Shown here piece by piece: positions 1 to 64,000 of a stretch of 64,000 nucleotides of DNA (the stretch's first letter is position 1; every line of letters begins with the position of its first letter). The translations under genes and the position numbers were made by a program. The stretch is from Oceanispirochaeta sp. GTDB lineage: Bacteria; Spirochaetota; Spirochaetia; DSM-2461. A model generated the notes under the pieces. That model was not told where the DNA came from. It saw only the letters and a list, made by a program, of their open reading frames with translations, and did not search any database. The stretch is taken from the NCBI GenBank assembly GCA_963663385.2, contig CAXXXD010000001.1:384001-448000 (forward strand), given 5' to 3'.

Positions 1-516
1 AAACCTGTAAACAGCTAGAATCATTTTCAATAAGGGGACAGGAAATTTCTCAAACACATCAACCTTCTCACTGCTGTCGTTTGATTGTCCTTCCTTTATA
101 TTATTCACGACCTGTGTAAATCTCTCGTTGACAGATTCGAGATTGTCATCCGGTTCAAGAGGGATTATGACATTCACTTCTTCCGCATCTTCACTTAGAC
201 TGACTTTTGTAACGAAAGATGCGGAGATATGATTTCTCTGGTAGTAGCGGCTGTTTATTATAAAACGGTTCATCCTGGGTTTTTCACCGAAAGCCCGACC
301 AACCGCGCAAAGGAAGATCTGAAATACCGATAACCTCCTGGTTCCTTCCTTTCTTGATGTATTGAAATCCCGGATAAAATCCATTGTTTTATCAAGATAG
401 AGATCCTGCTCAAAGAAGATTGTGGATTTGGTTCTTGAACCTGAAACCATAGGCATCAGTTTTGTAAAACCGGGGACTTTCACAGGTCGTCCGTCAGGTC
501 TATTCCTAATTATCAT
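1..516 (-). CDS. 2-oxoacid dehydrogenase E2 catalytic-domain-like (acyltransferase) protein, 3' end outside the window
   Basis: Hand-translated, not in the ORF track: ATG at 516 with GGAG upstream, MIIRNRPDGRPVKVPGFTKLMPMV...GEKPRMNRFIINSRYYQRNHISASFVTK..., open to base 1. Resembles stand-alone E2-like proteins lacking a lipoyl domain. Confidence 0.6.
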   Translation of the reverse strand, partial: MIIRNRPDGRPVKVPGFTKLMPMVSGSRTKSTIFFEQDLYLDKTMDFIRDFNTSRKEGTRRLSVFQIFLCAVGRAFGEKPRMNRFIINSRYYQRNHISASFVTKVSLSEDAEEVNVIIPLEPDDNLESVNERFTQVVNNIKEGQSNDSSEKVDVFEKFPVPLLKMILAVYRF

Positions 517-580
517 ATGTATCTCCATTCGAAAGAGAGTCAGTTCCTCTCCGTTATTTTCGACATTTAATCTCACATCT

Positions 581-1417
581 TCAATGAAAGGAAGTATCCG
601 CTGTCTTTGATCGGTAGTTCTTCCTGTATTTGGCAGGAGTCTGTCCGTACCGATCCTTGAAGCATTTATAAAAATAGGCGGTGCTTCTGAAACCGAAATC
701 ATCCGCAATTTCCAGCAGGGGACGGTCTGTATGACGAAGCAGATGCAGGATTCCTTCAAAGCGGATATCCCTGATCAGTTCAGTCGTCGATTTGTTCAGT
801 TTGCTTTTGACAATCCGGCTGATATACTCCCGGCTGTAACCGCTCAGCCCGGCCAGCCCTTCGACGCCCCGGCCGTACAGGCGCCTGTCGTGAAAAGTCC
901 GGAGCGATTCCCTGAGCCAGTCCGGCAGCCCGTCCATGGAGTTTTCCAGGGGGTCCTTCAGGAATTTCAGCAGCTGAAGAACAAAAAGATCATGATCCAG
1001 TCTGGACTGGCAGTCGACGGTTTCCCGGAGGTTGCCGAGGATCTGAATCTGCCGCTCGGTCAGGCGAAGCGTTCTACTCCGGTTCGTCTGCCAGGGCCAG
1101 AGGTCATCTCCGATGGCGTAGTGCTCACGAATCCGCTCAAGGGTGGATTTTTCCAGAGACAGGTTCACATGAACCATCCTGTCGGACTTAACAGCTTCGC
1201 CGCTATGGCGGTCTCCGGGAATGAGAAACACCATGTCGCCTCTTCCCAGAAGAGCCGCTTCTCCGTTCAGCCGGTGCAGGCAGTATCCCTCTTCTATCCA
1301 GAAAACCTCATAGAACTCATGGGAGTGCTCGCTCCAGCCCTTCCCCCTGTCGTGGGTTCTCTGGAAGAGATCCAGTGTAATGTCCAGGCCATGCCAGCCC
1401 CATTTTATGGCGCCCAT
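581..1417 (-). CDS. AraC family transcriptional regulator (cupin + HTH)
   Basis: HSHEFYEVFWI cupin motif; C-terminal IADDFGFRSTAYFYKCFKDRYGQTPAKYR; divergent from the GH38 gene. Confidence 0.9.
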   Translation of the reverse strand: MGAIKWGWHGLDITLDLFQRTHDRGKGWSEHSHEFYEVFWIEEGYCLHRLNGEAALLGRGDMVFLIPGDRHSGEAVKSDRMVHVNLSLEKSTLERIREHYAIGDDLWPWQTNRSRTLRLTERQIQILGNLRETVDCQSRLDHDLFVLQLLKFLKDPLENSMDGLPDWLRESLRTFHDRRLYGRGVEGLAGLSGYSREYISRIVKSKLNKSTTELIRDIRFEGILHLLRHTDRPLLEIADDFGFRSTAYFYKCFKDRYGQTPAKYRKNYRSKTADTSFH

Positions 1418-1522
1418 AGGCTCAATGTCACATATGAGTAGTATTTATGCAACCTCTGAGGAAGATGATTCGAAAAATCGGTAGTAATGTGAACGTATCA
1501 TCTTATTCAGGAGGCTGTTCCT

Positions 1523-4500
1523 GTGCATGAAATCAGAAAAGAACAGAAGATCAAGAGAATAAAAAGCTTTGAGAAGTCAATATCCCGTAATATCCTCTCA
1601 TGCGGGATTCCCGTTTCGGCAGAATACAGATTATGCGCTGATCCGGTTCCCTTTGAGGATCGTAAAAAGGGTGTCTTCCGGAAAATTGAACAGGGCGAAA
1701 TATGGGGAAAAACCTGGGAGAGCGGCTGGTTCCGGATCACTGCTGCCATTCCGACCGAGTGGGAAGATGGAAATTTTGCCCTCCATCTCGATTTCAACGG
1801 GGAGGCCCTTGTTTTCGACAGCGAAGGGATCCCCCTTTACGGCCTGACGAACGGTTCGGTATTCGACAGGCATTACAGCAAGGATGTCTACCGGCTGCCG
1901 GCGGCATGCCTGCCCGGCGATACCGTCGAAATATGGGTAGAAACGGCGGCGAATCACCTCTTCGGTGTTGACAGGGACGAGGATATGTCCAGTGTCACGG
2001 ACAGACGGGAGGGAAAGCATACGGGGCGGGTCAATCATATGGAGATTGTTCAATTCGACGAAACCCTCTGGCACCTCTGGCTCGATGTTCAGGTGCTTGC
2101 CGATCTCATTGACTACCTGCCGGAAAACAAACCCAGAAGAGAGAAGATCATTCACACCCTATGCCGGATGATGGATCTCTACGGCGACGATCCCGCCCGC
2201 AGCGGCGAGTGCCGGGAACTACTCAAGCCTCTGTGGACCGATGCCAATGCCTCGGATCTGAATGTTACGGGTATCGGCCATGCCCATATCGATACGGGTT
2301 GGCTCTGGCCTGTCAGGGAAACGGTTCGAAAATGCGCCAGGACTTTCGCCAGCCAGGTACATCTTCTGGAGCAATACCCCGAATACGTCTTCGGCGCTTC
2401 CCAGCCTCAGCACTATCAGTTCGTCAAAGACAATTACCCCGGCCTGTACGAAAAGATAAAGACGCTCGTAGCCAGCGGGCGATGGGAAATTCAGGGCGGG
2501 ATGTGGGTCGAGGCGGACTGCAATATCATCAGCGGGGAATCAATGGTCCGTCAGTTTCTTCTGGGGAAAAACTTCTTTAAGGATGAATTCGGAGTCGATG
2601 TCACAAATTTATGGCTTCCCGATGTGTTCGGTTATTCCTCCGCCCTGCCTCAGATTCTCAGGAAATCCGGTGTCGATTTTTTCATGACCCAGAAAATTTC
2701 CTGGAATCAGTTCAATAAATTCCCTTTTCATCTGTTCAACTGGAAGGGTATTGACGGCACGGAAGTGGTAACCCACTTTCTCCCCGAAAACGATTACAAC
2801 GCCAAGGTAAATCCCTCGGCTCTCGGGCGGGCCCAGGATCGCTTCAACGAAAACCATATCTGCGATGAATTTGTTTCGCTCTTCGGCATCGGCAACGGAG
2901 GCGGGGGGCCCAAAGAGGAATTCGTCGAACGGGGACTGCGCCTGCGGAATCTTGAGGGCTCTCCCAAATGGAAATTCGGCAAAGCAGGTGAGGCTTTTGA
3001 TCGAATGAAGGCTCTGTCTCCCCAGCTGGCTACATGGTCCGGCGAACTCTATCTGGAACTTCACAGAGGCACTCTGACCAGCCAGGCTCTTGTAAAAAAA
3101 TACAACAGAATGCTTGAAAACAAACTGAGGGCTGTGGAATACCTCTGGTCCGCTTTGCCTCCGGAAGAATACCCATCGGAAGAGCTGGACAGGATCTGGA
3201 AAAATCTGCTTATGAATCAGTTTCACGACATCATTCCCGGTTCCAGTATCAGGCTGGTATACGAGAGGGCCCACAGAGAGTATGAAACCATGCTCGGCGA
3301 AGCCGATGCCCTTCTGTCCCGTGCCGCCGACGCACTGTTCGAAAAAGAGGAAAACAGCCTTGTAATAGTCAATGTTCTGTCGAGCGAATACGGGCTCCCC
3401 ATACCTCTTCCCGCCTGCTGGAAAGGCTGCACCGTCCGTAATGAGCGGGGAGAGGAGATTCCCGTTCAGCAGGAAGAAGCGTGCTCCTATATCCTGAAGC
3501 CTGTCGAGCCGAACGGCTCGCTCTGCCTTATCAAGGGGGAGGAAATCTCAGTTGCTCCCGGTCTGACAGAAGGGCTTGTACTGGAGAATGATCTGATCCG
3601 GTATGAGCTGGACGAAACGGGCCGGGTGCTGCGCGCCTACGACAAAGACGCGGATTTTGAAATTATGAAAGAACCCGGCAATATACTGTCCCTCTATGTG
3701 GACCGTCCCCTCAAATGGGATGCCTGGGATGTGGACATCGATTATGAAAACATGCCTGTCGGAACAGTTGATCCGGTAAAGGTAACGCCTCTGACCGCAG
3801 GGCCGGTGCGAAAGGGGATTCGGTTTGAAACAAGGATAGGCCAGTCCTCCATTTGCCAGGATGTTTTTCTTGCCTCCAACTCCAAAAGAATCGATTTTAT
3901 AACGACGGTCGACTGGAAGGAAGATCACAGGATGCTCAGAACCGCATTCCCCGTTAATGTCTTCTCCGATGAAGCCAGTTTCGACATCCAGTACGGGTAT
4001 GTCAAACGGCCGACCCACAGGAATACCAGCTGGGACATGGCCAGATTCGAGGTGGCGGCCCACAAATACGCCGATCTTTCGGACAGCGGATACGGAGCGG
4101 CCCTTCTGAACGACTGCAAGTACGGGCACAAGATTCACGGAAATACGCTGGATCTGAATCTGCTTCGTTCTCCCGCCGATCCCGATCCCGAAGCGGACAG
4201 GCACGTTCATACATTTACCTACAGTTTCCTTCCTCACAGGGGGACACTCGTTGATTCATCAGTTATGAGCGAGGCGGCTTCCCTGAACAACCGGGTTCAG
4301 GTATATGACGGCTTCAGGACAGGATCCTTCAGATCTCCCTGCCGGGTCATCGGTTCCGGCGTCTCTCTGGAAGCGGTCAAGAAAGGAGAAAAAGAGGATT
4401 GCCTCATACTCCGTCTTGTCGAAACGGAGGGCCGGAGGAACCGGGTCAAACTGGATTTCGGCGGACGTGAGGTTTTGCTTGCGGAAACCGATCTTATGGA

Positions 4501-4591
4501 GTGGGAGGAAGGAACCGGAGGAAGCGAACCTTTTGCTCTGGAATTCTCGCCTTTTGAGATCAGGACGTTCAAAGTCAGACACAGTCATTAA
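1523..4591 (+). CDS. Alpha-mannosidase, glycoside hydrolase family 38
   Basis: GHAHIDTGWLWP, WLPDVFG, ELYLELHRGT, NQFHDIIPGSSI motifs; 1022 aa; GTG start with CAGGAGG RBS. Confidence 0.95.
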   Translation: MHEIRKEQKIKRIKSFEKSISRNILSCGIPVSAEYRLCADPVPFEDRKKGVFRKIEQGEIWGKTWESGWFRITAAIPTEWEDGNFALHLDFNGEALVFDSEGIPLYGLTNGSVFDRHYSKDVYRLPAACLPGDTVEIWVETAANHLFGVDRDEDMSSVTDRREGKHTGRVNHMEIVQFDETLWHLWLDVQVLADLIDYLPENKPRREKIIHTLCRMMDLYGDDPARSGECRELLKPLWTDANASDLNVTGIGHAHIDTGWLWPVRETVRKCARTFASQVHLLEQYPEYVFGASQPQHYQFVKDNYPGLYEKIKTLVASGRWEIQGGMWVEADCNIISGESMVRQFLLGKNFFKDEFGVDVTNLWLPDVFGYSSALPQILRKSGVDFFMTQKISWNQFNKFPFHLFNWKGIDGTEVVTHFLPENDYNAKVNPSALGRAQDRFNENHICDEFVSLFGIGNGGGGPKEEFVERGLRLRNLEGSPKWKFGKAGEAFDRMKALSPQLATWSGELYLELHRGTLTSQALVKKYNRMLENKLRAVEYLWSALPPEEYPSEELDRIWKNLLMNQFHDIIPGSSIRLVYERAHREYETMLGEADALLSRAADALFEKEENSLVIVNVLSSEYGLPIPLPACWKGCTVRNERGEEIPVQQEEACSYILKPVEPNGSLCLIKGEEISVAPGLTEGLVLENDLIRYELDETGRVLRAYDKDADFEIMKEPGNILSLYVDRPLKWDAWDVDIDYENMPVGTVDPVKVTPLTAGPVRKGIRFETRIGQSSICQDVFLASNSKRIDFITTVDWKEDHRMLRTAFPVNVFSDEASFDIQYGYVKRPTHRNTSWDMARFEVAAHKYADLSDSGYGAALLNDCKYGHKIHGNTLDLNLLRSPADPDPEADRHVHTFTYSFLPHRGTLVDSSVMSEAASLNNRVQVYDGFRTGSFRSPCRVIGSGVSLEAVKKGEKEDCLILRLVETEGRRNRVKLDFGGREVLLAETDLMEWEEGTGGSEPFALEFSPFEIRTFKVRHSH

Positions 4592-4625
4592 GGTTCTGTA
4601 ATTAAAGTCCCCTTAATTGCGAAAA

Positions 4626-4660
4626 AGCCGGGAGTTCATGATTTTACGGAACTCCCGGCT
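4626..4660. terminator. Hairpin between convergent genes, probable intrinsic terminator
   Basis: AGCCGGGAGTTC-N11-GAACTCCCGGCT with an A-tract on the left side. Confidence 0.75.
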
Positions 4661-4666
4661 CCTCTT

Positions 4667-6085
4667 TTATTCTTTTATAAGCTCCCAGCTCTGCCCGGTC
4701 ATACCGCAATACTCTTTCATCGTAACTCCCGATCCAACAGAATCTCCTGTCAATGTTAAAGCTTTCCCGCTTTCCCTTGATATCAGGACATAGGAGCCAT
4801 TCGCCCTGCGGCTGAGTTTCCACATCTGGTTGAGTTTGTCATTGATGCTGTACTGATGAACACGCGCATCCTCAAAATGTCCTTTCTGGTTATACTGATC
4901 TCTCTGCAAGTAGGCATCGTAAGCTGTAAATGGATCGGAGGGATTGTCTACTTCAAGCCTTTTTCCGCTATGGAGCGCCTCGAACCGATAGTACTCTCCG
5001 GTTCGATTAACAATAAATTTCTGTTCCTGGCCTCCGCAAAGAACATCGCCTACAGCAGAAGCTCCATTGCTGGCAGATCCTTCTGATATCGTCAGATAGA
5101 GATTGCAGTCTCTGTTTCTAATAGTTAGTGACGTCCCTTCGGGGAATGTTTCAGCAGGAAAGGGAATCACTCCGGAGCCGTAGCTGTACTCTCTTTCCGA
5201 AACAGTCAGTCCGCCTCTGGTTGAAACAGTTTCACAGGTCATGGAAATTCCTGCGACCTCTGAAAGGGGATTCAGGCTTTTCAGGCTGTAATACGCTCCT
5301 CCGAACCATATTGTACCGGGAAAGGAATACCATTGATCGGAATACCCGATCTGACTGATTTCAACACCATTGTTTTCATAAATCAGTTCCCATTGAAGTT
5401 CTTCCCCGGAAGGGAGGTTTCGTACAAGACCTTTATAGATCGGGTAGGAGTTTATCTTCTCCGATACGGCTATCAGATCGCCGGTATCGCAGAAATCAAT
5501 AAGGAGATGCATGGGTTTTCGTCCGGTATTCAGCCAGCTCCTCTGGGTAAATCGCAGGAGGAAATCGTATTTGTTGTTATTAATCGATTCATCATAGGCT
5601 CCAGTTCCGATAGTATCGTCCTTTGAAAAGCACATCAGGATATTGGTCTGTTTCCGGGACATAAAGGAACTGTCGTAGTTTTCAAGATTCCATGTGTTAT
5701 CAAAATCATCGGGGTTGTTTTCCGAACATTCGCTGAAAGATCTAAGGTCGTTGAAGCCAGTAATAATTAGTCTTTTATTTGCATTCTGCAGATCACCGAT
5801 TGTCGGCATGGAATCTCCGGAGTGATTGTAGAGGTATGAAGCCAAACCGGCTTTTACAAGTTCCTCTTCAACTTCTTCCGATGAGACATTCCAGGCATTC
5901 CCCCCCGGATAGTACTCAAGTTTGAGATTGATAATTTCTTCAGGATTGGTATCCAGGAAGTTTTTAATCGGAAGAAGGATCTCCTGAACAGGCGTCGTTC
6001 CTCCAAGGAGATTTACGCCTCCTGTATTGTGGAGTCCGTGGGCTGTTCGTATTTCCCTCCGGGACGTGCACTTATAAATCCCGCC
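4667..6085 (-). pseudogene. 5'-truncated PI-PLC (PLC-X)-like phosphodiesterase with C-terminal ricin B lectin domain
   Basis: The frame is open from 6085 (after TGA at 6086-6088), but the first start codon is TTG at 5845. The upstream in-frame text RTAHG...IKNFLDTNPEEIINLKLE is PLC-X-like. The C-terminus has ricin-like QKF/QMW/QSW repeats and SGK(R/A)L motifs. Confidence 0.55.
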
Positions 6086-6127
6086 TCACTATCTGTTCTG
6101 CGGAATATCCTCCTTTTGGATTTTGAC

Positions 6128-6718
6128 TCAGCTGAAAATCAAACTCTCAATTACGCCCAGTTCTTCCGCAACCTGCCGGGCCATATTCTGATTCAGCCAG
6201 TGCGGCTGGTGGGCATCCGAACCAATTACATACCTGAAACGATGCAGAAACGGAGTATAAAACCGACGCCAATCGTCCCTCCATACATAGCGGTTGTTGA
6301 TTTCCAGATAAACTCTGTCCGGAAGCTTCTCCGGTTCGGTACCATGAGCCATCGGGTGAGCTACAATGACCGGCTTGCCTGTCTCCAGGAGTATTTCGAT
6401 ACCTTTGTAATCCGCAGCTCTGTCACTGCAGTGGCAGATATAGTATTCAAAATCTATTCCCGCCGCATCGCGGGCATATTCTCCCCGGCAGATCTCGGTA
6501 CCTGTATGGAAGCCATAGGATTTAACACACTCTAAATACCCGTCAGGATCGGATATCTGCTCGAAATGATCACTGATGCCCATCGTCTCGGCATAGCGGA
6601 ATTCTTTAATCAATCCGACTGTTTGTTTCGGATCGATTGACTCATCCTCTTCTGAAAACACCGAGTGTATGTGAAGGTCCTGGGGTATGAGTTTTCTATT
6701 ATATTTTTGATCAGCCAT
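6128..6718 (-). CDS. PHP domain phosphoesterase
   Basis: DLHIHS, ISDH, AHP and GSDAH metal-binding motifs. Confidence 0.85.
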   Translation of the reverse strand: MADQKYNRKLIPQDLHIHSVFSEEDESIDPKQTVGLIKEFRYAETMGISDHFEQISDPDGYLECVKSYGFHTGTEICRGEYARDAAGIDFEYYICHCSDRAADYKGIEILLETGKPVIVAHPMAHGTEPEKLPDRVYLEINNRYVWRDDWRRFYTPFLHRFRYVIGSDAHQPHWLNQNMARQVAEELGVIESLIFS

Positions 6719-7228
6719 AAACGTTCCTGTTGTTTCTGTATGCTATAGCGGTATCAGTCTGAAGTTATGCAACAAATGGCATTTCCAGATTCCCGGGAGT
6801 TGCCGATTCATCATAATTCCTTCTGAATCAAAAGAATAAGAGATGAATACTTGTAAAAGTAGTACCTAGAATTATCCACATAGGCTCAAAAATTAATATG
6901 TTTTTGACCTCGGAACCGATTTTCATCTCCGGGGAGACAGAATATCCGTACACATTAAAACACTCTGACTCTAATTCCTTTCGTCATAGATACTAGCATC
7001 ACGATAGGGATCGGTTTTAACGTATGACAGCTGAGGATTAAATCCCGGGTACATTACGGGTTAAATAGTTCCCCGCAAAAGTGATAATGACGTACGGAAC
7101 ACACTGGCATATTAATTTTTTGGCCAACACGCATAATATCAGGTACTTTTTTTCGGTTATTTCTTCATTTAATCTATAAAGATCAGTATTTAGGAATTGT
7201 TGCGCAATAAGACCTTAAGGAGGAAAAA

Positions 7229-9223
7229 ATGTTAAAGAGAGTAACCTTGTACTTTTGGATGGCTGCCATTCTTGCACTGTTTGCAAGCGGGTGTTCCAGA
7301 GAGACAAAACAGGAAAATAGAGAGAATACAGAAGTATCGGCTTCAGAAAAACAGGGGAGTGCCGGAAATGATGTGATGAAAAACAGCCAGGCTCCGGAGT
7401 TTCAGGAGCTTGTTGATATGGGGAAACTGCCTCCCCTGGAAGAGAGATTGCCGAAACCGGGTAATATTTTCATCGAAGAAGCAGATGAAATCGGCGTCTA
7501 TGGAGGAACCTGGGATTTAGTCTGGAGGGGAATCGATGATAAATGGACTGTAGGAGGTATCGCTGCGGAAGGTCTGTTTCATTTCGGACCCGACGGCAAA
7601 ACCATATACCCCAATGTCGCCAAAGACTATGAAATCAATGATGATTCCACAATATACACCATTTACTTGCGCGAAGGACTGAAGTGGTCAGACGGCGAGC
7701 CTATGACATCGAAGGATATTACTTTTTACTACAATGAAATGCTTTTAAAGGAAACATTCGGTAAATCCCTCTATCAGTGCTACTACTCGGTCAATCCCGA
7801 AACCGGTGTCAAATCCAGAGCGGAAGTAATTGCGCTGGATGACTATACGGTCCAGATCAAGTTCAAAGACCCCGCTCCAATGTTCCTCAAGAGCATGATT
7901 GTGGATAACCGCTGGTTTTTCTGCCCCTCCCATTTTTATGAAAAGATTCTCCCGGACTTTGTGGGAATGGAGGAAGCGGAAAGAATCGCTAAGGAAAAAG
8001 GATTCAGCGATATCAAAGGATTGGGTAAATGGTATGGCTACTATTACTGGGTCTGGAAAGACAGACCGACATTGAGACCCTGGGTGGCCGCTTCCGACCC
8101 TAATGGTGAAGTCTTCACAATGAAAAGGAATCCCTATTACTGGAAAACCGATTCAAATGGGAATCAGTTGCCTTATATAGACGAAATAAAGTTTAAAAGG
8201 GTTTCCAATAAAGATCAGTATGTGATTGAAGCCATTGCCGGGAATATCGATATGCAGGATTTCTCGATGAACGACTTCACCATGCTGAAAGAAAATGCGG
8301 ACAACGCAGCCAATTATACCTTGAAACTCTATCAGGGCACAAGTTGGGCCGGTTCTGCAATCCAGCTCAATCAGGCTGTAAAAGATAAAAAATATAGAGA
8401 AGTATTTGCCGATATACGATTCCGCGAAGCTCTTTCAATCGCTGTTGACCGGAGATATGTAAGCGAAATCGTAACATCGGGCATTGCTGAGGAACTACAG
8501 ATTGCCCCTCCTGTGGGATTCCCGGGATACGATGAGGAATGGAGTAAAAAATGGATTGAGTACGATCCTGAAAAGGCAAACAGGCTTCTAGAGGATATGG
8601 GCATGAAAGTTGGTGCGGACGGATTCAGAACATTCCGGGACGGATCGAAATTCACACTGACCATCGAAACCGATGACAGCACCAGCGACGGAGCGAACTT
8701 CCTTGAACTGCTGAAGAAATTTTATGAGGATGCGGGAATCCGGACAGATATCAAAGTCATGGAACTTTCTCTTATGAACGAGAAAAAATACGGAAACGAT
8801 ATGATGGCGATTGCCGGAACAACCGGGGATTCGGTTATGCGGTCACTGGATATACTGCTGCGCCCTGATTCCCTGATTCCAATCAGACCGATAATGGTAT
8901 GGTCCAGCGCCTTTGGCGACTATGTCTCGACCGGAGGAGAAAGAGGCGTTAAACCGGAAGGCGACATCGCCGCCATTGTCGAGCTTTGGGATAGCATCAA
9001 AGGGTGCAAAACAGAAGCCGAAGCCAGAAAATATGCCGATCAGATTCTGAATTTACATAAGAAAAACATATACATGATCGGCTATACTTCTCAGACCCCT
9101 TTTGTATTCCTTGTGAAAAACACAATCCGGAATTTACCTGAAGAAGCAATTATGTGTGATGAATTCAGAGCCTGGACAACGCTTCGGCTAAGTAAAGTTT
9201 ATTTTGAAAATGGTGAAGGATAG
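7229..9223 (+). CDS. ABC transporter substrate-binding lipoprotein, family 5 (peptide/oligosaccharide)
   Basis: Lipobox LFASGC; GKLPPLEERLP, LREGLKWSDGEP, RNPYYWKTD..GNQLPYID; AAGGAGG RBS. Confidence 0.93.
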   Translation: MLKRVTLYFWMAAILALFASGCSRETKQENRENTEVSASEKQGSAGNDVMKNSQAPEFQELVDMGKLPPLEERLPKPGNIFIEEADEIGVYGGTWDLVWRGIDDKWTVGGIAAEGLFHFGPDGKTIYPNVAKDYEINDDSTIYTIYLREGLKWSDGEPMTSKDITFYYNEMLLKETFGKSLYQCYYSVNPETGVKSRAEVIALDDYTVQIKFKDPAPMFLKSMIVDNRWFFCPSHFYEKILPDFVGMEEAERIAKEKGFSDIKGLGKWYGYYYWVWKDRPTLRPWVAASDPNGEVFTMKRNPYYWKTDSNGNQLPYIDEIKFKRVSNKDQYVIEAIAGNIDMQDFSMNDFTMLKENADNAANYTLKLYQGTSWAGSAIQLNQAVKDKKYREVFADIRFREALSIAVDRRYVSEIVTSGIAEELQIAPPVGFPGYDEEWSKKWIEYDPEKANRLLEDMGMKVGADGFRTFRDGSKFTLTIETDDSTSDGANFLELLKKFYEDAGIRTDIKVMELSLMNEKKYGNDMMAIAGTTGDSVMRSLDILLRPDSLIPIRPIMVWSSAFGDYVSTGGERGVKPEGDIAAIVELWDSIKGCKTEAEARKYADQILNLHKKNIYMIGYTSQTPFVFLVKNTIRNLPEEAIMCDEFRAWTTLRLSKVYFENGEG

Positions 9224-9268
9224 ATAATGGAATGGGGGGGGTTACCCCCATTCTGAATAGGAGAAAAT

Positions 9269-10264
9269 ATGGTTAAATACATATGTAAAAGATTAATTGC
9301 CATGTTTATTACCGTCTTGCTGATTTCGTTTTTTGTTTTTGTTATTATTCAGCTTCCACCCGGAGATTATGTCAGTTCCTACATTTCGAGAATGCAGCTT
9401 GAAGGTGAAGTGGTTGACCATATGGTAATTGAACAGTTGAGAGCTGATTTCGGACTGGATAAACCGCTTATCGCTCAGTATTTTTCCTGGATTACAGATA
9501 TAATCCTTCGCTTTGATTTCGGATATTCATTTGCCTATCAGAGACCTGTGACAGATATTATCGCACAAAGGTTGGGTATGACTTTATTAGTATCCTCCCT
9601 TACGATGATTTTTACATATATGCTATCGATTCCCATAGGTATATACAGTGCCATAAAACAGTATTCCATAGGAGATTATGTTTTTACAACTATCGGATTC
9701 ATCGGGATGGCCACTCCGAATTTCCTTTTTGCCATTATCCTGATGTATCTGTCCTTTATATGGACAGGAGACCCGATGCTTGGCCTGGTTTCTACTGAAA
9801 TGATGGATAACCTGATGTCTTTCAGTACTTTTATAGAATTTTCAAAAAGGATGATAATTCCGGTAATCGTCATCGGCACAGCCAATACATGCGGTCTCAT
9901 TCGTACCATGAGAAGCCAGATGCTGGACGAAATTACAAAACAGTATACATTGACAGCAAGAGCGAAGGGACTGCCTGAAGGTAAAATTTATTTAAAGTAT
10001 TGCGCCCGGGCAGCTATCAATCCCATTGCGGCAAGTCTGGGTTGGTCATTGGCTGCGATCTTCACGGGATCAACCATTTCCGCCATTGTTATGAACCTGC
10101 CGACTCAGGGGCCGGTTATGCTCCAGGCTCTAAAAACTCAGGATATGTATCTGGCAGGGAGTCTGCTATTAATCATGTCAGTCCTGACTGTTACAGGCAC
10201 CCTGATTTCAGATCTGCTTTTAGCCTGGCTGGATCCCATGTTGCGTAAAGAAGGGTGGCGATAG
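9269..10264 (+). CDS. ABC transporter permease (OppB/DppB-like)
   Basis: Transmembrane segments; GLDKP, DFGYS and TARAKGL motifs. Confidence 0.92.
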   Translation: MVKYICKRLIAMFITVLLISFFVFVIIQLPPGDYVSSYISRMQLEGEVVDHMVIEQLRADFGLDKPLIAQYFSWITDIILRFDFGYSFAYQRPVTDIIAQRLGMTLLVSSLTMIFTYMLSIPIGIYSAIKQYSIGDYVFTTIGFIGMATPNFLFAIILMYLSFIWTGDPMLGLVSTEMMDNLMSFSTFIEFSKRMIIPVIVIGTANTCGLIRTMRSQMLDEITKQYTLTARAKGLPEGKIYLKYCARAAINPIAASLGWSLAAIFTGSTISAIVMNLPTQGPVMLQALKTQDMYLAGSLLLIMSVLTVTGTLISDLLLAWLDPMLRKEGWR

Positions 10265-10357
10265 AGCTGTTTGCGTTATATGCAACTGCTACCGGCGGCT
10301 CTGGAAATCATGGGGCATTGATGCTCTGTGCAATTATAGTAATTAAGGACTTTTATT

Positions 10358-11560
10358 ATGTCTTCTCTACAATATGTAATTAATAATAGAAAGACTCGAA
10401 TTATTTCGATTCTACGTAATGTAATAGTTAAGAAGTGGTATAAACCCCGGAAAAAAGAGAATGAGAATTTAGATTATTACTTTTCTTCCCAGTGGCAGCT
10501 TATGGGAAGGAAACTTGTTAAGCACAAGCTGGCCAGATGCAGCATTATAATACTGTCCATTCTGTATACCGGTGTATTCTTTGCGCCCTTCATAGCGCCA
10601 TACAGTCTGTTCAGTTATAATCCCGACACCATTAATTGTCCTCCCACGACCGTACACATCTGGGATAGGGAGACCGGGAAAATAACATTTCCCTTTGTAT
10701 ACGGATTAAAGACAGAACGGGATTCTGAAACCTACAGAAAACTGTTTGTCGATGATGTAACTCAAAAATATCCTATCAGGTTCTTTGCGGATGGGGAGCC
10801 GTACAAGTTGCTTGGATTGTTTCAAACAAAGAGACACCTGTTTGGTATCGAAAGGGGTGATACCCTGGCCGGCTTGTTTCTATTCGGGACTGATGCTATG
10901 GGCAGAGACCTGTTTTCCCGTATTCTGCTGGGAAGTCAGGTATCCCTGACGATTCCCTTTATCGCGACTTTTATCAATTTTGTATTGGGTCTTTCGATCG
11001 GCAGTATTTCGGGATATTTTGGAGGAATCGTTGACCGGATCATACAAAGGCTTATCGAAGTTATAATGTCCTTCCCTACCATCCCCCTGTGGATGGCTCT
11101 GGCGGCCGCTATCCCTGCCAGAGTTTCAGTTGTAATGATGTATCTGCTTATCACAATAATCATATCCTTTATAACATGGACAAAACTGGCCAGAACCGTT
11201 CGAAGCAAGTTTATCTCATTGAGAAATAATGAGTATGTTCTAGCCGCAAAAGTAGCTGGTGTTACCGATTTTAAAATCATAACCAGACACTTAATCCCCG
11301 GATTTATGAGCTATCTCATTGTGGATCTGACGCTAAGTATTCCCGGTATGATTCTGGGAGAAACGTCAATGAGTTTTCTGGGGCTGGGCATCCGCTCTCC
11401 TGCAACCAGCTGGGGGGTCCTTCTACAGGAAGCTCAGAATATTCAGAATGTAGCTCTCTATCCCTGGAAGCTTATCCCGCTGCTCTTTGTAATCATTGCG
11501 GTTCTCGCCTTTAATTTTCTGGGCGATGGCATTAGAGATGCTGCAGATCCATATAAATAG
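10358..11560 (+). CDS. ABC transporter permease (OppC/DppC-like), start uncertain
   Basis: FGTDAMGRDLFSR, EYVLAAKVAG, SFLGLG, GDGIRDAADP. Confidence 0.92.
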   Translation: MSSLQYVINNRKTRIISILRNVIVKKWYKPRKKENENLDYYFSSQWQLMGRKLVKHKLARCSIIILSILYTGVFFAPFIAPYSLFSYNPDTINCPPTTVHIWDRETGKITFPFVYGLKTERDSETYRKLFVDDVTQKYPIRFFADGEPYKLLGLFQTKRHLFGIERGDTLAGLFLFGTDAMGRDLFSRILLGSQVSLTIPFIATFINFVLGLSIGSISGYFGGIVDRIIQRLIEVIMSFPTIPLWMALAAAIPARVSVVMMYLLITIIISFITWTKLARTVRSKFISLRNNEYVLAAKVAGVTDFKIITRHLIPGFMSYLIVDLTLSIPGMILGETSMSFLGLGIRSPATSWGVLLQEAQNIQNVALYPWKLIPLLFVIIAVLAFNFLGDGIRDAADPYK

Positions 11561-11574
11561 ACAGGAGGGATGGG

Positions 11575-12561
11575 GTGTTAAAGGTTAAAGACTTGAAAAT
11601 TGATATAAAAACCGATGACGGAGTGCTGAATGCCGTGAGGGGAATCAGTTTCAGATTAAAAAATGGAAGCACATTGGGACTTGTCGGTGAATCGGGATGC
11701 GGAAAAAGCCTGACAAGCAAATCCATTCTCGGGATAAATCCCAAAAAATGCATTGCTTCAGGAGAGATTCTATTCCGTAAAGGGGACAATGAGTTTGATC
11801 TTTTACAGCTCAAACAGGGAGGAAAAGAGATACGTTCAATCCGTGGTTCCGAAATTTCAATGATTTTTCAGGAACCCATGACAGCGTTTTCTCCCATGTA
11901 TACAATCGGTAATCAGATAATGGAAAACGCATTGCTGCATATAACCGGAAAAAAAGCGGAAGCCAGGGAAATCTCTCTGGCCATGATGAAACTTGTGGGC
12001 ATAGCAAACTGCGAAAAGCGCTTCAATCAGTATCCCCATGAGTTTTCCGGCGGGATGCTACAGCGGGCATTAATTGCCATGGCCCTTATCTGTAAACCAA
12101 GTCTGCTAATCGCAGATGAACCGACGACAGCTCTGGATGTTACGATTCAGGCCCAGATTCTGGAATTGATGCAGGAGATTCAAAAAGAGCTCGGCATGTC
12201 AATTCTGTATATAACTCACGATCTGGGAACTGTTGCCTCAATGTGCGAATCTGTCGCCGTTATGTACCTCGGTGAAATTGTGGAATACGGCAATGTGGTG
12301 GATATTTTCCACAATCCCAGACACCCCTATACAAGAGGATTACTGGATTCAATACCCAAAATGGGTAATAAAGACAAACCTCTCACATCCATTAACGGTG
12401 TTGTGCCTGTTCCCTATAATCTACCCCCCGGCTGCGGATTTTACAACAGATGCAAAATGGCGATTGAAGGGCAGTGCAATGTCGGTAATATTGACAATAT
12501 TGATTTGGGTAATAACCACTATGTTAAATGTGTTTTATGGAAAGAAGGAGATTCCAAGTGA
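11575..12561 (+). CDS. ABC transporter ATP-binding protein (OppD-like)
   Basis: Walker A GESGCGKS, signature [18 protein letters not shown]. Confidence 0.95.
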
Positions 12562-13541
12562 ATGAAGTGCTGCTGGATGTGGAAAACTTATCCAAAAACT
12601 TTGAAAGCAACAGGATTACTGTAAAAGCGGTCTCTGATCTTTCATTTAAAATATATAAAGGGGAAACCTTCGGACTTGTCGGTGAATCAGGATCCGGTAA
12701 AACAACTGCGGGCAGATGCATTGCAAGAGTTATCGAATCTTCTGCCGGAAAGGTATTTTACAATGCAGAAAACAACTCAAAGTATGATTTCCTGAGTATT
12801 TCAAAAAAAGAGTACTCTAAACTCCGGCGGGAAATCCAGATGATATTTCAGGATCCCTTCGCCTCTCTTGATCCCAGAATGACAGTATACGATATTATCG
12901 GCGAACCCCTCTCGGCCAATTTCAAACTGACAAAAGCGGAGTATGATGATAAAATCCGGCGTATGGCAGAAAAAGTCGGATTGAATGTAAGTTACCTTAG
13001 GCGCTATCCGCATGCTTTTTCCGGAGGTCAAAGACAAAGGATCGGAATAGCGAGAGCATTAATTACGCTGCCTCGTCTGGTTGTCTGCGATGAAGCAGTT
13101 TCCGCTTTGGATGTTTCAGTACAGGCTCAGACAATAAATCTGTTAAAAGAGCTTCAGACCGAATTCGGGCTTACCTATATCTTTATTTCCCATGATTTAT
13201 CTGTAGTGGAATATATATCGGATAAAATAGGCGTTATGTATCTCGGGAAACTGGTAGAGATGGCGGAGACAAATGAATTGTTCAGCAATACAAAGCATCC
13301 CTATACTCAGGCTTTGCTCTCTGCTGTTCCGGTTCCGGATCCATTGAACAAAACAAAGAGAATCCCCTTGGAGGGGGAAATCCCCAATCCTGCGAATCCC
13401 CCTTCTGGCTGTCAATTCCATACAAGGTGCCATTATTGTCAGGACATCTGCGTAAATGAAATTCCGGAAATGCAGGAAATTGCAGAGAATCATTTCGTTG
13501 CGTGCCACCGTGCCCGTGAATTGGCTCTGAGCTCACAATAA
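12558..13541 (+). CDS. ABC transporter ATP-binding protein (OppF-like)
   Basis: GESGSGKT, FSGGQRQR, DEAVSALD; GTG start at 12558 with AGGAG RBS overlapping the upstream stop. Confidence 0.95.
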   Translation: MNEVLLDVENLSKNFESNRITVKAVSDLSFKIYKGETFGLVGESGSGKTTAGRCIARVIESSAGKVFYNAENNSKYDFLSISKKEYSKLRREIQMIFQDPFASLDPRMTVYDIIGEPLSANFKLTKAEYDDKIRRMAEKVGLNVSYLRRYPHAFSGGQRQRIGIARALITLPRLVVCDEAVSALDVSVQAQTINLLKELQTEFGLTYIFISHDLSVVEYISDKIGVMYLGKLVEMAETNELFSNTKHPYTQALLSAVPVPDPLNKTKRIPLEGEIPNPANPPSGCQFHTRCHYCQDICVNEIPEMQEIAENHFVACHRARELALSSQ

Positions 13542-13557
13542 ATACCAGGATATAAAA

Positions 13558-15435
13558 TTGTTGAATGTAGTGATCAGAATTATTCGAAAAATGAAGATCT
13601 ATCCCCGTCTGATCGTATCGTTTATCGTAATTATGATCACTGCAAGCGCAATTATTTCCGGTTTCAATGCCAGGAATTATGTTAATAAAGTTAAGTTGAG
13701 TTACTACAAGAAAATGGAATATACCATAAATATTTCAACGGCTTTGATACAGTCAATTCTGAAGAGATATGAGGAGCTGGGATACAGAATCTTTGATGAT
13801 AATAGAGTAATGGGGATTTTGAACCTGGCGGAAAGGAAGGCTCAATTAATAGATGGAAGCGATTACGGCCTTTTATATGAACGGCAGTATCAAAGCTATA
13901 AACACAATCTGGGCAATCAATTATACGAGATATACAAGAAGGATAACTATATCAAAAGCATTTTCTATCTTGTTGAAGACAGACAGTATGAAATGTACGA
14001 TATTACTTTTGAACGGCAGGGGGGTCACATCAGTGATGTAGAGGGATTCATCAGATCAGAGGGTTTCAAACAAATACTGGATAGTCAGAAGTCTCCAGTC
14101 TGGTCAGAACTCAATTATACCTATTTTGATTTCTACGGGGACTATGGAAAACAGAAACCTGTCCTGATGCTCGCCATGAATAACTATGACTTCAATGACG
14201 AATTTAACGGAACTCTCATTATATGCATTAATATGGCAGCCATAACGGATGTATTCTCATCCTATCGTTATGATGGGGACGGTAATGTGCTTTTAGTAAC
14301 TGAAACATCTAAACATATTTCCCTTCAGGAAAGTAAAGAAAACACAACAACTCCTGCTGATTATGAATTTCCGGGATTAATTGGACCGGATGATCGTTCC
14401 ATAAAAGAAGAGAAGATCAACGGCATCAAAAGTATTGTTGCCTACGCGCGAATTCCAGGCACAGGCATGTATACTATTAATATTGCGGATTATTCAAACC
14501 TGCTAAAGGGCTTTGAAACCATAAAGTCAAGTAATTATTTAATGATACTGGTCGTTATCGTATTATCAATGATTATCCACTATTTTATAACTCTCAGTAT
14601 TACAAGACCCCTGAATAATCTGAAAAAAACGATGGATATGACAACTGATGATAATTTTGATAACCTTTATTTAGATAGTACAGGAGATGAAATAGCATCA
14701 ATCGGATACCATTACAATAAGCTGGTCAAACGGATAAAGATTCTGATTGATGAAGTCTATAAGGCGGAACTGCATCAGAAGGAGTTGGATTTCAGAAAGA
14801 AAAATGCCGAACTGAATGCTCTTCTGGCACAAATCAATCCTCATTTTATATATAATACCTTGGATATTATCAGGTGGCAGGCTGTAAAAGAAGTCGGTAC
14901 GGATAGCAAAGCAAATCGGATGATAATTGATTTCTCGAATATGCTTCGGATCGGGACCGATAAATCCAATGATATAGTTCCGATTATTGAAGAGATCGAG
15001 CATGTCAAAGCCTATGTGAAACTAGTCAATTATAAGTATATAAAAAATCCCATCAACTTTACGATATCTCTGAATTTCGATACGTGCAATCAGTTCCTGA
15101 CAAAGCTCACTCTACAGCCCATTGTCGAGAATTGTGTCCTCCACGGTTTTGAAAACAATATTGAGGATAAACGGATCAGAATTGCCGGAGAAGTATTGGG
15201 CGACAAACTTCACATTTCTATCGAAGACAATGGCGGTGGAATGACCGAAGATGTTCTGCATACTGTCAGAAGAAATATAAATACCGGTGATTGGAATAAT
15301 ACCAGTATCGGTCTCCGGAATGTATGCGAAAGACTGAAATTATTTTTTAAAGAAGATAGTTATCTGATGATTGATAGTATGATAAATGAGGGAACTAAAG
15401 TAACAGTTGTTGTTCCATATAATAATAAAATATAG
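13558..15435 (+). CDS. Sensor histidine kinase, YesM/LytS-like
   Basis: Two TM helices, HAMP, QINPHFIYNTL, LQPIVENC, DNGGG, IGLRNV. Confidence 0.92.
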   Translation: MLNVVIRIIRKMKIYPRLIVSFIVIMITASAIISGFNARNYVNKVKLSYYKKMEYTINISTALIQSILKRYEELGYRIFDDNRVMGILNLAERKAQLIDGSDYGLLYERQYQSYKHNLGNQLYEIYKKDNYIKSIFYLVEDRQYEMYDITFERQGGHISDVEGFIRSEGFKQILDSQKSPVWSELNYTYFDFYGDYGKQKPVLMLAMNNYDFNDEFNGTLIICINMAAITDVFSSYRYDGDGNVLLVTETSKHISLQESKENTTTPADYEFPGLIGPDDRSIKEEKINGIKSIVAYARIPGTGMYTINIADYSNLLKGFETIKSSNYLMILVVIVLSMIIHYFITLSITRPLNNLKKTMDMTTDDNFDNLYLDSTGDEIASIGYHYNKLVKRIKILIDEVYKAELHQKELDFRKKNAELNALLAQINPHFIYNTLDIIRWQAVKEVGTDSKANRMIIDFSNMLRIGTDKSNDIVPIIEEIEHVKAYVKLVNYKYIKNPINFTISLNFDTCNQFLTKLTLQPIVENCVLHGFENNIEDKRIRIAGEVLGDKLHISIEDNGGGMTEDVLHTVRRNINTGDWNNTSIGLRNVCERLKLFFKEDSYLMIDSMINEGTKVTVVVPYNNKI

Positions 15436-15446
15436 GTGGTGACAGT

Positions 15447-17003
15447 TTGTATAACCTTTTAATTGTTGATGATGAAGAAATTATACTCAATGGATTAGAA
15501 GAATACATCGACTGGAAGGCTCTGAATATCAGTAATGTCTATACGGCAGGTTCTGCGGATATGGCTCTTTCCATTCTTTCAGAAAAGGATGTTGATATTG
15601 TATTAACCGATATCAGGATGCCAGTACATGATGGACTCTACTTAACGGAAAGAATTAAAAGGGAATATGAAAATGTAAAGGTCCTGATATTGAGTGGCTA
15701 CAGTGATTTCGAATATGCAAAAAGTGCGATTCATCTTGGGGTGGAAGACTATTTGCTGAAACCGGTTGATTTCAATGAGTTAACCAAATCCGTTATTCTT
15801 ATTCTGAAGAAAATCGAAGAAGAAAGAAAGATTTGTCAATTAAAACAGGATTTTGAGGGCCAGAAAATTGATCAGTTTTTTAACGATCTGATTTTTGGAA
15901 ATCCCCACTCAAAACCTCTGAATTCTGTTCAGTTTGTTATGCCCCGCGGTAAATTCTATGTTGTGCGAATTGTTATTTTAGATAAGGGGATGCTCAGTGA
16001 GTATAAGAAGAAGCTGAAATCCTCTATTACGGCAGCGTCAAATTTGAATAGAGGAATTAGTGCCTACTATCTGTTTAATAATATGGCTCAGGAATTGACA
16101 ATGGTCGTATACACCCAATCTGAAAAAAACCTGGAGAAGCTGGCATCGGATATTTTAAGCCATATCAGCTTTTCTGCCGTGCTTGGAGCAAGTTCACAGA
16201 AAGAATCCCTGACACTTATTTCCAGAGCCTATGACGAAGCGGGAGAAGCTACCAATTATCAGTTCGTTGATAAAAAAAGTCATATTATTTTTTATTCCAG
16301 AATTAAACAGGCTTTTGTAAAAACAATTTCAGAGAATAAACAGATTCGAAAATCTGTTATAGAATTATTGCCCCAGGGCAGAAATAAACTCAGTATTTAT
16401 CTGGATTCCATATTAGAGAAATATAGAAATGGATCGCAGGTTGATTCTGCAGTCTACGGAGAGTTGGTTCGAGCCTACATCTGCATATACAATTATCACC
16501 TCCGGTTACATGAAGAAAATATGATCGATGTCTATATCCATATTAAAAGACTCTTTTCTTCAGGAACGTATAAGGAAATAAAGCTGGCAATTTCAGATTA
16601 CCTGGAATGCTGTGACAGGTATGAATTGCATGATGATTCTATCCAGACCAACATCATTGAGAAGGCAAAAGATCATATAGAAAACTATTATTATCAGAAT
16701 ATCACGTTAAATCATCTTTCTGAAATATTATATATTCATCCCAATTACCTGAGTCGATTGTTTAAAGATAAAACCGGGCAGAATTTTTCAAAATACCTGA
16801 TGAATGTCAGAATTGAAGTAGCCAGGAAATTACTATCAAATAATAAATTAAAAGTTTATCAAATCGCAGAAATGGTAGGATACGGAAGTAACAAGTATTT
16901 TGTAAAAGTCTTTAAGGAATCAACAGGTCTTGTCCCCAGAGAATACAGGGATAAGTATGCGTCCCCGACTGGCAATGATTTACAGATTTTTCCGGGTGAA
17001 TGA
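15447..17003 (+). CDS. Response regulator with AraC HTH, YesN-like
   Basis: Receiver motifs VDDE, TDIRMP, LLKP; C-terminal AraC HTH (YLSRLFK, IAEMVGY). Confidence 0.92.
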   Translation: MYNLLIVDDEEIILNGLEEYIDWKALNISNVYTAGSADMALSILSEKDVDIVLTDIRMPVHDGLYLTERIKREYENVKVLILSGYSDFEYAKSAIHLGVEDYLLKPVDFNELTKSVILILKKIEEERKICQLKQDFEGQKIDQFFNDLIFGNPHSKPLNSVQFVMPRGKFYVVRIVILDKGMLSEYKKKLKSSITAASNLNRGISAYYLFNNMAQELTMVVYTQSEKNLEKLASDILSHISFSAVLGASSQKESLTLISRAYDEAGEATNYQFVDKKSHIIFYSRIKQAFVKTISENKQIRKSVIELLPQGRNKLSIYLDSILEKYRNGSQVDSAVYGELVRAYICIYNYHLRLHEENMIDVYIHIKRLFSSGTYKEIKLAISDYLECCDRYELHDDSIQTNIIEKAKDHIENYYYQNITLNHLSEILYIHPNYLSRLFKDKTGQNFSKYLMNVRIEVARKLLSNNKLKVYQIAEMVGYGSNKYFVKVFKESTGLVPREYRDKYASPTGNDLQIFPGE

Positions 17004-17239
17004 AAGGATTCGCTTCAATATTCTTTCTGTCTTACAGATACAACACCGGCAGACGGATGGGCTCTGACCCTACGGATCCCATTGGTTATTAGAGCAGTCT
17101 GGCAGATTCAGTGCCGGTACGTATTGAATTCTGAAAAATCGTTTTATGCTTCCGGTTTACAGTAACTATTTACCATACATTAATCTCTCTATATAATAAC
17201 GGCTTTTACAGAAACACTTTAATAAATGAGGAACATTCA

Positions 17240-17815
17240 ATGAGCAATGAAATGTCCATCATGGACAGAACTTCGAATCCCGCCCCCCTGGGACTGATGG
17301 GGTTCGGGATGACAACGGTTCTTTTGAACCTGCATAATGCCGGATTTTTTCCCCTGGATGCCATGATCCTGGCCATGGGGATCTTCTACGGAGGATTGGC
17401 TCAGGTCGTCGCCGGCATAATGGAATGGAAAAAGGGGAACACCTTCGGAACAACCGCCTTTACCTCCTACGGCTTTTTCTGGCTTACCCTTGTGGGACTG
17501 AAAACCATGCCCCTGATGGGACTGGCTGATGCGCCCGGTGTGTTTGCCATGGCATCCTATCTGATTATGTGGGGTATTTTTACCGGGGTACTGTTTATAG
17601 GAACCCTTAGACTGAACAGGGCCCTTCAGGTTGTATTCGGTTCCCTGACAATCCTGTTCTTCCTGCTGGCTGTCGGTGATATTACGGGGAATACGTTCAT
17701 TAAACATTTTACCGGCTTTGAAGGAATATTCTGCGGACTGTCTGCCATCTACGCAGGACTCGGGCAGGTTCTGAACGAAGTATACGGAAAGAAAGTCTGT
17801 CCTCTAGGGGATTAA
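17240..17815 (+). CDS. satP: Acetate/succinate uptake transporter (GPR1/FUN34/YaaH family)
   Basis: [21 protein letters not shown] signature; six TM helices. Confidence 0.92.
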
Positions 17816-17819
17816 ACAG

Positions 17820-17849
17820 CCTCCCCTGCCCCTCCTTCAAAGGAGGGGA
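17820..17849. repeat. Purine/pyrimidine hairpin with pyrimidine tail (BoxC/triplex-like), possibly also a terminator
   Basis: CCTCCCCT-G-CCCCTCCT-TCAA-AGGAGGGG between convergent satP and lepB. Confidence 0.5.
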
Positions 17850-17867
17850 GGAATTGCCTGCCCCTAA

Positions 17868-19616
17868 TCAGGGAAGCCCTATCCTGTTAACCGGAAACAG
17901 TCTGAACACGACAAACCCCTCAATTCCGGACTCATCAATTGTCATGGGATTCAGAAGGGATCTGTATACAAGAGATGATTCCTTTCCCCGGATAAAATAA
18001 CGATCTTTCGAGTGTAGACCATGCCTGAGATCTACTGAGTTATATCGGTTATCTCCCATAAGAAAATAATGTTCATCTTCAATCACCGTTCCATAAGGAA
18101 AAGGCGGTAAATTCCTGAAATCATAATAACGGATAATATAGTTGAGGAATTCCCCTAAAGATTCCTCCTGAGATTCAATGGAGTCCTGAATATTGATCAG
18201 CTTCTGATCACTTCCGGCAATGAGAAACTCCAGGTATTCCAGATTAATAACGATCCATTCACTCACCAGCATCTTATACATTGTGTCTGTTTTACACGCG
18301 ACAGTTCCAAACATATCACGGGAATCAGCAGTACAGGAGGAGGACAGGAAATCCCAGCCGGAATTCCATAGAGTATCGTCTTCCAGATTATACAGGAAAT
18401 GAATCTGATCCTCCCTGAGAAATTCAAGCTTCTGCAGAGGGGCATACCCTTTATTAATGGAAAGATTAGCCGTATTCAGACTGCTGAACTGCCCCCGCAA
18501 TCCGCCTTTGACCGCTTCTATATGGCCTTTGATCAGAAGCGCCCTGACAGCTTCAGCCTTTTCGGCATTAGATTGGATAGCTTTGAGAGCCTGTGCCTGA
18601 TCCAGAGTCTCAATAGCCGCATCCCATTTTGTCAGAACATCACGCATCTGTGCATTAATAGGCAGATAGCGCAGCTTATCCAGGGTATCTCCAGGTAAAT
18701 TATAAAGATCTGTTTCGGAGTGAATATCCTCCTCAAGCAGAACAAAGTCATCTTCAAGAACCCGACGATGGTAGATTTTGTCATTTATTATCTGCAGCTG
18801 CTCTCCGGGAATTCCGACAACCCGTTTAACAAGAGGATCGGCTTTTTCATTCCCATATTCATCATAACGGTCAAGGTTAACACCGGTAAAGGTAACCATA
18901 TAGAGAAACTGGGAGAAAAGATGTTTCAGCTCACTTTCAACAGTTTTTTCATATTTGGGATTCCGGAATGTTACAATATCGCCCCGTTTTATCGTCTGCA
19001 GGGGAGGAATCCGGAAACGGGTAAAAGGAAGGGCCGGACCCCGTGTAATTTTGTCGACAACAGGTCTGTCTTTTACCAGAAAGACGGGAAACATGGACTC
19101 CGAAGGGATACTGTAAATTTGAAACAGGAAGATATTGATCAGCAGAACAAAAATTACGGCGGAAAGAAGAGCGTCCACCCAACTGAAGATTTCTGCGACC
19201 AGCCCTCGCTTCTTCTTCCCTTCCTCCTTTTCCTTCCTTTTAAGCTCCCTTGAATACATAAAAATCTGATATCCGTTCAATATTAAAGCAATGAGCAGTA
19301 AAAACTCCAAAAGAATGGGTGCGCCCAGAACTTCCGGATTATCGGAAATAAGAGAAACTTTCATACAGTAAGTCATATAGAACAGGAAAGTTGAAAATAA
19401 CAGATAACTGTTAAAAATCCTCAGTAATTTATCACTGAATCGGGAGGACAGGAAGAAAACAAAGAAAACATTCGCCGACAGGATCAACGCGGATAAGAGG
19501 GCATATACAGATGCCCTGGATGAAACATCCATCTTCCAGGAGAACAGGATCTGAATCAGAAAGTAGAGAATAGTACTCACAGCGAGAAGCTTGCTGTATT
19601 TATTGAATTTCTGCAT
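17868..19616 (-). CDS. lepB: Signal peptidase I with multi-TM N-terminus and a large insertion
   Basis: Catalytic Ser box IPSESM, Lys box LVKRVVG, and MGDNRYNS.D.R. Confidence 0.9.
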   Translation of the reverse strand: MQKFNKYSKLLAVSTILYFLIQILFSWKMDVSSRASVYALLSALILSANVFFVFFLSSRFSDKLLRIFNSYLLFSTFLFYMTYCMKVSLISDNPEVLGAPILLEFLLLIALILNGYQIFMYSRELKRKEKEEGKKKRGLVAEIFSWVDALLSAVIFVLLINIFLFQIYSIPSESMFPVFLVKDRPVVDKITRGPALPFTRFRIPPLQTIKRGDIVTFRNPKYEKTVESELKHLFSQFLYMVTFTGVNLDRYDEYGNEKADPLVKRVVGIPGEQLQIINDKIYHRRVLEDDFVLLEEDIHSETDLYNLPGDTLDKLRYLPINAQMRDVLTKWDAAIETLDQAQALKAIQSNAEKAEAVRALLIKGHIEAVKGGLRGQFSSLNTANLSINKGYAPLQKLEFLREDQIHFLYNLEDDTLWNSGWDFLSSSCTADSRDMFGTVACKTDTMYKMLVSEWIVINLEYLEFLIAGSDQKLINIQDSIESQEESLGEFLNYIIRYYDFRNLPPFPYGTVIEDEHYFLMGDNRYNSVDLRHGLHSKDRYFIRGKESSLVYRSLLNPMTIDESGIEGFVVFRLFPVNRIGLP

Positions 19617-19723
19617 TGTCTCAGAATAGGGAAATGCCGGTTTTCTTTCAAGCTTTTCTATATGAAAAATACAACAAACCCCTCCCTAAAGGAAAAATCC
19701 ATGTTTTTTTTATTATTCCCTGT

Positions 19724-20554
19724 TCAGGAATTACTTATTCTCCTTAGCTGCGAGAGATATTCACCCGGTGTCATCAGGTATTGCTTTTTGAATTTTCTGA
19801 TAAAATAGGATGGATCTTCAAAACCGGACCTGTCGGCCGTTTCCGAAACAGAATAACCCTCATTCAAGATTTTCAGGCTGTTTTCCAGTCTTAGATTATT
19901 CAGATATTCCCCGTAGGTTGAACCGGTTTTCTCCTTGAACTTGCGACAGAAATGATAACGGCTCAGGTGTACTGCATCTGCAGCCTGGTCGATAGAGATA
20001 GGCGTCCGGTAGAATTCTTCACTATAATCTTTAATCCTATGAAGGAATTCGTCCCTTGGCGAGAGATCCTCCAACCCTTTATCAGAAGGGTAGATCAGAG
20101 CGATAGTACCCATGGCTAATGATGAGCTTTGAATTCCCGAAGAGAACGGCCCTTTATAAAGCTGTTCAAGAAGATGAGAATCGGCCTTTTTATAATGCAG
20201 AAAGTACGGGTAAGTACGGGCCAGGTCCGTCTTCAGGGCTAGTGCGTCGACGTAAGATAGAAAGTTCAGCCCAATATGCCAAACCGTAATTTGTCCTCCG
20301 TTACCCTGAATTCTGTATGAGTGGAGTGTTTCGGGCTGCAGCACAAAGAGGGAATTTTCCTCCATAGGGTAAGAACAGCCCTCGACATGAATAAAACCCG
20401 CTGCATTTTCACAATAGTTGATCTCCAGACTGCTGTGATAGTGCATCCTGACAACCGTATCTTCATGATAAGTTCTTACATTCATTACAACAGGGTTTTC
20501 CGGAGAGAGACTTTTCTCTTCGAATTTTATCCCGTTTCCCTGATTCTGCATCAT
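19724..20554 (-). CDS. AraC family transcriptional regulator
   Basis: MHYHSSLEI cupin; SGFEDPSYFIRKFKK HTH; start moved to ATG 20554 to avoid overlapping the divergent gene. Confidence 0.88.
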   Translation of the reverse strand: MMQNQGNGIKFEEKSLSPENPVVMNVRTYHEDTVVRMHYHSSLEINYCENAAGFIHVEGCSYPMEENSLFVLQPETLHSYRIQGNGGQITVWHIGLNFLSYVDALALKTDLARTYPYFLHYKKADSHLLEQLYKGPFSSGIQSSSLAMGTIALIYPSDKGLEDLSPRDEFLHRIKDYSEEFYRTPISIDQAADAVHLSRYHFCRKFKEKTGSTYGEYLNNLRLENSLKILNEGYSVSETADRSGFEDPSYFIRKFKKQYLMTPGEYLSQLRRISNS

Positions 20555-20660
20555 AAGGAAGTTTATCAAATACAGCAATATTGTTCTATATATAAGCAAC
20601 TTGATCGTACAGACATCTGCATTTACAGCAATATAATACATGTAAATAGGAGAAAATAGG

Positions 20661-21719
20661 ATGAAAAACAACTATAAACCCGATTACAATAGAGTCATTT
20701 CGGCTGCTCTGAATAAAACAACAGATTACCTGCCCCTGTATGAACACAATGTAAGCTGTAATATTATAGAGGAGCTGTGCGGTTTAGAACTGGATTCGAA
20801 AATGGAGAGCCGCGACCCTGATCTGATTGATCAGGCCTTCAGGCATATTGCCGAATTTCACATTTCACACGGATATGACACCTACTCATTTGAAGGGTGT
20901 TTCACCCATATTATTCAGCAAGGTAAGGGTTTGACCGGAGAAGCCGGTCCCCTTATCAGGAACAGAGAGGATTTTGAAAACTTTCCCTGGGAGACACTGA
21001 CAGCAAAGTACTTCGACAGCTTCAAAATCTATTTCGACTCCATAAGAAGGACCCTTCCCGAAGGGATGAAAATTACCGGCGGTGTGGGTAACGGGATATT
21101 TGAAACGGTTCAGGATTTTATCCCTTATACAGAATTGGCCTACCTGGAGATCGATGATCCTGACATGTTCGCTTCCATATGGCAGAAGGTGGGAGACGCC
21201 ATCCATAAGGTATGGATCGAATTTCTGGGGGAATACTCGGAAATTCTGGCTGTTGGCAGGTTCGGAGATGATCTGGGTTTTAAAAGTGCCCCTCTGTTGA
21301 GCCCTCAGGTTATCCGAACACATGTCCTGCCCCAGTACAAAAAGATTGTAAAAGAGGTTCAGTCCAGAAACATTCCCTTTCTGCTGCACTCCTGCGGCTG
21401 TATTTTTGATGTGATGGATGACATTATCGATGATGTCGGCATTAATGCCAAACACTCCAATGAAGATGCCATTGCCCCCTTCCAGAGATGGGTGGAGGAT
21501 TACGGTCAGAGAATCGGAAATTTCGGCGGACTGGATATGGACGTTATCTGCCGGGAGTCTGAAGAAAATATCCGTCAGTATACACGCAATACACTTGGCA
21601 AACTCAAGAAAAGCGATAAGGGACTGGCCATCGGTTCGGGCAACCAGATAGCCAGTTATGTTCCTCCGGCCAATTTTGTCGTTATGGTAGATGAAATCAG
21701 GAAATTCCGGGGAGCCTGA
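20661..21719 (+). CDS. Uroporphyrinogen decarboxylase / MtaA-CmuA family protein
   Basis: FGDDLGFK, LLHSCG, GGLD, GSGNQI motifs; AGGAG RBS. Confidence 0.8.
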   Translation: MKNNYKPDYNRVISAALNKTTDYLPLYEHNVSCNIIEELCGLELDSKMESRDPDLIDQAFRHIAEFHISHGYDTYSFEGCFTHIIQQGKGLTGEAGPLIRNREDFENFPWETLTAKYFDSFKIYFDSIRRTLPEGMKITGGVGNGIFETVQDFIPYTELAYLEIDDPDMFASIWQKVGDAIHKVWIEFLGEYSEILAVGRFGDDLGFKSAPLLSPQVIRTHVLPQYKKIVKEVQSRNIPFLLHSCGCIFDVMDDIIDDVGINAKHSNEDAIAPFQRWVEDYGQRIGNFGGLDMDVICRESEENIRQYTRNTLGKLKKSDKGLAIGSGNQIASYVPPANFVVMVDEIRKFRGA

Positions 21720-21738
21720 TTTTTTACAGGCAAAGTCA

Positions 21739-21767
21739 TTGACAGAAAAGCCTGTTTTAGCTAATAT
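21739..21767 (+). promoter_or_regulatory. Sigma70-type promoter of tRNA-Leu
   Basis: TTGACA-N17-TAATAT ending 15 nt before the tRNA. Confidence 0.7.
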
Positions 21768-21782
21768 CCCTGAGTACCAATT

Positions 21783-21866
21783 GCCTGGATGGTGAAATTG
21801 GTAGACACGCTAGTTTCAGGGACTAGTGCTCGCAAGGGCGTGGAGGTTCGAGTCCTCTTCCAGGCA
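21783..21866 (+). tRNA. tRNA-Leu (CAG)
   Basis: GCCTGGA/TCCAGGC acceptor stem, CTAGT-TTCAGGG-ACTAG anticodon arm, long variable arm, GGTTCGAGTCC; CCA not encoded. Confidence 0.95.
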
Positions 21867-21868
21867 CT

Positions 21869-21907
21869 AAAAAGACCCGGTTACCGAAAGGAGACCGGGT
21901 CTTTTTT
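21869..21907. terminator. Bidirectional intrinsic terminator
   Basis: AAAAAGACCCGGT...ACCGGGTCTTTTTT between tRNA-Leu and the convergent glpQ. Confidence 0.85.
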
Positions 21908-21952
21908 GTTTCATATGATAAGGGGAGAGAACTCCCCATTGAATAAATAAGA

Positions 21953-23209
21953 TTACCAGCCGTATACCTTCAGGATATCATCTTTTGACGCATGAAGGGG
22001 TTTCCCGTAGTAATTGAGTGCAACATCCGTCCTGTTGGTAAAAATTCCATCAACACCGTTGTTCTGCACCATTTTCATGTCTACCTCTTCATCAATTGTA
22101 TATGCATGAACAAACATGCCCAGGTCATGGGTCATCTCATTCATCCATGGCTTGACAGTATCCATATAGCTCTGTTCGCCTTTTACCGGATCATTGAAAC
22201 CCGCAAGCTTTGCTCCGGGACCTGTGCATGTAGCGCCATTATCCTTTGCCCACTGCAGCCACATCTTGTAATTATCCTTTGACAGGGCTTCCCATTTAGC
22301 AGAAAACTGAGCATAGGTTTCTCCTTCTGCCTGTTTTTCCGGCTGATCCGCTCGTAAGGGTCCATAGGTTTTACTGAGATCTGCACCAGGTATACTCTGG
22401 TCAATTTTTTCTACTCCCCATTCCATGGCTTCCTTATTGGTATAAAGCCAGACAAGGAAACACTTGGGGGTCTCTGGCATGAACTTGTTCAGCAGGGGCA
22501 GGCTTGTCGGTTCAAAGGTCTGCAGAATTGTACGGCCTTTAGTGAACTGGACACCAACATTTTCTGCCGGATTAAAACCCTCAGGTGCTTTTTTTTCTGA
22601 AGAACCAAGCCATCCGCGGCTTTTCAGCTTTTCATAGAGATCTTTCTCTATTCCGGGAAAGAGTGTTGAAACCTTTGTTTCAATATACACACCGGGACGG
22701 TTGCCATTGTCATTGGGGTCCGGTGTCCCGTCAGCCAGTTTACCTTCTGCAATGTTGAGCATCTCATCAAGGGTACAGATTTTTGCTCCTTTATACGAGT
22801 CACGAGCCTGTTCCGGGTGAGCACTGTTGAACCAGGATCCAGCATCAAGTTTTTTGAGTTCCGCCAGAGTGAAATTGCTTATGGCATCACCGGCTCGGTC
22901 GGGATAGAGTTCTGCAACATTGCTTGTTCTTTTCAGATTATTATCATGGAGGGCTATAAGCACGCCATCTTTTGTTCGCTGAAGGTCGCATTCAAGATAT
23001 TCAGCCCCCATCTGTCGAGCCATAATATAGGCGGCTTCAGTTTCTTCTGGAGCATAGTAAGAAGCACCTCTATGGGCAATAACGGCATTGTAGGGTACCT
23101 CAGCTTGTTTGCAGATAGCTTTTTCGCTTGATCCTCCTGCGAAAACTGCTGATACAGAAAACAGCAGCAATACACAAAGTACAAGAATCATTGAAGATCT
23201 TTTTTTCAT
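21953..23209 (-). CDS. glpQ: Exported glycerophosphodiester phosphodiesterase
   Basis: Signal peptide; IAHRGAS..APEET, ECDL, HD, IETK, GVDGIFTN. Confidence 0.88.
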   Translation of the reverse strand: MKKRSSMILVLCVLLLFSVSAVFAGGSSEKAICKQAEVPYNAVIAHRGASYYAPEETEAAYIMARQMGAEYLECDLQRTKDGVLIALHDNNLKRTSNVAELYPDRAGDAISNFTLAELKKLDAGSWFNSAHPEQARDSYKGAKICTLDEMLNIAEGKLADGTPDPNDNGNRPGVYIETKVSTLFPGIEKDLYEKLKSRGWLGSSEKKAPEGFNPAENVGVQFTKGRTILQTFEPTSLPLLNKFMPETPKCFLVWLYTNKEAMEWGVEKIDQSIPGADLSKTYGPLRADQPEKQAEGETYAQFSAKWEALSKDNYKMWLQWAKDNGATCTGPGAKLAGFNDPVKGEQSYMDTVKPWMNEMTHDLGMFVHAYTIDEEVDMKMVQNNGVDGIFTNRTDVALNYYGKPLHASKDDILKVYGW

Positions 23210-23408
23210 TTGTTCCTCCGATAAGAATAATATTTGCCTTTATCTCTACCAGAATGTGAAAGAATGGGGCTAATAAACTATATAATCTGATAAGGTCAAA
23301 AAGAAACTGAAAATAATCTTCATTAGTTTAATATTCTGAACCGGATGTGAATAACTTTATTCTCTTCAGAGAAATATCAGAGATATTGTCAGATGAGATC
23401 TATGACTT

Positions 23409-24347
23409 TTAAGATTGAGCCGGGCCCTCTACTTCAAATTCTGCAAACGAAACAGAGGACTTCGTTCTCCTTTCCCACGACCTCTGGGAGATAACCACAG
23501 CACCCAGAATGCAGATAAACCCCAGGCACTGAATCCCGTTATACCTCTCCCCCAGCAGAATAAAAGACAGGGTAATCGTAAAAATCGGAACCAGGTAGAT
23601 AAACTGACTGGCCCTGACTGCCCCGATGGATTTAACCGCATAGGACCAGAAAATAAAACAGAACCCCGAAGCCAGCACCCCGAGGAACAGGAAATGACCG
23701 AATAATGGAAGTTGAAATACTCTTTCCGCATCCGGAACCTGACCGGAAGCCACTGTAACGGCCGCAATGACAATCCATCCGTAAAATACAGACTTGCGCG
23801 TAATAACCAGAGAGGAGTACGCACCGCTGATCTTTCTGAGAAGAAGCGTATAAAAGGCAAAAACAAAGGAGGCGCATAAAGCCAGAACATCTCCTTTTAC
23901 CGAAACTCCCTGGATGGTACCGGACTGACTGAGGATCGCCAGAAAACCACCGATGGAGAGAATAAATGAAACGACATATTTTATACTGAATTTTTCATCC
24001 CGATAAAATACAGCGCCCAGTACACTGGTTATTAAGGGAATGCTGGTAACAATAACGGATACATTGGACGCATAGGTATATTTGGTTGCCAGATTTTCCA
24101 GAAAATAATACAGAAACATCCCCGTTATACCTGTCATGGCAAACAGAATTTCATCTTTCAGACAGATTCTGTTCCTGCTGGGCGGTGCGAGCAATATAAG
24201 AACGCCCAATCCTATTGAAAACCGAACAAAGGAAATCTGCAACGCAGAAAAATTCTGAACCAGCAGTTTTGTAGAGATATATGTTGAACTCCAGATAATG
24301 ATAGCAGAAAGAGCGGTTATAAAGCCTGTTTTTATATGTTTATCCAT
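23409..24347 (-). CDS. DMT/EamA family transporter
   Basis: About ten TM helices in two repeats; IWSSTY...K, LLGE. Confidence 0.88.
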   Translation of the reverse strand: MDKHIKTGFITALSAIIIWSSTYISTKLLVQNFSALQISFVRFSIGLGVLILLAPPSRNRICLKDEILFAMTGITGMFLYYFLENLATKYTYASNVSVIVTSIPLITSVLGAVFYRDEKFSIKYVVSFILSIGGFLAILSQSGTIQGVSVKGDVLALCASFVFAFYTLLLRKISGAYSSLVITRKSVFYGWIVIAAVTVASGQVPDAERVFQLPLFGHFLFLGVLASGFCFIFWSYAVKSIGAVRASQFIYLVPIFTITLSFILLGERYNGIQCLGFICILGAVVISQRSWERRTKSSVSFAEFEVEGPAQS

Positions 24348-24372
24348 TCCTATCCTCCGGATTAAAACTATA

Positions 24373-25200
24373 TTAATCCGAATTGGTCGTATTGGATAAA
24401 ATTGCCTCCCTGTAATCCTGCGGTTTCATCCCGGAATATAGTTTAAACTGCCTGATAAAGTGACTCTGATCCGAAAAACCGCAGTCCAGAGCAATATCCG
24501 CCAGAGATCTGTCTGTTTCAAACAGGAGTATGGCCCTTTGAATCCGCATATTAATCTGATCTGCATGGGGCGTCAGCCCGTACCGCCGGGCATACTGCCG
24601 GATAAAGGAAAATTTACTCCTGTTTATCTGCGCCGCCATTTGATCAATGCTGCTGATTACTTCAGGAAGGTCTCTGATTCGGACGTGTACGGAATCCAGA
24701 TCATCCTTTCCCTCGGGAACATCTTTCACTTCCAGTCGCCCCTCTGTTATACCCTTCAACCCTTCGAGGACTTCCGATTCCAGCACATGGCAATCATCCG
24801 CTTCGATTCTTACAAACAATTCAATCATATCCGCAGAGGACGGTGCGGCATAGATATAAAAATTCTTTGATGGAAAGTGGAGATTCTTTTCCCACCAGTC
24901 CGGGTCAATATAGAACATAAGAAACTCAAACTGCTCCTCCCTATGGGGAATACACAGATGCGCTGTTTCCGCCGGAATCAGCACAAAGTCCCCGGGAGTC
25001 AGGTTATACTTCTGTCCCAGAATTGAGATGGTTGTGTCTCCTGATTTAATAAAACCGAGAGAAACCTCCGGGTGGGAGTGGAGGCGTTTGGCATACTCAC
25101 TCCGCCGGTTCTTGGATTTCATGGAAAGAAAGGGCAGGTCCCGATAGAATTGAATCACAGTTTCCTCCAAAACGCCTGAAAAAGCCCAGGGAATTATCAT
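24373..25200 (-). CDS. AraC family transcriptional regulator (start uncertain)
   Basis: LHSHPE cupin; CGFSDQSHFIRQFK HTH. Confidence 0.88.
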   Translation of the reverse strand: MIIPWAFSGVLEETVIQFYRDLPFLSMKSKNRRSEYAKRLHSHPEVSLGFIKSGDTTISILGQKYNLTPGDFVLIPAETAHLCIPHREEQFEFLMFYIDPDWWEKNLHFPSKNFYIYAAPSSADMIELFVRIEADDCHVLESEVLEGLKGITEGRLEVKDVPEGKDDLDSVHVRIRDLPEVISSIDQMAAQINRSKFSFIRQYARRYGLTPHADQINMRIQRAILLFETDRSLADIALDCGFSDQSHFIRQFKLYSGMKPQDYREAILSNTTNSD

Positions 25201-25287
25201 CGCTACAAGGATGTTCCCTTTGATAATACTCTATATTTCCATTAAAATTCAGTTTATATAATTTCATAGCTGAATCGGAGGTTTACC

Positions 25288-26793
25288 ATGAAACCATTAC
25301 GATCTCTGCTGTACGCAATCCTTATCGTTTCGTTTTTTTCCTGCAGTATGATTGAAGAAACCTTCTTCCCCGAAAAGAAGGAGGATGAGGCTCCGGAAGC
25401 CTCAGATGATTTTATAGATGCGGCCACATCCGTATTTGAAGGAATCGGACTTGTATTCGACACAGAGTCGTCGGACCCCACCCAGGGGACCTTTCCTACC
25501 GGAATGACCGTTGCCTGGGTAACACAGGATGTGGAACTTACCATTACCCTTGTATCCTGCCAGACAACGATTGCAACAGATGTCCTTTTAAGCGGTACAA
25601 TAACCATAACCCGCAGAGATGCCGATGAGACTGCAACCCTGACCATATACGGCGTTATGACCACAGGCAGCGGTACTCAAGTCACTATCGACGGCTCTGC
25701 AAGCTGGCCGGCACCGGGCGGAGAAATTGTTATGAGTGATGAACCGTTTTCCACCAGCGGTTCAATTACCGTCGGGGATGAAACCCTCAGCATCCGCGAT
25801 GCCATGGAATTGGTCAACCTGGATGAAGAGGATGAGGACAATCCCCCGACTGTTGCCAATATCCGCTTCCTCACAGCAGGAAATTATACGATTAATGCCA
25901 CAGACAATGGTACGACCTGGGAAGAAGTGTACTCATGGGATGGTAATTTCTGGGATGTCAGCAGCAATTCCACCAACCACAGTGTAGCCGTAGGTAAAGC
26001 AGCAGACGGCAGCGGTTATATTGTATACTCTTCCAATTTCCGAAACTGGACGGCGGCCGTATCAGGTGTAACACAAAGTATTATGTGTGTGGAAGCCGTG
26101 GGTGATATGTTCTATGCCGGGATAGAGGGTGCCGCGGAAGTTCTGGTTTCTTCCGATAACGGGGCCACCTGGTTTACCCAGGCCATCAGCGGCATGACCG
26201 CCATATATGACTTTGCCTCCGACGGCAGCAGAATCATAGCCGTCGGCGGTGGCAGAACCTGTTATACCGCCGATCAGGGAGCCACAACCTGGCTTGATCT
26301 CACAGACAGCGACAGCAGTGTTTCCTTTAATGAATACACGATCCGGGCGGTTGATTATTTCAACTCCCACTGGGTTATGGTTGGAAAGTCAGACAGTGAT
26401 AACACCATCGCCGTCTTTTATTCGGAAGACGGACTGGACTGGGTAAGGGATCCCGGTTTCAGTGCCCAGACAGGATATATGACATCCATTGCCAATGACG
26501 GCAGCGACAAAGTAATTATTTCCGGTCACACAGGATCAGAGTATGACTACGGCAACCCCATCCTTTATATGAGTTCTACCGGGGGAGAATCCAATTCATG
26601 GACCTCTGTCAGCACCGGAGTTACCTACCCGATTGTAGCTGCTGCCTACGGAGAGATGGGCAACGGAATATCCAACTGGATGATTGTATCCAATACAGGT
26701 AAAGCCTATTTCTCTACCGATGGAACAACATGGATAGAACGAAGTTCCGACTACGGCACTCACGGAGCCACCTACGTCCCCATCCTCCCATAA
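25288..26793 (+). CDS. Lipoprotein with BNR/Asp-box beta-propeller
   Basis: Lipobox FFSC; repeats ATDNGTTW, SSDNGATW, SEDGLDW, STDGTTW; GGAGG RBS. Confidence 0.75.
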   Translation: MKPLRSLLYAILIVSFFSCSMIEETFFPEKKEDEAPEASDDFIDAATSVFEGIGLVFDTESSDPTQGTFPTGMTVAWVTQDVELTITLVSCQTTIATDVLLSGTITITRRDADETATLTIYGVMTTGSGTQVTIDGSASWPAPGGEIVMSDEPFSTSGSITVGDETLSIRDAMELVNLDEEDEDNPPTVANIRFLTAGNYTINATDNGTTWEEVYSWDGNFWDVSSNSTNHSVAVGKAADGSGYIVYSSNFRNWTAAVSGVTQSIMCVEAVGDMFYAGIEGAAEVLVSSDNGATWFTQAISGMTAIYDFASDGSRIIAVGGGRTCYTADQGATTWLDLTDSDSSVSFNEYTIRAVDYFNSHWVMVGKSDSDNTIAVFYSEDGLDWVRDPGFSAQTGYMTSIANDGSDKVIISGHTGSEYDYGNPILYMSSTGGESNSWTSVSTGVTYPIVAAAYGEMGNGISNWMIVSNTGKAYFSTDGTTWIERSSDYGTHGATYVPILP

Positions 26794-26803
26794 AAATAGA
26801 ACA

Positions 26804-26948
26804 CCTCTCCCTCTGGGAGAGGGGATTAAGGGGTGAGGGTTTCCAGAAAAAGTCGCTTCCCGTAACTCTGCGAGGAAATCCGAGGGAGAGAGATTTCATC
26901 AACCATCCTGCCTTACACCCTCTCCTGAGGAGAGGGATTGGGAGAGGT
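26804..26948 (+). repeat. Two direct copies of a BoxC/intrastrand-triplex-like palindromic repeat
   Basis: CCTCTCCC-TCT-GGGAGAGG-GGATTAAGGGGTGAGGGT (26804-26840) and CCCTCTCC-TGA-GGAGAGGG-ATTGGGAGAGGT (26918-26948). Confidence 0.7.
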
Positions 26949-26958
26949 TTGGAGAGGC

Positions 26959-29571
26959 CTACAGACCTTTCGTCTTCACCCTCTCCAGAGCCCAAAGGGT
27001 ATATTTTCTAACCTTCTTGTCCGGATCCTGTTCCAGCTCCTGCAGGATCTGCTTTCCCTCTTCCGTATTCAGGGCTTCCAGAGCTTTTGTCACACTGACC
27101 CTTACTTCACTGTTAGGATCCCTTGCGGCCAGTACAATTCCCCGGAATGCCGCTTTGGTCCGGACTACCGAGAGAAAATCGGCCGCATTTTTTCTGATTT
27201 TCGGATCCCTGTGTTTCAGCAGCCTGATATTAGACTCCACATACCCCGAAGATTCCAGAACTTCCGCGATATAGTGATGGAGGGACGGGATATCTTCTTT
27301 CAGGAGCTCCACCATCAGACGCTCCCCGTCACTACCCATCATTTCAACAGACCGGCTGATATCATCCCGCAATTGAGGCCCGCCGTCTTTAAACTGTTCA
27401 ACCAGAACACTAAGACTCTTTTTATCCCGTTTCAGGCTGATCCCCTCCATACACTCATATTTAAGTTCGCCATCCTGATCCAGTTTACTGCAGAGGATCT
27501 CGACGGATTTGGTATTCACGGACAGAGACAGACCAATAATCGCGGCCTTTTTTACAGACTCCACCTCGTTCTCATCATTCATAAGAGCTTCCAGCTGCTT
27601 CAGAACGGAATCGGTTCCGAAGGCTCCCAGGGCTTTTGCCACTTCAATCCGGACATTTTCAACAGGATCCCTCAGCATTTCAATGCTTTTATTTAACTGT
27701 TTGGTGTCATTGTAATCGATCAGGGCCCATATACAGGCAATTCGAACTTCCGGATTCGCATCGTTCAAACCTTCCTGTATATATTTCAGAAAGGTTTTCT
27801 TGCCGGTAGCCGGAAGGCAGACAATAACAGAGGCCCTGCACTGTGCATCTACCGATTTCAGTATGGATTCCACTCTTTCATCAAACAGATCTTCTGCATA
27901 ACTGCTCAACATCCTGGCAAACTCTTTTCCTTCTTCCAGAGGAAGAATAGACAGATTTTCCAGAATTATCTGCAGACAGTACTCCTTTTTCAGATCACCC
28001 AGTAGTTTCAGCGCCTGAATCCGTACAGGATGGGAATATTCCGCCCTCCCCGCTTTGATTATATCCAGAACCATTTCCATCACATCCGGTTCCGGCATTT
28101 TCAAAAGAGTGGCACGCAGATCGTCCTTCAGGGGAAAATCGGGATCTTTCAAATACGATTCCAGAGTTGGCAGAAGAATACTGTGACTGCGGGAAGGGAT
28201 TCGCTCCAAAACCGACTTCAGCAGGATTTCATCTTTTCTGACTGCCTGTGCTTCTTTCTTCAGAAGATGAAATGATTCATCATTACCATGAAGAGAAATG
28301 CAATCCAGAGTATTACCGTAGATTTCGATCACTTCCGGATCTTTTTTATTTTCCCTATCCAGTTTAAAAACCTTTGAAGCAAGACAGTTGACAGCGGTCT
28401 GATTACCAACGTCTTTCAGTAAACGGGAAGCAACAAGGAGAGACCCGGGGTTATCAACCTTTTCAACATCCTGCAGAAAAAGGGTAACATTTACGTTAGC
28501 GGCATTCCGCAGCAGTTTATAGTTACGCTCCAGGTCTTCTTTATCATTAAGGTGACTTTCTCGGAAGAGCCGGCTTAAAACACCGCAGTCCTGAAGAAAA
28601 CGGGCAGCATTCTGCCTTAATTCCAGGTTCTCACTTCCCAGAATCGTCATTCCGAAATCCTGATCTTCCTGAGAGTTCTTATCCAGAAGCTGTACAATAT
28701 GTAAAGACTGCTCGGTGCCAAGATCCTCTTCCGACCATGTGTAAAAGGAGTGAAAATCCTTCAGAATCCGTTCTTTTGCCGCCCGGCGGACTTCCCAGAC
28801 AGGATCGTTCAGGAGCAGGTCCTTCAGAATATCAAACAGATAGGAACCGCTGATACTTTTCTGTTCCGTATCAAAGGGTTTTGTATCCTTGTCGATTTCC
28901 CTTACAACGGTCGATCGAACCAAACCATGAGAGTCATAAAAGGAGTCCCAGATGGCCCTGTCTGAACGAGCTTCACCATCATGCAGCAGAATCTTTACAG
29001 CCAGGTAACGGACCGCCCATTCAGGGTCGCCTGTTAATTCCCGGATTTCATCCATTCTATCCTGAAACAGAATCATTGCTTTATTCCCGTCAAAGTCCCG
29101 CCCGCGGCCTGAAAGGGCAATTCTTCTAAGAATCAGAAAATCCTTACTTTTATCTATAAAGGCAAAAAGGCCATCGGCAACTTTTTTATCATCCAGGGCT
29201 TTTTCAAATATGGAAAACAGACCCAGATCAGGAACAAATTCAAGAATCCAGTCCTGGAAATATTTCCTCCCGCTTTTCTCAAACTGCCTGATCCAGACCC
29301 CCCCCAGCTCCAGCTGTTCCGGCAGATTTACCCCCTGACACCTGGAAAGTTCTACAATCTGTTTTGATTTCTTACACAGCGAATCATACCCGTATCGGTT
29401 CATCAGGGGCTGAATGTTTTTACTGATTCCGGCTTCTTTCAGAAGTTTCAGAAAAACCTTTTTCCTGCGGTTCAATGCTATAAAGAAAACAAGAAGCGCT
29501 GTGATTACAACTGCTGCGGCAATGTAATAGTAATAAGGGATTCCTTTTAGAAACGGTAAAATGTTATTCAT
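26959..29571 (-). CDS. Membrane-anchored HEAT-repeat protein
   Basis: N-terminal TM helix; repeats DPEWAVRY, DPVWEVRR, DANPEVRI, DPVENVRI, DPNSEVRV, DPDKKVRK; ATG 29571 with AAGGA RBS, 13 nt after the cyclase stop. Confidence 0.85.
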   Translation of the reverse strand: MNNILPFLKGIPYYYYIAAAVVITALLVFFIALNRRKKVFLKLLKEAGISKNIQPLMNRYGYDSLCKKSKQIVELSRCQGVNLPEQLELGGVWIRQFEKSGRKYFQDWILEFVPDLGLFSIFEKALDDKKVADGLFAFIDKSKDFLILRRIALSGRGRDFDGNKAMILFQDRMDEIRELTGDPEWAVRYLAVKILLHDGEARSDRAIWDSFYDSHGLVRSTVVREIDKDTKPFDTEQKSISGSYLFDILKDLLLNDPVWEVRRAAKERILKDFHSFYTWSEEDLGTEQSLHIVQLLDKNSQEDQDFGMTILGSENLELRQNAARFLQDCGVLSRLFRESHLNDKEDLERNYKLLRNAANVNVTLFLQDVEKVDNPGSLLVASRLLKDVGNQTAVNCLASKVFKLDRENKKDPEVIEIYGNTLDCISLHGNDESFHLLKKEAQAVRKDEILLKSVLERIPSRSHSILLPTLESYLKDPDFPLKDDLRATLLKMPEPDVMEMVLDIIKAGRAEYSHPVRIQALKLLGDLKKEYCLQIILENLSILPLEEGKEFARMLSSYAEDLFDERVESILKSVDAQCRASVIVCLPATGKKTFLKYIQEGLNDANPEVRIACIWALIDYNDTKQLNKSIEMLRDPVENVRIEVAKALGAFGTDSVLKQLEALMNDENEVESVKKAAIIGLSLSVNTKSVEILCSKLDQDGELKYECMEGISLKRDKKSLSVLVEQFKDGGPQLRDDISRSVEMMGSDGERLMVELLKEDIPSLHHYIAEVLESSGYVESNIRLLKHRDPKIRKNAADFLSVVRTKAAFRGIVLAARDPNSEVRVSVTKALEALNTEEGKQILQELEQDPDKKVRKYTLWALERVKTKGL

Positions 29572-29584
29572 TGTCACTTCCTTT

Positions 29585-31159
29585 TTAAGCCATACCGGCA
29601 ACATTATATATTTGAATAGGTTTAATCTTACCCTTAACTTTAACAGGAGCTCTTTTCTCCAGGATAAAACGGTCATCCAGATAGCTTCTGGTGTCTTCGG
29701 TGATTATAATTTCACCTGCTCCGGATACACCTTCCAGCCTGGCCGCCAGATTCACCGTATCCCCAATAACCGTATAGTCCATCCGCCGGGAACTGCCCAG
29801 GTTACCTGCTACCAGATCTCCGGTATGCATCCCGAATCCGACTGCCAGATGCTCAGCCCTTCCTTTAAAAAAATGTCTGTCCTTTGATTTTACAAGATCC
29901 TGAATCTCTACGGCACAGGAAACGGCTTTTACAGCATCCTCCTTCTCATTGACCATGGGCACACCCCAGGCCGCCATAATGCAGTCACCTATGAATTTAT
30001 CGATGTAACCGCCGTATTTTATAACAATCTCTACGGCTTCCCTGAAGTATTCATTCAAAACCTCGATGATATATTCGGGTGTCTTATCCTCGGAGAATGA
30101 TGTATACCCCCTGATATCAGCAAAAAATACAGTGGCATGTTTCGTTCCCCCCCCGGGTTTAACCAGTTCCGGAGCATCAACAAGATTCTGAACAATGTCA
30201 TTTGACAGGTAACGGGCAAACATATCCTTGATAACACGACGGTCCTCTTTTGCAATATCCGCTGTAGCCTTCAGTTCCCTTTCTTTTGACTGATCCGTAA
30301 ACAGAAGTGTCAGACCTTTATGCTTTCCCCTTATCCCTCTCAGAGGTGATATATTCAGGGAAAAATCCATATCGCTGTCACCCGGGGAGTGCTTGAAGAT
30401 TCCCTCCAGTCCCAGTTGTTCCCTTCCGGATTCCTTGACTTTCTGAAGAGAGTTTAAAATCTTCTTACTCATATTTTTCCTGAATACAGTCTGAATTTCC
30501 TGTCCGATATGAGCCTCTGTTAAATGAAGACTCTCCTCGGCCTGTCTATTAAAGTATTCGATCCGGTCCTTTTCGTCTGTGGTAATCAGAAGATTTGTCA
30601 TGGATGAAAAAATACCGGTCTGATACTGTTCCAGCTCCTCCACCTGCTTAACATAATCCTTTAATTCCCTGAACAGCCTGGCATTGTGAAGCATCCCGCT
30701 CGCCTGCCTGGAAAAGGAGTTGGCAAAATTAAAACGGGCTTTAGTATAAAAATTCTCTTTTCTGGAATTCAGAAAAAGAACTCCTATATTCTGTTTCTTC
30801 GTAATAATGGGAAGAGCGATGCCGCTGTTCATCTGCTCATTCAGAAAAAGGTCATGAAAAGCCAGTTTCTTTCTTTCCTGTAAAACAAGTGCTGAGGGAC
30901 ATTCCTGAAGGAACTCAATGACTTCCGAATTCCCCGGCATCCCCACGGGGATCGGAAAGTTTCCTCTTTTGTAAATCATCTTGAGATCTGAGCAGGCAGC
31001 CTCATGATCTATATAAAGGTACAGGGCTGCAATATCGGAATGAGTAACATCCAGAGATTGCTCAACCAAAACCGAAATCAGTGGTTTAAGCTCGAATTCA
31101 CCGGACAGAAGAGTACTGGCTCGAACAAGTTCATCCAGAACACTTTGTTCATCAATCAT
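29585..31159 (-). CDS. Class III adenylate cyclase with GAF and PAS domains
   Basis: FADIRGYT, DKFIGD (Lys), YTVIGDTVNLAARLE (Thr, ATP-specific pattern), VKGK; N-terminal GAF and PAS. Confidence 0.92.
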   Translation of the reverse strand: MIDEQSVLDELVRASTLLSGEFELKPLISVLVEQSLDVTHSDIAALYLYIDHEAACSDLKMIYKRGNFPIPVGMPGNSEVIEFLQECPSALVLQERKKLAFHDLFLNEQMNSGIALPIITKKQNIGVLFLNSRKENFYTKARFNFANSFSRQASGMLHNARLFRELKDYVKQVEELEQYQTGIFSSMTNLLITTDEKDRIEYFNRQAEESLHLTEAHIGQEIQTVFRKNMSKKILNSLQKVKESGREQLGLEGIFKHSPGDSDMDFSLNISPLRGIRGKHKGLTLLFTDQSKERELKATADIAKEDRRVIKDMFARYLSNDIVQNLVDAPELVKPGGGTKHATVFFADIRGYTSFSEDKTPEYIIEVLNEYFREAVEIVIKYGGYIDKFIGDCIMAAWGVPMVNEKEDAVKAVSCAVEIQDLVKSKDRHFFKGRAEHLAVGFGMHTGDLVAGNLGSSRRMDYTVIGDTVNLAARLEGVSGAGEIIITEDTRSYLDDRFILEKRAPVKVKGKIKPIQIYNVAGMA

Positions 31160-31299
31160 GTTACATCTCCATAGGTAAACGACTGTTATTATAGAAATAT
31201 ACGAGAGATAACTTGTTCTTACAAGGTTTTAGCGAAACTCTTATAATGACCTCTCACCTTCTTTATGATATCATATCTGAGTCAAATCTGGAGAATGGA

Positions 31300-31680
31300 A
31301 TGAAAGAAGAAACAGTAATACAGGAAAACCCCGGAAAAAGGAATAGAAAGACCTTCCTTACAGGACGTGGAATATTGGTCAGCTTATCCTCTGCAACCCT
31401 GGGCAGGACCTATATAGTTAATCAGGAGAACATAACGATAGGACGGGATTCTTCCTGCGACATCTGTCTGGATGATCCCCTTGTCAGCAAAGTGCATAGC
31501 CGGATTACTGTAGAGGACCAAAGAATATTTAAAATTGAAGATCTCGGATCTACAAACGGTACCTACCTGAACAAGAAAAGATTATCCAGACCGACTCAGA
31601 TGTATTATAGTGACAGAGTTGTGATAGGCAGTTCCATCTTCAGATTTTTTATTGAAGAAACCCTTGATAAAACTATGTAA
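31300..31680 (+). CDS. FHA domain protein
   Basis: IGR...VSKVH...DLGSTNGT; ATG 31300 with GGAG RBS. Confidence 0.9.
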   Translation: MKEETVIQENPGKRNRKTFLTGRGILVSLSSATLGRTYIVNQENITIGRDSSCDICLDDPLVSKVHSRITVEDQRIFKIEDLGSTNGTYLNKKRLSRPTQMYYSDRVVIGSSIFRFFIEETLDKTM

Positions 31681-31695
31681 TTTCAGGAGAAAAAC

Positions 31696-32433
31696 ATGTC
31701 CGAAGGCAAATTACCTGTACTGGTTCAGCAAACATATAACGGAATTAAAAAAATCATTGATCTTGGAGGATATGATTCTCATGGGCAGCTTCCCTCTGAG
31801 AACATACTGTCGGAAAAGCTGAATGTAAGCAGGGCAACCATCCGGACAGCCCTCGCCAGACTCGAATATGACGGAATAATCAAAAGGATTCATGGAAAGG
31901 GAACTTTCATAAGGGAAAAATCCATTAACCTCGAAACTCCACTTCAGGAAAAGTGGGACTTTATACCCATGCTGGAAGAGAAAGGACAGGTTGTTAAAAT
32001 AGAACTTCTCTCAATCTGTCAGAGAACAGCTGGCACAGATGATGCCAACCTTCTGAATGTCAGGAATACTACAGAGATTGTTGAGATTGTCCGCCTTTAC
32101 AGGGCTGATAACAAACCGGTAATCTACTCCAGAAACATATTTCCCCGCAGTTTCCTTAATAAAACGGCAGATCCCATATTGATGAATTACCAGTGTACGG
32201 CTTATGAACTTTTTCAGGACTATTTTATTGAACAGGCCGATAGTTCACGCACCGATCTGCTGCCTGTTCTTCCCAATGAGGAAATTGCCGGACACCTGAA
32301 TATCAGCTGCCAGACACCCATCCTCCTGTTCAAGGATTTCTTTATTACCAAGGGAGAACATATCCTTCTCGCAGGAGAAAACTACATGCATGATAAACTT
32401 CTCAAGCTGCGTTTCCTCAGCAATCCTGCCTAG
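31696..32433 (+). CDS. GntR family regulator (HutC/UTRA type)
   Basis: LPSENILSEKLNVSRATIRTAL...GKGTF plus a UTRA-like C-terminus. Confidence 0.9.
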   Translation: MSEGKLPVLVQQTYNGIKKIIDLGGYDSHGQLPSENILSEKLNVSRATIRTALARLEYDGIIKRIHGKGTFIREKSINLETPLQEKWDFIPMLEEKGQVVKIELLSICQRTAGTDDANLLNVRNTTEIVEIVRLYRADNKPVIYSRNIFPRSFLNKTADPILMNYQCTAYELFQDYFIEQADSSRTDLLPVLPNEEIAGHLNISCQTPILLFKDFFITKGEHILLAGENYMHDKLLKLRFLSNPA

Positions 32434-32434
32434 A

Positions 32435-32890
32435 CTACAGCAGAAAAGAGAGGGTTTCTCTTCCATGGCCTTCCGGATTTACTTTATGGAAAGCTTTCCT
32501 GATTACCATATCCTCATCAACGATATAGGTTGACCGATAGATTTTATCAACAATCTTACCCATAAGCTGCTTCTCTCCCAGAGCATCAAATCGTTTAATA
32601 ACCTTTTTCTCCGGATCACTCAATAATTTAAAAGGCAGGTTATACTTTTTTTTAAATTTCTGATGGGATTCTGGCGAATCGGGGCTGATTCCGATCACTT
32701 CTGCCCCGGTTTCGATAATTTCATCGTATTCGTCTCTGAAACTGCACGCTTCTTTTGTACATCCGGGTGTATTGTCCCTGGGATAAAAATAGATAATAAC
32801 CTTTTTCCCTTTATAATCTGAAAGAGAAAAGGGTTTACCGTTTTCATCCGGCAGTGTGAAATCTTCTATTTTAACTCCCTCGTTAAGCAT
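32435..32890 (-). CDS. bcp: Thioredoxin-dependent peroxiredoxin BCP
   Basis: YFYPRDNTPGCTKEACSFRD. Confidence 0.93.
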   Translation of the reverse strand: MLNEGVKIEDFTLPDENGKPFSLSDYKGKKVIIYFYPRDNTPGCTKEACSFRDEYDEIIETGAEVIGISPDSPESHQKFKKKYNLPFKLLSDPEKKVIKRFDALGEKQLMGKIVDKIYRSTYIVDEDMVIRKAFHKVNPEGHGRETLSFLL

Positions 32891-33095
32891 GGAAACCTCT
32901 TAAGAATCTTGTTTATCTTTAAAGTAATAAAATCATTATCTTAATACAAGCCGAAATAGGACAGACTGCAATTATATTGCCGGAAAAACTTATATATTCC
33001 ATTAATTTTATCAAGCCATTAGAATAATCCCTGATTTAACTGTAAACTTGAATAAATAAGAAACAAACGTTTCAAAAAAAGAAGAGGCACCATAC

Positions 33096-33878
33096 ATGAA
33101 AAAAGTATTATTTCCGATCATTCTGATTCTCTGTGTCATTACCCTGGTTTCAGCTGAAGAATTCCACACTCTTACCGTTACCAATAATTTGAGCGATGCT
33201 GTTTACTATCTCTATCTCGCACCTGCTGATGCAGATGACTGGGGAGAAGACAGACTGGGAGAAGAGATTTTGGAGACAGGAGCAGATATAACCATACAGG
33301 CGTCAGCTTCTTCCGAAACGATTTATAATCTGATGGCCGAAGACGAGATGGAGAAAACCTACCGAATTGATAACATTGATCTGTCAAATGCCGGCAGCAT
33401 CTCAATTACAGACGAAAATCTGCTTCCCTTCGGAGGCTGGAATCCTGTAAACAGAACTCTTACATTCTACAATAATACAGGAGAAGATATCTATTACCTC
33501 TATGTTTCTTCCAACAGCTCCATGTACTGGGGAGAAGACATCCTGGAGGATGACATCCTGTACAGTGGCGAATCTTTTACAAAAGAACTGCCCATTGACA
33601 GCGACTACCCTCAACATGATGTCCTTGCAGAAGGTGAAAGCGGAGCTTCCTACGAGATCATGAATGAAAACCTCCTGGAAATTGACCAACTCTATTTTAC
33701 AGAAGAGACCATGACTTCATCAGGTGATGATTATGACGATTACGATGATGACTACTACTATGACGATTTTGATGAAGACGACTATAATGGTGCTTATCTT
33801 GAAGGATACAGGGAAGGTTTCAGGGACGCCTGGAAAGAAGCCTATCAGCTTGGTTTCCAGGATGCCATGGAAGAATAG
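33096..33878 (+). CDS. Secreted hypothetical protein with two tandem repeated domains and an acidic tail
   Basis: Signal peptide; repeat NN....YYLY.......WGED.L...IL..G occurs twice; D/Y-rich tail. Confidence 0.7.
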   Translation: MKKVLFPIILILCVITLVSAEEFHTLTVTNNLSDAVYYLYLAPADADDWGEDRLGEEILETGADITIQASASSETIYNLMAEDEMEKTYRIDNIDLSNAGSISITDENLLPFGGWNPVNRTLTFYNNTGEDIYYLYVSSNSSMYWGEDILEDDILYSGESFTKELPIDSDYPQHDVLAEGESGASYEIMNENLLEIDQLYFTEETMTSSGDDYDDYDDDYYYDDFDEDDYNGAYLEGYREGFRDAWKEAYQLGFQDAMEE

Positions 33879-33888
33879 AATCCTATCA

Positions 33889-33922
33889 TATCGCCCCCTC
33901 CGGAGAGGGGGCGATACTTTTT
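33889..33922. terminator. Hairpin terminator between convergent genes
   Basis: TATCGCCCCCTC-CGGA-GAGGGGGCGATA followed by a T-tract. Confidence 0.75.
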
Positions 33923-33957
33923 AAAAACAGAGACCCGAGATGAGTCGAGGGTGGAGG

Positions 33958-34548
33958 TTAACTCATCTTTGTGAGCTTCTTAATCAGAACTTCCTTGTTA
34001 TTTTTCACGTACTCTTTAAGATCCTCAAAATCTTCGGCTATTTCCGAGGCAGCTCCTGATAAATAGAGGACACGGTTGGACCACCTGAACCAGAGGTAGT
34101 GTTTGGCCAGAACCGGTTTAAATCCGGATGTGCTCAGACGGGCTTCTATTGCGGCATCCAACTCATTATGATTCGCCATACCGGTAATATAGAGAACATC
34201 CCCATCTTCCATAAGAAACAGAACGCAGCGTTTAAACCCCTGAGCGATAGCCTCATCATTTCTGAACCCCTGCAATCTCAGATCCAGGGATCCCAGTTTC
34301 AGGTTATAGCCCTGCATACGCAGTGCTTTCCGAATGGTAGCGACTTCGCTTCGAACTTCCTGTATAACATCATGATTGGTTCTGTTTGATTCAAGCCTGT
34401 GTCTTAATTCCCTTAAGTGAAGTTCATAATGATGAAATATTTTCGTATTATTACTCAGAAATATAGTTGTATCCGACAATAGAGTCCACGCGGATGTGAA
34501 GTGTTCATTCAGATTATTTATGACATTCGAAAACTTATTTGCTATCAT
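33958..34548 (-). CDS. Hypothetical protein
   Basis: 196-aa ORF filling the gap, with TATAAT 8 nt upstream; no motif recognised. Confidence 0.7.
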   Translation of the reverse strand: MIANKFSNVINNLNEHFTSAWTLLSDTTIFLSNNTKIFHHYELHLRELRHRLESNRTNHDVIQEVRSEVATIRKALRMQGYNLKLGSLDLRLQGFRNDEAIAQGFKRCVLFLMEDGDVLYITGMANHNELDAAIEARLSTSGFKPVLAKHYLWFRWSNRVLYLSGAASEIAEDFEDLKEYVKNNKEVLIKKLTKMS

Positions 34549-34625
34549 ACAAATTGATTATACAACTTTAAAAACAAAAGGATGAGCCTTTCATTAACAA
34601 TTCCTTAAAAAGGAAGGAGAATTCG

Positions 34626-35354
34626 TTGCTGATTTTAGTGCTGTCAGATATTCATGGAAATTTCCAAGCCCTTCAGAAGGTAATAAAGGAATCCAGACAA
34701 TTCAAATGGAAACAACTATGGTTCCTGGGAGATCTGGGTGGTTACGGTCCCCGACCGGAGGAGTGTTTCAATCTTCTCAGGAAGGAGAATGCCGTTATAC
34801 TGCCCGGTAATCACGATCTGTACCTTTCCGGTCAGCTGCCGGGATCCTTTTTTTCCAGCGAGTCGATTCGGTCCCTTATCCAGAACAGGGGTCTTTTAAA
34901 ACGGAACACTCTGGAGTTGATAAAAGCCATCCCACTGAAACAGAAAAGAAAAGGTTTTACCCTGGTACACGGAAGCCCGGAGAATCCGGCTACCGATTAT
35001 ATTCTGACAGACGATGATGCCTCAAATGCCTTTTCCTCCTTTGACGGCAGAGGCTGCTTTTTCGGACATACGCATATTCAGGAGTATTTCATTCAGGGAG
35101 CCAGGGGCTGCGAACGTTTCAGACCATCAAACGGAGACGTTCTATCCTATAGAAAAAAGCGCATCCTGATTAATCCGGGCAGCATAGGTCAGCCCCGGGA
35201 CAGAGATCCACGGGCAGCCTGGTGTATCCTGGATACAAGAAGAAAGGAAGTCCGTTTTTTCAGAAGCGAATATGATATTAAGGCAACTCAGAAAGAGATG
35301 AGAAAACTGGGCTCCTCAGATTTTTTGATAGAACGGCTGGAAAAAGGCATTTAA
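34626..35354 (+). CDS. Metallophosphoesterase (calcineurin-like)
   Basis: SDIHGN, GDLGGYG, GNHD, HGSP, GHTH, NPGSIGQPRD; AAGGAG RBS. Confidence 0.92.
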   Translation: MLILVLSDIHGNFQALQKVIKESRQFKWKQLWFLGDLGGYGPRPEECFNLLRKENAVILPGNHDLYLSGQLPGSFFSSESIRSLIQNRGLLKRNTLELIKAIPLKQKRKGFTLVHGSPENPATDYILTDDDASNAFSSFDGRGCFFGHTHIQEYFIQGARGCERFRPSNGDVLSYRKKRILINPGSIGQPRDRDPRAAWCILDTRRKEVRFFRSEYDIKATQKEMRKLGSSDFLIERLEKGI

Positions 35355-37160
35355 TTATAGAATTTTCACATACCCTTCCAGAATTGACTCCAGAAGGAAA
35401 TCTTTCAGACAGTCTTCTTCCATACCGGAATCCCTGAGATCACTGATTCGGCAGGGATCTCTCAGTCTGGAAACCAGATCATACTGTTCATCATCCAGCT
35501 TTTCACTGCAAATCTCCCAGCCTCTGCTGAAAAGGATCCAGTTTTCATCCTCTTTATTAAGATAATGAATAATACCGGACGGGTCGCTTTCCATTCCCTG
35601 TATAAGCGTATAAGGGGGAACCGCAAAACGCTCCAGTTTTACCGAAGAATCAAGTTCTATACGGGTATCTTCCTTCAGGAGAATTCCCTCTGAAGGAGAT
35701 TCAATTGTCTCACTCAGTTCTTCCAGTTCCCTCTGGATTTGGAGCAGATTAATAACATCCCTGATTACACGGAATTCATCCGGCAGATTAGCTTCCAGAT
35801 AAAGGAATTCCAGAAAACGAATGATTTCCCCCTGAAGTTTCTCTTCCGGGATTTCCCTGTCCAACCTGAACTTTCTCCAGGCTTCTGTCAATTCAACCGG
35901 TTTGCTGTTCAGTTCGCCGCAGCTCCGCATAAACCAGCTTACGGCCTTGCCGAAATTGTACAGTTCATCAACCGAGCGGGCTATTTTTCCGGCCTCTTCC
36001 AGATCTTCAGCATTTAACTCCCGGCTTCCCAGAACGGTGTAGGGATCTTCTTTTCTAAATTCCAGTCCAAGTCTCTCAGCCTTATCAAAAAGGACAGTAC
36101 CCGGCAGTACCGCAAGAGGGAAAATATCCAGATGATTCGGTTCAAGAGAGAGGGCATAATCCAGAGATTCTTTAAAACTCTTCAGAGAATCCCCCGGAAG
36201 ACCGTATATCAGATCCAGACCATAAGAAACTCCGTAACGGGAGAGTATTTCCATTTTTTCACGAAAATCTTCTTTGTCCAGAGTCCGGTTTACATTTTTG
36301 AGAACCGGGAGAGAGCTGCTCTGCAGACCAATCTGCAGGGTACAGGGAATGGACGCAAAGGCCCGGGCTGTTTCCTCATCCAGGAATTCGGAGCGTGCTT
36401 CAAAATAGTAGTATGTATAGGGGGTATATTTCCTGATCAGTTCCAAAATGAAAAGGACCCTTTTCTTATGAGAATTGAATGTCGGATCCAGAACAAAAAC
36501 CTGTTCGATACCGTAATCCCTGATCAGTTCCAGCTCTGCCTCGACTCTCTCCAGACTGATAGCCCGGGTTGAACCTGTTCCTTTTGATTCAAAACAGAAA
36601 TCACAGGCGAAGGGACAGCCCCGGGACAACTCCCACAGCAATCCGGGATTCCCGGACAAGTCCAGAGAACCTGTCAGAATCGGAGAGGGCAGACTGTTGA
36701 AATCTGCACAGAAAGCAGCATTGCCAGCTTTAATATCCCGAGTCCAGACACCGGGCAGCCCGGAAAGGTTGAGCTTCTTATCCAGTCTGTCCAGAATATC
36801 AGCAATTGTCGCTTCGCCTTCCCCTTCCATGGCAATATCACAGAAGGAACTAAAAAGAAAACTCTCGGGGTCTGCTGTTATTTCAGGCCCCCCTGCCATA
36901 ATTGTGATTTCCGGATTTTTTTCTTTTAAATATTTTATAGCCTGAATAGTCAGGTTCCGGTTCCACAGGTATACGGTAAAACCAACCACAGCGGGTGTCG
37001 AGGACAGGATGCTTTCCCCTATCTCCTCCGGGCTTTGATGCATAAAACAGTTCAACAGATCAACATCATGATCGATGATCATGGCTTTCAGACAGGCTCC
37101 TGCCAGGGGTATTGCTCTCGTGGACGGTTCCAGATGGACCGTTGCCAATATTACTTTCAT
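35355..37160 (-). CDS. B12-binding domain radical SAM protein
   Basis: SRGCPFACDFC (CxxxCxxC); N-terminal B12-binding GGPE; LIYGLPGD. Confidence 0.92.
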   Translation of the reverse strand: MKVILATVHLEPSTRAIPLAGACLKAMIIDHDVDLLNCFMHQSPEEIGESILSSTPAVVGFTVYLWNRNLTIQAIKYLKEKNPEITIMAGGPEITADPESFLFSSFCDIAMEGEGEATIADILDRLDKKLNLSGLPGVWTRDIKAGNAAFCADFNSLPSPILTGSLDLSGNPGLLWELSRGCPFACDFCFESKGTGSTRAISLERVEAELELIRDYGIEQVFVLDPTFNSHKKRVLFILELIRKYTPYTYYYFEARSEFLDEETARAFASIPCTLQIGLQSSSLPVLKNVNRTLDKEDFREKMEILSRYGVSYGLDLIYGLPGDSLKSFKESLDYALSLEPNHLDIFPLAVLPGTVLFDKAERLGLEFRKEDPYTVLGSRELNAEDLEEAGKIARSVDELYNFGKAVSWFMRSCGELNSKPVELTEAWRKFRLDREIPEEKLQGEIIRFLEFLYLEANLPDEFRVIRDVINLLQIQRELEELSETIESPSEGILLKEDTRIELDSSVKLERFAVPPYTLIQGMESDPSGIIHYLNKEDENWILFSRGWEICSEKLDDEQYDLVSRLRDPCRISDLRDSGMEEDCLKDFLLESILEGYVKIL

Positions 37161-37326
37161 TCCGCCAGTCTAACAGAACAGCTAGAATTACAGTATAGCC
37201 GGAACACTTCTATTAGTATGTTTATCTTTTTCATGCATGTAAAAAAGAGGATCTGTAAAAATCCAACCTGAAACTCAGAGTTGACTCTATTGTTTAATGC
37301 AGAATTATCCGGTTTTAATTGGCTGT

Positions 37327-39144
37327 TTACAACTCCTTAGCTTTCTCTTTCCTATACAGATACATCTTTACCATTTCTGCCGCTTCCAGATTGATCCCCG
37401 CTGTTCGGGCTATATCCTCAGCCGCCGCATCATAAAGTTTCTCCATAGACCCGAACCCGGTCAGCAGTTTTTTACTCCTCCCGGGACCGATTCCGGGAAT
37501 GTTCTCAAGGGATGAGAGAGAAAGAGTTTTCTTCCTGAGCTTCTGATTGTGACTTGTCGCAAAACGGTGCGTTTCATCCCGCACATGCTGCAGTATCCGC
37601 AAGGCCCTGTCTCCTTCGGGAAGATCGATAGGATCTTTTTCACCGGGGAGAAAGATCAGCTCCTCCTTTTTAGCCAGTCCCGCCAGGGGCGTTGACAGAC
37701 CCAGTGCCTGAAGAACACTCCATGCCGCATTCACCTGTCCCTTTCCCCCGTCAATCAGAATCAGATCCGGCAACTCTTTCCCTTCATTTTTCAGGCGGGT
37801 ATAGCGGCGGGCAACCGCTTCGCTGATTGCTTTATAATCATCGATATCGCCCTTGAGGGACCGGATATTGAAATGCCTGTAATTTCTCCTGTCCGGATTT
37901 CCATCTTTAAAGGATATCAGGGAAGCTACTGTAAAATGCCCGTCCAGCTGGGCAATATCAAACCCCTCTATTCTTTTAGGTATATTTTTCAGACCAAGAA
38001 GGTTTTTCAAATCCTCCAGAGCCGGTTTATTTCCCATATCCTGCAGTTTCCTGGCCAGATCCATACGGGCATTTTCCACGGCCATATTTAAAACAGCCTG
38101 ATCCCTTTTCGATTCCGGAAGTTCCAGAACCGTCTTATCCGCACCCTCTACTTCATTCCGCAGGTATTCCTGTATAAGGCCCCTGTCCTTAAGAGAGACA
38201 AAAACCCTTTCCGGAAAATCCCTGTCGGGGGAGGAGTAGTAACAGACAAGAAATTCCTGAATGGCTTCTGTTTCGCTGCCGTAGTATTCATTCCGGAATG
38301 TTTCTTTTCCCAGGAGTTTGCCAGAGCGCATCTGAATAACCGCAAAGGCATAGAAATCTCCTGCCGCATCTACCCCTATATAATCCCTGCTCTCCTGCAC
38401 AAAATCTTCCACTTTCTGTTCAGTCTGCAGCTTCTGGAGACTCAGCATAATGTCCCGGATTTCAGCCGCCTTCTCAAATTCCAGGGCATCCGAAGCTGCT
38501 TTAATATCCTTCATCAGCTCTTTTTCCAGGCCGGCGGTTTTTCCGGACAACAGATTCCGGGCTCTGTTTATGCTTTTCCGGTAGTCCTCTTTACTGATCA
38601 GACCGCAGCAAGGCCCGCTGCATTTCCCCATATGGTAATACAGACAGGGACTCTCTCTTTTTTTCATCCTCCCGCAACGCCGGAGAGGAAACATTTTATT
38701 GATCAGGGCCATTGTTTCATCCAGAACTTTGATATCCGGATAGGGTCCGTAATAGCGAGAACCATCTTCTATAATAGATCTTGTCCTGAAGATACGGGGA
38801 AACTCTTCGTCGGTCACGCGGATAACAGGATAACTCTTACCGTCTTTCAGGTTTATGTTATACCGGGGATTCCATTTTTTAATAAGATTATTCTCAAGTA
38901 AGAGCGCCTCATACTCGGATGCCGTAACGATATGTTCAATATGGTGGATCTTACTTACAAGAGTTTTTGTTTTAATATCCTTTGAACCGGAGAAATATGA
39001 CCTGACCCGGTTCTGCAGTTTGACAGCTTTACCTATATAGATGATCTTTTTATGCTCATCTTTCATCAGATAGACCCCGGGAGTAAGGGGGAACTCTTTA
39101 ATCTGCCGCAGAAGTCTGTTAACTCTGTCTTTACTGTTTTCCAT
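37327..39144 (-). CDS. uvrC: Excinuclease ABC subunit C
   Basis: GIY-YIG PGVYLM..IYIGKA, RIEGFDI, LIDGGKGQ, RDETHRFA, HhH. Confidence 0.97.
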   Translation of the reverse strand: MENSKDRVNRLLRQIKEFPLTPGVYLMKDEHKKIIYIGKAVKLQNRVRSYFSGSKDIKTKTLVSKIHHIEHIVTASEYEALLLENNLIKKWNPRYNINLKDGKSYPVIRVTDEEFPRIFRTRSIIEDGSRYYGPYPDIKVLDETMALINKMFPLRRCGRMKKRESPCLYYHMGKCSGPCCGLISKEDYRKSINRARNLLSGKTAGLEKELMKDIKAASDALEFEKAAEIRDIMLSLQKLQTEQKVEDFVQESRDYIGVDAAGDFYAFAVIQMRSGKLLGKETFRNEYYGSETEAIQEFLVCYYSSPDRDFPERVFVSLKDRGLIQEYLRNEVEGADKTVLELPESKRDQAVLNMAVENARMDLARKLQDMGNKPALEDLKNLLGLKNIPKRIEGFDIAQLDGHFTVASLISFKDGNPDRRNYRHFNIRSLKGDIDDYKAISEAVARRYTRLKNEGKELPDLILIDGGKGQVNAAWSVLQALGLSTPLAGLAKKEELIFLPGEKDPIDLPEGDRALRILQHVRDETHRFATSHNQKLRKKTLSLSSLENIPGIGPGRSKKLLTGFGSMEKLYDAAAEDIARTAGINLEAAEMVKMYLYRKEKAKEL

Positions 39145-39175
39145 AAATCTCCGATATTATACATAATCAATAGTC

Positions 39176-40651
39176 ATGAAAAAAACTAATACGCTGATTA
39201 TATGTACCATATTACTCATTAGCGGATATTCTGCCTATCCGGAATCCTTCTCAATCGGCAATGAAGACGACTGGAAAGGAACAGGGCTTTATAACCTGGA
39301 GACAACTGCCGGCCGAGGAGGTTTTCAGGATCTTATTATTAAAACAACCGAGCTCTCACCGGATGATCAGACCGATCTGCTTCTTCCTTTTAATTCAAAT
39401 GCACGGAAAGATAGAACCGGACACTACCGGATTCTGGAAAATCCTGATTATAATCAGGAATTTATTAAAACAGGATCCGGCAGTGCAACATTTTTCAGTG
39501 GTAAAAAGATGCTTCTTCTGCCCGAGGAAGGTGCCCTTCTGTCAGCCCATACAAACTGGGAAGATTTTACCATGGAATTCTGGCTCTATCCGGCCAACCC
39601 CCGGGAAGGGGAACAGATCCTTCAATGGAAAGGACTGGGACGTTTTGAATCTCATATATATTCCCAGACTGTTCAGTGCCACTTTTTAAACAGAAAACTG
39701 GTTTGGAGTTTTGATAATTTCTTTCAGCTTCCCGGTTCTCCCTTCTCTCACTATGAGATATCGGGGGATCCTCTGCTGCCGAGGGAATGGCATCACCATA
39801 TGCTTCGCTATAACAGCGGCACGGGTATGCTGGAGTATCTTATTGACGGGAAACCTTCAGCTATTCTTTATACAACAGAGTCCGGAAATGAATCACATAC
39901 CGTATACACCCCTAAAATAGGAGAGGAACCCGGTGCCTTGAAAATAGGTGAAAATCTTACCGGATTTATGGATGAATTCCGAATCAGTACAGCTTTTATT
40001 GAAAACAGATCCCTTAACAGATTCTACAAATCCGGTTATGGTCTTTCCGCCATTCAGGATTTAAAATACCCCGATTCCCAGTTGAAATCCTTAAAGCTCG
40101 TAAAAAATACACCGGGATACACAGAAATATTCCCCTACTACTTTATAACGAACAACAGACTGGAAGCAGAGCAGGTATACAGTGACTTTCACGGGGAAGA
40201 AACCATTCTGGGTGCAGCTTCAAAATGGAAGTCCTTTGACGAGATGGAAGAGGAATCCAGAGGAAGATTTCTGATTCTCTCATTTCTCCTCTACCCGGAT
40301 TTAAAAACGGACAGGACCCCTTATTTATCATCCATAGATATTGAATATACACCGTCTCTCCCGCCGCTGCCACCGTCAAGACTTCGTATCCACCGATCAG
40401 ATTCCGGTTCCGTTACACTGAACTGGAATGCTTCTCCCTCTTCCGAAGTAATGGGATACCTTGTTTTCTATGGGGAAAAACCGGGAGAGTACATATACCC
40501 TGGAAGTCCTCTTGATGTAGGAAATGCACAGACCGTGGAAATAGCCGGTTTGTCGCCATTTAAACAATATTTTTTTGCCATTAAGTCCTATAATGCAGGA
40601 GAGCTTCCTCAATACAGCGACTTTTCTGAAGAAAAAACGATTAGGCCATAA
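39176..40651 (+). CDS. Exported LamG-like jellyroll / fibronectin type III protein
   Basis: Signal peptide; DFTMEFWLYP, EWHH, GFMDEFRIS; C-terminal FN3 (LNWNAS...GL.P...YFFAI). Confidence 0.75.
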   Translation: MKKTNTLIICTILLISGYSAYPESFSIGNEDDWKGTGLYNLETTAGRGGFQDLIIKTTELSPDDQTDLLLPFNSNARKDRTGHYRILENPDYNQEFIKTGSGSATFFSGKKMLLLPEEGALLSAHTNWEDFTMEFWLYPANPREGEQILQWKGLGRFESHIYSQTVQCHFLNRKLVWSFDNFFQLPGSPFSHYEISGDPLLPREWHHHMLRYNSGTGMLEYLIDGKPSAILYTTESGNESHTVYTPKIGEEPGALKIGENLTGFMDEFRISTAFIENRSLNRFYKSGYGLSAIQDLKYPDSQLKSLKLVKNTPGYTEIFPYYFITNNRLEAEQVYSDFHGEETILGAASKWKSFDEMEEESRGRFLILSFLLYPDLKTDRTPYLSSIDIEYTPSLPPLPPSRLRIHRSDSGSVTLNWNASPSSEVMGYLVFYGEKPGEYIYPGSPLDVGNAQTVEIAGLSPFKQYFFAIKSYNAGELPQYSDFSEEKTIRP

Positions 40652-40666
40652 AGGGTTAAAACTACA

Positions 40667-42994
40667 ATGCCGGACACAAGCCATTACAACAAAGCAGTAT
40701 CAGCCTATCTTCTCGAGGATTATCCCCTTGCCCTGCGTCTTACGGAGAAGCTAATCCGTGAAACCGGAGACAGGCCAATCTACAATATATTGATGGGTAA
40801 TATTTTTCAGGCCCAGGATGATACGGATAAAGCTGTCGTCTACTATCGGAAAGCCCTTGAGCAAGCACCGGATAATCCGGAGGCCTATAACAATATTGGT
40901 GTTACCTATAAAAAAAAGGGTGACTTTGAAAAAGCGCTGACAGCCTTTTCTCAAGCCAATAAGATAGCCCCTGACAGGGCTGATATCTGTTATAATCTGG
41001 GGAATTTATATAAACAGTTTGAAGATTATGACAATGCCGAAATATGGTATAAGAAATCCATTTCAATAGACCCCTCCTATATCAATTCTTATAACAACCT
41101 GGGAACAATATTCGAAAAAAACAATGATTATGAGAATGCCGAAGAGATTTATCGGCAGGGTCTTTCCATAGATAAGAACAACGCCACTCTTCACTATAAT
41201 CTGGGAATCACTTTCGAAGACCGGGGCCAAATGGAAGATGCTCAGGCTCAATATGAAGAATCCCTGAAATTCAGACCCGGCTGGACACCCAGTTTAAATA
41301 ATCTCGGTTCTGTCCTGCAGAACCAGGGGAAACTGCTGGAGGCTGAAAAAAGGTTTGATCAACTGCTGAAAAAAGAACCGGAAAATGTTCATGCCATTAC
41401 CGGGCTTGGTTCAATACATGCCAGCAGGGGAGATTCGGATAAAGCCCGGATACTCTTCAAAAAGGCTCTTTCCTTTGATCCCAGCTATAAATCAGCAACG
41501 ATCAATCTGAAAAATGTCTACCTGAAAGAGAACTCCTTTCAGGAAGCACTGGAAGAGCTGAACAAACAGGCCACCTTTCATCCCGAGGACATAGAGATTC
41601 AACTTCAGATTGGCAGTCTGCTCTCCCGGCTGGGACGAAAGAAAGAAGCTGAACAGGTATACAGCCGTATATTGGACAGACAGCCTGATAATCTTACAGT
41701 ATACAAGGAGCTGGCGGAACTCTATGCGGAACTCGAAAGGCCGGATCTTGTACGATCCTGCGTTATAGAGATTCAGAAAAGGAATCCCAAAGATAAAGAG
41801 ATTCTCAGGAATCTCGCAGAAACCTATCTGAAATCGAAACGGTTGGAAGATGCCAGGAAATATATTGACCAGTACCTTGATGCGTTTCCCCAGGATAAAA
41901 AGGCTCTGCGGATCAAGGCTGCAATCCTGCAACAGTTATCTGATCATTCGGGAGCTGCCGCACTCTATAGTGAAATAGGAGATGACCCGGATATGGAGTC
42001 AGATCCTGTTCTTTTAGCTGATATGGCTGAAGCATTCTTTGAATCAGGCGACCGGGAAAATGCAGTTAACAGGCTGGAACAGCTTGTTAACCTTCAGGGA
42101 ACAGAAGGAAGTCCTGATAGTATCGAGAACCTTGCTGCCAGTCTGGACCTTTATGAAAAAACAGTATCCTCTTTTCAGCAGGGGCATGGATCACAATGGC
42201 AGCAGAATCTTGAAAAAATGCGTCAGATAGCCATCCGGGACAAAGCGGAACATCTGAAATCAGATAACACGGCCATATCTTCCACCAGCCAGATTCCCAT
42301 TGAAGAAGAAGATGCGATCAGTTTACTGGATATTTCTGCCATGGAACCGGTCATCCGAATAAATGAGGAAGATGAAACACTTTACCTTGAGGAGGAAATC
42401 GAAGATTTCAAGGATCAGTTTGTAGAGTTGGAAGATGAAAACCCTGAGGAAGAGACAGAACCCGAATCCTTATCCATGATTCCACCGGAGGAGGACTATC
42501 CAATCCCCCCGGCAGCTCCCGCACCGCAGCAGCCGGTTCCCTCTGAATTACCGCCTTCTTCGGATGAGAACCCTCCGGAATTACCAGAATATCCCCATTA
42601 TACGGAACCAGATCTTAAAGAAGAGGAGAAACCGGAACCTGGAGAAAAAAAGGAAGAGGAAAAATTGAATATTGCAGGTATGATGAATTACCTTTTTGAG
42701 CTTTCCCATGATCTACCGGAAGAAAAAAAGGAAATTCTCATTGAAAATTCCATTCCCTTAAAAATGGCATCAGTCATAAAGAGGCTTTCCGGAGGAAACC
42801 GTTTTAAGGAAAAGGTTTCAAAATACGACAGACGGAACAGAAAACGTTCTGATTACAAGTTAAATGAAAAGAAGATTGGGGATTCCATGTCTGCTTTTAA
42901 AAATTTGACGGATCAGCATCCGGATAATCTTATCAGCTCAACATTCAAAAAGAAAATGGATGAACTGATAAACAAACTGAAACCCTATCTGTAA
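40667..42994 (+). CDS. Tetratricopeptide repeat protein
   Basis: Many YNNLG/YNLG TPR repeats followed by an acidic, Pro-rich linker. Confidence 0.88.
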   Translation: MPDTSHYNKAVSAYLLEDYPLALRLTEKLIRETGDRPIYNILMGNIFQAQDDTDKAVVYYRKALEQAPDNPEAYNNIGVTYKKKGDFEKALTAFSQANKIAPDRADICYNLGNLYKQFEDYDNAEIWYKKSISIDPSYINSYNNLGTIFEKNNDYENAEEIYRQGLSIDKNNATLHYNLGITFEDRGQMEDAQAQYEESLKFRPGWTPSLNNLGSVLQNQGKLLEAEKRFDQLLKKEPENVHAITGLGSIHASRGDSDKARILFKKALSFDPSYKSATINLKNVYLKENSFQEALEELNKQATFHPEDIEIQLQIGSLLSRLGRKKEAEQVYSRILDRQPDNLTVYKELAELYAELERPDLVRSCVIEIQKRNPKDKEILRNLAETYLKSKRLEDARKYIDQYLDAFPQDKKALRIKAAILQQLSDHSGAAALYSEIGDDPDMESDPVLLADMAEAFFESGDRENAVNRLEQLVNLQGTEGSPDSIENLAASLDLYEKTVSSFQQGHGSQWQQNLEKMRQIAIRDKAEHLKSDNTAISSTSQIPIEEEDAISLLDISAMEPVIRINEEDETLYLEEEIEDFKDQFVELEDENPEEETEPESLSMIPPEEDYPIPPAAPAPQQPVPSELPPSSDENPPELPEYPHYTEPDLKEEEKPEPGEKKEEEKLNIAGMMNYLFELSHDLPEEKKEILIENSIPLKMASVIKRLSGGNRFKEKVSKYDRRNRKRSDYKLNEKKIGDSMSAFKNLTDQHPDNLISSTFKKKMDELINKLKPYL

Positions 42995-43016
42995 TGGCCT
43001 GGAATTATTCAGGCTG

Positions 43017-43622
43017 CTACTCAAATTCATTCAATGTTACTGTACCGGCACTGATATTCCTGACCGATTCTGCACATTTACCAGCTCTTTCATCCGGAAC
43101 CTGTATTTCCATTTTCACATCAGCTCCAAATACTTCCTTTACAACTTCCCCTGCTTCAGACTGTACAGCCTTTTTTATCTGTTCATACAGATGATAGGAA
43201 CAGTTCAGATAGAAATCTTTTTTTTCAATTTTCTCAAGGGGTACAACTTTATCAAGTACATCCTGAGCAGATCTGGTATAAGCCTGAACCAGTCCCCCCG
43301 TTCCCAGTTTGATACCTCCAAAGTACCGGATTACCAGAATAAGAGCATCTGTCAGGCCGCTTCCTTTCAAAACCTCCAGAACTGGTCTGCCTGCCGTTCC
43401 ATGAGGTTCTCCATCGTCACTCAGACCAAAAACAGACCGTGAATCACCCAGAATATAAGCCCAGACAACATGTCTGGACTGGGGGTGGGCTTTTCTGGTT
43501 TCTTTGATGATTCCTTTTATTTCATCCGCACCCTCTACAGGCAGAACAATACTTATAAATCGGGATCTCTTCTCTATAAATTCGGATTCAGCCTTATTGG
43601 AAGGTATTAATATTTTTTTCAT
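43017..43622 (-). CDS. YigZ/IMPACT family protein
   Basis: EKRSRF, SDDGEPHGTAGRP, RYFGGIKLGTGGL; start taken at ATG 43622. Confidence 0.92.
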   Translation of the reverse strand: MKKILIPSNKAESEFIEKRSRFISIVLPVEGADEIKGIIKETRKAHPQSRHVVWAYILGDSRSVFGLSDDGEPHGTAGRPVLEVLKGSGLTDALILVIRYFGGIKLGTGGLVQAYTRSAQDVLDKVVPLEKIEKKDFYLNCSYHLYEQIKKAVQSEAGEVVKEVFGADVKMEIQVPDERAGKCAESVRNISAGTVTLNEFE

Positions 43623-43814
43623 AAAAGTTTCGTACCACTTTTTTCTGAAATGTACTATAATTATTTGATTCACTTATAACATATTCCATTCTTATAGCAT
43701 ATTTTCAACCATTATAAAACCATTACAACACATTGTATAATTTAAGAATTAATAATATGATAAAAAATTCTCAAATAATATAATAATAGACTCTTATAGT
43801 ACCAAGGAGTTAGA

Positions 43815-45236
43815 GTGATAAAAAAAGATTTTCCAAAAATACACTACTATGATCAGGACTTTGTAGATATATATAACCGCTCCTGGGCATGGGTTCAGGA
43901 TTTCTGGTTTAAGGGCAATCCTGAGCTGAACGTCAAAAATTGTTTCTTTAACTATAAAGAATATGAAACAATAAATTTGTTTGAAACATCCATATCTACT
44001 TTTTTTCTCGTTTATAATAACAACAAATATGCCGTAGCCCCCATGCTGGATAATTTTTATGCCCTGCAGGAGGAAAATGGGGCCATCAGACTTGAGTATA
44101 ATCTGGAAGATGGAAAACCTGTTTTTTCAAAGAATAATCCGGAGGGTGTATCTCCGCCTCTGCTCGCCTGGGTAGAGTACAACCTTTATCATAAAGTCGG
44201 TCAGAAAAAAAGAATCAAGGAAATAATGCCGTATCTCGAAAGATACTATAATTGGCTGGATACAACTTTTAAGAATCCGGACACCGGACTCTATGCAGTT
44301 CCTCAGGAAGGAACAATGATGAATAACTCTCCCCGGGAAGGTATGTATTACCCCATAGATTTTAATTCACAGCAGGCTCTGAATTCCCTATATATGTCTG
44401 CCCTGGGTGATATCCTCAATGATAAAGAACTGAGTTTTAAATATAAAAAACAGTATTTTTCACTGAAAACAAGAATAAATAGTCTGATGTGGAATCAGGA
44501 TGATTCAATCTATTATGACCTCGATAAAGATCAGAACCAGGTAAAGATTAAAACAGCTGCTTCTTTCTGGCCGCTCCTTGCTGAAATTCCAAATGAAGCA
44601 CGGGCAGAAGATCTTATTGAGCTTTTAAAGGATCCTGAGCACTTTGGTACGGATAATCCTTTCCCTTCACTGGCAGCCAGTGAGGATAAATTCAGCAAGA
44701 AAGGGAATGGATACTGCGGATCAGTTTTCCCTTTTCTTACGTTTATGATAATCAAGGGTCTGGAAAAGTATGCCCGTTACGATTTTGCCCGTGAGTGTTC
44801 CATACGGCATCTCTATTATGTCCTGGATACATTTCATCCGGATGGAAACAAAAAAGGAACTCTCTGGGAAGCCTATGCTCCTTTAAATGAAGGACCTGCC
44901 GTATGGGATGATGAAACGGAAAACAGACAGTTATTTCTGGCCTATACTGCCTTGTCTACTATAACTCTCATGATTGAGAATGTCGTAGGTCTGTATATAT
45001 CGCTTCCCCGTAAAACAGTGGACTGGATTGTACCGACCCTGGAATTGATGGGAATCGAAGATCTGTCTTTAAAGCGGAATATGATCACCATCCTCAGTAA
45101 CAAAAGTGGAAGAGGGTGGGAAATCCGTCTGGAATCGGAAAAACTTTACTACTTCACAATAGACATCCTGGGAGAAAAGAAAAAGACTCTCCCTATTCCA
45201 TCGGGAAAGTGTTCCATGCTAATCGATAAACTGTAA
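43815..45236 (+). CDS. GH63/MGH1 (trehalase-like) (alpha/alpha)6 glycosidase-like protein
   Basis: PPLLAW, NNSPR, WNQDDSIYYD, FPSLA, YCGSVF, WEAY; AAGGAG RBS with GTG start. Confidence 0.75.
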   Translation: MIKKDFPKIHYYDQDFVDIYNRSWAWVQDFWFKGNPELNVKNCFFNYKEYETINLFETSISTFFLVYNNNKYAVAPMLDNFYALQEENGAIRLEYNLEDGKPVFSKNNPEGVSPPLLAWVEYNLYHKVGQKKRIKEIMPYLERYYNWLDTTFKNPDTGLYAVPQEGTMMNNSPREGMYYPIDFNSQQALNSLYMSALGDILNDKELSFKYKKQYFSLKTRINSLMWNQDDSIYYDLDKDQNQVKIKTAASFWPLLAEIPNEARAEDLIELLKDPEHFGTDNPFPSLAASEDKFSKKGNGYCGSVFPFLTFMIIKGLEKYARYDFARECSIRHLYYVLDTFHPDGNKKGTLWEAYAPLNEGPAVWDDETENRQLFLAYTALSTITLMIENVVGLYISLPRKTVDWIVPTLELMGIEDLSLKRNMITILSNKSGRGWEIRLESEKLYYFTIDILGEKKKTLPIPSGKCSMLIDKL

Positions 45237-45255
45237 AAAATCCTTCTTTACATAG

Positions 45256-45282
45256 AAAAACCCCGCAACTGGCGGGGTTTTT
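45256..45282. terminator. Bidirectional intrinsic terminator
   Basis: AAAAACCCCGC-AACTG-GCGGGGTTTTT between convergent genes. Confidence 0.85.
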
Positions 45283-45296
45283 ATTTTGATCCGGGA

Positions 45297-45896
45297 TTAT
45301 TCATCTGTAGAAAAAGTCATTCTGCCCTTAAGAGCCCTGGATATACTTAGTTGATCAGCATATTCCATATCACCTCCTACAGGAAGTCCCGAAGCAATTC
45401 TGGTGGTAATGATTTTTTTATCCTTAATGAGATGACGGATATAGAGAGCCGTAGAATCTCCTTCCAACGTCGGATTTGTCGCCAATATAAGCTCTTTAAC
45501 TCCAGAGGTATCAATTCTTTCGATAAGCTTATCAAAGCCCAGCTCTCCCGGTCCAATACCATCAAGGGGCGATAGAACGCCGTGAAGCACATGATAATAT
45601 CCCTTATACTCTCCTGTGCTTTCTATCATCTTAACATCCTGAGATTCTTCAACAACACAAAGAAAAGAACGATCCCTGTCAGTTGCAGAACAGATTTCAC
45701 ATATCTCCTCTTCCGTAAAATTTCCGCAGATACGGCATTTATGGATACGTTCCTGTAACTCACTGATTGACTGACCAAGTTTACGATTAAAATCCTCATC
45801 TCCTTTCAGAAGAGAGTATGCCATTCTTGAAGCACTTTTTTTACCAACCCCCGGAAGACGGGACAGAAGGGTAATAAGATTATCAAGGGTATTCAT
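45297..45896 (-). CDS. recR: Recombination protein RecR
   Basis: LPGVGKKSA, C4 zinc finger, ILATNPTLEGDSTA. Confidence 0.97.
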   Translation of the reverse strand: MNTLDNLITLLSRLPGVGKKSASRMAYSLLKGDEDFNRKLGQSISELQERIHKCRICGNFTEEEICEICSATDRDRSFLCVVEESQDVKMIESTGEYKGYYHVLHGVLSPLDGIGPGELGFDKLIERIDTSGVKELILATNPTLEGDSTALYIRHLIKDKKIITTRIASGLPVGGDMEYADQLSISRALKGRMTFSTDE

Positions 45897-46216
45897 TAAA
45901 AGCCCGGAAAACCGGGAGGAACAGGAATACCGGTCATACTGGTCATTTCATCCCTTATTTTATCTTTAATATTCGAATACGCTGCTGTACAGGCTGAAAC
46001 AATAAGTTCCTCAAGCATCTTTACATCTCTTGGATCAACAGCAATAGGATCAATTGTAACATTCAATATTTCCATTTGGCCATTCATCTTTACTTTGACC
46101 AGTTCTCCACCGGAACTGCCTTCTGCAGAGATGCCCTTTAGCTTCTCCTGCATATCACCCATATTCTTCTGCATTTCCTGAAGGTTCTTCATCATATCCA
46201 TAGGGTTAAAATCCAT
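45896..46216 (-). CDS. ybaB: Nucleoid-associated protein YbaB/EbfC
   Basis: EGSSGGELVKV..NG, D..MLEELI; located between dnaX and recR. Confidence 0.95.
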   Translation of the reverse strand: MDFNPMDMMKNLQEMQKNMGDMQEKLKGISAEGSSGGELVKVKMNGQMEILNVTIDPIAVDPRDVKMLEELIVSACTAAYSNIKDKIRDEMTSMTGIPVPPGFPGF

Positions 46217-46228
46217 GGGAAATCTCCT

Positions 46229-46717
46229 TTAAATAATAGTACCTCTGAAAATAGAACGAACAAGTTCCACCTGCTCCTCTACTGTTTCATCCTGTACAAT
46301 CTGTTCTCTTTTGATTTTAGTGGAAAACAGAATATTCCATCCCAGTTTTCCCTGAATTATCTTCTGGATAGTTTTAAATTCTTTTTCGACAAGTGTACTG
46401 GCAAAAGGGCTGTTAAAAGTGAGAAGGACTTTATCTCCCTCCCTCTCCCAGATTTCCGCCTTATCCAGACCGGCAGCAATAGACATGCTGTCCGAACGGA
46501 CTGCCTTCAGAATCTTATCCTTGAAGTCCTTTATATTTAACTCCGGAATTTGTTCAGATTCAGATTTCGCAGTTTTTTCAGCAGGTTGAGGTAATTCTAT
46601 GCTCTGTTTTTCTTCCTGAACAACAGATGCAATTGGCGGTTTTGATTCTTTCTGCTGTATTTTTCTGTCAAAAGCATCGGAGAGAACCGATTCAACCTGT
46701 TTTACTTTTTTTTTTTT
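46229..46717 (-). CDS. dnaX: C-terminal (tau-specific) part of dnaX, in the -1 frame
   Basis: Frame open from the A12 run (KKKKVKQVESVLSDAF...PELNIKDFKDKILKAVRSDSMSIAAGL...VRSIFRGTII), 73 codons before the first ATG; resembles a DnaX C-terminus. Confidence 0.75.
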   Translation of the reverse strand, partial: KKKKVKQVESVLSDAFDRKIQQKESKPPIASVVQEEKQSIELPQPAEKTAKSESEQIPELNIKDFKDKILKAVRSDSMSIAAGLDKAEIWEREGDKVLLTFNSPFASTLVEKEFKTIQKIIQGKLGWNILFSTKIKREQIVQDETVEEQVELVRSIFRGTII

Positions 46718-47898
46718 GGTTCCCCGGAAGGAACAGTTTGGCTGAACGAAGCGGATTGCCCCAGTTGTTCTTTCATCCGGGTCAGTTCACTCATAATCTG
46801 TTTTGAATCAATATGGTATCGAATGGTGGATAATCGGCTTAAAAGCAGCTCCAGTTCAAAACGGGGATTGATGGAATAACGAATTTCACGGAACAGTTCC
46901 AGAACTTCTTCCAATGCCCATTCAATTTGTCCGGCATTCAAATTTTCCAGAACAACCGTAGAAAAACGATCCGGTGTATAGCCGAGGAGAGATTCTTTCT
47001 TTATCCCGTGAAAAATAAAGAGGATATTCCGAAGATATTCCGCAAGATCAGTAATAAACTGCTCTATGGAAACACCGCTTGCAATAACTTCATCAAAAGA
47101 TTCCAGAGCCTGTTCGGTTTTCTCTTCCACCAGAAGCGACATCAGATCATTCAACTGGTCCAATCCGATTAATCCCAGTTTCTCCCGTATTTTATCCAGA
47201 GTAACAAACCCGTCTGAAAAAGAAATAATCTGATCAAACAGTGTATAGGCATCTCTCACGGAACCGGTAGATTCACGTGCTACCCAATAGAGGGCATCAT
47301 CCTCATACTGAATTTCCAGTTCATTACAGACCGTTTCAAGAAGCCTTTTAATTTCTGCAATATCAATCAGCCTGAAATTAAACTGCTGACAGCGGGATCG
47401 AATGGTGGCCGGAACTTTATGTATTTCGGTTGTTGCAAAAATAAAAATAATATAGGGCGGCGGCTCTTCTATGGTTTTCAGGAGGGCATTGAAGGCACTG
47501 TTCGAGAGCATATGCACTTCATCTATAATATATATTTTATATTTCGAGCTATTAGGACTGAACAGTACTTCATCCTTTATTTCCCGGATATCATTTACAC
47601 CAGTATTGGATGCCCCGTCGATTTCAATAACATCCAGAGAATTTCCTCTGGCAATCTCCTGACAGTTGGGACAAACACCGCATGGAGTAATACTGGGACC
47701 TTCCACACAATTGAGAGAACGGGCAAGGATGCGGGCGGATGAAGTTTTTCCTACTCCCCTGGGACCGGAAAACAGATAGGCATGAGCAATTCTGCCGTTT
47801 TCAATAGAGTTTTTCAGGGTTGCGACCACAAAATCCTGACCGGACAATTCGGTCAATGACTGAGGTCTTTTGCGAGATGCTGTTACTTCAAAATCCAT
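46702..47898 (-). CDS. dnaX: DNA polymerase III subunit gamma/tau (0-frame product, 398 aa)
   Basis: HAYLFSGPRGVGKTS, EIDGASN, IIDEVHML, TIRSRCQ; ends at CCA AAA AAA AAA AAG TAA. Confidence 0.97.
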   Translation of the reverse strand: MDFEVTASRKRPQSLTELSGQDFVVATLKNSIENGRIAHAYLFSGPRGVGKTSSARILARSLNCVEGPSITPCGVCPNCQEIARGNSLDVIEIDGASNTGVNDIREIKDEVLFSPNSSKYKIYIIDEVHMLSNSAFNALLKTIEEPPPYIIFIFATTEIHKVPATIRSRCQQFNFRLIDIAEIKRLLETVCNELEIQYEDDALYWVARESTGSVRDAYTLFDQIISFSDGFVTLDKIREKLGLIGLDQLNDLMSLLVEEKTEQALESFDEVIASGVSIEQFITDLAEYLRNILFIFHGIKKESLLGYTPDRFSTVVLENLNAGQIEWALEEVLELFREIRYSINPRFELELLLSRLSTIRYHIDSKQIMSELTRMKEQLGQSASFSQTVPSGEPKKKK

Positions 47899-47970
47899 AG
47901 AAATACAGTATACAGGAAAGGGGTTTACTCTTCAAGATTGGCTTATAAATGAAAATCCCCTCAGCTCCTC

Positions 47971-48062
47971 CCAAGTAATCCATGACACATCAAACAATCG
48001 CTTACGGCTGCTATCTTCCGATCCTGACCGGGTTGGGCGACGTTTAATTGCATGGAACCTGA
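47971..48062 (-). ncRNA. ffs: Signal recognition particle RNA (small bacterial type)
   Basis: CGGTCAGGATC-GGAA-GATAGCAGCCG helix-8 motif inside a long hairpin; upstream of dnaX. Ends approximate. Confidence 0.88.
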
Positions 48063-48085
48063 AAATCAACACTGAAGGGAAAAAG

Positions 48086-48170
48086 CGGAGAAGGGGGGAT
48101 TCGAACCCCCGGTACCTTGCGGTACATACGCTTTCCAAGCGCACACCTTCGGCCACTCGGTCACCTCTCC
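48086..48170 (-). tRNA. tRNA-Ser (GGA)
   Basis: GGAGAGG acceptor, TGCGC-TTGGAAA-GCGTA anticodon arm, long variable arm, GGTTCGAATCC. Confidence 0.95.
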
Positions 48171-48227
48171 AAATTACTTACTCTGTTAATTAACCGGAAC
48201 CAGTTCCGATTATTCCATATAAATGGA

Positions 48228-48301
48228 TATGCCCAAGAGGATTCGAACCTCTGACCCTCAGTTCCGCAAACTGATGCTCTATCCATCTGAGCTATGGGCA
48301 C
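48228..48301 (-). tRNA. tRNA-Arg (GCG)
   Basis: GTGCCCA/TGGGCAT acceptor, TCAGT-TTGCGGA-ACTGA anticodon arm, GGTTCGAATCC. Confidence 0.93.
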
Positions 48302-48306
48302 AGAAA

Positions 48307-48393
48307 CGGAGAGGGAGGGATTTGAACCCTCGGTACGGTTACCCGTACAACACCTTAGCAGGGTGCCACCTTCGGCCACTCGGTCACCTCTCC
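48307..48393 (-). tRNA. tRNA-Ser (GCT)
   Basis: GCACC-CTGCTAA-GGTGT anticodon arm, long variable arm, GGTTCAAATCC. Confidence 0.95.
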
Positions 48394-48437
48394 AGTTTAA
48401 GTTCAGTCTCTTCGAAATTCCGAAAAAACGGAACATA

Positions 48438-48522
48438 CGGAGAGGGTGGGATTCGAACCCACGGTAGGTCTCCCTACGCTGGTTTTCAAGACCAGATCCT
48501 TCGACCGCTCGGACACCTCTCC
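48438..48522 (-). tRNA. tRNA-Ser (TGA)
   Basis: CTGGT-CTTGAAA-ACCAG anticodon arm, long variable arm, GGTTCGAATCC. Confidence 0.95.
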
Positions 48523-48535
48523 TAAACCGTAGGTA

Positions 48536-48564
48536 AAAATATCGTAAGTGCTGATCTTTGTCAA
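48536..48564 (-). promoter_or_regulatory. Sigma70-type promoter of the tRNA/SRP cluster
   Basis: TTGACA-N17-TATTTT on the minus strand, 13 nt before tRNA-Ser(TGA). Confidence 0.65.
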
Positions 48565-48667
48565 GACTAAATAAAACACATTATCTGACTGGTCAAATTT
48601 TTTTATTTGCCCTAAAGCGGGTAATTTATCTTATTGCTTCCCAATTCATATCAGATATAATGAATCC

Positions 48668-50818
48668 ATGAACAAAATTGAAAAAAGACCCTTAAAAGAA
48701 ATAGGATATGATTTTATCGGTAAAAAGTATATTCCAGATGGCAAGGATGAATACTATCTGAGGAATAGACAGGTTAAAAACTGGAAGAACTTTAGACAAC
48801 TCACAGCACATGAAATCGAAATTCTGGTTAAAAATGACAATTCTGCCGACAGCTGGAACGATATACTTGTTACAGACAGCTTTAACCCGAAACTGGTTAA
48901 AAATAATCAGTTTCATGGATTAATAAGAATAGGAGATCTGGAGAACTATTATCTGGAGTTTCATGATATCCGCCAGCCTGTCGGTATTTATAACTCCCAG
49001 ATTATATCCTGTGATATTGGTTCCAATGTATCCATAAATAACGTAAACCTTCTTTCACACTATATAATCAGGGATGAAGTAATTCTTCAGAATATTCATG
49101 AAATGGTAACAACCAGTTATGCCAAATTCGGAAATGGTATTATTAAAGAGGGAGAAGAAGAATCCCTGAGGGTATGGATAGAAGTCTGTAATGAGAATGG
49201 AGGACGTAAAATCGTTCCTTTTAATGCCATGCTGACGGGAGATGCCTGGTTATGGTCCCGCTATAGAAACAGAGATAAACTCATGCAGGCATTTCTTGAA
49301 ATGACACAGAATGAAGAAGATGCCCATCGGGGATTTTACGGGACCATCGGAACCCGTTCTGTTCTCAAGCACTGCCGGATATTGAAGGATGTTCATGTAG
49401 GAAGCGATGCTTATATAAAAGGTTCCAACAAGCTTAAAAACTTGACAATAAACAGTAATGCCGAATCTCCTACTCAGATTGGGGAGGGGGTTGAACTTGT
49501 TAATGGGATTGTAGGCTTTGGCTGCCATATATTTTATGGCGTTAAGGCCGTACGCTTTATAATGGACGATTATACCAATCTAAAATACGGCGCCCGTCTT
49601 ATAAACTCCTATCTGGGGAGCAATTCCACTATTTCCTGCTGTGAAGTTTTAAACTCACTGATTTTTCCCGGTCATGAACAACACCATAACAGTTCTTTCC
49701 TCTGCGCCTCTACTATATACGGCCAGAGCAATATGGCTTCCGGAGCCACTATTGGATCCAATCATAATTCAAGGGGTAATGATGGCGAAATTATTGCCGG
49801 AAGAGGTTTCTGGCCCGGACTGTGTACAAGTTTGAAGCATAACTCCCTTTTCGCCTCTTTTAATCTCCTGGTAAAAGGTTCCTACCCATCTGAAATAAAT
49901 AATCCCCTCCCCTTTTCCCTCATTTCCAATACCGAGGAGAGTTTGATTATCATCCCGGCTTACTGGTTTGCTTATAATATGTATGCATTAGCCAGAAATT
50001 CCTGGAAATACAAAGACAGAGACAAAAGGATAAATAGGAAACAGCACCTGGAATTCAATTATCTGGCACCGGATACGATTAATGAAATGTTAAACGCTCT
50101 CCAGATGCTTAGAAATTGGACAGAAGCCAATGAACTGTTTATAGAATCGTCCTATTCAGACCCCCATGATTTTTTACAGAAGGAAAATCTGAAACAGTTG
50201 AGAGCGGACCATATTGAAAATGGCAAAAGAAACGTCAAAATCATAAAACCGTCCCAGGCATATTCGCTCTATATCGATTTTATCTATTATTATGCCGTAT
50301 ATACCATAATAAATCATGTCGAACATACAGGAGATAGTATTGACGATATTCATGCCCTGTACGAATCCTGTAACGAGATTAGAGCATCATGGCTGAATGT
50401 AGGCGGCCAGCTGATAAAAGAAGAGAAGATAATGTCACTCATTGAAAAAATCGAAAATAGACAAATTCAATGCTGGTCTGAAGTGCATGATTTTTACAGG
50501 GAAGAAGAGGAACATTACAGTAAAGAAGTGCTGATTAATGCTTTGAAAGCCCTGAAAGAAATGGAAAAATTATCTGGAAACAAAGAGATAAACTGGAAAA
50601 CAGTCATTCAGAAGGGAATTATAATTCAAAAAAATATTGCTCAAAAAACTAAAGAGTCACGGGAAAAAGACTATAAGAATGAATACCGCAATATGACATA
50701 CTCTAATGAAGAAGAAAGGGATGCCGTGATTGGAAAGCTGACTGATAATTCCTTCATCAGCCATATCTATAAGGAAACAGAGTTATTTGAAAAAAAAGCT
50801 CTGGGTTTAATTAAGTAA
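48668..50818 (+). CDS. DUF4954-like protein with hexapeptide-like repeats
   Basis: FRQLT..EIE.L..N.N.A..W start, SCCEV.N, ATIGSNHNSR..DGE..AGRG; family recognised from memory. Confidence 0.75.
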   Translation: MNKIEKRPLKEIGYDFIGKKYIPDGKDEYYLRNRQVKNWKNFRQLTAHEIEILVKNDNSADSWNDILVTDSFNPKLVKNNQFHGLIRIGDLENYYLEFHDIRQPVGIYNSQIISCDIGSNVSINNVNLLSHYIIRDEVILQNIHEMVTTSYAKFGNGIIKEGEEESLRVWIEVCNENGGRKIVPFNAMLTGDAWLWSRYRNRDKLMQAFLEMTQNEEDAHRGFYGTIGTRSVLKHCRILKDVHVGSDAYIKGSNKLKNLTINSNAESPTQIGEGVELVNGIVGFGCHIFYGVKAVRFIMDDYTNLKYGARLINSYLGSNSTISCCEVLNSLIFPGHEQHHNSSFLCASTIYGQSNMASGATIGSNHNSRGNDGEIIAGRGFWPGLCTSLKHNSLFASFNLLVKGSYPSEINNPLPFSLISNTEESLIIIPAYWFAYNMYALARNSWKYKDRDKRINRKQHLEFNYLAPDTINEMLNALQMLRNWTEANELFIESSYSDPHDFLQKENLKQLRADHIENGKRNVKIIKPSQAYSLYIDFIYYYAVYTIINHVEHTGDSIDDIHALYESCNEIRASWLNVGGQLIKEEKIMSLIEKIENRQIQCWSEVHDFYREEEEHYSKEVLINALKALKEMEKLSGNKEINWKTVIQKGIIIQKNIAQKTKESREKDYKNEYRNMTYSNEEERDAVIGKLTDNSFISHIYKETELFEKKALGLIK

Positions 50819-51692
50819 TAATTTCATAAATACGATCCAGATCATCAGGGGAAAAATAGGATATCTCTATTTTCCCTTTTTTAAGGTTACCCTTTACCTG
50901 AACTTTAGTACCGAAGCGATCAATGAATTTCTGCTCTATATTCAGAATATCCGGTTCTTTGTTTTTAAGAACCGGTCTTTTTTCCTCTTTTTCCTTAATC
51001 CTTTTTCCATTATTAAGATCTTCTACCATTTTTTCCGCTTCACGAACGGATAGGCCATCATTCCTGATTCTGGAATGAAGAATTTTCTGATCAGCAGGAT
51101 TCACACAGGCAAGTATAGCTCTGGCATGACCTGAACTGATTAGACCAGCAGAAACAGAGTCCTGAACATCCTGCGGAAGATTCAATAAGCGTAGGCTATT
51201 GGCAATGGTCGATCTTTTTTTACCTACCTTGTCGGCTATCTGCTGCTGATTGAAACCCATGGCATCCATAATATGACGATAAGCCATAGCCTCTTCTATT
51301 GGAGACAGATCTTCCCGCTGGATATTTTCTATTAAAGCTATCTCAAGTTTTTCCTCTTCTGTAAAATCCCTCACTAAAGCAGGGATATTATCCCTACCGG
51401 CAAGCGATGAAGCCCTGAAGCGCCTTTCACCTGCAATTATGATATACTGGCTGCCTTTCTGTTCAACAATAATAGGCTGTATAACACCATTTGAAAGAAT
51501 TGATTCCGAAAGCTCCCTCAAAGACTCTTCGCTGAAGTTTTTTCTGGGCTGATCAGGATTGGTAAGAATTTCAGAGAGAGGTATTAACTGGATAGCATCC
51601 TGAATATCAGGCGTTATTCCTTCTTCAAAATTATCATCCAGGCTCAACAGGGCATCAAGTCCCATGCCGCCCAAAGCTTTCTTTTTAGACAC
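50811..51692 (-). CDS. parB: Chromosome partitioning protein ParB
   Basis: NPDQPRK, GVIQPI, IAGERRFRA, ENIQREDL, HTH. Confidence 0.97.
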   Translation of the reverse strand: MSKKKALGGMGLDALLSLDDNFEEGITPDIQDAIQLIPLSEILTNPDQPRKNFSEESLRELSESILSNGVIQPIIVEQKGSQYIIIAGERRFRASSLAGRDNIPALVRDFTEEEKLEIALIENIQREDLSPIEEAMAYRHIMDAMGFNQQQIADKVGKKRSTIANSLRLLNLPQDVQDSVSAGLISSGHARAILACVNPADQKILHSRIRNDGLSVREAEKMVEDLNNGKRIKEKEEKRPVLKNKEPDILNIEQKFIDRFGTKVQVKGNLKKGKIEISYFSPDDLDRIYEIIT

Positions 51693-52458
51693 GATCTAGA
51701 ACCTCTTGTGACAGTTTTTCATAGCACTTCGCCCCTATACAGGATGCATCATACATATTGATAGGAACTCCATGAGAAGGTGCTTCTGATAACCTTATAT
51801 TCCTCGGTATGACTGTTGAAAACAACATCTCAGGGCTCTGTTTGAAGGAATCCCGGACACTTTTTATTACTTCCTTCCCCAGATTCGTTCTTGAATCATA
51901 CATTGTGAAAATAATCCCCCCTATTTTAAGATGGGGATTAAGGTTTTTTTGAACTCTTTTAATCGTCATTGAATACATATACTTCAAACCTTCAAGAGCA
52001 AAATATTCACATTGCAGAGGTATAATTACATAATCGGAAGCTATAAAACCGTTTATGGTAAGAACACCTAATGAGGGAGGACAATCAATCAGAATATAAT
52101 CATACCGTCGTTTAACAGGTTCAATTGTTTTTTTAAGAATATGAAGAGACTCTTTTTTATCCACTTTATTCAATTCAACCGTAGCACCGGATAAATTCAG
52201 ATTGGATGAAATTATATCCATACCCTTCTGTGGAGATGAACTGATGGCTCTCTCTACACTGATATCACCCATCATGGCTTCGTAGATACTATTATCAGTA
52301 TCAGAAATTCCAAGACTGCTGGATAGGTTTCCCTGAGGGTCAAAATCTATCAGAAGAACCTTTTTTCCTTTCTGTGCCATATAAGCACCGATATTGACAG
52401 TTGTAGTAGTCTTTCCGACCCCACCTTTTTGGTTTGCAAAAACAATAACCTTACTCAT
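51685..52458 (-). CDS. parA: Chromosome partitioning ATPase ParA/Soj
   Basis: NQKGGVGKTT, DPQGN, IDCPPSLG, EAPSHG. Confidence 0.97.
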   Translation of the reverse strand: MSKVIVFANQKGGVGKTTTTVNIGAYMAQKGKKVLLIDFDPQGNLSSSLGISDTDNSIYEAMMGDISVERAISSSPQKGMDIISSNLNLSGATVELNKVDKKESLHILKKTIEPVKRRYDYILIDCPPSLGVLTINGFIASDYVIIPLQCEYFALEGLKYMYSMTIKRVQKNLNPHLKIGGIIFTMYDSRTNLGKEVIKSVRDSFKQSPEMLFSTVIPRNIRLSEAPSHGVPINMYDASCIGAKCYEKLSQEVLDRV

Positions 52459-52596
52459 AGGCTGAATTATATCTGATCACTTATTTCTTGTCACTTCAAT
52501 TGATTAATGTTGACCAATATCTTTTATTTAATTATTTTTAATATTCTAGAATACTTTTCATATAATATAAAAATTCTATATATTTAGGAGAATAAA

Positions 52597-52821
52597 GTGA
52601 TAAAAGAAAAAGTACAGAAGGCTCTGGAAGATGTTAGACCTTCCCTTCAGGCTGATGGTGGAGATATAGAGCTTGTAGAAGTAAAAGAGGATGGAACTGT
52701 CCTTGTTAAGCTGAAAGGCGCATGCAACGGCTGTCCAATGTCTCAAATGACTCTCAAACAGGGTGTAGAGGCATACCTGAAAAAACAAATTCCAGAAGTT
52801 TTAACTGTTGAGTCTGTTTAA
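52597..52821 (+). CDS. NifU C-terminal domain (NfuA-like) Fe-S carrier
   Basis: VRPSLQADGGD, GACNGC; AGGAG RBS with GTG start. Confidence 0.92.
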   Translation: MIKEKVQKALEDVRPSLQADGGDIELVEVKEDGTVLVKLKGACNGCPMSQMTLKQGVEAYLKKQIPEVLTVESV

Positions 52822-52943
52822 ATCATTTTTATAGCACTTTGTTCCGATAATTAATTAAACTTGATTTTTTTTGATAATGCTATAAATTTTAGTTAAAGTC
52901 CGGTCCTTATTAATCCGGACTTTAGCCGTTCAAAGGAACTACA

Positions 52944-54020
52944 ATGAGTGCAACAAAATATCAGAAATTCAATAATTCCTTATTAGATAAGGAATTATTA
53001 TATAAATTCCCTAAAATAGAATTACATCGTCATTTAGAAGGTACTTTTGATATTGATACGCTCTACGAAATATCCGTAAAAAATGATATGGATACCCCCC
53101 GTGATAGAACGGCATTTAAAGAATATTGTCAGTTTCCTAAAAATCATGATCCCGATTTCCTTTTATTTCTTAAAAAATTTCACAATAACTGGTATCAATC
53201 TTATGATGATGTTCAAAAATTGATCTACAACTCAGTCAGAAATATAAAAAAAGAAGGTCTTCATTATATTGAACTTCGTTTTTCTCCAGAACACTATGCA
53301 CTGGAAAATAATTACGACCGTATAGATATTACAAGGATTGCTCTGGAAGCGTCACAGGCTGCTGCAGATGAGACAAATCTCAAAATAAAGTATTTATTAA
53401 CCTTTAATAGAGGAAAACAGAGTCCGGAAGAGATGCTGGAATTATATAAAAGAATTCTGGATCAAAACTTTGAAGATATAATTGGAGTGGACCTGGCTGG
53501 TGATGAAACTCATTTTCCTCCCGAACTGTTTATTTCTTTCTTTGATGAAGTTCATAAGATTGGAAAGCATAAAATCGATATTCATGCCGGAGAAATATGT
53601 GATTCAGATCAGATATGGACCTCAATTAACGATCTGCATGCCAGTAGAATTGGACATGGTATATCCTCCTATTATGATAAAGAACTGCAGCAGGAGTTAA
53701 AGGACAGAAATATAAGCCTGTGCCAATGCCTAATTTCAAATTATCAGACAAATGCCTGGGCAGATTCCAGAAATCACCCCATTAAATATAATTTTGAGAA
53801 TGACATACCCGTATCCATCAATTCAGATGATCCTACAATTCAAAATGCTGATCTTGTAGAAGATTATTATAAAGTAATTGAATACCTTGGTTTTACTTTT
53901 GCTGATCTTGTTAAAATAAATCTTAATACTATTGATGCTTCTTTTCTGAAGGAAAAGGAGATAAAAGCACTGAAAAAGAGCTATCTTAATGAAATAGATA
54001 ATTTCATTAAGAACAATTAA
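52944..54020 (+). CDS. add: Adenosine deaminase family protein
   Basis: PKIELHRHLEG, DLAGDE, HAGE, RIGHG, NSDDP. Confidence 0.88.
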   Translation: MSATKYQKFNNSLLDKELLYKFPKIELHRHLEGTFDIDTLYEISVKNDMDTPRDRTAFKEYCQFPKNHDPDFLLFLKKFHNNWYQSYDDVQKLIYNSVRNIKKEGLHYIELRFSPEHYALENNYDRIDITRIALEASQAAADETNLKIKYLLTFNRGKQSPEEMLELYKRILDQNFEDIIGVDLAGDETHFPPELFISFFDEVHKIGKHKIDIHAGEICDSDQIWTSINDLHASRIGHGISSYYDKELQQELKDRNISLCQCLISNYQTNAWADSRNHPIKYNFENDIPVSINSDDPTIQNADLVEDYYKVIEYLGFTFADLVKINLNTIDASFLKEKEIKALKKSYLNEIDNFIKNN

Positions 54021-54028
54021 TTCATACT

Positions 54029-54158
54029 TTATCCACAGCTTCCTAAAAGTCCTCAAATTTGATTTATATTGAGATAATTCTATTAATATATAGTATTTAT
54101 TCCCACATTTTCACTTAATATTTTTTGGAATAGGAAAATTATTAACAACTTATCCACA
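54029..54158 (+). promoter_or_regulatory. DnaA boxes (two perfect TTATCCACA)
   Basis: At 54029-54037 and 54150-54158. Confidence 0.75.
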
Positions 54159-54177
54159 GACAGCTTAAACCTTGTAG

Positions 54178-54193
54178 TGTTTCACGTGAAACA
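54178..54193. promoter_or_regulatory. parS site
   Basis: Perfect TGTTTCACGTGAAACA. Confidence 0.95.
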
Positions 54194-54332
54194 TTTAAAT
54201 TTCAAATTAGCATTCCAGAATAATGATTTTTTCAACATAAAATTTATTGAAAGAATACCTTAACATATTTAGATGTTATTTTCTATTCTGAAGATTCTGA
54301 GTCTTATACATCATCAAAAAATTTTATCTAAG

Positions 54333-54348
54333 TGTTTCACGTGAAACT
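54333..54348. promoter_or_regulatory. parS site (one terminal mismatch)
   Basis: TGTTTCACGTGAAACT. Confidence 0.9.
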
Positions 54349-54399
54349 TATTTACTGCTATTCAGATAAAATACAGATACTTCTATCATTACTCATAAT

Positions 54400-54434
54400 A
54401 AAAAAGGTTGCCCATCAGTCAGGCAACCTTTTTT
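54400..54434. terminator. Bidirectional intrinsic terminator after gyrA
   Basis: AAAAAAGGTTGCC-N9-GGCAACCTTTTTT. Confidence 0.85.
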
Positions 54435-54441
54435 AACAAAA

Positions 54442-54457
54442 TGTTTCACGTGAAACA
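54442..54457. promoter_or_regulatory. parS site
   Basis: Perfect TGTTTCACGTGAAACA, 2 nt from the gyrA stop. Confidence 0.95.
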
Positions 54458-54459
54458 TT

Positions 54460-56961
54460 TTATTCATCAGTAGATTCAGTTGATTCAACTTTATCTATAC
54501 TTTCCTGTCTTTCAATTCCATCATCTTCTTCATCCTCTTCTTCCTGTGCAACAGCAACACCTATAACAGAATCTCCTTCATTGAGGTTTACAACCCTTAC
54601 ACCAAAAGCATTTCTTCCAATTATTGAAATGTTCTCCAGTTTGAGTTTAATAGCTTTACCCAGAGATGAAATACATATAATAGAGTTTTCTCCACTAACA
54701 GAAAGAACAGATACAAGCTTTCCTGATTTTTCGTTTATATTATAAGCACGCTGTCCCTGTGTACCTCTTCCATGGGGATTGAAATCATCAAAATTGGTTC
54801 TTTTTCCATAGCCATTTTCAGATAAAAGAAAGAGTTGATTATCGTCATTTACTGAAGCAACTCCAATCAGGACATCATCTTTATTCAGACGGATACCTCT
54901 AACTCCGTGAGAGTTTCTACCCATACATCTCACATCATTCTCATTAATCCTTAAACCTTTTCCGTTACGGGTAATAAGCATTACATCACTATTTCCATCA
55001 GTTAATTTGGCAGAAATCAGCTTATCATCCTCATCCAGATTTATTGCAATAATACCTCTGGTTTTAGCGTTTCTGAAATCATGGGTAGTAACCCTTTTTA
55101 CAACGCCCTTTTCGGTAGCCATAAAAAGAAAGGTTTCCTCATTAAATTCTTCCAGAGGGGCCATAGTTGTTATTTCTTCTTCAGGAGCAAATTCAAACAT
55201 GGTTTTAAGGTGTTTTCCTCTGGATGCTCTGGATCCCTCAGGTATTTCATAAACCTTTAACCAGTAAGCTTTCCCCTCACTCGTTACAAACAGAATATTA
55301 CTATGGGTAGAAGCAATAAAAATGTGCTCTATAAAATCCCCATCCTTTAATGTAGCTGAATTAGAACCCTTTCCTCCCCTTCCCTGCTCTTTATAGGCAG
55401 ATACAGGAAGTCTCTTGATAAAACCTCTGTTCGAAATAAGGACAACCATATCCTCTTTTTCGATAAGATCTTCAATATTCATTGAACCTATTTCTTCAGG
55501 TCTTATTTCAGTTCTTCGCTCATCACCATATTTTTCGGATATTTCTTTGGTTTCATCTTTAACTACACCGAGAATTTTTTCTTCATGTGCTAAAAGATCT
55601 TCCAGATAGGTAATATATTCCTGAATTTCCTTCAATTCATCCAGGATTTTCTGCGTTTCGAGACTTGTAAGCTTTTGAAGTCTCATATCAAGGATAGCCT
55701 GTGCCTGAACTTCAGAAAAATCAAATCTCTGCATCAGATTAGCTCTTGCCATATTTACATTGCTGGATTTTTTAATAATCTCAACAACTTCGTCAATATT
55801 TTCCAGAGCTACTTTAAGACCTTCCAGAATATGAGCTCTTGCTTTTGCTTTCTTTAGCTCATATTCTGATCTTCTTCTTACAATTATCTGCCTGTGTCTT
55901 ATAAAGTGATCCAGCATATCACGAAGACTGCAGACCTTTGGCATACCGTCTACCAGAGCCAGGTTATTCACATTAAAATTAACCTGAAGATTGGTATGGG
56001 CAAAAAGCAGATTTAGTACAACCTTTGGTGATACGGATCTTTTAAGCTCTATATAGATACGCATTCCTTTTCTATCAGATTCATCCCTTAGATCGGATAT
56101 GCCTTCTATTTTTTTCTCTTTTATAAGATCAGCAATTCTTACAATCAGATTAGCTTTATTAACCATATAAGGAAGCTCAGTAATGATTATAGCATCTTTC
56201 TCGGTACTAACTTCTTCCAGATGGTATTTAGATCTTACAGTAATTTTACCCCTGCCTGTATTGGCAGCCTGTCTTATTCCTGATCTACCATAAATAACAC
56301 CGGCAGTAGGAAAATCCGGTCCCTTTATATATTCTAGAAGTTCATCAGTTGTTATTTCCCTGTTGTCAATAACAGCTGTTATAGCATTGCATACCTCTTT
56401 TAAATTATGAGGGGCCATATTGGTGGCCATTCCTACCGCAATACCGCTGGCACCGTTTACAAGTAGCATTGGAAATGCTGTTGGTAGAATAAGAGGTTCT
56501 TTCATGGAATCATCATAGTTAGGACCAAAATCAATCGTATCCTTTTTAATATCCATGAGAATGGCATCGGCTATCTTGGCCATACGGGCTTCTGTATAAC
56601 GCATGGCTGCAGGTGGATCACCATCAACCGATCCAAAATTACCCTGCCCCTGGACAACAGGTACTCTTAATGAAAAATCCTGAGCCAAACGAACAAGTGC
56701 ATCATAGATTGACTGATCACCATGAGGGTGAAATTTACCCAGTACATCTCCAACAATACGACCACACTTTTTATATGGTCTGTCATTTCGCAATCCCATT
56801 TCACTCATGGAATAGAGAATTCGCCTATGCACTGGCTTTAAACCATCTCTGACATCCGGAAGAGCCCGGCTGACAATAACAGACATGGCATAATTCAAAT
56901 ATGATTCTTTCATTTCATCTTCAATAGCAATCGGGATGATATTTTCAGATTGATCCTGCAC
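54460..56961 (-). CDS. gyrA: DNA gyrase subunit A
   Basis: DGLKPVHRR, HPHGD, AAMRYTE, GyrA-box QGRGGKG. Confidence 0.98.
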   Translation of the reverse strand: MQDQSENIIPIAIEDEMKESYLNYAMSVIVSRALPDVRDGLKPVHRRILYSMSEMGLRNDRPYKKCGRIVGDVLGKFHPHGDQSIYDALVRLAQDFSLRVPVVQGQGNFGSVDGDPPAAMRYTEARMAKIADAILMDIKKDTIDFGPNYDDSMKEPLILPTAFPMLLVNGASGIAVGMATNMAPHNLKEVCNAITAVIDNREITTDELLEYIKGPDFPTAGVIYGRSGIRQAANTGRGKITVRSKYHLEEVSTEKDAIIITELPYMVNKANLIVRIADLIKEKKIEGISDLRDESDRKGMRIYIELKRSVSPKVVLNLLFAHTNLQVNFNVNNLALVDGMPKVCSLRDMLDHFIRHRQIIVRRRSEYELKKAKARAHILEGLKVALENIDEVVEIIKKSSNVNMARANLMQRFDFSEVQAQAILDMRLQKLTSLETQKILDELKEIQEYITYLEDLLAHEEKILGVVKDETKEISEKYGDERRTEIRPEEIGSMNIEDLIEKEDMVVLISNRGFIKRLPVSAYKEQGRGGKGSNSATLKDGDFIEHIFIASTHSNILFVTSEGKAYWLKVYEIPEGSRASRGKHLKTMFEFAPEEEITTMAPLEEFNEETFLFMATEKGVVKRVTTHDFRNAKTRGIIAINLDEDDKLISAKLTDGNSDVMLITRNGKGLRINENDVRCMGRNSHGVRGIRLNKDDVLIGVASVNDDNQLFLLSENGYGKRTNFDDFNPHGRGTQGQRAYNINEKSGKLVSVLSVSGENSIICISSLGKAIKLKLENISIIGRNAFGVRVVNLNEGDSVIGVAVAQEEEDEEDDGIERQESIDKVESTESTDE

Positions 56962-56980
56962 AATTAACTCCTAAGAAAGC

Positions 56981-58888
56981 TTATACATCAAGGTTTGATA
57001 CTGACAGAGCATTATCTTCAATAAACCTCCGTCTTGGTGGGACATCTTCTCCCATGAGAGTTGTAAACATCTCATCAGCAGCAACAAAATCTTCCAGTTT
57101 AACTACTTTCATAAATCTTGTTTCCGGATTCATGGTAGTTTCCCACAACTGCTCCGGATTCATCTCTCCCAAACCTTTATATCTCTGAATACCAATTTTA
57201 TCTTCTGATACATCCAAACCTTCCAGATATTTTTCTTTTTCTGCATCATCATAGACATAATGAGATTTTCCGTTGGCTGTAATCTTATAAAGAGGCGGCA
57301 TGGCCAGATATACATGACCTGCTTCAATCAGAGGCTTCATATACCTGAAGAAGAATGTTAACAGTAGAGTACGAATATGAGAACCGTCTACATCAGCATC
57401 CGCCATAATAATTACTTTATGGTATCTCAGTTTCTCCAGATTGAATTCTTCGCCAATATTAGCTCCTAAAGCGGTAATAACTGGAAGCATTTTTTCATTG
57501 GAAATAACTTTTTCAACTCTTGTTTTTTCCACATTTATCATTTTTCCCCAAAGAGGTAGAATGGCTTGAAATTTTCTATCCCTTCCCATTTTGGCACTGC
57601 CGCCGGCTGAGTCTCCCTCAACTATGTAAACCTCACAGTTTTCAGGATTTTTATCGGCACAGTCTGCCAGTTTACCAGGAAGACCTGTGCTTTCAAGAAA
57701 GCCCTTCCTACGGGTCAAGTCCCTTGCTCTTCGTGCGGCTGCTCTTGCCTTGGAAGCCGTTATGGATTTTTCCAGAATCAAGTCTATAACCTGAGGGTGT
57801 TCCTCGAGATAGGAAGTAAGTCTTTCACTTACAAGTGAATCAACAATACCCCTTACTTCAGAGTTTCCCAGTTTGGTTTTAGTCTGCCCCTCAAATTGAG
57901 GTTCCGGTACTTTAACGGAAATAACACAGGTTAAACCTTCTCTTACATCATCTCCTGTTAAATTTTCATCCATTTTCTTTACCAGTTTGGATTTTTTCAG
58001 AAAATCATTAAGTGTGCGTGTTAAGGCTGATTTAAGACCTGATAGATGGGACCCTCCCTCTTTAGTATTAATATTATTAACATAGGAAAAAATAGTTTCT
58101 GCAAATCCTTCATTATACTGAAGAGACAGCTCTACTATAACATTATCTTTTTCTGACTCAAAATAGACCGGTTCTTCAAAAATGGGTGTTTTGCTTTTGT
58201 TCAAATATTGAACAAAAGATTTTACTCCACCTTCAAATTTAAAAGATCTCTCCTTTTCCGGCATTACCCTTTCATCAATCAGCTTTATCTCAATACCCTT
58301 GTTCAAAAAAGCAAGTTCTCTTAATCGATTGGAGAGAATATCATAACTGAACTCTCCCTCATCAAAAATAGAATCATCCGGGAAAAACCTAACAATAGTA
58401 CCGGTTTTATCGGTATCACCTATTACTTTTACCGCTTCCTCCGGAATTCCTATTCTATATTTCTGAAAATGTATCTTACTGTCTCTATGAACAGAAACTT
58501 CACACCAGCTTGAGAGGGCATTCACTACCGATACACCAACACCGTGTAAACCACCTGAGACTTTATAGGTATCCTTATCAAACTTTCCGCCTGCATGAAG
58601 CTTTGTCATTACTACTTCAAGAGCACTTACATGTTCTGCCGGATGCATATCAACAGGTATTCCCCGTCCGTTATCTACAACACGAATAATATTCCCTTCT
58701 TCAATGTAAGCAGATATTTCTGTACAATAACCGGCTAATGCTTCATCAATACTATTATCAACAATCTCATACACCAGATGATGTAATCCTTCAGGACCTG
58801 TGGATCCTATATACATACCTGGTCTTTTCCGAACAGCCTCCAGACCTTTTAATATCTGAATATGCTGAGCATCGTAATTATCCTGCAT
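56981..58888 (-). CDS. gyrB: DNA gyrase subunit B
   Basis: [39 protein letters not shown]. Confidence 0.98.
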
Positions 58889-59010
58889 TTTTTGTACCTA
58901 AAATTGTTATTTGATAAGATAAATCAGTATATATTCGTGAGATAAAAAAGTAAAGACAGTCCATCTCTTGTCATAAAAATCATTTTAACCTAATATACCC
59001 CCCATTCTCC

Positions 59011-59248
59011 TGTTGATAATTTGTGGATAAATCGAATTAATCAATTGTACTACAGGAAATACAAAGGCTATAATTTAGGAATAACTTATTTTGTTTTCAT
59101 CCAGATTTGTGGATAACAATAACATCTACATACAAGATAAGTATTTAACTTGTTAATAAATCTAATAATGAATGTTTCATGTTTTTTTTTATTATCAGGC
59201 CCATTATCATATATACTAATTAAGCATCCCTTTGATTAATGTGGATAA
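59011..59248 (-). promoter_or_regulatory. DnaA-box cluster upstream of dnaA
   Basis: TGTGGATAA at 59022, 59108 and 59240; TGTTGATAA at 59011. Confidence 0.85.
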
Positions 59249-59274
59249 ACTGTTAACTGGAGTAAAATTAACTA

Positions 59275-60636
59275 ATGAGCGAATACGATTACAGTATTTT
59301 CTGGGAAGAAACAATTAAACAACTCAGGGAGGAAAATGAAATTTCCGACCAGGAATTTAATATGTATTTTCAGAAAATCCATTATGTAGAATCTTCGCAG
59401 GATACAATAGCTCTGAGTCTGCCTTCCCTTTTTATCCAATCCCAGATAAAACAAAGATACATTAGTACACTGGAAAGCAAACTCCTGGAACTTTCCGGAA
59501 TGGAACTTTCCCTTGATTTTATTATAGAAAACAAACTCATAGAGAGCGAAAAGTCATCTCAGCAGAAAGTTGAAAAATCAGCTTCTTCTGAAGAGTCACC
59601 TATTCAACCTCATCCTCAGTTAAGGAATGATTACAGCTTTAAGACATTTGTCGTTGGAAATAATAACTCCTTTGCTGCTAATGCATCCAAGGCAATAGCA
59701 GAAAATCCCGGGTCAAAATATAATCCTTGCCTTATTTATGGTGGTGTAGGCCTCGGTAAAACACACCTTATGCAGTCAATTGGAAATTATATCCATTATA
59801 ACAACCCTGATATGAAAGTTGTTTATATTCCAGCCGAAACATTTATTAATGATTTTATTGAGTCTATTAATACAAAGAAGCAAACAAGCTTCAAAAATAA
59901 ATATAGAAATGTAGATGTTCTTTTAATAGATGATATTCATGATCTACAGGATAAAAAAGGTACTCAGGAAGAACTGTTTCATACTTTTAATGCACTTTAT
60001 GATGCCAACAAACAGATGGTTTTTACCTGTGACCGGCCTCCTTCAGAGCTTAAAAACTTTGCAGACCGTCTTAAAAACCGTTTTGTCAGGGGCTTAAATG
60101 TAGATCTTCATCCACCAAACTATGAAACAAGATATGCTATTCTCAGAAAAAAACTGGAAGATAAAAATGTTGTTATCTCTGATAATATCCTTGAACTGAT
60201 CAGCCAGAATATAAAAACCAACATAAGAGACCTGGAAGCTGCTCTGACCAGTATCGTAGCTTATGCAGAGCTTGTTCAAAAAGAGATAACTCCCGAAATA
60301 GCAAAACAGCAACTAAAGCAGTTTTTCTCTTCTCCCATTCAATCAAATATAACAATTGATAAAATTCAGAAACTTGTTTCCGAGTATTTTAATGTGACTC
60401 TCAGTGATATGAAAGGAAAAAAAAGAACCAAGCAGATTACATTTCCAAGACAGATCGCCATGTATATCATCCGTGAGATCACAGATTACTCAACTACCGA
60501 GATTGGTTTGGAATTTGGAGGAAGAGACCACACAACTGTAATGCACTCCTGCCAGAGAATAGAAGACAGGATGAAAACCGATTCAACCATAGAACCAACC
60601 ATTCAGGAGTTGATTCGTTCTATTAAAGAAACCTGA
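59275..60636 (+). CDS. dnaA: Chromosomal replication initiator DnaA
   Basis: YGGVGLGKTHL, LIDDI, QEELFHTFN, GGRDHTTV. Confidence 0.98.
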   Translation: MSEYDYSIFWEETIKQLREENEISDQEFNMYFQKIHYVESSQDTIALSLPSLFIQSQIKQRYISTLESKLLELSGMELSLDFIIENKLIESEKSSQQKVEKSASSEESPIQPHPQLRNDYSFKTFVVGNNNSFAANASKAIAENPGSKYNPCLIYGGVGLGKTHLMQSIGNYIHYNNPDMKVVYIPAETFINDFIESINTKKQTSFKNKYRNVDVLLIDDIHDLQDKKGTQEELFHTFNALYDANKQMVFTCDRPPSELKNFADRLKNRFVRGLNVDLHPPNYETRYAILRKKLEDKNVVISDNILELISQNIKTNIRDLEAALTSIVAYAELVQKEITPEIAKQQLKQFFSSPIQSNITIDKIQKLVSEYFNVTLSDMKGKKRTKQITFPRQIAMYIIREITDYSTTEIGLEFGGRDHTTVMHSCQRIEDRMKTDSTIEPTIQELIRSIKET

Positions 60637-60970
60637 ATAAACTGTGAATAAATCTGGGAAAAGCTTTAACAAGTTCCTATTTATCCACTGATTTCATTAT
60701 TAATTTTTTATAGTTGTTAGCATTGTGGAAAAAATGTTTTATTTATCATCAGGATATTAACACTGATAATTATATATTATAAAAAGAGTTGTTTCGTTTT
60801 TCCACATATTAGACCTCTCTATTATTACTATTACTTATTAATTTATAAAAATAGATGTAGTAGAGAATCTTTTATTTTACTGTAAAACTTCATTACAGTA
60901 AAAAATTGGACTGTACAACTCGGGATTTATTTTTTATTATTTTAGAGATACATAATCACAGGGGATATTT
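60637..60970. other. Putative oriC unwinding region (DnaA boxes + DnaA-trios)
   Basis: TGTGAATAA 60643, TTATCCACT 60681, TGTGGAAAA 60724, TTTTCCACA 60798, then TAT-TAT-TAC-TAT-TAC at about 60820-60834 and an AT-rich tract. Confidence 0.8.
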
Positions 60971-62077
60971 ATGAGATTTATCTGCGATAAGAGCGTTATT
61001 GTAAAGGAAATATCAATAGCTCAAGAGATCATTTCATCCAGAAATGCTCTTTCAATTCTTTCCAATGTTTTACTGGAAGCAGAAAATGATGCTTTAATTA
61101 TCAAAGCAACAGATCTAAAGGTAGGCTTTGAAACAAGAATTCCTGCTGTAGTTGAAATTTCAGGTAGTACAACAGTATTCTGTGACAAATTTCTCGGTAT
61201 TTTACGATCTTTGCCCGATGGAGAAATAACTTTTGAACAAAATGAAAGTGAAAGGCTTTCCATTAAACCAATTGATAAAAAAATAGTTTTTGAACTGAAT
61301 TGTATATCTTCTGAAAAATTTCCGGAACTTCAGAATATCGGAGATGACAGTTATTTTGAGATTTCCCAGAGTATTTTCAATAATATGATATCTCAAACAA
61401 TATTTTCCATTTCTGTTGATGAAGCCCGTTACTTCATGAATGGTGTATACATGGAGAAAAATGAATCATCTCTTCTTATGGTTGCAACTGATGGAAGAAG
61501 ATTATCCTATATAGGTGTAAAACCGGAAACAGAAATCCAGGACTTCAACGGAATCATAATTCCTCCCAAGATTCTGAATCTGATAAAAAAACTATCATCT
61601 GGAGAGGGTAACCTTTCCCTGGCAGTAACAGAAAAGACCATTTTTGTTAAATTTGATAATCAGAAAATTTCATCTACACTTATTGAGGGTCAGTTTCCCA
61701 ATTTTAACAGAGTCATTCCCGAATCTCAGGATTTTAATGTTGTTGTAGCAAAAAATGCCATATCAGAAGCTCTTAAACGTGTTTCTCTTCTTGCTGAACA
61801 GAAATCCAAGCGAATTTTTCTTACATTCAGCGATGGTAATCTGAATCTGAAATCAGAAGAAAGTGAAATAGGTATGGCTGATGAGGATATCCCCTGTGAT
61901 TATGCAGGCGATGAAGTGCGTCTGGCAGTTAATTATGTTTATTTGATGGATCCGCTTAAAGTCATAAAAGAGGATAATCTTCTCCTTCAATTTACTGAGT
62001 CCAATAGAGCAGTAACTATGAAATGTGAACCCGAAGGAGATTATTTTCATATTATTATGCCAATGCAGATGGACTGA
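60971..62077 (+). CDS. dnaN: DNA polymerase III beta clamp
   Basis: ATDL, ATDGRRL, LIEGQFP, IMPM. Confidence 0.97.
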   Translation: MRFICDKSVIVKEISIAQEIISSRNALSILSNVLLEAENDALIIKATDLKVGFETRIPAVVEISGSTTVFCDKFLGILRSLPDGEITFEQNESERLSIKPIDKKIVFELNCISSEKFPELQNIGDDSYFEISQSIFNNMISQTIFSISVDEARYFMNGVYMEKNESSLLMVATDGRRLSYIGVKPETEIQDFNGIIIPPKILNLIKKLSSGEGNLSLAVTEKTIFVKFDNQKISSTLIEGQFPNFNRVIPESQDFNVVVAKNAISEALKRVSLLAEQKSKRIFLTFSDGNLNLKSEESEIGMADEDIPCDYAGDEVRLAVNYVYLMDPLKVIKEDNLLLQFTESNRAVTMKCEPEGDYFHIIMPMQMD

Positions 62078-62082
62078 TTCAT

Positions 62083-63159
62083 TTGGGATTTCATTCTGTA
62101 AGCTTTAAGTCTTTCAGGAATCTAAAAGAACAGAAATTAGATCTTTCCAGAAAAAATATTTTCCTTATTGGTCAAAATGGGCAGGGAAAAACAAATTTTC
62201 TGGAATTGATCTACTATCTATGCTATGCAGCCTCTTTCAGAACTAAAAACGAGAAAGTATTAATTCAAACAGGCGAAGATTATTTTTCTCTATCCGCTGA
62301 ATTCCTTCATTCTGCAGATGATTTTTCAAATAATATTAAACTATATCAGGATAGTACTCAGAAAAGAATTCAGCTTAATGGTAAAACTGTTAGAGACAGG
62401 AAAGATATAATTAGTAATTTTCCCTGTGTTGTTTTTTGCCATAACGATCTCTATTTTGTTAATGGTAGTCCTGATAAAAAAAGAATTTTCATGGATCAGT
62501 GCGTTAGCTTGAATGATCCCATGTTTATAAGTTACTTAAGAAACTATAAAAAAGTCCTGAGAGAAAGAAACCTTATACTGAAAGAAAAGAAAAAGGAACT
62601 TCTTGAAGTATATACATATCAACTGATAGAAACGGGTTTTCCGATATTGAATAGGAGAAAAGAGTTAATTCATTTCTTAAATGAGAGGTTTAACATCCTT
62701 TTCAGGGAAATTACAGGAGTAGATGAATCTCTGACAATTGTTCTTAACAGCTCCTGGAAAGGGAATGATAAAAAAGAAATTCTAAATTCCATGCTTCAGA
62801 GGGAAACTAAAGAACTGCATTATGGCTTAACTCTGTCAGGGCCTCACAGGGATTCCTTCAGTATTATGCTGGATTCCCAGGATTATTTGAATTTTGCTTC
62901 TACAGGGCAACTTCGTATTATCTCTTTAATTTTACGAATTCTTCAATCTGAGTTCTATCAGATTTCTACAGGAAGACTACCGATTTTACTGGTAGATGAC
63001 GTACTTCTGGAACTGGATAGTGAGAAGAGAGATAGAATGATGCAGCATTTTCCGCTGTATGAGCAGATATTTTATACATTTCTACCTGGATATTTGACCG
63101 ATAAATCGGAAGATTCTATCTGCTATAATGTAAATAACGGATTTATAAAGGCATATTGA
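62083..63159 (+). CDS. recF: DNA replication/repair protein RecF
   Basis: FRN, GQNGQGKTN, GPHRD, STGQ, LLVDDV..ELD. Confidence 0.95.
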   Translation: MGFHSVSFKSFRNLKEQKLDLSRKNIFLIGQNGQGKTNFLELIYYLCYAASFRTKNEKVLIQTGEDYFSLSAEFLHSADDFSNNIKLYQDSTQKRIQLNGKTVRDRKDIISNFPCVVFCHNDLYFVNGSPDKKRIFMDQCVSLNDPMFISYLRNYKKVLRERNLILKEKKKELLEVYTYQLIETGFPILNRRKELIHFLNERFNILFREITGVDESLTIVLNSSWKGNDKKEILNSMLQRETKELHYGLTLSGPHRDSFSIMLDSQDYLNFASTGQLRIISLILRILQSEFYQISTGRLPILLVDDVLLELDSEKRDRMMQHFPLYEQIFYTFLPGYLTDKSEDSICYNVNNGFIKAY

Positions 63160-63160
63160 T

Positions 63161-63610
63161 ATGGAAAAAGCGGAAAATATTATATCAGAACTCTTTAATA
63201 TAAAAGATAGTGAGAAAAATTCCTTTTATTATCCTGTTTTTAAAAACTGGAAATTTATAATCCCGGATAGCAGGTTATCAGATCATTGCAGGATAGAAGA
63301 TATCAACGGGCACCAATTGATTGTTTCATTTGATCATCAGGGCTGGATTCAGGTTTTTAAAATGCATCAGAAGCAAATTATCAATAATATTAATAAATAT
63401 TTAAAAAATGAAAATATAACATCGGTTAGAATGATTATTCGTAGTGAAAAGGATAAATACCTTACTCGAAGAATAAATTCCGGATTACAATTGAAGCGGA
63501 CTGAAGATAATAGTAAAAAAGAAAACTATTCTGGAAATATTGATAGTATCCAGGATGAAGAACTTAAAAAACATCTGGAAAATTTAAAGAAAAAACTTCA
63601 GGGAAAATAA
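63161..63610 (+). CDS. DciA (DUF721) helicase-loader-like protein
   Basis: Position after recF; W..I....L..H......L.V......W.Q pattern. Confidence 0.7.
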   Translation: MEKAENIISELFNIKDSEKNSFYYPVFKNWKFIIPDSRLSDHCRIEDINGHQLIVSFDHQGWIQVFKMHQKQIINNINKYLKNENITSVRMIIRSEKDKYLTRRINSGLQLKRTEDNSKKENYSGNIDSIQDEELKKHLENLKKKLQGK

Positions 63611-63617
63611 TTGAGAG

Positions 63618-63646
63618 TTGACATAGTTTAAGCTTCTACGTATATT
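63618..63646 (+). promoter_or_regulatory. Sigma70-type promoter of rpmH
   Basis: TTGACA-N17-TATATT. Confidence 0.7.
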
Positions 63647-63687
63647 ATGCACACTAAAAGAAATGACTACATTTAGGAGTTAAATAT

Positions 63688-63843
63688 ATGAAAAGGACTT
63701 ATCAGCCCAGTAAAACCAAAAGGAATAGAAAATTCGGCTTTAGAGCAAGAATGAAAACTAAAGCAGGTAGAGCTGTTCTGGCCAGAAGAAGAAGAAGAGG
63801 CAGAAAGAAATTATCTATTACAGATGAAAAAAAGCCTTACTAA
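63688..63843 (+). CDS. rpmH: 50S ribosomal protein L34
   Basis: Hand-translated [59 protein letters not shown]. Confidence 0.97.
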
Positions 63844-64000
63844 GAAAGAAATTCTAAGAAAGAAATCTGATCTTAAAAGAATCTTTGCTTCCGGATCTAA
63901 CTGTAAATGTCGGGGAGCAAAGATTTTATTTTTGCAAAATTCTTTTCCCTACAATCGATTTGCCGTTACATTGGTTAGAAAATACGGAAATTCTGTAGAA
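63824..64000 (+). CDS. rnpA: Ribonuclease P protein component (runs off the window)
   Basis: [24 protein letters not shown]...[16 protein letters not shown]; overlaps the end of rpmH. Confidence 0.9.

Follow-up and report, generated by a model that had tools for sequence, protein, structure and literature searches.

The C-terminal region of tau binds the polymerase and the helicase in the bacteria studied so far. In Escherichia coli, a -1 ribosomal frameshift on the heptamer A_AAA_AAG within dnaX yields gamma, and it needs both an internal Shine-Dalgarno (SD) element, about 10 nt before the heptamer, and a strong stem-loop beginning about 6 nt after it. In Thermus thermophilus, as recounted in the passages on dnaX in two later papers, a run of at least nine A's lies at the junction of domains III and IV with stop codons nearby in the frames that do not encode tau, and RNA polymerase slippage on this run produces a mixed mRNA population, in which the frame of the templated A9 encodes tau and slipped transcripts encode gamma (Larsen et al., 2000, via Baranov, 2005, PMC1088944, and Atkins et al., 2016, PMC5009743). 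The converse layout, in which tau is the form that needs recoding, was described by Antonov et al. (2013; NAR 41:6514, PMC3711429) and reviewed by Atkins et al. (2016). According to the passages of the former on these two-ORF (“reversed”) dnaX genes, the set consists of 17 genes from 12 genera, including nine with A10 and three from Chlorobi with A7–A9; the 0-frame stop directly follows the poly-A run at the end of domain III, and tau requires a DNA-level -1 change between two adjacent ORFs.

The dnaX gene analyzed here has the same arrangement and lies in a 64-kb stretch of DNA (“the window”; GC 41.9%) from an Oceanispirochaeta-like member of Spirochaetia. It shares with E. coli the heptamer, its place in the protein and, as predicted, the same two products, but a shift at this site would yield tau instead of gamma. 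It shares with Thermus the A run at the domain III/IV junction and the nearby stops, whereas the templated A12 frame encodes gamma here and slippage would give tau, the mRNA mixture itself being a prediction. Compared to the reversed set, the window has a longer run (A12) and belongs to a spirochaete clade, although the 12 published genera may include spirochaetes. The repeated changes of frame among close relatives described below do not appear in the passages of Antonov et al. (2013) on that set. A literature search reaching a minority of the subscription journals gave no description of a spirochaete dnaX frameshift among the titles and abstracts listed.

The 3′ end of the 0 frame reads GAA CCA AAA AAA AAA AAG TAA on the minus strand, and the A run (46717..46706) is exactly 12 bases long, flanked by C (46718) and G (46705) (Table 1). 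Past the run, the -1 frame stays open until a TAA at 46231-46229, and a fusion across A12 would comprise 398 + 158 = 556 aa (62.9 kDa) compared to 45.0 kDa for the short product. Codon reading at the junction indicates that either A13 or A10 would place the whole gene in frame. The extension cannot be expressed independently from the junction because it contains no ATG, GTG, or TTG before 46486. These readings bear out the original prediction, made from the letters alone, which had a 398-aa 0 frame ending at the run followed by a stop, a -1 frame open to 46229, a fusion of about 556 aa, and A13 or A10 as the in-frame lengths. No other A/T run in the window reaches 10 bases, and only one other, an intergenic A9 (59182-59190), reaches nine; A/T runs of at least 12 would be expected 0.03 times in the 64 kb if bases were independent and 0.12 times under a first-order Markov model.

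Table 1. Coordinates of dnaX, its junction elements, and neighboring genes in the window.
Feature	Position	Strand	Description
SRP RNA (ffs)	47966..48064	-	just upstream of dnaX
dnaX 0-frame ORF	46702..47898	-	398 aa, 45.0 kDa; gamma-like product predicted under standard decoding; AAA+ domains I-III
Last -1 frame stop upstream of A12	46787..46789	-	limits the two-frame overlap to about 24 codons
5′ hairpin GUUCCU/UCCG/GGGAAC	46719..46734	-	6 bp, -6.3 kcal/mol (ViennaRNA); one base 5′ of A12
SD-like GGGGA	46725-46721	-	in the 3′ arm of the 5′ hairpin, 9 nt upstream of the heptamer
A12 homopolymer	46706..46717	-	putative slip site
A_AAA_AAG heptamer	46705..46711	-	shares the phase of the 0 frame; candidate site of a -1 ribosomal shift
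TAA, 0-frame stop	46702..46704	-	adjoins the heptamer; terminates gamma
TGA, +1 frame stop	46692..46694	-	A11/A14 mRNA would encode another short product, with a tail of four residues
3′ hairpin ATCGG/CCGAT	46676..46691	-	5 bp, begins 13 nt past the heptamer
-1 frame extension	46229..46705	-	158 codons + stop; Q/E/K/P-rich linker, then putative conserved tau C-terminal domain
ybaB/ebfC	45896..46216	-	downstream of dnaX; strong RBS
recR	45297..45896	-	context gene

The 398-aa ORF matches the Pfam families PF13177 (E 1e-47), PF22608, and PF12169, and scores 442 bits against TIGR02397 (cut-off 250) and 649 bits against NF005173 (cut-off 623). Judging from these matches, which exceed the curated cut-offs, the ORF is DnaX domains I–III. 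The translation contains GPRGVGKT, four cysteines in NCVEGPSITPCGVCPNC, and RSRCQ, which we take to be the Walker A motif (GxxGxGKT), the four-cysteine zinc module, and the SRC motif, respectively. The expectation that standard reading gives a short gamma-like product agrees with these family matches and with the stop after 398 aa.

The product of the -1 frame can be aligned over its full length with the C-terminal ends of in-frame relatives, at identities from 53% to 30%, and one in-frame relative (P0014) carries the NCBI name DNA polymerase III subunit gamma/tau. This alignment supports the earlier claim that tau needs a -1 ribosomal shift or an additional A in the mRNA. In an alignment of six sequences the terminal motif does not vary, and the C-terminal part has a weak match to NF005846 (E 4.7e-5, positions 506-619 of 628) but no match to any Pfam family. 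Sequence comparison of the C-terminus against the PDB found nothing related (the top hit, a cysteine proteinase, had an E value of 0.042). The last 106 aa were modeled with AF2 from an alignment of the same 106 aa (pLDDT 72.8), and a Foldseek search of this model against the PDB gave no match at E ≤ 0.001; the weak matches included 5fku_E at rank 10 (E 0.031, TMq 0.47) and 2aya at rank 26 (E 0.061, TMq 0.32), and DnaA domain I was matched at TMq 0.49-0.54.

The tau C-terminus is essential where it has been tested, and this bears on whether the gene could be decaying or encode gamma only, with a silent C-terminal part and tau function supplied from elsewhere in the genome. The 64 kb analyzed are a part of the genome and the C-terminal part lacks a Pfam match, as such a reading would allow; however, no second dnaX occurs within the 64-kb window, and the -1 frame runs for 158 codons without a stop and has an invariant terminal motif. 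Moreover, one in-frame relative matches this DnaX with 53% identity in the C-terminal part and 87% in the N-terminus. A search with the 159-aa C-terminal sequence recovered a few separately called fragments, two of near length (P0122 and P0123) and a shorter one (P0124), the last being a C-terminal ORF from another assembly with 94% identity to that of the window. Decay is highly improbable against this evidence.

The same interruption recurs in relatives. The 398-aa protein heads a cluster of three member sequences from two contigs, and among the 120 closest protein clusters, 20 are short forms of 393-425 aa. In 19 of these 20, the protein stops 0-4 residues past KK, KKK, or KKKK at the same aligned position, so that at the protein level the position of the interruption is conserved. 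The in-frame relatives carry KKK at the junction followed by sequence matching the -1 frame of the window. Using one of them (P0009) as a tblastn query against the window, residues 1-382 aligned in one frame with 87% identity and residues 384-551 in the -1 frame with 50% identity. Across the 39 clusters with a junction lysine run, 19 are out of frame. The final 0-frame codon past KKK varies among relatives (K, S, I, F, N, A, or L), and hence it is the lysine run that is conserved, not the E. coli heptamer.

Within the 17-cluster clade of the window, the gene is out of frame in 11 clusters and in frame in six, and the two states would require at least four flips on the tree, a count based on predicted proteins, which would be too high if there were errors of assembly or gene calling. 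The AU test rejected a single origin of the in-frame state (delta lnL 95.5, p-AU 3e-70), the grouping having been chosen post hoc with the tree already seen. The frame state is clustered: seven of eight clusters in the subclade of the window are short, all three in another subclade are long, and none of 500 shuffles on the 53-row tree was as clustered. The original prediction had proposed an alignment of related spirochaetes as a check, and the recurrence past the lysine run, at the protein level, turned out in its favor; the companion question of whether orthologs are continuous has a divided answer, as some are in frame with KKK while 11 of the 17 clade clusters are interrupted.

These comparisons also bear on whether sequencing or assembly miscounted the homopolymer, so that the A12 conceals an in-frame A13 or A10 gene of the Thermus type. 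Homopolymers of 12 bases are error-prone on several platforms, and some close relatives (P0009, P0010, P0013-15, and P0018) are in frame. An error would, however, have to be repeated in the 11 interrupted clusters of the clade and in nine more distant short clusters outside it, and would not explain the clustering of frame state on the tree. Furthermore, the short forms do not share one sequence past the run, but every one of them stops within 0-4 codons. We therefore regard an error as very unlikely. On the sequence evidence, the two-frame dnaX layout is real, inherited, and common to relatives.

The flips could alternatively reflect a phase switch at the DNA level, in which replication slippage generates in-frame and out-of-frame subpopulations and the assembly captured one of them. 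Long homopolymers mutate fast, and the frame does flip repeatedly among relatives. On the other hand, every cell requires tau, so that an out-of-frame allele would be expected to kill the cell if there were no recoding, and yet most clusters of the clade have such an allele as their fixed consensus, which makes a phase switch scarcely credible. The flips fit a site at which both genotypes yield both products.

The anatomy of the junction, the homology of both halves, and the recurrence in relatives are observed, whereas the mechanism and the product ratio are inferred, the mechanism by analogy. Tau is probably made mainly by RNA polymerase slippage at the inherited A12, to which a ribosomal shift may add. 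Standard transcription and translation would yield the 398-aa gamma-like clamp-loader subunit, ending at the TAA after A12. During transcription, A12/T12 would fill the whole RNA:DNA hybrid, allowing the nascent RNA to realign and the polymerase to add a non-templated A, and the resulting A13 mRNA, read normally, would encode the 556-aa tau-like subunit. Gamma would come from A12 and A15 mRNAs, and another short form from A11 and A14 mRNAs. A ribosome shifting by -1 on A_AAA_AAG beside the stop would produce the same tau protein, and such shifts may raise its yield.

The length of the run favors slippage, as A12 exceeds the hybrid of RNA polymerase and one additional A is exactly what is needed. 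In the sections of Atkins et al. (2016, PMC5009743) on slippage, the hybrid is given as 9-10 bp, runs of nine A/T are reported to slip efficiently in vivo, and Thermus dnaX transcripts are said to gain ‘one or multiple additional As in a diminishing proportion’. For the A10 genes of the reversed set, transcriptional realignment was likewise inferred in the passages of Antonov et al. (2013, PMC3711429) that treat them. The immediate stop, or the stop after four codons, in the other two frames of the window would also favor slippage, as in Thermus, and so would the conservation of the lysine run rather than the heptamer, as suggested by the alignments, and the repeated flips of frame within the 17-cluster clade. 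The spirochaete Borrelia burgdorferi tolerates long A/T runs, perhaps by suppressing slippage (Baranov, 2005, PMC1088944); long A/T runs in the window, at its 41.9% GC, are too few to show tolerance either way.

Alternatively, tau may come mainly from -1 programmed ribosomal frameshifting on A_AAA_AAG, the extra A's being incidental. The lysine tRNA would slip from AAA-AAG to AAA-AAA, aided by slow termination at TAA and perhaps by pairing of GGGGA with 16S rRNA. The passages of Atkins et al. (2016, PMC5009743) on frameshifting describe an in-phase heptamer of this kind as the most shift-prone known in E. coli and a stop directly 3′ of it as a strong context for -1 shifts in that species, and list reversed dnaX genes as ribosomal frameshifting candidates. 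The codons of dnaX preceding A12 use AAA over AAG (14 and 2 times). The GGGGA, 9 nt upstream of the heptamer, is near the spacing of the internal SD in E. coli dnaX. With A_AAA_AAG in perfect phase and next to a stop, a ribosomal shift could dominate over slippage.

In E. coli, both an internal SD and a stem-loop are required. At the junction in the window, however, no stable stem-loop was found 5-9 nt 3′ of the heptamer; the sole stem is the 5-bp 3′ hairpin 13 nt away, which is ordinary, with 19% of 33-nt windows folding equally well. The 65-nt fold downstream of the heptamer is matched by 106 of 200 shuffles (z = 0.18), and this lack of significant downstream structure favors slippage. Pairing of GGGGA with the anti-SD motif has an energy of -5.7 kcal/mol, which is at background, being reached by 22% of random 25-nt windows, compared to -8.7 kcal/mol for the RBS of ybaB. 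Neither an E. coli-type downstream stem-loop nor a convincing internal SD is supported. The original prediction had noted both flanking hairpins, and both exist, whereas an E. coli-style stimulatory role of the SD-like GGGGA and the 3′ hairpin found no statistical support. The 64-kb window contains no lysine tRNA gene. Considering also that the terminal AAG codon varies in relatives and that A12 is five bases longer than the heptamer needs, ribosomal frameshifting as the main source of tau seems rather unlikely. The earlier view that either mechanism could act at this site stands.

The 5′ hairpin is mildly unusual, as equally good folds occur in only 2.5% of 9140 22-nt windows on the same strand, and it is possibly a nascent-RNA stimulator of polymerase slippage. 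The residues that it encodes show no conservation in the protein alignment of relatives. Taking slippage further, the poly-A run may tentatively be seen as an evolutionary toggle in this clade, with tract length as a heritable dial of the tau:gamma ratio and not an on/off defect. If so, slippage efficiency would be near one half and either genotype would supply both subunits; the 5′ hairpin could then be a lineage-specific booster of slippage, like that of a Roseiflexus insertion sequence.

Poly-A tracts at this position of dnaX also occur in other groups. A search of contigs for dnaX found at least 594 stretches with the generic motif YIIDEVHM; among the matches listed, the best locus was 64% identical, and none of the relatives with 72-97% identity was present. 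Nine of the 80 dnaX loci fetched have A9–A11 at residues 376-423 with stops nearby in the other frames, and come from Leptospira (L010), Fibrobacteria (L023), Bacteroidota (L040, L051, L073, and L079), Ignavibacteriota (L059), and Planctomycetota (L065 and L068). Unlike the window, all nine are in frame for tau.

The reversed layout was published in 2013 (Antonov et al., 2013), and the dnaX of the window thus belongs to a type already described; the known picture of the dnaX recoding mechanism is unchanged by it, and any novelty is at most at the level of the lineage, as had been anticipated. To the few published dnaX genes in which tau depends on recoding it contributes a well-supported case from a spirochaete, and its A12 is the longest tract for the reversed layout among those compared. 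For such genes, gene callers report the 398-aa product alone, as in the 20 of the 120 closest clusters, or may flag a pseudogene, and consequently tau is missing from the annotation of these genomes. The flips of frame among relatives provide a natural comparison set for the slippage efficiency at which an out-of-frame essential gene is tolerable, and the same set could show whether tract length tunes the tau:gamma ratio.

The dnaX gene in the window is split across the 0 and -1 frames at a run of 12 A residues (398 + 158 codons), as the original prediction had proposed with coordinates that all proved correct against the sequence. The final 0-frame codons are GAA CCA AAA AAA AAA AAG TAA, and the +1 frame has a stop four codons past A12. 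Fusion of the 0 and -1 frames gives 556 aa and 62.9 kDa, compared with 45.0 kDa without a shift. Because ATG, GTG, and TTG are all absent from the -1 frame before 46486, the extension would not be producible independently from the junction. In the window (41.9% G+C), A/T runs of length 8 occur eight times, of length 9 once, and of length 12 once (dnaX), and 0.03 to 0.12 runs of at least 12 are expected per 64 kb compared with the one observed. The position of A12 matters more than its rarity as an argument against chance, as it lies at the exact end of DnaX domain III, the known location of dnaX recoding sites.

Positions of dnaX, its A run, and other features in the window
Feature	Position	Strand	Remarks
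SRP RNA (Rfam RF00169, 76 bits) and four tRNA genes	47966-48522	minus	directly upstream of dnaX
dnaX 0-frame ORF	ATG at 47898, TAA at 46704-46702	minus	398 aa, 45.0 kDa
5' hairpin	46734-46719	minus	6 bp, -6.3 kcal/mol; ends one base before the run
A run, exactly 12 bases	46717-46706	minus	C on 5' flank, G on 3' flank
A_AAA_AAG heptamer	46711-46705	minus	in phase, stop next
-1 frame of dnaX	upstream stop 46789; TAA 46231-46229	minus	158 codons open beyond the run
ybaB ORF	45896-46216	minus	base 45896 shared with recR
recR ORF	45297-45896	minus	base 45896 shared with ybaB
A9, the other A/T run of at least 9	59182-59190	minus	intergenic AT-rich stretch, ~85 nt upstream of plus-strand ORF 59275-60636

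Domain matches of the 398-aa product are DNA_pol3_delta2, the DnaX lid, and gamma domain III, and its scores against TIGR02397 (442 bits) and NF005173 (649 bits) lie above the curated cut-offs of 250 and 623, respectively. Pfam contains no match for the -1 frame product, and NCBIfam gives only a weak one (E 4.7e-5), at the C-terminal end of a gamma/tau model for actinobacteria. The -1 frame product aligns over its full length with the C-terminal third of in-frame relatives at 30-53% identity (53% for protein cluster P0009; 38-43% for P0010, P0013, and P0014; 30% for P0018), and the terminal motif EQVELV..F.G is invariant in this alignment. When the window was searched with P0009 by tblastn, one frame covered residues 1-382 (87% identity) and the -1 frame covered residues 384-551 (50%). 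The model scores and the -1 frame homology support the predicted DnaX-like C-terminus and the reading of this gene as dnaX with a gamma-like standard product and a recoded tau. AlphaFold2 modeled the last 106 aa with moderate confidence (pLDDT 72.8), and the PDB matches to this model were all weak, with none at E ≤ 0.001; they include E. coli tau C-terminal chains (5fku_E, rank 10, TMq 0.47; 2aya, rank 26, TMq 0.32) and DnaA domain I (TMq 0.49-0.54). The gene lies in a block on one strand, in the order tRNAs (Ser-GGA, Arg-GCG, Ser-GCT, and Ser-TGA), ffs (SRP RNA), dnaX, ybaB, and recR, and the one-base overlap of the ybaB stop and recR start suggests translational coupling.

Relatives were taken as the best 120 of 8000 scored protein clusters with the 398-aa product as query, comprising 20 of 393-425 aa (short) and 100 of 509-678 aa (long). 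The check on related spirochaetes suggested with the prediction gave an out-of-frame ending at the protein level in 19 of the 20 short clusters, which stop 0-4 residues past a run of 2-4 lysines aligned with KKKK of the window (P0026 is the sole exception). An assembly artefact was rejected because this interruption recurs across different contigs and sources, in short clusters whose identity spans 97% to 62%. In-frame relatives have KKK at the same place followed by sequence resembling the -1 frame of the window, with KKK 18-33 residues past the end of domain III in 20 of the 100 long clusters. Scored at the protein level, the junction lysine run is thus present in 39 clusters, 19 of them out of frame. 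Another 19 long clusters have a different run, located later, where the C-terminal domain begins; it has no bearing on the junction. Many other Spirochaetia (P0020, P0024, P0025, P0028, P0036, P0047, P0058, P0076, P0092, P0095, P0096, P0107, and P0120) have (R/G/L/M/I)KKK(K)L(T/A)L, a second conserved run of lysines, at this domain start, 44-61 residues past domain III; the window has RSDSMSIAAG there.

Of the 120 clusters, the 17 closest and 8 hand-chosen as outgroup (25 in total) went into a maximum-likelihood tree built from N-terminal columns alone, leaving out those of the trait itself. The window falls within the 17-cluster clade (support 99/98; 11 short, 6 long), and at least four state changes are needed. 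The in-frame P0009 sits within seven short forms (branch support 100/97 and 97/92), and the in-frame trio P0013-15 has the short P0012 as its sister. The best tree uniting the six in-frame rows, a group named after the tree was seen, is 95.5 log-likelihood units worse (p-AU 3e-70). A quicker 53-cluster tree, which retained some C-terminal columns, has nine changes, and none of 500 label shuffles was equally clustered. Clustering together with repeated changes indicates, from sequence comparison, that the frame state is heritable yet labile; flipping of close relatives between two frame states is the observation that this analysis adds.

The identical protein would result from one additional A in the transcript or from a ribosomal shift by -1 at A_AAA_AAG, and either mechanism could act here, as predicted. 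Slippage of RNA polymerase on A12, adding one extra A to the mRNA for the 556-aa tau-like product, is probably the main route to tau. The RNA:DNA hybrid of RNA polymerase is 9-10 bp, A/T runs of 9 already slip efficiently in vivo (Atkins et al., 2016, PMC5009743), and Thermus dnaX transcripts contain one or more added A's in diminishing proportion (Baranov, 2005, PMC1088944; Atkins et al., 2016). Slippage is favored because A12 is longer than this hybrid, one added A is exactly what this dnaX needs, and both non-tau frames end at once or within four codons. A ribosomal -1 shift as the main source of tau is a serious rival, albeit a less likely one: the heptamer is in phase with the 0 frame, abuts a stop, and is highly prone to shifting in E. 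coli. Also favoring slippage, the 65 nt downstream fold no better than shuffles (z = 0.18; 106 of 200 fold as well), and the ATCGG/CCGAT stem (5 bp, 13 nt from the heptamer) is ordinary, as 19% of windows fold as well. Pairing of the SD-like GGGGA (9 nt upstream) with an anti-SD motif reaches -5.7 kcal/mol, which 22% of windows match and which is much weaker than the ybaB RBS (-8.7 kcal/mol). The predicted flanking elements are all present, but the 3' stem and GGGGA do not rise above background. Moreover, the lysine run is conserved in relatives while A_AAA_AAG is not, the codon following KKK being K, S, I, F, N, A, or L. Polymerase slippage is also favored by the repeated frame flips, which are expected if both products arise from either genotype, a point made for dnaX by Atkins et al. 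(2016).

Only 2.5% of 9140 windows fold as stably as the 5' hairpin, which makes it mildly unusual. Its location corresponds to that of a nascent stem-loop that promotes slippage in an insertion sequence of Roseiflexus (Penno et al., 2015, summarized in Atkins et al., 2016). The 5' hairpin is possibly a local slippage enhancer at most, since the TVPSGEP that it encodes is not conserved even at 88-90% overall identity. In a 111-nt fold (46745-46691 region, minus strand), UUCAGCC upstream pairs with GGUUGAA downstream and A12 lies in an internal loop. Overall, this fold is not more stable than shuffled sequences (z = 0.72).

Antonov et al. (2013, PMC3711429) described the layout in which tau requires recoding as new, and Atkins et al. 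(2016) restated it. Twelve cases in the former have poly-A (nine A10, Chloroherpeton A9, and Chlorobium A8 and A7), for which transcriptional realignment was inferred, and its genome table includes Spirochaetes with counts of 6 and 10. Against the run lengths of A7-A10 in that set, the window has A12. A search at title and abstract level, with few subscription journals, found no published description of a spirochaete dnaX of this layout, nor was this lineage and tract length found described earlier.

Among 80 dnaX loci retrieved from other lineages, the dnaX-matching frame of two stops with no poly-A run of at least 7 nearby: after ~396 aa in an Archangium MAG (another frame open for 267 codons) and after ~412 aa in a Chloroflexia MAG (another frame open for 113 codons). 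Both may represent a different type of split or frameshifted dnaX, or else errors of assembly. A Leptospira biflexa MAG has two in-frame A9 runs (3673-3681 and 3768-3776 of its locus), ~30 codons apart near the domain III/IV junction. At the second, GAA AAA AAA AGT AAA, one extra A would make AAG TAA, the mirror image of the site in the window. As anticipated for other phyla, 9 of the 80 loci, this Leptospira among them, have A9-A11 in frame at residues 376-423 and stops close by in the other frames. The dnaX site in the window appears to be a real programmed recoding site of the published kind, and poly-A at the dnaX junction is a recurrent solution across phyla, of which the window has the out-of-frame variant.
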